A stretch of 5,355 nucleotides of DNA from assembly GCF_003334255.1 (NCBI RefSeq), contig NZ_QOWU01000105.1. The stretch is one strand, 5' to 3'. This DNA is from Escherichia coli (GTDB lineage: Bacteria; Pseudomonadota; Gammaproteobacteria; Enterobacterales; Enterobacteriaceae). The translations under genes and the position numbers were made by a program. The notes beneath the pieces are model-generated. The model saw only the letters and a program-made list of their open reading frames with translations, searched no databases and was not told where the DNA came from. Position 1 is the first letter of the stretch, and every line of letters begins with the position of its first letter. Positions 1-5,355 of this stretch are shown piece by piece.

Positions 1-105
1 AGTTATCGTGAGAGTAATTCATCGGCACGTTAAATCATATCAGGCGTAATACCACAACCCTTAAGTTAGCGCTTATGGGATAATTCCCCGGTTTTTTTAC
101 GCCTG

Positions 106-2295
106 TTAATCAGCTAATGGCTGCGGGCGACCAATCAAATACCCTTGCAGATATTGCACCCCGAGCTTATGCAATAGCGCCTGCTGCTGTTGCGTCTCGA
201 CAAACTCCGCGACCACACTCAATGACTTCGCTTTCGCCAGATCGGTAATTGATCTCACAATCATCGCATCCAGCGTGTTCGTGACAATATCTTTCACAAA
301 GACGCCATCAATTTTGATGATATCAGCCTGCAAACGCTTTAACCGTTCGTAGTTGGCATATCCGGTGCCAAAGTCATCAATCGCAATCCGGAAACCAAAC
401 TTATGCAGCTGCTCGATGTTGTACATGCTGCTTTCTGCGTTAGAAAACGCCTGCTCCTCGGTGATCTCAAGAATGACCGCCTGCGGGGAGATGTGATAAC
501 GCTTAAACAGACGAATAATCCGCCCGGCAATATTCTTTTGCAGCAGCGTGAGCGGCATTAAATTGACTGAAAAGCGCGGTCCTTTTTTGTCGCAAGGGTG
601 TGTTGCCAGCCACTTCAACAAGGATTCCAGCACTTGCAAATCAAAACGCGCGCTAAGGTTAAACTGAGCAATAAGGGGCAGAAACTTATCCGGGGTCATA
701 ATGCCGCCGTCATATTTCAGTCGCGCGAGGATCTCATCATAACCTTCACCCTCTTTGTTGCGAATTGGCTGGGCGTAGAGCAGCAAATCACCCTGATCTA
801 ACGCCGTGCGAATGGTATTCAGCAATAGCACCTGTTTAGTGGTCTGCCCGGAAACCATCTCCTCTCTGCTATCCAGCGCCAGCACATGATGATGTGCGCA
901 GGATTGCTCCGCCAGCCAGCTTAACTGCCCCAACAAGGGTTGCAGGGTTTCCTGATTTCCATCAAAACGCCCCCAGGCAGCACCATAGCCCATATCCAGC
1001 CCGGTATTGTTCCAGTGAATTTGCCGACTATTCAGGATGTTAACCATATGCTGGAGTCGCCCTTCCGTTTCCGGCCCGCTCAGCACTAACAGCAGTTCAC
1101 TACCCGGCAATTGATACAACTTTTCGTTTTCCTGCATCAACGGCAGCAGCGTACGGCAAATTGAGCGGATACAGTGAACGCGCATCATTAAGCCGTAATG
1201 ACGACTCATAAACTCAAGATTATCAATGCGCAGGCAGCAAAAACTCTTGCCCGCCTCTTGCTCCGGCGCTTGTTCCAACGCACGAAAGTTGGGTAGGAGC
1301 GTTAACGGATCTGTCAGCGCCTGCAAATGCCAGCGGCGATTAAGCCATTCACTGCGATGATAAATGCGCACCATATAGAGCAGGCAAACGCTAAAGGAAA
1401 TCAGCACCGCAAGAATAAATGCCAGCGAATATTCGGTTTCCACCCCTTGCAAAAAGTTCTGGTTGTAATTCAGAAGGCAAAGCGTTGAAACAGCCCAGGT
1501 GAGATTTAAAAACGGATAGCGAAGCTTACCGACCCCGAGGGTAAAGATGATGAAGAAAACGGGTACCAGGTAACCGGCAATAAAGTCGTTTTCATAAGGT
1601 GTGCACAACAGAAGTAGCAGCACGCTTAACGCTGCCAGCCAGCTTAAGGTAAATGCGCGTTTCTCTTTGCCCAACGACGGAGCGATATCCCTGCGCCACA
1701 ATATCTGCGCAAAGTGGGGACTTACAATCATGCGAGTGAGATAGTAGAAAAGCATGTTGTAAATCAGCACAGCGGTGAAAAGGCTTAGCAAATCAACGAC
1801 CGTGAAAATGGCATCCGCATCGCCGAAAAAGGTGGATATCTTTAGCGGGAAATCAAAGAAGCTCCCCACAAGATACATGCTGCATTTGATGCCGATCGGC
1901 GTCACCAAACCAAGCCAGAACAGACGTTGCCAGACATATCGGCTGGTCAATCCATAACGCCAACGCGTCCCCAGCTGCCAGCGTAATATTGCGCAGGCAC
2001 ACAACACGACAAACGTCTGGCTACCGAGCATGACCGCAGTCTGTAAAAAAGAGAGATGAAAGTTCCACAGATTGGTGCAAAACATCCCGCATAAAACGGG
2101 AACGACACCGCGCCAGCCAAAGATAAACAAGATTGACAGCATTACGCACAGTGGCATCCACGCCAGAAAGATATAACTGGAATGGATAATGGCAAGTGGC
2201 GAAATAAAACGGGATAGCTGAATAAGTACCACGGTGAGCGTAAACGCTAGTGTGAATATCTTGATATTTTTTATCAGGTTATGCTCCACAAACAT
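106..2295 (-). CDS. pdeA: Cyclic-di-GMP phosphodiesterase PdeA (YfeA): N-terminal MASE1-type integral membrane sensor region, degenerate GGDEF-like middle domain, C-terminal EAL domain
   Basis: Minus-strand ORF 106..2412 in the track. The N-terminal half is strongly hydrophobic (e.g. IFTLAFTLTVVLIQLSRFISPLAII, LCVMLSILFIFGW), consistent with multiple TM helices. The C-terminus carries EAL-domain signatures: QPI...GEGYDEILARL (E-I-L in the EAL position), EITE, DDFGTGYANYERLKRL, KIDGVFV, VAEFVETQQQ. No intact GG[DE]EF motif is visible in the middle region. Stop TAA at 106-108 (plus-strand tta). I place the start at ATG 2293-2295 (MFVEHNL...), giving 729 aa, which matches my recollection of E. 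coli K-12 YfeA. The track ORF extends to a GTG at 2410-2412 and there is another in-frame ATG at 2353-2355; neither has a visible Shine-Dalgarno sequence. Confidence 0.85.
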   Translation of the reverse strand: MFVEHNLIKNIKIFTLAFTLTVVLIQLSRFISPLAIIHSSYIFLAWMPLCVMLSILFIFGWRGVVPVLCGMFCTNLWNFHLSFLQTAVMLGSQTFVVLCACAILRWQLGTRWRYGLTSRYVWQRLFWLGLVTPIGIKCSMYLVGSFFDFPLKISTFFGDADAIFTVVDLLSLFTAVLIYNMLFYYLTRMIVSPHFAQILWRRDIAPSLGKEKRAFTLSWLAALSVLLLLLCTPYENDFIAGYLVPVFFIIFTLGVGKLRYPFLNLTWAVSTLCLLNYNQNFLQGVETEYSLAFILAVLISFSVCLLYMVRIYHRSEWLNRRWHLQALTDPLTLLPNFRALEQAPEQEAGKSFCCLRIDNLEFMSRHYGLMMRVHCIRSICRTLLPLMQENEKLYQLPGSELLLVLSGPETEGRLQHMVNILNSRQIHWNNTGLDMGYGAAWGRFDGNQETLQPLLGQLSWLAEQSCAHHHVLALDSREEMVSGQTTKQVLLLNTIRTALDQGDLLLYAQPIRNKEGEGYDEILARLKYDGGIMTPDKFLPLIAQFNLSARFDLQVLESLLKWLATHPCDKKGPRFSVNLMPLTLLQKNIAGRIIRLFKRYHISPQAVILEITEEQAFSNAESSMYNIEQLHKFGFRIAIDDFGTGYANYERLKRLQADIIKIDGVFVKDIVTNTLDAMIVRSITDLAKAKSLSVVAEFVETQQQQALLHKLGVQYLQGYLIGRPQPLAD

Positions 2296-2336
2296 GAGTA
2301 CACTACTCTCACTGATCGGGGTTTTCAGGCACACAA

Positions 2337-2365
2337 ATAATAAGTTTATTCGCATCGCGAAGCAA
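2337..2365 (-). promoter_or_regulatory. Candidate sigma70 promoter for pdeA (TTGCTT - 17 nt - TATTAT, read on the minus strand)
   Basis: Reverse complement of 2337..2365 reads TTGCTT cgcgatgcgaataaact TATTAT. It would place the transcription start about 35 nt upstream of the ATG at 2295, and its -10 lies inside the longer GTG/ATG-extended ORF, which argues for the 2295 start. The -35 is weak; this is a sequence match only. Confidence 0.2.
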
Positions 2366-2468
2366 ACAGGGGGCCAGCCTGTTGCCGATTTTTCATCCAA
2401 TGATGCTTTCACCAGGCGGCACTAACCCGGACGTAGACTGTATTACAAAAGCGGCAAAAAGCAGAGAC

Positions 2469-2494
2469 AAAAAACCCCCGCTTTGCAGCGAGGG
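2469..2494 (-). terminator. Rho-independent terminator downstream of tRNA-Ala
   Basis: Read on the minus strand: CCCTCGC tgcaaa GCGGGGG followed by TTTTTTGTCTCTGCTTTTT. This is a GC-rich 7-bp stem with one mismatch, then a U-tract, starting about 10 nt after the tRNA 3' CCA. It also insulates the pdeA promoter region from tRNA read-through. Confidence 0.5.
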
Positions 2495-2503
2495 TTGGAA
2501 ATT

Positions 2504-2579
<76 letters not shown>

Positions 2580-2611
2580 GTCACGTAAAGCTTGTCGAGT
2601 TGACGGGCGGC

Positions 2612-2640
2612 ATCATATGAATTCCGCCCGAATGTGTCAA
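2612..2640 (-). promoter_or_regulatory. Stable-RNA-type sigma70 promoter for tRNA-Ala (TTGACA - 17 nt - TATGAT, with GC-rich discriminator)
   Basis: Reverse complement of 2612..2640 reads TTGACA cattcgggcggaattca TATGAT, followed by GCCGCCC. That is a perfect consensus -35, 17-nt spacer, 5/6 -10 and the GC-rich discriminator typical of stringently controlled rRNA/tRNA promoters. The predicted start is about 25 nt upstream of the mature tRNA 5' end at 2579. Confidence 0.55.
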
Positions 2641-2750
2641 CGGCAAATTGCAACGTGTAGTTTCAATCGCTGAAAAATCAGGCAAATGAACAATTTTGGA
2701 AAACCGCTCGCATTCAGTAGTTATTCATGTCACGGTTTCCTGTAAAGTGG

Positions 2751-2759
2751 TGTTATAAA
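2751..2759 (+). promoter_or_regulatory. Candidate extended -10 promoter element for yfeC-yfeD (TGtTATAAA)
   Basis: Plus-strand 2751..2759 reads TG t TATAAA, an extended -10 (TGn + 5/6 match to TATAAT), about 55 nt upstream of the yfeC ATG. There is no good -35 at 16-18 nt spacing, which an extended -10 can tolerate. Sequence match only. Confidence 0.3.
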
Positions 2760-2814
2760 ATGAACTACTAATAGACCCACATACATTCAGGGAATTGTTA
2801 TGTTCAAGGAGAGG

Positions 2815-3159
2815 ATGACACCAGATGAACTTGCCAGACTGACCGGCTATAGCCGCCAGACCATTAATAAATGGGTACGCAAGGAAGGCTGGACAACGTC
2901 ACCAAAACCTGGCGTCCAGGGTGGCAAAGCCCGACTGGTTCACGTCAATGAACAGGTTCGTGAATATATTCGCAATGCTGAACGTCCAGAAGGTCAGGGA
3001 GAAGCGCCTGCCCTTTCTGGTGATGCGCCGCTTGAAGTATTGCTGGTGACACTGGCGAAAGAGATGACGCCAGTTGAACAAAAACAGTTTACATCCTTGC
3101 TTCTGCGGGAAGGGATTATCGGATTGTTACAACGCTTAGGGATTCGCGATAGCAAATAA
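2815..3159 (+). CDS. yfeC: YfeC, small putative DNA-binding protein (DUF1323-type, HTH-like N-terminus), function uncharacterised
   Basis: ORF 2800..3159 in the track. The protein MTPDELARLTGYSRQTINKWVRKEGW... has an HTH-like N-terminus (ELARLTGYSRQTINKWV) and clear paralogy to the downstream ORF. I place the start at ATG 2815, preceded by AAGGAG at 2806-2811, giving 114 aa as I recall for E. coli YfeC. An alternative in-frame ATG at 2800 (preceded by AGGGA at 2789-2793) would add MFKER. Stop TAA at 3157-3159. Confidence 0.8.
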   Translation: MTPDELARLTGYSRQTINKWVRKEGWTTSPKPGVQGGKARLVHVNEQVREYIRNAERPEGQGEAPALSGDAPLEVLLVTLAKEMTPVEQKQFTSLLLREGIIGLLQRLGIRDSK

Positions 3160-3160
3160 T

Positions 3161-3553
3161 ATGAAAAGATTACGCAATAAAATGACCACCGAAGAACTGG
3201 CTGAATGCCTCGGTGTGGCTAAACAAACTGTTAACCGTTGGATCAGAGAAAAAGGCTGGAAAACGGAAAAATTTCCCGGCGTGAAAGGCGGTCGTGCCAG
3301 ACTTATTCTGGTCGATACGCAAGTTTGCGAGTTTATTCAGAACACGCCAGCCTTCCATAACACACCAATGTTGATGGAAGCTGAAGAGAGAATTGCTGAA
3401 TACGCTCCTGGAGCACGCGCCCCGGCGTATCGACAAATCATCAACGCGATAGATAATATGACAGACATTGAGCAGGAAAAAGTCGCGCAATTTTTGTCAC
3501 GTGAAGGAATTCGCAATTTCCTCGCCCGTCTCGATATTGACGAATCAGCATAA
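3161..3553 (+). CDS. yfeD: YfeD, small putative DNA-binding protein, paralog of YfeC, function uncharacterised
   Basis: ORF 3161..3553 (130 aa) starts 1 nt after the yfeC stop (taa t ATG), suggesting an operon with translational coupling. The N-terminal region MTTEELAECLGVAKQTVNRWIREKGWKTEKFPGVKGGRARLILVDTQVCEFI is about half identical by eye to YfeC MTPDELARLTGYSRQTINKWVRKEGWTTSPKPGVQGGKARLVHVNEQVREYI. The C-terminal REGI..L.RL.I segment is also shared. Stop TAA at 3551-3553. Confidence 0.85.
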   Translation: MKRLRNKMTTEELAECLGVAKQTVNRWIREKGWKTEKFPGVKGGRARLILVDTQVCEFIQNTPAFHNTPMLMEAEERIAEYAPGARAPAYRQIINAIDNMTDIEQEKVAQFLSREGIRNFLARLDIDESA

Positions 3554-3558
3554 ATAAA

Positions 3559-3596
3559 AAACGGCAGGATATTATCTCCTGCCGTTTATCTTTTTA
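3559..3596. terminator. Bidirectional rho-independent terminator between convergent yfeD (+) and gltX (-)
   Basis: Perfect 9-bp stem ACGGCAGGA (3561-3569) / TCCTGCCGT (3577-3585) with a 7-nt loop. It is flanked by an A-tract (aaataaaaaa, 3552-3560) on the left and a T-rich tract (ttatcttttt, 3586-3595) on the right, so either strand yields hairpin plus U-tract. It sits 5 nt after the yfeD stop and about 10 nt after the gltX stop. Confidence 0.7.
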
Positions 3597-3604
3597 CACG
3601 CTAA

Positions 3605-5020
3605 TTACTGCTGATTTTCGCGTTCAGCAATAAAATCCAGCGCTTTGTTGATACGCTCGATACTGCGGGTCTTACCAATTGCGTGAACGGTAACATCCAG
3701 TGCTGGAGACTGCCCCGCACCGGTTACGGCGACACGCAGCGGCATACCAACTTTACCCATACCCACTTCCAGCTCATCCGCCGTCGCCTGAATAGCGTGA
3801 TGAACGTTTTCAGCGGTCCAGTCAGTAATCGCGGCCAGTTTGTCACGAACCACTTCCAGCGGCTGACGCGCTACCGGACGCAGATGTTTTTTCGCGGCGT
3901 CGGCATCGAACTCAGCAAAATCTTCGTAGAAATAACGGCAGCTCTGTGCCATCTCTTTCAGCGTCTTGCAGCGTTCGCCCAGCAGTTTCACCAGATCAGC
4001 CAGCTGCGGGCCGTTACGGGTATCGATATTTTCCTGCTCAATGTGCCACTGTAAGTGAGTAGCAACATACTCCGGCGGCAGCGCGTTAATGTAGTGATGG
4101 TTCAGCCACAGCAGCTTGTCGGTGTTGAACGCACTGGCAGATTTGCTGACGGCATTCAAAGTGAAGTATTTGATCATCTCTTCACGAGTGAAGATTTCCT
4201 GATCGCCGTGGGACCAGCCCAGACGCACCAGATAGTTCAGCAGTGCTTCTGGCAAATAACCGTCATCACGATACTGCATTACGCTGACTGCCCCGTGACG
4301 TTTGGACAGTTTTTTACCGTCATCGCCATTGATCATAGAAACGTGCGCGTAAACCGGCACCGGCGCTTTCAGGGCCTTAAGAATGTTGATCTGGCGTGGC
4401 GTGTTGTTGATATGGTCTTCGCCACGGATAACGTGGGTGATTTCCATATCCCAGTCATCGACAACCACACAGAAGTTATAGGTTGGGGAACCATCGGTAC
4501 GGCGGATAATAAGATCGTCCAGTTCCTGGTTGCTGAACTCGATCGGACCACGGATCTGATCGTCAAAAACAACAGAACCTTCCTGCGGGTTAGCAAAACG
4601 TACAACACACGGTTCATCATCAGCATGATGCTCATGGCTGTGGCGGCAGCGACCGTCATAACGCGGCTTCTCACCTTTCGCCATTTGCTCTTCGCGCAGC
4701 GCTTCCAGGCGCTCTTTAGAGCAATAGCATTTATAAGCAGTGCCCTCTTCCAGCATCTGATCGATCACCGCGTTGTAGCGATCAAAACGTTTGGTCTGGT
4801 AGTACGGACCTTCATCCCACTCCAGGCTCAGCCAGTTCATGCCATCCATAATGGCTTCGATAGCTTCCGGCGTGGAACGCTCAAGATCGGTGTCTTCAAT
4901 ACGCAGCACGAACTCACCGCCGTGGTTACGTGCAAAAAGCCAGGAGTAAAGAGCAGTACGCGCGCCGCCAACGTGCAGATAGCCTGTTGGGCTTGGCGCG
5001 AAGCGAGTTTTGATTTTCAT
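3605..5020 (-). CDS. gltX: Glutamyl-tRNA synthetase (GluRS), class I aminoacyl-tRNA synthetase
   Basis: Minus-strand ORF of 471 aa, [49 protein letters not shown]... It has the class I HIGH-type motif (HVGG), the KMSKS-type motif (KLSKR), and a Cys/His cluster (YKCYCS ... GRCRHSHEH) consistent with the known zinc-binding site of E. coli GluRS. Start ATG at 5018-5020, stop TAA at 3605-3607. The sequence matches E. coli GltX as I recall it. Confidence 0.97.
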
Positions 5021-5085
5021 GAAATGGCCTTACGTTTAGAAAGATGCCGACAACCGGCAAATCCTGGAAAAATTAAGTGGGCGAT

Positions 5086-5113
5086 ATTCTATCACTCCCG
5101 CCTGATTCCTCAA
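5086..5113 (-). promoter_or_regulatory. Candidate sigma70 promoter for gltX (TTGAGG - 16 nt - TAGAAT, read on the minus strand)
   Basis: Reverse complement of 5086..5113 reads TTGAGG aatcaggcgggagtga TAGAAT, about 65 nt upstream of the gltX ATG. gltX is known to have several promoters in the gltX-valU intergenic region; I cannot say which one, if any, this corresponds to. Sequence match only. Confidence 0.3.
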
Positions 5114-5233
5114 TGTAGTTCGGGTTTCTACCTTACGCATTATTGTTTTCGTTGACAAATTGCGCAACACGGTCTGTTTTGCGATCATCTTGCTTAAATT
5201 TACGACGAACGAACAATTTCTTTAGAAAATGCG

Positions 5234-5261
5234 TTGACTCATTTTGAACTCTCCCTATAAT
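5234..5261 (+). promoter_or_regulatory. Stable-RNA-type sigma70 promoter for the valU tRNA operon (TTGACT - 16 nt - TATAAT)
   Basis: Plus strand: TTGACT (5234-5239), 16-nt spacer cattttgaactctccc, TATAAT (5256-5261, perfect -10), then GCGACTCC. The predicted start is about 10 nt before the mature tRNA-Val 5' end at 5279. An AT-rich tract (aacaatttctttagaaaat, about 5212-5230) lies immediately upstream, in the position of an UP element or Fis site. Confidence 0.6.
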
Positions 5262-5278
5262 GCGACTCCACACAGCGG

Positions 5279-5354
5279 GGGTGATTAGCTCAGCTGGGAG
5301 AGCACCTCCCTTACAAGGAGGGGGTCGGCGGTTCGATCCCGTCATCACCCACCA
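5279..5354 (+). tRNA. valU: tRNA-Val (anticodon UAC), 76 nt with encoded CCA; first gene of the valU tRNA operon
   Basis: GGGTGATTAGCTCAGCTGGGAGAGCACCTCCCTTACAAGGAGGGGGTCGGCGGTTCGATCCCGTCATCACCCACCA. It has an acceptor stem GGGTGAT/ATCACCC, D-arm GCTC/GAGC, anticodon stem CCTCC/GGAGG with loop CTTACAA (anticodon TAC), T-arm GGTTCGATCC and a 3' CCA. It matches E. coli tRNA-Val(UAC) from memory. Confidence 0.95.
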
Positions 5355-5355
5355 C

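Follow-up and report, generated by a model that had tools for sequence, protein, structure and literature searches.

Escherichia coli PdeA: a MASE1 membrane protein with a degenerate GGDEF-like domain and a predicted c-di-GMP phosphodiesterase domain

The Caulobacter crescentus PdeA (CC3396) is a GTP-activated GGDEF(deg)-EAL phosphodiesterase, with a degenerate GGDEF domain ahead of an active EAL domain. GTP is still bound by this degenerate domain (GEDEF) and activates the enzyme allosterically. CC3396 shares its name with E. coli PdeA but is not an orthologue, and its EAL-domain structures are among the PDB matches of the E. coli PdeA EAL domain. In E. coli, the anaerobically induced PdeF (YfgF) is a MASE1-GGDEFdeg-EAL phosphodiesterase that has been described as catalytically active (PMC3484386, among others), and the MASE1-GGDEFdeg-EAL architecture of PdeA itself was stated by Hengge's group (PMC6510439). 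The Salmonella YfeA is needed for the 5-oxoproline-induced fall in c-di-GMP and aggregation (PMC9509341). In uropathogenic CFT073, deletion of yfeA reduced biofilm, and the defect was complemented by a heterologous cyclase and by a heterologous phosphodiesterase alike (PMC3484386). Thus, the active domain of the CFT073 YfeA is not assignable genetically. The accessible literature contained no in vitro phosphodiesterase assay of the E. coli protein, and the RefSeq record of MG1655 labels it 'putative'. Databases and papers already record the pdeA gene, its domain architecture, both motifs (EIL and PGSEL) and the start codon.

The window analysed here is a stretch of 5,355 nucleotides of E. coli DNA. 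Comparison of positions 55-5354 with E. coli K-12 MG1655 showed 100% identity, save for one tRNA-Ala copy absent from the window (one copy here, two in MG1655); the surroundings also differ in an IS186/IS421 copy of opposite orientation. The open reading frame is pdeA (yfeA, b2395; NP_416896): the sequence of K-12 PdeA, its coordinates and its annotated start all match, with no difference within the gene itself. The pdeA locus was found in all of 5426 complete E. coli genomes, and the orthologues are mostly 729 residues long. The gene order gltX-yfeD-yfeC-tRNA-Ala-pdeA-nupC-mntH is kept in Salmonella, C. rodentium and E. hormaechei (Citrobacter, Enterobacter). Identity and synteny place the protein in the PdeA/YfeA orthologous group of Enterobacteriaceae, and in NCBIfam it passed no equivalog model. 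The whole-protein contig scan used exact peptide patterns and therefore covers Escherichia loci; the Salmonella, Citrobacter and Enterobacter loci were reached through a homologous-protein search and then their encoding contigs. In our assessment, pdeA very likely encodes a 729-residue inner-membrane sensor protein translated from ATG 2295, with a cyclase-dead GGDEF-like domain and an EAL domain predicted to be a c-di-GMP phosphodiesterase. The features discussed below are collected in Table 1.

Table 1. Features of the pdeA locus; positions are those of the window.
Feature	Position	Strand	Remarks
pdeA CDS	106..2295	-	729 aa plus stop codon at 106-108; 2190-nt RefSeq CDS in MG1655/K-12-type records
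EAL phosphodiesterase domain (predicted)	124..819	-	Residues 493-724; PF00563 E 3e-59, model positions 2-236 of 236
DDFGTG (D640, D641; loop 6 start)	361..378	-	Alignments with characterised and paralogous EAL domains
EITE (E610, E613)	457..468	-	Alignments with characterised and paralogous EAL domains
Ala543-Gln544 at the 'AE' Glu position	664..669	-	PdeL E164 column; TBD1265 Glu546 by spacing
E521-I522-L523 (E-x-L)	727..735	-	Inside DEILARL 718..738; R525 next at 721-723
Degenerate GGDEF-like domain	892..1320	-	Residues about 326-468; PF00990 E 8e-4, partial, model positions 1-108 of 161
PGSEL in place of GG[DE]EF	1093..1107	-	Residues 397-401; aligns to DgcZ GGEEF; conserved in orthologues
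MASE1 integral-membrane sensor	1351..2250	-	Residues 16-315; PF05231 E 4.4e-67, model positions 2-298 of 299
Non-coding 5' region, open in frame by happenstance	2296..2412	-	Holds GTG 2412, TTG 2400, ATG 2355, GTG 2334
Weak Shine-Dalgarno-like GAGAG	2306..2310	-	Upstream of ATG 2295, spacing 8, -4.0 kcal/mol
Published transcription start	2330	-	5' UTR 35 nt; Kim et al. 2012 Table S1, NC_000913.2 position 2515889 (-), 3 reads
-10 element TATTAT, proximal promoter	2337..2342	-	At -12..-7 of the published start; conserved in four genera
-35 element TTGCTT, proximal promoter	2360..2365	-	17 nt upstream of -10; near-invariant in four genera
Second, distal published 5' end	2428	-	5' UTR 133 nt; Kim et al. 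2012 Table S1, position 2515987 (-), 7 reads
Supposed N-terminal extension of a longer isoform			Would include MKASLDEKSATGWPPVCFAMRINLLFVCLKTPISESSVL

The EAL domain has its closest PDB relatives (E 1e-38) in the EAL domains of MucR, RbdA and MorA. Its residues were scored in alignments with PdeL/YahA, PdeF, PdeH and PdeK, which showed that N578, E610, D640, D641, E697 and K661 align with N200, E232, D262, D263, E319 and K283 of PdeL. The metal ligands and the catalytic Lys are conserved in 106 orthologues. Loop 6 reads DFGTGYANY, and the anchoring E613 and Q717 (of QGY) are present. Together with the PF00563 match and the E-x-L-x-R residues E521 and R525, these are features expected of a competent EAL domain. 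An earlier, sequence-only reading of this DNA had listed the signatures QPI, EITE, DDFGTG, KID and EFVE, each of which is present in the alignment. It had also proposed alignment to characterised EAL domains as a check; the metal-binding and catalytic residues are all kept, but the equivalent of Glu546 is not conserved.

The same reading had taken EIL as a replacement of the canonical EAL motif. The triplet is truly at the motif site, since DEILARL occupies the E-x-L-x-R position and aligns with ELLLR of RbdA, EVLVR of PdeL and EILLR of PdeF. However, the form is by no means exceptional. EIL is found in nearly all of the 106 PdeA orthologues and also in the active PdeF, and the middle residue in 109 diverse intact EAL domains nearest to PdeA is Ile in 60, Val in 38, Leu in 9 and Ala in 2. 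Thus, EIL is the usual form here, and its interpretation as a sign of modified activity was rejected, since the majority of the relatives carry it.

One deviation in the EAL pocket had not been noticed in the sequence-only reading. In the column of the Glu of the F-x-P-x-A-E-x-x-G-L motif (Glu546 of TBD1265, E164 of PdeL), PdeA has Ala543, with Gln544 next; this replacement is shared by all PdeA orthologues, in which IAQFNLS is conserved. Glu occupies the PdeL E164 column in 75 of the 109 intact relatives (69%) and is absent from the other 34. Neither PdeF nor PdeA has Glu in this column; PdeH has Arg, and PdeF has His followed by Glu one position on (AHEF). Many close relatives of PdeA have the Glu shifted in the same manner, whereas PdeA itself carries, in place of the shifted Glu, the isosteric Gln (IAQF). 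A tentative and rather unlikely explanation is that the PdeA group replaced the 'AE' Glu of the substrate pocket by a one-residue register shift common to PdeF-like relatives, followed by a Glu-to-Gln exchange. Such a change might markedly alter the substrate affinity or leave a very low basal activity, so that PdeA would act only upon MASE1 signalling or proteolytic release, or would serve mainly as a c-di-GMP-sensing trigger and not as a bulk hydrolase.

Unlikely, in our estimate, is a PdeA that is catalytically silent and acts as a c-di-GMP receptor or 'trigger' protein, as LapD, FimX and CsrD do, through conserved loss of the Glu546 equivalent. The conservation of Ala543-Gln544 across the orthologues and the retention of Glu by most intact relatives would fit such a receptor, as would the place of Glu546 on the activity checklist of 9-10 residues from the TBD1265 study, as quoted in PMC6629876. 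The ambiguous CFT073 genetics and the failure to find a biochemical assay in the accessible literature also speak for it. However, the metal ligands, the catalytic Lys, DDFGTG with loop 6 and the ExLxR Arg of PdeA are intact and conserved, whereas the EAL domain of FimX, which is cited as inactive, does not have DDFGTG. PdeH, the master phosphodiesterase of E. coli, also does without Glu in the PdeL E164 column, and PdeF is reported active with His there and Glu next. The shifted Glu of the close relatives and the isosteric Gln of PdeA likewise argue against a silent domain. Moreover, the Salmonella orthologue, with an identical IAQFNLS, is required for the fall in c-di-GMP.

The open reading frame extends over 106..2412 on the minus strand and would give 768 residues if read from the GTG. 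The three in-frame starts of the sequence-only reading (GTG 2412, ATG 2355, ATG 2295) were confirmed, but TTG 2400 and GTG 2334 had been overlooked. By our own calculation, 42 upstream codons would stay open by chance with a probability of ~(61/64)^42 = 0.13, so the longer version is not in itself remarkable. The region between 2296 and 2412 carries indels of 1-2 nt and stops in four further lineages of Escherichia as well as in Salmonella, C. rodentium and Enterobacter. The frame of GTG 2412 is intact in none of the seven relatives and that of ATG 2355 in one; upstream stops lie at -21, -30 and -57 in Enterobacter, E. whittamii and Salmonella. The N-termini of the orthologues align with the Met of ATG 2295 or 2 residues downstream, and the block CAGTGAGAGTAGTGTACTCATG upstream of this ATG is unchanged throughout Escherichia. 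The anti-SD duplex is best for ATG 2295 among six candidate starts, yet 26% of background 22-mers equal it; the same test gave no Shine-Dalgarno before GTG 2412 or ATG 2355. The start of pdeA is ATG 2295. This codon had been preferred from the position of the -10 box within the longer versions, and the RefSeq annotation, the orthologue N-termini, the broken upstream frames, the transcription start at 2330 and the conserved promoter agree with it.

The candidate -10 of the sequence-only reading is the minus-strand hexamer TATTAT, with the published transcription start 7 nt downstream. The arrangement TTGCTT-17-TATTAT is conserved in Escherichia, Citrobacter, Salmonella and Enterobacter, and the 51-nt sequence listed by Kim et al. 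2012 for the start at 2330 matches the window exactly. The main pdeA promoter is a weak yet conserved sigma-70-type promoter, composed of the -35 and -10 elements of Table 1 and the start at 2330. The published starts at 2330 and 2428 comprise no more than 3 and 7 reads, respectively. The 5' end at 2428 lies 16 nt upstream of GTG 2412 and ~45 nt past the tRNA-Ala terminator and lacks a good -10 box; it may have arisen by read-through or processing. A search of the pdeA 5' region against Rfam returned no riboswitch and no sRNA, with two tRNAs as the sole matches.

The sequence-only reading would have been abandoned for a transcription start upstream of 2412 combined with translation from the GTG. 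The weak start at 2428 supplies one half of this, and only one half, since nothing supports translation from GTG 2412. A longer isoform of 749 or 768 residues, read from ATG 2355 or GTG 2412 on a distal transcript starting at 2428, is very improbable. The 5' end at 2428 is upstream of every candidate start, and the upstream frame is open in this strain. However, neither upstream start has a Shine-Dalgarno, the proximal promoter, which is conserved as such, falls within what would be the coding extension, and the 5' end itself may have the other origins given above. The long N-terminal isoform was rejected because its frame is not conserved.

The domains of PdeA follow the order MASE1, GGDEF-like domain and EAL. 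The MASE1 region contains at least 8 hydrophobic segments between residues 7 and 309 by hydropathy, in agreement with its membership in the family. The middle region gave no significant match in the PDB when searched as a single sequence; a profile of the PdeA orthologues was required and matched the GGDEF domain of DgcZ (E 0.003). An AlphaFold2 model of the domain (pLDDT 83, pTM 0.79) was searched with Foldseek, and the top PDB matches are all GGDEF domains (E 1e-10, TM 0.7-0.77). As modelled, the middle domain retains the GGDEF fold. It is about as conserved as the EAL domain, with identities of 0.73/0.62 against 0.77/0.66.

The sequence-only reading had found no intact GG[DE]EF motif, and none is present; the site is the PGSEL aligned to the GGEEF of DgcZ. 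Upstream of it, the metal- and GTP-binding residues are also replaced. In the DgcZ stretch DIDRFKLVNDTYGHLIGD, the first Asp, Lys, Asn and last Asp correspond to Arg, Glu, Ser and Val in PdeA. Table 1 of Spurbeck 2012 (PMC3484386) lists PdeA with PGSEL and EILR and with intact EAL residues, and the cyclase residue string given there is ESRLVQ vs KNDHDR. Published work calls the GGDEF-like domain of PdeA degenerate or inactive (PMC6510439, among others). Judged from the aligned residues, the cyclase site is lost and the domain cannot make c-di-GMP. A bifunctional diguanylate cyclase/phosphodiesterase, as PGAP names the product in many RefSeq genomes and as the retained GGDEF fold might suggest, can be dismissed almost with certainty because the cyclase active site is lost, with PGSEL as the signature, the four exchanges at the cyclase residues, a marginal Pfam GGDEF match and the published classification all against it. 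With the cyclase motif and the metal- and GTP-binding residues gone, and the EAL ligands, catalytic Lys, ExLxR Arg and loop 6 kept, the first of the two options of the earlier reading, a dedicated phosphodiesterase, is consistent with all the findings.

For PdeA as a phosphodiesterase, the following course can be proposed. MASE1 would sense a signal within the membrane or at it; for the Salmonella orthologue, the signal is 5-oxoproline-dependent. The GGDEF-like domain would not synthesise c-di-GMP, its GTP-binding residues also being lost by alignment, and may serve as a conserved relay, either structural or through dimerisation. The EAL domain, with the predicted two-metal set E521, N578, E610, D640, D641, K661 and E697 plus R525, E613, E700 and Q717, would hydrolyse c-di-GMP to pGpG and so lower c-di-GMP-dependent matrix production and aggregation. 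The Ile in EIL is a normal variant at a variable position.

The significance of these results beyond housekeeping is small. The expectation of E-A-L is wrong for the PdeA subfamily, in which Ile and Val prevail, and the bifunctional RefSeq name overstates what the PdeA sequence allows. Within the EAL pocket, Ala543-Gln544 stands out as the single genuine deviation that is conserved. Among the known systems, PdeF resembles PdeA in architecture, EIL and the EAL catalytic set, at 30% identity, whereas its GGDEF site reads SGNDL (PMC3484386) vs PGSEL in PdeA. The YfeA of Salmonella Typhimurium (STM2410) is a syntenic orthologue of 729 residues with ~69% identity; it shares EIL, PGSEL, IAQFNLS and the conserved promoter with PdeA and, unlike E. 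coli PdeA as far as is known, has an in vivo 5-oxoproline phenotype (PMC9509341). GTP activation as in CC3396 is unlikely for E. coli PdeA, since the aligned GTP-binding residues are replaced. By sequence, PdeA belongs to the same fold family as PdeL/YahA, MucR, RbdA, MorA, RocR and TBD1265 (E 1e-24 to 1e-38), with the same metal-binding and catalytic residues. However, PdeL, MucR and RbdA, which were the ones aligned, have Glu at the 'AE' position, whereas PdeA has Ala543-Gln544 and a MASE1 membrane module.

The gene order in the window is nupC/IS186 - pdeA - tRNA-Ala - yfeC - yfeD - gltX - valU, and the locus was matched in 5426 of 5426 complete E. coli genomes. The sequence is 100% identical to MG1655 over positions 55-2579 and 2499-5354. 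At 2499-2579 the window lacks exactly 115 nt, one tRNA-Ala copy together with its spacer, a loss that recombination between the repeats would be expected to produce; a single tRNA-Ala(GGC) gene is left, compared with the two tandem copies (alaX and alaW) of MG1655 and most E. coli. This gene is preceded by a near-consensus sigma-70 promoter (TTGACA-17-TATGAT) and followed by a strong intrinsic terminator. At the window edge, the first ~80 nt are an IS186/IS421 end with a 96% match, in reverse orientation, to the left end of MG1655 IS186C; thus, the IS copy adjoining pdeA seems to be oriented opposite to that of MG1655. Beyond the tRNA gene lie two neighbouring paralogues, yfeC and yfeD, both YfeC-like HTH genes. 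Annotations differ on where yfeC begins (345 nt from ATG 2815 in MG1655 vs. 360 nt from ATG 2800 in PGAP and as an ORF), and its transcription start corresponds to position 2755 (Kim et al. 2012, PMC3415461).

Features of the pdeA locus in window coordinates
Feature	Position	Strand	Remark
IS186/IS421 end	1-99 (first ~80 nt)		
ORF	106..2412	minus	768 aa counted from GTG; contains annotated pdeA (yfeA, b2395)
pdeA CDS	106..2295	minus	RefSeq start 117 nt inside ORF; 729 aa
Ala543-Gln544	664-669		
DEILARL	718..738		EIL at 727..735
PGSEL	1093..1107		
Candidate -10 box	2337-2342		TATTAT on coding strand
Terminator	2473-2496	minus	
tRNA-Ala(GGC)	2504-2579	minus	
Sigma-70 promoter	2612-2640	minus	
yfeC	2800-3159	plus	
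yfeD	3161-3553	plus	

The three in-frame pdeA starts named in the sequence-only reading (GTG 2412, ATG 2355 and ATG 2295) are all present, together with two that it missed, TTG 2400 and GTG 2334. Five independent lines of evidence point to ATG 2295, the RefSeq-annotated start in MG1655 and PGAP genomes. Most orthologues from Citrobacter, Salmonella, Enterobacter, Lelliottia, Leclercia and Kosakonia have a length of 727-732 aa, and their first Met aligns with that of ATG 2295 or lies two residues downstream. In four other Escherichia lineages, indels of 1-2 nt occur within the 117 nt upstream of ATG 2295, and in-frame stops lie upstream of the start at -30 in E. whittamii, -57 in Salmonella and -21 in E. 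hormaechei. Of seven relatives, none retains the frame from GTG 2412 and only one retains that from ATG 2355. The 22 nt preceding ATG 2295 are invariant within Escherichia. The Shine-Dalgarno match is weak at all candidates and best at ATG 2295 (-4.0 kcal/mol, spacing 8), a value equalled by 26% of background 22-mers.

The -10 box proposed earlier, and its use as an argument for ATG 2295, agree with published transcript data. Kim et al. (2012, PMC3415461, Table S1) placed a yfeA start at NC_000913.2 2515889 with a 5' UTR of 35 nt; their 51-nt sequence maps exactly to position 2330, which puts the box at -12 to -7, and a transcript from 2330 is therefore unable to encode the longer versions. 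TTGCTT lies 17 nt upstream of the box, and TTGCTT-N17-TAT(T/C)AT hardly varies from Escherichia through to Enterobacter, with diverging flanks. A second 5' end in the same study, at 2428, lies upstream of GTG 2412, although translation from this GTG is unsupported. This distal end has no convincing -10 box, lies ~45 nt past the tRNA-Ala terminator and may reflect read-through or processing. Read support is low for both yfeA starts (3 reads for 2330, 7 for 2428), and the table contains many other sites with low counts.

PdeA matches the Pfam families MASE1 (E 4e-67) and EAL (E 3e-59), and the GGDEF match is weak and partial (E 8e-4, model positions 1-108 of 161). As previously noted, the GGDEF region is degenerate: GG[DE]EF is absent, and PGSEL aligns with GGEEF of the diguanylate cyclase DgcZ. 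A profile of the middle region built from 22 orthologues found only diguanylate cyclase GGDEF domains as PDB relatives (DgcZ, E 0.003), and in this alignment PdeA has Arg, Glu, Ser and Val where DgcZ DIDRFKLVNDTYGHLIGD has its first Asp, its Lys, its Asn and its final Asp. AlphaFold2 models this region with confidence (pLDDT 83, pTM 0.79), and the best Foldseek PDB matches of the model are all GGDEF domains (E ~1e-10, TM 0.7-0.77). Thus, the domain has kept the fold and lost the chemistry. Its conservation is nearly equal to that of EAL and above that of MASE1 (identities to E. coli PdeA of 0.73, 0.77 and 0.63, respectively, for Citrobacter/Salmonella orthologues, and of 0.62, 0.66 and 0.49 for those of the Enterobacter group), indicating that it must still have some role, which we infer to be that of a structural or dimerisation relay. 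The sequence does not support the name "bifunctional diguanylate cyclase/phosphodiesterase" used in RefSeq.

The signatures reported for the EAL domain (QPI, EITE, DDFGTG, KID and EFVE) and DEILARL are all present. Alignment with PdeL (YahA), PdeF, PdeH and PdeK showed that PdeA Q509, E521, L523, R525, N578, E610, E613, D640, D641, K661, D663, E697, E700 and Q717 match PdeL Q127, E141, L143, R145, N200, E232, E235, D262, D263, K283, D285, E319, E322 and Q339. These residues are conserved over 106 full-length orthologues (55-99% identity). The EIL triplet, previously regarded as a departure from the EAL norm, is ordinary among PdeA relatives. The middle residue is Val in PdeL and PdeK, Leu in PdeH and RbdA, Ala in MucR and Ile in PdeF. 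Among the best 150 50%-identity cluster representatives out of 1.8 billion proteins, 109 domains keep all nine core EAL residues; at the middle position 60 of them have Ile, 38 Val, nine Leu and two Ala. In this neighborhood EIL is the usual form and EAL is rare, and the middle residue is not diagnostic. Overall, the earlier interpretation of PdeA as a dedicated phosphodiesterase is probably correct, judging from its residues.

Published descriptions already contain these features. In Table 1 of Spurbeck et al. (2012, PMC3484386), yfeA appears with MASE1, PGSEL and EILR and an intact EAL residue string the same as in yciR, yfgF and yhjK; Hengge's group describes PdeA as MASE1-GGDEFdeg-EAL and proteolytically unstable (PMC6510439, PMC5635695); and Lacey et al. 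give the YfeA GGDEF domain as inactive and the EAL domain as active (PMC3718329). The pdeA observation therefore restates published annotation and is not novel. Across strains, pdeA carries an IS1 insertion in C21, and truncated products with MASE1 only or EAL only occur in Shigella flexneri as well as in some E. coli; thus, pdeA is dispensable in some backgrounds. A 631-nt contig labelled Bacillus hominis (NZ_BOQD01000653.1) carries coding sequence for PdeA residues 17-226, 100% identical to the E. coli protein, and is almost certainly E. coli contamination of that assembly.

One deviation in the EAL pocket had been overlooked. The residue checklist attributed to the study of the phosphodiesterase TBD1265, as quoted in PMC6629876, includes Glu546, which by spacing is the Glu of F-x-P-x-A-E-x-x-G-L and corresponds to PdeL E164. 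PdeA reads FLPLIAQFNLS here, with Ala543-Gln544 in place of the 'AE' Glu, and essentially all orthologues keep this pair. The change is judged to be probably tolerable because all metal ligands and the catalytic Lys are intact and because the drop in c-di-GMP that 5-oxoproline triggers in Salmonella depends on the orthologue there, which shares the motif (PMC9509341). Ala543-Gln544 remains the one real pocket deviation, and a "modified activity" reading has no other real basis. The PdeL E164 column holds Glu in 75 of the 109 intact domains from the best 150 representatives; among the other 34, many belong to the closest relatives (~720-735 aa) and have Glu one position later (x-E-F-x-L). PdeF likewise has the Glu shifted by one residue (AHEF), whereas PdeA has Gln at the shifted position. 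In the PdeL E164 column itself, the master phosphodiesterase PdeH carries Arg and, like PdeA, does without the Glu.

Follow-up and report, generated by a model that had tools for sequence, protein, structure and literature searches.

The genes yfeC and yfeD of Escherichia coli probably constitute a two-gene core operon for paralogous regulators related to the repressor c of phage Mu, with translation of the two genes coupled and the products dimerising through C-terminal helical hairpins. According to this proposal, the operon would provide the Enterobacteriaceae with two small transcription regulators of the PF07037 family, each of which would bind DNA through an N-terminal winged helix-turn-helix (HTH) domain of the MerR/excisionase/Mu-repressor type that is joined to a two-helix hairpin by some 25 variable, disordered residues. 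The hairpins would pair, most likely into a four-helix bundle, and the resulting dimers would read inverted repeats of the TTC...GAA type. Since databases and one ChIP-exo study already cover the two genes, the family to which they belong and the binding of their products to DNA, the finding of paired paralogs as originally described adds little. New here are the observations that the tandem, tightly joined yfeC-yfeD pair is a fixed feature of the Enterobacteriaceae and is represented outside that family by a single copy, and that PF07037 appears to be a shortened remote homolog of Mu repressor c in both of its domains, a kinship held with moderate confidence for the C-terminal part.

The window, that is, the whole stretch of 5,355 nucleotides analysed, corresponds to the E. 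coli pdeA / tRNA-Ala / yfeC / yfeD / gltX / tRNA-Val locus. As stated in the preliminary description, the pair lies between tRNA-Ala(GGC) (2504-2579, minus strand) and the genes gltX (3605-5020, minus strand, convergent with yfeD) and tRNA-Val (5279-5354, plus strand); tRNA was the sole Rfam match in the window. The upstream and more conserved paralog, yfeC, occupies 2800..3159 on the plus strand and encodes 119 aa from the ATG at 2800, and the downstream, faster-evolving paralog, yfeD, occupies 3161..3553 on the same strand and encodes 130 aa, both being open reading frames with a PF07037 match. A second ATG at 2815, the start annotated in K-12, would yield a YfeC of 114 aa. The RefSeq call for this contig is 360 nt, and codons 3-5 (K-E-R) undergo synonymous changes between genera (AGG to CGG or CGA), which shows that they are translated; judged from the sequence, the start at 2800 is better supported than that of the 114-aa form.

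YfeC and YfeD are aligned by BLASTP over 123 columns at 39% identity (E 6e-27), with about 28 of the first 54 alignment columns identical and a C-terminal block, REGI..(L/F)L.RL.I, common to both, which bears out their earlier reading as paralogs with similar N-terminal HTH and C-terminal REGI segments. When YfeC and YfeD of the same genome are compared across 88 genomes, their winged HTH domains are 51% identical and their C-terminal parts 40%, but their linkers only 14%, so the central linkers had rightly been called unrelated. Both proteins match PF07037 ('YfeC-like', formerly DUF1323) over the full length of the model (1-122), YfeC with residues 6-118 (E 4.5e-51) and YfeD with residues 8-129 (E 1.1e-63), and all 20 aligned relatives match the family too. 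The assignment to DUF1323 is therefore correct; the view of this family as essentially uncharacterised is outdated, since ChIP-exo sites for both proteins and the transcriptome of a yfeC knockout have been published.

In the AF2 model, a winged HTH of MerR/excisionase type is connected by a disordered linker to a helical hairpin. The predicted winged HTH of YfeD covers residues 8-61 (3182..3343, plus strand) in the order strand, helix, helix, two wing strands and helix, and that of YfeC, placed by alignment to the YfeD model, covers residues 6-59 of the 119-aa form (2815..2976, plus strand), carries the wing motif PGVQGGKARL, matches MuA I-alpha (1tns) and shows a mean pairwise ortholog identity of 86%. 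As far as a model can tell, both the topology and the structural likeness to solved members agree with a MerR/excisionase winged HTH, in line with the likeness originally noticed in the N-terminal module, and the DNA-binding fold on which the regulator proposal depends is thus predicted. The linker of YfeD, residues 62-87 (3344..3421, plus strand), is variable in the alignment and predicted to be disordered, with pLDDT below 50 at residues 75-83 and only E76 and Y81 nearly invariant. The C-terminal hairpin of YfeD, with predicted helices at residues 88-98 and 102-123 (3422..3529, plus strand), is delimited by AF2 models, by a match of residues 89-127 to PHROG 3037 ('transcriptional repressor') and by hhalign to Mu c 100-134. 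Its counterpart in YfeC, residues 77-115 (3028..3144, plus strand), aligns to the same segment of Mu c and is the putative dimerisation module. When the C-terminal hairpins of YfeC and YfeD were fused by a linker and modelled by AF2 from a paired alignment of 48 sequences, they formed a bundle with a pTM of 0.67 and helix pLDDT of 80-91 (helices 3-13 and 16-37 of the YfeC hairpin, pLDDT 80-90), a construct in which the fusion forces contact and which represents the hetero pair only. Searched against the PDB with Foldseek, the fused hairpins returned no match.

The family as a whole may be regarded as a truncated relative of Mu repressor c that corresponds to residues ~13-134 of Mu c and lacks the last ~60. 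In a search of PDB sequences with the PF07037 family profile, MuA I-alpha (1tns) ranked first (E 4.8e-5) and the DNA-binding domain of Mu c (1g4d) second (E 0.027). Comparison of the PF07037 and Mu c families by hhalign gave a probability of 97.5% (E 7.5e-12, 113 columns), the N-terminal part alone reached 97.1%, and the C-terminal part alone scored 28.1 (E 2.9e-5, probability 74%), whereas 30 shuffles of the columns scored 19.5 at most. In the opposite direction, an HMM of Mu c matches YfeC-like proteins at 27-38 bits in a single collinear domain (Mu c 16-134 to YfeC 5-111). PHROG 7148 and 3037, which include Mu c, and PHROG 310, which includes MuA, are weakly matched by YfeC and YfeD, the match of YfeC to PHROG 7148 having an E of 0.008. 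The entries used for the comparison with Mu c and MuA were PF02316, PHROG 7148 and 310, and PDB 1qpm/1g4d and 1tns. Pfam PF02316 (HTH_Tnp_Mu_1) itself matches YfeC at E 0.048, does not list YfeD and reaches E<=0.001 in only one of 20 family members, the excisionase-type HTH_17 fits the N-terminal domain no worse, and Foldseek, run with the YfeD model on viral structure models, found only generic excisionase/MerR-type HTH matches, none with E below 6e-3; the Mu link hence rests on profile comparisons. No paper on a link to phage Mu was found in the literature on DUF1323/PF07037 and yfeC.

Like YfeC and YfeD, Mu c is a repressor-type DNA binder in which a winged HTH whose wing carries the motif W..(K/R)..GVKGG(K/R)A, seen also in MuA I-alpha, is followed by a variable linker and collinear helices, with Mu c 100-134 (LEPDEARKALKLLSKGGLLALM) corresponding to MTP.EQ.KL..LL.REGI.GLL in the family. 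However, Mu c extends for ~60 further residues (135-196), whereas YfeC and YfeD end at the equivalent of Mu c ~134-140; the stretch they lack includes the protease-sensitive tail of Mu c. The residues of the recognition helix are not alike either (SRQTINKWVRKEGW vs SVAGVHYRANVQGW), and the Mu c gene stands at a prophage end beside ner and transposase genes, whereas yfeC and yfeD are core chromosomal genes without ner, A or B. The mobile-element origin that had been floated for the pair consequently stands in part: a remote and nearly full-length Mu c homolog is indicated by the profiles, but the present locus shows fixed synteny and contains neither an integrase nor att-like repeats within the window. 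Moreover, a tblastn search of 50,697 phage records with YfeD gave nothing below E 0.1, and YfeD matched 14 plasmid records, of which those bearing the pair resemble mis-filed chromosomes or chromosome fragments, so that these searches of plasmid and phage records disclosed no true plasmid or phage copies of yfeC/yfeD. Kinship with the Mu repressor would offer a concrete origin hypothesis, in which the direction of transfer between phage and host is one that we infer, as well as a template for operator binding and oligomerisation. A bolder scenario, which we consider improbable, holds that a Mu-like repressor was captured beside gltX before the Enterobacteriaceae/Yersiniaceae split and duplicated into a coupled, asymmetric heteromer, with YfeC reading the DNA and YfeD acting as a dominant-negative or anti-repressor-like modulator; more remote still is the version in which the pair continues to interfere with operators or enhancers of Mu-like phages.

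The arrangement of the pair is stable across the Enterobacteriaceae. A genome scan, with search patterns biased towards YfeD, yielded 107 matching stretches, and in 79 of 80 species-level loci a YfeC-type gene was followed, on the same strand, by one of YfeD type. The conservation that the preliminary description had proposed to check is thus confirmed, and the two genes, far from being routinely apart, are tightly joined. Upstream of the pair lies tRNA-Ala (80 of 82 loci) and downstream a convergent gltX (72 of 82); the same tandem layout recurs in the more divergent members Cedecea, Cronobacter and Entomohabitans, and the locus is present in 5426/5426 complete E. coli genomes. A single copy adjoins gltX in Chimaeribacter (Yersiniaceae) and in one metagenomic contig, and the copy in this Yersiniaceae relative indicates that one old duplication gave rise to the yfeC-yfeD pair. 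Presumably, a single copy stood beside gltX before the Enterobacteriaceae and some Yersiniaceae diverged, and a single tandem duplication would then have produced a conserved YfeC and a fast-diverging YfeD. In a neighbour-joining tree, YfeC and YfeD each form one clade, with longer branches for YfeD, and E. coli orthologs share 83% (YfeC) and 70% (YfeD) identity with those of Salmonella and 72% and 47%, respectively, with those of Klebsiella. In Escherichia sp. MOD1-EC7003, yfeC has lost 231 bp from its interior, whereas yfeD is intact. Three tandem copies of the family occur in one genome.

The stop-start junction, TAA-T-ATG at 3157..3163 on the plus strand, consists of the yfeC stop codon (3157-3159), a 1-nt spacer (T) and the yfeD ATG at 3161. 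Ahead of yfeD, even the best anti-Shine-Dalgarno duplex is weak (-3.6 kcal/mol) and poorly positioned (spacing 13 nt), in agreement with the initial observation that yfeD begins 1 nt past the yfeC stop with no usable Shine-Dalgarno sequence; this says little alone, because the duplex of gltX is similarly weak (-3.7). In 79 of 80 Enterobacteriaceae species genomes the junction measures between -20 and +10 nt with a mode of +1, and it is exactly +1 in 43 loci (a count that includes the window and the loci L001 and L002), a tightness that supports the joint expression proposed for the two genes. Translation of yfeD is probably coupled to that of yfeC, in that ribosomes finishing at the stop codon of yfeC would go on to translate yfeD. 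The pair would be transcribed from a promoter just 5' of yfeC, for which a predicted extended -10 element, TGnTATAAA, can be read at 2751..2759 (plus strand), ~41 nt 5' of the ATG at 2800. The corresponding block TG(c/t)TATAA(a/c) upstream of yfeC is kept in 11 of 13 aligned genera; the predicted promoter has no recognisable -35, and a consensus promoter scan did not call the site. Transcription would end at a bidirectional intrinsic terminator hairpin at 3559..3587, which has an 11-bp stem and T runs on both strands and is common to yfeD and the convergent gltX.

Binding of both proteins to DNA in vivo has been described by ChIP-exo (Gao et al. 2021; PMC8464067), with 50 sites for YfeC and 36 for YfeD, a YfeC motif of TTC-rich inverted repeats, repression of 16 of 20 direct targets, and a YfeC homodimer suggested by SWISS-MODEL. 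The strongest YfeC peaks contain TCCGGAA-like palindromes. The two published site lists have one position in common, 3332954, which may be a hot spot because a YciT site adjoins it. After coordinate conversion, the peak assigned to yfeC falls at the 3' end of the tRNA gene alaX, ~390 bp 5' of yfeC, and not at the yfeC promoter. The conversion uses an offset between NC_000913.2 and.3 that we take to be 1978 bp, a value consistent with how other peaks lie relative to the genes after which they are named. The only repeats detected 5' of yfeC in a search for an operator-like inverted repeat are non-conserved and lie inside the tRNA-Ala promoter region, and the sequence lent no support to autoregulation. 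In the published yfeC knockout transcriptome, yfeD mRNA is raised 20-fold, which could reflect read-through from the deletion cassette rather than lost autorepression. In addition, the ChIP-exo strains carry C-terminal 8xmyc tags inserted by lambda Red, which probably disturb the putative dimerisation hairpin and the expression of yfeD; the YfeC and YfeD regulons may therefore need re-measuring. In the yfeC strain the tag is attached to the hairpin and separates yfeC from yfeD, and for this reason the non-overlap of the YfeC and YfeD sites may be an artefact.

These data bear directly on the choice of dimerisation partner. A YfeC:YfeD heteromer is plausible in light of the fused model but is not established, given the scant overlap of the ChIP site sets and the loss of yfeC alone in one species genome. 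An obligate heteromer held together by the C-terminal hairpins, with coupling setting a 1:1 ratio, would account for the tight junction in nearly all species genomes (79/80), for the retention of both copies since a single old duplication and for the conservation of the hairpin motif REGI..LL.RLGI in YfeC and YfeD. It would also suit the pTM of 0.67, obtained with a fusion that forces contact, and the C-terminal tags might explain the disjoint ChIP sites. Such a strict dependence nevertheless seems rather unlikely to us, given that the lists of 50 and 36 sites meet at one possible hot spot, that Escherichia sp. MOD1-EC7003 keeps an intact yfeD beside a deleted yfeC, that single-copy relatives must function without a partner, and that one genome harbors three tandem copies. 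Two independent homodimeric regulators with different targets, whose adjacency is an inherited operon structure, are a tentative possibility of somewhat better standing, which draws on the nearly disjoint ChIP-exo site sets, on strongly asymmetric evolution (E. coli-Klebsiella identities of 72% for YfeC and 47% for YfeD) and on the homodimer suggested by SWISS-MODEL (PMC8464067). However, the recognition-helix regions are very alike (RQTINKWVRKEGW vs KQTVNRWIREKGW), and no difference in specificity is evident from them; the ChIP data carry the caveat of the C-terminal tag, and independence fits poorly with a junction that has remained tight across long evolutionary distances.

Other readings deny the pair its place as a Mu-c-related regulatory operon and can be set against the same evidence. 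In the in silico survey RASTA-Bacteria (2007), yfeD/yfeC was ranked as a high-confidence toxin-antitoxin pair, a label repeated in a TraDIS paper, and the locus does resemble type II systems in consisting of two small genes joined stop to start, of which one encodes an HTH protein like many antitoxins. The partners in such systems are unrelated and one is a toxin, whereas YfeC and YfeD are paralogs of equal DNA-binding architecture, neither with a toxin fold; their locus is a fixed syntenic core (~80 species, and every complete E. coli genome) rather than patchy, the records searched hold no true plasmid or phage copies, yfeC deletions are viable despite high yfeD expression, and the PADLOC result is a generic MADS1 HTH match only. 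The toxin-antitoxin reading is thus close to refuted. Nearly as improbable is the suggestion that the proteins are relic excisionases of a degraded island once integrated at the neighbouring tRNA genes: the presence of tRNA genes on either side is suggestive, but integrase and att-like repeats are lacking from the window, the conserved flanks contain no integrase-like ORF either, the housekeeping flanks are the same in ~80 species, and no members stand beside integrases among the 107 matching stretches and the contigs examined, as excisionases do. Furthermore, the conserved C-terminal domain that matches Mu repressor c, with its hairpin, is absent from excisionases, the genome-wide binding and regulon data suit a transcription factor, and the excisionase model TIGR01764 reaches 27.7 bits, below its cut-off of 28.8. 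To the small MerR-like winged-HTH proteins with a separate oligomerisation module (BldC, RacA, pSK1 Par) and to excisionases (Pukovnik Xis, TorI, Tn916 Xis), YfeC and YfeD show sequence similarity only at the level of generic HTH profiles. In RacA and pSK1 Par, as here, a winged HTH is paired with a C-terminal helical region, which in them serves oligomerisation.

Identification as a canonical MerR regulator was considered and rejected. MerR proteins belong to the same broad winged-HTH superfamily as YfeC and YfeD, but in them the HTH is followed by a long antiparallel coiled-coil and an effector-binding domain, whereas AF2 shows a disordered linker of ~25 residues, a short hairpin and no domain beyond it; Pfam MerR_1 gives only E 0.24 for YfeC and 0.32 for YfeD, and stays above E 0.001 for every family member. 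In RefSeq, YfeC of K-12 is named a dual regulator, and YfeD is listed under the product name MerR family; this label, like that of a toxin-antitoxin system, should not be trusted for the two proteins. The members from Chimaeribacter are labelled 'HTH Mu-type domain' in UniProt.

YfeC and YfeD are encoded by adjacent plus-strand genes, yfeC at 2800..3159 and yfeD at 3161..3553, in a locus identified by a six-frame ORF list, a tRNA scan and megablast against complete E. coli genomes. The two proteins align by BLASTP at 39% identity (E 6e-27), with a conserved N-terminal block, then unlike middles and a common C-terminal REGI..LL.RL.I block, and both are full-length members of the Pfam family PF07037 'YfeC-like' (formerly DUF1323). 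The tandem paralogs, 1-nt junction (TAA-T-ATG), shared ends, unrelated central linkers and DUF1323 membership of the preliminary description are thereby confirmed. The size of YfeC requires revision. K-12 annotation starts the gene at ATG 2815 and gives 114 aa, the approximate length in the preliminary description; the first ATG yields 119 aa. Both start codons are kept in 12 of 13 aligned genera (the first is GTG in Cedecea), and the Lys-Glu-Arg codons between them vary synonymously across genera (AGG to CGG or CGA), a pattern that makes the 119-aa form the better-supported product; the gene itself and the 130 aa of YfeD stand. Upstream of yfeD, the strongest anti-Shine-Dalgarno pairing is -3.6 kcal/mol at 13-nt spacing, but this weakness alone proves little, because the pairing of gltX is no better.

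The arrangement is strongly conserved, as the tandem proposal anticipated. A scan of one genome per species (100,044 species) gave 107 matching stretches, and the best 80 of these are all from Enterobacteriaceae, including Escherichia, Salmonella, Citrobacter, Enterobacter, Klebsiella, Raoultella, Kluyvera, Kosakonia, Leclercia, Lelliottia, Trabulsiella, Yokenella, Pluralibacter and others. By a family HMM on six-frame ORFs, 79 of these 80 loci have a YfeC-type gene immediately before a YfeD-type gene in the same orientation. Stop-to-start distances in the kept loci range from -20 to +10 nt, none larger, and the junction is exactly +1 in 43, among them the window and the compared loci L001 and L002. 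tRNA-Ala is found upstream of the pair in 80 of 82 loci and convergent gltX downstream in 72 of 82. Among more divergent cluster representatives, Cedecea, Cronobacter and Entomohabitans carry the pair at the equivalent position, though separated by 19 nt (Entomohabitans) or 47 nt (Cedecea). Within the species, the yfeC-yfeD segment is matched in all 5426 complete E. coli genomes, with at least 80% of its length covered in 5249. Coverage of the tRNA-Ala-to-gltX segment falls below 80% in about 177 of the 5426; in one matched genome, E. coli 14EC001 (NZ_CP024127.1), an IS1A insertion divides this match into two pieces.

Departures from the pair are few and varied. In Escherichia sp. MOD1-EC7003 (L006:4669-5000), a deletion of about 231 bp takes out the central part of yfeC (corresponding to window 2829-3059) and leaves yfeD intact, a natural loss of yfeC only; yfeC is split in one scanned genome. 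Enterobacter sp. BIGb0383 (L069:4216-5387) carries three tandem YfeC-like genes with successive 4-nt overlaps at ATGA-type junctions, copies 2 and 3 being YfeD-like. Single copies occur outside Enterobacteriaceae in Chimaeribacter (Yersiniaceae), where one YfeC-like gene is convergent with gltX within a shared mntH-nupC neighbourhood, and in a metagenomic contig (GltX 74% identical to that of E. coli), where one copy adjoins gltX, tRNA-Val and tRNA-Lys. In a neighbour-joining tree, the upstream copies form a short-branch clade and the downstream copies a separate long-branch clade, with the single-copy proteins near the YfeC side. YfeC orthologs are 83% (Salmonella) and 72% (Klebsiella) identical to E. 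coli YfeC, and the corresponding YfeD values are 70% and 47%. These comparisons are most simply read as a single tandem duplication, in which a gene already resident beside gltX was copied and the copies then diverged asymmetrically. The PF07037-type family has few members: among 1.84 billion cluster representatives searched with its profile, 234 match at E <=0.001 and only 16 at E <=1e-30, and the listed matches with E of about 1e-16 to 1e-5 are mostly unrelated proteins with repeated HTH units.

The AlphaFold2 model of YfeD, built from a 20-sequence alignment (mean pLDDT 80), comprises a strand (residues 7-9), two helices (10-17 and 21-31), two wing strands (35-37 and 47-50), a third helix (53-61), a low-confidence linker (62-87) and a helical hairpin (88-98 and 102-123). 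The N-terminal domain is thus predicted to be a MerR/excisionase-type winged HTH, in agreement with the original guess. Canonical MerR membership fails; Pfam MerR_1 is reached at E 0.24-0.32 only, and in the model the YfeD HTH lacks a following coiled-coil helix or effector domain. In the linker (YfeD 76-81, window 3386-3403), one Glu and, five residues on, one Tyr are near-invariant in both paralogs (consensus AAEP.A.Y), and this constancy within a variable, predicted-disordered segment suggests a short functional motif.

Beyond this fold class, the profile comparisons point to repressor c of the transposable phage Mu (Mu c). In a plain sequence search of PDB chains, the best match of YfeC is the I-alpha domain of the MuA transposase (1tns), with which it has the wing sequence GW...R.GV.GGKA in common; the family profile raises 1tns to significance (E 4.8e-5), followed in second place by the Mu c DNA-binding domain (E 0.027). 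Aligned profile to profile, the family and a set of aligned Mu c relatives match (probability 97.5%, E 7.5e-12, 113 columns) with YfeD 4-122 paired to Mu c 13-134, a span that takes in the HTH as well as the C-terminal helices. The C-terminal part alone is collinear with Mu c 100-134 (score 28.1, E 2.9e-5, probability 74%), against a maximum score of 19.5 in 30 column-shuffled alignments. In the reverse direction, a Mu c family HMM matches YfeC-like proteins at 27-38 bits, each time as a single domain (Mu c 16-134 versus YfeC 5-111) and with the highest scores for single-copy proteins. Mu c belongs to PHROG 7148 and matches PHROG 3037 more weakly; YfeC weakly matches PHROG 7148 and the MuA family PHROG 310, and the C-terminal part of YfeD matches PHROG 3037. 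In UniProt, Chimaeribacter members already carry the name 'HTH Mu-type domain-containing protein'.

The YfeC-like family accordingly appears, from these alignments, to be a remote homolog of Mu-type repressors in truncated form, with membership withheld because, of 20 relatives, a single one matches the Pfam Mu-domain model at E <=0.001, HTH_17 (excisionase type) suits the N-terminal domain equally well or better, and Foldseek against viral models gives no specific match. Compared with Mu c, YfeC and YfeD lack the final ~60 residues, differ in recognition-helix residues and are encoded outside any prophage. No homolog was found among 50,697 phage records at E <0.1, plasmid records with the pair are apparently mis-filed chromosomes or chromosome fragments, and a literature search found a yfeC-phage Mu connection in no paper. 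The mobile-element origin proposed earlier gains a concrete candidate from the profile matches and is still speculative.

The genes and their family are known from previous work, as is the DNA binding of the products, and the earlier view of the pair as essentially uncharacterised is outdated. Both proteins have been validated by ChIP-exo, with 50 sites for YfeC, whose motif consists of TTC-rich inverted repeats spaced by 6 nt, with 16 of 20 direct targets repressed, and with 36 sites for YfeD (Gao et al. 2021, PMC8464067). The K-12 RefSeq product name of YfeC is now 'DNA-binding transcriptional dual regulator'. Several of the six strongest YfeC peak regions retrieved from K-12 contain TCCGGAA or TTTCGGAAA-like palindromes. 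By far the strongest (signal-to-noise 2057, ten times the next) includes TCCGGAAG; its converted coordinates place it between chaB and chaC, whereas the paper gives chaA as the nearest gene (PMC8464067). The mukF peak includes TTTCGGAAACTTCCGGAA, and those at selU/allS and yajI contain related CCGAAA elements. Separate reports on yfeC mutants describe raised extracellular DNA release in one, poor colonisation of the neonatal rat small intestine by another, and unaffected LEE expression in an EHEC mutant. The toxin-antitoxin pair predicted by RASTA-Bacteria in 2007 lacks support, since the genes are paralogs of one DNA-binding family at a fixed core locus.

Co-expression of yfeC and yfeD, as first proposed, holds, given the tight conserved junction. 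Upstream of yfeC, a conserved TGnTATAAA block (2751-2759) could plausibly serve as an extended -10 element, with no -35 element evident in the sequence. The other conserved intergenic sequence is part of the divergent tRNA-Ala promoter (TTGACA - 17 nt - TATGAT, 2612-2640, minus strand), which is conserved across genera. A conserved block, caatcgctgaaaaa.ca.gcaaa, lies further upstream of the latter (within 2612-2690, minus strand). Promoter and block are arranged divergently to the putative yfeC promoter, at a distance of about 110-140 bp. A bidirectional terminator (3559-3587) ends the operon. The published YfeC peak labelled 'yfeC', once converted (NC_000913.3 2518030-2518063, window ~2493-2526), lies not at the yfeC promoter but ~390 bp ahead of the gene, over the terminator and 3' end of tRNA alaX. 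Spurious ChIP signal is known at highly transcribed tRNA genes, so this peak may be an artefact. In a yfeC knockout, yfeD mRNA rises ~20-fold, which could reflect lost autorepression or read-through from the cassette.

Whether the two proteins act as an obligate heteromer, an extension of the complex once suggested, is a separate question, and the answer is probably negative. The conserved junction, the retention of both paralogs and their common hairpin motif would suit such a complex, as would an AlphaFold2 model of the two C-terminal hairpins fused through a 20-residue Gly/Ser linker (paired alignment of 48 species; pTM 0.67, helix pLDDT 80-91), in which a four-helix bundle is predicted, the pTM being above expectation for independently placed hairpins. 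However, the covalent linker itself promotes hairpin packing, and the model covers the YfeC-YfeD pairing alone; moreover, yfeC alone has been lost in one species genome, and single-copy relatives function without a partner. The site lists of YfeC and YfeD have only one position in common, where a third regulator binds alongside. Yet the tags in the ChIP-exo strains were C-terminal (8xmyc, introduced via lambda Red). In the yfeC strain such a tag would occupy the putative dimerisation hairpin and also intervene between yfeC and yfeD, which makes the non-overlap weak evidence.

The flanks comprise pdeA (yfeA; within 106-2412, minus), tRNA-Ala(GGC) (2504-2579, minus), gltX (3605-5020, minus, convergent with yfeD) and tRNA-Val (5279-5354, plus), both tRNAs located by the tRNA scan. 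K-12 MG1655 is 100% identical to the window from base 55 on, except in tRNA-Ala copy number: the window has one unit, whereas a tandem of two (alaX and alaW in K-12) is present in K-12 and nearly every other Enterobacteriaceae locus, leaving the window short of one 115-bp unit. All of the best-matching complete genomes align in broken form here, each in at least two segments, so that either a rare variant or a tandem collapsed during assembly may explain the single copy. Window positions 1-54 do not align to K-12, where IS186C occupies the position, and match strains annotated there with an IS4-like IS421-family transposase. The mechanical pdeA ORF (106-2412, minus) runs to 768 aa from a GTG at 2412, versus 729 aa for annotated PdeA, which starts at window 2295.

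Follow-up and report, generated by a model that had tools for sequence, protein, structure and literature searches.

Conserved divergent promoters and upstream Fis-like sites in the gltX–valU control region of Escherichia coli

The window analysed in this work is a stretch of 5,355 nucleotides from the Escherichia coli contig NZ_QOWU01000105.1 (assembly GCF_003334255.1). The gene order in it is pdeA – tRNA-Ala – yfeC – yfeD – gltX – valU. The region under study, positions 5021-5278, lies between the last two genes, which flank it in divergent orientation according to the open reading frames, the tRNA search and the annotation:

3605..5020, minus strand: gltX, coding sequence of glutamate--tRNA ligase, 471 aa (open reading frame with ATG at 5020; annotated as gltX in K-12 and other E. 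coli)
5279..5354, plus strand: valU, tRNA-Val(UAC), the first gene of the valU operon (ARAGORN; Rfam tRNA, 65.9 bits)

The products of the valU operon are tRNA-Val and tRNA-Lys, and neither of them is cognate to GluRS.

The original prediction, made from the letters of the window, took this stretch for the gltX–valU region of E. coli with its known divergent promoters. The database comparison leads to the same locus. All 258 positions of the region coincide with the gltX–valU intergenic sequence of E. coli K-12 MG1655 (258/258; NC_000913.3 2520673-2520930). Window positions are converted to U00096.3 coordinates by adding 2515652 and to U00096.2 coordinates by adding 2513674. Every one of the 5426 complete E. 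coli genomes contains a 406-bp query spanning the region, with at least 99% identity in 5343 records, and the locus is annotated there as gltX / tRNA-Val. Thus the locus, the sequence and the flanking genes are those of K-12, and the control region itself does not differ from the K-12 one in any position. As far as their titles go, two papers are devoted to the gltX–valU region: Brun et al. 1990 (J Mol Biol 214:845) and Champagne & Lapointe 1998 (Mol Microbiol 27:1141). The title of the latter describes the promoters as non-overlapping. The region is already known and was experimentally dissected in 1990 and 1998. We conclude that positions 5021-5278 are very probably the E. coli gltX–valU divergent control region, with two back-to-back non-overlapping sigma-70 promoters. 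The -35 hexamers of the two promoters are 120 bp apart.

Conservation of the region was assessed within Enterobacteriaceae. A genome scan with the GluRS protein gave 80 loci from this family, and a divergent tRNA-Val gene was found upstream of gltX in 77 of them. The intergenic distance between gltX and tRNA-Val is 245-260 bp in 74 loci. We aligned 75 distinct intergenic sequences, including that of the window; all counts out of 75 below refer to this alignment. As a neutral benchmark we used the 4-fold degenerate sites (third codon positions) of gltX from these genomes, where identity to E. coli is 57%. The parts of the control region have the following identity to E. coli:

valU promoter from -35 to +1: 97%
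valU leader: 98%
UP element, 5211-5232: 86%
site at -71, 5192-5206: 86%
block 5166-5191: 56%
spacer block 5117-5150: 47%, no better than neutral
gltX core promoter: 83%
distal gltX leader: 59%
proximal gltX leader, 5021-5062: 87%

Judged from the aligned sequences, the conserved blocks show purifying selection. Spacing appears to be under selection as well. Since none of the 75 sequences has an indel between position 5151 and the valU -10 hexamer, though the sequence of 5166-5191 drifts freely, the alignment indicates a probable constraint on spacing or helical phase upstream of valU.

The promoter elements of valU are as follows:

5211..5232, plus strand: UP element GAACAATTTCTTTAGAAAATGC, at -59 to -38; 12 of 14 specified consensus positions match, 86% conserved
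5234..5261, plus strand: core promoter TTGACT-16-TATAAT (-35 at 5234-5239, -10 at 5256-5261); 11/12 match to consensus, invariant in 75/75
5262..5270, plus strand: GC-rich discriminator GCGACTCC with the start A (5270); invariant in 75/75

The near-consensus stable-RNA promoter that the original prediction had assigned to valU, with an AT-rich tract upstream of it, is found at these positions, and the AT-rich tract corresponds to the UP-element match. The hexamers TTGACT and TATAAT, the 16-bp spacer between them and GCGACTCCA are the same in all 75 sequences. In the case of valU the sequence is sufficient to support the promoter, because an 11/12 match with a 16-bp spacer is expected by chance only 0.01 times per window (dinucleotide shuffles). 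The UP element is also a rare match: a score of at least 12 is reached by just 2 of 10,666 window positions, while rrnB P1 scores 11 in the same register.

The published start of valU transcription precedes the mature tRNA by 9 nt (PMC4176162); this is A5270, the 9th nucleotide after TATAAT. The start quoted from EcoCyc is 7 nt upstream of the tRNA and corresponds to A5272, 11 nt after the -10 hexamer. It had been specified in advance that starts should fall 6-9 nt after the proposed -10 elements. This holds on both strands, with 9 nt for valU (at the upper edge of the range) and 8 nt for gltX. NAD capping of the valU precursor has been reported (bioRxiv 10.1101/2024.04.04.588121). Since such caps arise when transcription initiates at A, this is consistent with A at +1.

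The valU promoter resembles the ribosomal promoter rrnB P1 in several respects. Both have a 16-bp spacer and TATAAT as the -10 hexamer; in both the discriminator is rich in GC, and transcription begins at an A that follows the -10 hexamer by 9 nt. When the two promoters are aligned on the -10 hexamer, they share the run CTCCC-TATAAT-GCG-C-CCAC. A UP element occupies -59..-38 in both cases, with 12/14 matches in valU and 11/14 in rrnB P1. In rrnB P1 a Fis site is centred at -71 and others at -102 and -143; valU has a putative counterpart of the first one, a Fis-like site centred at -71. The differences are in the -35 hexamer (TTGACT in valU, TTGTCA in rrnB P1) and in the more distant upstream sites, which in valU are located at about -91 and -112 instead of the rrnB P1 positions. 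In addition, the upstream activating region of valU is shared, back-to-back, with the promoter of a protein-coding gene.

The upstream sites mentioned above are three 15-mers with no strand assigned:

5151..5165: Fis-like 15-mer GTTGACAAATTGCGC, centre at -112 relative to valU +1 and at -80 relative to gltX +1; TTGACA lies within it
5172..5186: weaker, tentative Fis-like 15-mer GTCTGTTTTGCGATC, centre at -91; contains the conserved GCGATC with a Dam GATC
5192..5206: Fis-like 15-mer GCTTAAATTTACGAC, centre exactly at -71 from the valU start; contains conserved columns

The invariant columns upstream of valU form G-N13-C 15-mers with A/T-rich centres, whose spacing of 20-21 bp is kept in 75/75 sequences. 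All sequences keep G5151, T5160 and C5165 of the distal site, and conservation of its A-tract 5157-5159 is at least 95%. In the middle site G5172 is kept in 72/75 sequences and C5186 in 70/75. The proximal site has six columns with 100% conservation (G5192, T5195, T5200, T5201, A5205 and C5206), and its distance to the valU -10 hexamer is invariant in 75/75. We scored Fis sites with a home-made heuristic based on a Fis consensus, so the sites are to be regarded as sequence matches. With this heuristic the sites at 5151 and 5192 rank first and second in the region, in the 99.8th and 99.7th percentiles of the window, and the site at 5172 is in the 99.0th percentile. The fit is uneven: TACGAC, which makes up the right half of the -71 site, is a poor match to the Fis consensus, and the match at -91 is weak.

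Two short conserved elements lie close to these sites. The GCGATC with its Dam GATC at 5181-5186 is conserved (about 58-70 of 75 per column) within an otherwise freely drifting stretch; it sits between the two strong Fis-like sites and may be the right half of the weak -91 site. The element ACGACGAAC (5202-5210), located between the UP element and the -71 site, hardly varies among the 75 sequences and has no obvious account in the Fis or UP consensus.

The influence of Fis on the gltX–valU region is, by its title, the subject of Champagne & Lapointe 1998, and gltX is among the members of the Fis regulon given in a network paper. The main protein on the conserved blocks 5151-5165, 5181-5186 and 5192-5210 could instead be another regulator (for example H-NS, Lrp or FabR), or the blocks could reflect intrinsically curved or AT-rich DNA. 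The Fis consensus accounts neither for the invariant ACGACGAAC nor for the right half of the -71 site, the conserved GCGATC at 5181-5186 is unexplained, and a FabR ChIP-chip peak over the gltX–valU intergenic region has been published for Salmonella. FabR peaks are, however, also present on several other tRNA promoters, which suggests an artefact of ChIP in highly transcribed regions; the Salmonella peak at gltX–valU is probably not specific. Moreover, the invariant columns are precisely the G-N13-C ends and the A/T-rich centre, the proximal site has its centre exactly at the rrnB P1 position of -71, and both the title of the dedicated paper and the curated Fis regulon point to Fis effects here. 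We consider a mainly non-Fis explanation quite unlikely. The hexamer TTGACA at 5152-5157 on the plus strand deserves a separate comment. The original prediction pointed it out as an isolated consensus -35 hexamer with no matching -10. The hexamer is indeed there and has no usable -10 at a distance of 16-18 bp (5175-5180 is TGTTTT), but its status as a promoter element does not stand, as it is found at chance level and lies inside a Fis-like site. A perfect consensus hexamer in non-coding DNA could be the functional -35 of a third, plus-strand promoter, either a second promoter of valU or that of an unannotated transcript. Against this, the promoter scan is empty there, the window contains three TTGACA hexamers with 3.08 expected, and the hexamer is poorly kept in orthologues: G5154 occurs in 21/75 sequences and C5156 in 16/75, and the commonest versions are TTTATA and TTTAGA. 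In addition, the 1990 work by Brun and co-authors reportedly found a single promoter for valU. A third promoter of this kind is very improbable, and on the chance count and the non-conservation of G5154 and C5156 we reject the idea that TTGACA serves as a -35. The most plausible reading is a coincidence, specific to Escherichia, within the distal Fis-like site.

On the opposite strand the region contains the promoter, the transcription starts and the leader of gltX:

5108..5113, minus strand: -35 hexamer TTGAGG, separated by a 16-bp spacer from the -10 hexamer; TTGAGG in 72/75, spacer in 72/75
5086..5094, minus strand: extended -10 element TGATAGAAT, TGn followed by TAGAAT (5091..5086); TGnTAGAAT in 75/75
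5103, minus strand: second, weaker 5' end, giving an 83-nt UTR (NC_000913.2 2518777, 19 reads)
5078, minus strand: major transcription start A (NC_000913.2 2518752, 33 reads)
5021..5078, minus strand: 5' UTR of 58 nt from the major start (58 is also the UTR length in the TSS table), with Shine-Dalgarno AAGG at 5031..5028
5045..5059, minus strand: leader hairpin UGCCGG-UUG-UCGGCA followed by UCUUUCU; terminator-like in the scan, conserved

The candidate gltX promoter TTGAGG-16-TAGAAT of the original prediction is located at 5113..5086. By its sequence it is near the chance level: this is a 9/12 match, and the window contains 6 matches with at most 3 mismatches while 4.3 are expected. The gltX promoter needs outside evidence because a 9/12 match is no better than chance, and such evidence is available. 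In MG1655 Kim et al. 2012 (PMC3415461, supplement file 2) mapped two gltX TSSs, the stronger 2518752(-) and the weaker 2518777(-). The promoter string listed in the same source for TSS 2518752 ends with ...TTGAGGAATCAGGCGGGAGTGATAGAATATCGCCCA. Mapped onto the window, the published stronger start is A5078, the 8th nucleotide after TAGAAT. Both hexamers and their spacer are conserved in 72-75 of 75 sequences. The gltX promoter is thus validated by its conservation and by the mapped starts, and the consensus score is not the basis of this validation.

Like other extended -10 sigma-70 promoters, the gltX promoter has TGn before its -10 hexamer TAGAAT, with the TG at -15/-14. The TG and the hexamer are present in 75/75 sequences and the n is free, being A, G, T or C. 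It differs from pure -35-independent extended -10 promoters in keeping a conserved, moderately good -35 hexamer (TTGAGG in 72/75).

The weaker 5' end at 5103 has no comparable promoter: the best hexamers upstream of it match the consensus in 6/12 positions (TACATT, with no -35). One more gltX 5' end, a single read at -33, i.e., at position 5053 inside the leader hairpin, was reported by Mendoza-Vargas et al. 2009 (PMC2760140), who also predicted an attenuator over window positions 5028-5075. The location of the 5053 end within the hairpin makes an RNase E processing site possible.

The ends at 5103 and 5053 might have arisen by processing of a longer gltX transcript, in which case gltX would effectively have one conserved promoter. 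As promoters the sequences upstream of both ends score only 6/12, the 5053 end is represented by a single read, and RNase E processing of gltX transcripts was reportedly described in 1990 by Brun et al. On the other hand, since the 5103 end is farther from the gene than the start at 5078, it needs its own or a still more distal promoter, and Kim et al. 2012 (PMC3415461) counted it, with its 19 reads, among the TSSs. Processing as the source of both ends is a possibility that we regard with some doubt. A separate alternative concerns the upstream Fis-like site. The complement of the hexamer discussed above, TTGTCA (5158..5153), or the nearby TTGCGC would be the -35 of an extra, E. coli-specific gltX promoter with TAAGGT or AATAAT as the -10 (approximately 5128-5144), and Fis bound at 5151-5165 would occlude it. 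The minus strand can be read as TTGTCA-17-TAAGGT and TTGCGC-17-AATAAT, and the Fis-like site overlaps both -35 candidates. Brun et al. are said to have described three gltX promoters in 1990, and this could be one of them, as the table of Kim 2012 (PMC3415461) contains only two gltX 5' ends. Against it, that table has no TSS between 5104 and 5150. Furthermore, the block 5117-5150, with its 47% identity across genera, is at or below the neutral level, and both candidates are below the 9/12 threshold of the scan. Such an additional promoter is, in our estimation, unlikely. In our main reading gltX is transcribed mainly from the extended -10 promoter TTGAGG-16-TGATAGAAT, starting at A5078 and giving a 58-nt leader.

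This leader carries the conserved hairpin, which may have a role. The hairpin at 5045-5059 closely precedes the gltX ribosome-binding site, and a U-rich run comes after it. Its stem is invariant or kept across the 75 sequences, with one varying pair (GC to GU or AU). Two structural interpretations find no support: an exceptionally stable leader, as the fold of 79 nt gives z = 0.03 in comparison with shuffles, and a covarying one, as that one pair alone varies among the 75 sequences. No Rfam cis-regulatory family was found in the gltX leader at the gathering score; the matches in the whole window are the two tRNAs. A post-transcriptional role of the hairpin was reportedly suggested in 1990, and we know of no demonstration of it to date. 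The invariant hairpin might be a real post-transcriptional control element that acts by attenuation, in translation, as the place where RNase E enters, or as a mimic of tRNA-Glu through which GluRS exerts feedback; this is a conjecture to which we give low credence.

The leader is also where the large length changes of the region are found. GC-rich insertions of 101-127 bp, at the equivalent of positions 5024-5074, occur in three genera (in Intestinirhabdus alba, Entomohabitans teleogrylli and Buttiauxella brennerae), where the intergenic region reaches 372-384 bp. They do not match the ERIC primer sequences, so we rejected their identification as ERIC elements. Four further sequences are approximately 11-13 bp shorter, with a 13-bp gltX spacer in three of them; otherwise the insertions are the sole large length changes.

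The features of the valU side suggest the following mode of control. The gene would be driven by a stable-RNA promoter of the rrn P1 type with near-consensus hexamers, a sub-optimal 16-bp spacer, a GC-rich discriminator and the start at A5270. The UP element would recruit the C-terminal domain of the RNA polymerase alpha subunit, and Fis may occupy the Fis-like sites, which lie in helical phase with centres at -71, about -91 and -112. By analogy with rrn P1-type promoters, valU transcription would be very high, growth-rate-dependent, sensitive to ppGpp/DksA and boosted by Fis.

In the 1998 work of Champagne and Lapointe, Fis reportedly activates valU and represses gltX, and the two promoters are said to function independently. 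The original prediction regarded the divergent arrangement as coupling the synthesis of the tRNA operon and the synthetase to growth rate. If these effects hold, this coupling would be a matter of regulatory co-location and not of simple co-activation, because Fis would activate valU but repress gltX.

The promoter calls made from sequence only were accurate on both strands; their weight as a discovery is limited. What is added here is a footprint of 75 sequences, in which the selected parts are the valU core promoter, the UP element, the -71 site, the TGnTAGAAT and TTGAGG of gltX and the hairpin of the proximal leader. The analysis also adds an upstream activating region that does not tolerate indels, and a reassignment of TTGACA to a Fis-like site as a lineage-specific coincidence.

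Several minor observations concern the rest of the window. A genomic-SELEX peak of PdhR and a 10/14 match to the PdhR box are located inside the gltX coding sequence, at window positions of about 3672-3774 (U00096.2 2517448 and 2517346). The source table assigns this peak to 'valU', yet it maps within the gltX coding sequence, outside the intergenic region, and it is probably incidental.

The strain differs from MG1655 in the number of tRNA-Ala genes and in the base at 5355, both outside the gltX–valU control region. The window (2380-2580) has one tRNA-Ala(GGC) gene, at 2504-2579 on the minus strand, in place of the tandem alaX and alaW of MG1655. The difference is exactly one absent repeat unit of 115 bp, and the flanks 2001-2480 and 2499-5354 show 100% identity. 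The pattern resembles a polymorphism in copy number that arose when tandem tRNA genes recombined. The base after the CCA end of valU (5355) is C, as in valX and valY of MG1655, while valU of MG1655 has A. In the 100%-identical genomes listed, the match covers two tRNA-Val genes; a K-12 derivative among them has two annotated tRNA-Val genes before tRNA-Lys, compared with three in MG1655. The C at 5355 together with the two tRNA-Val genes in identical genomes suggests that this strain has a valU/valX recombinant, two-copy variant of the operon.
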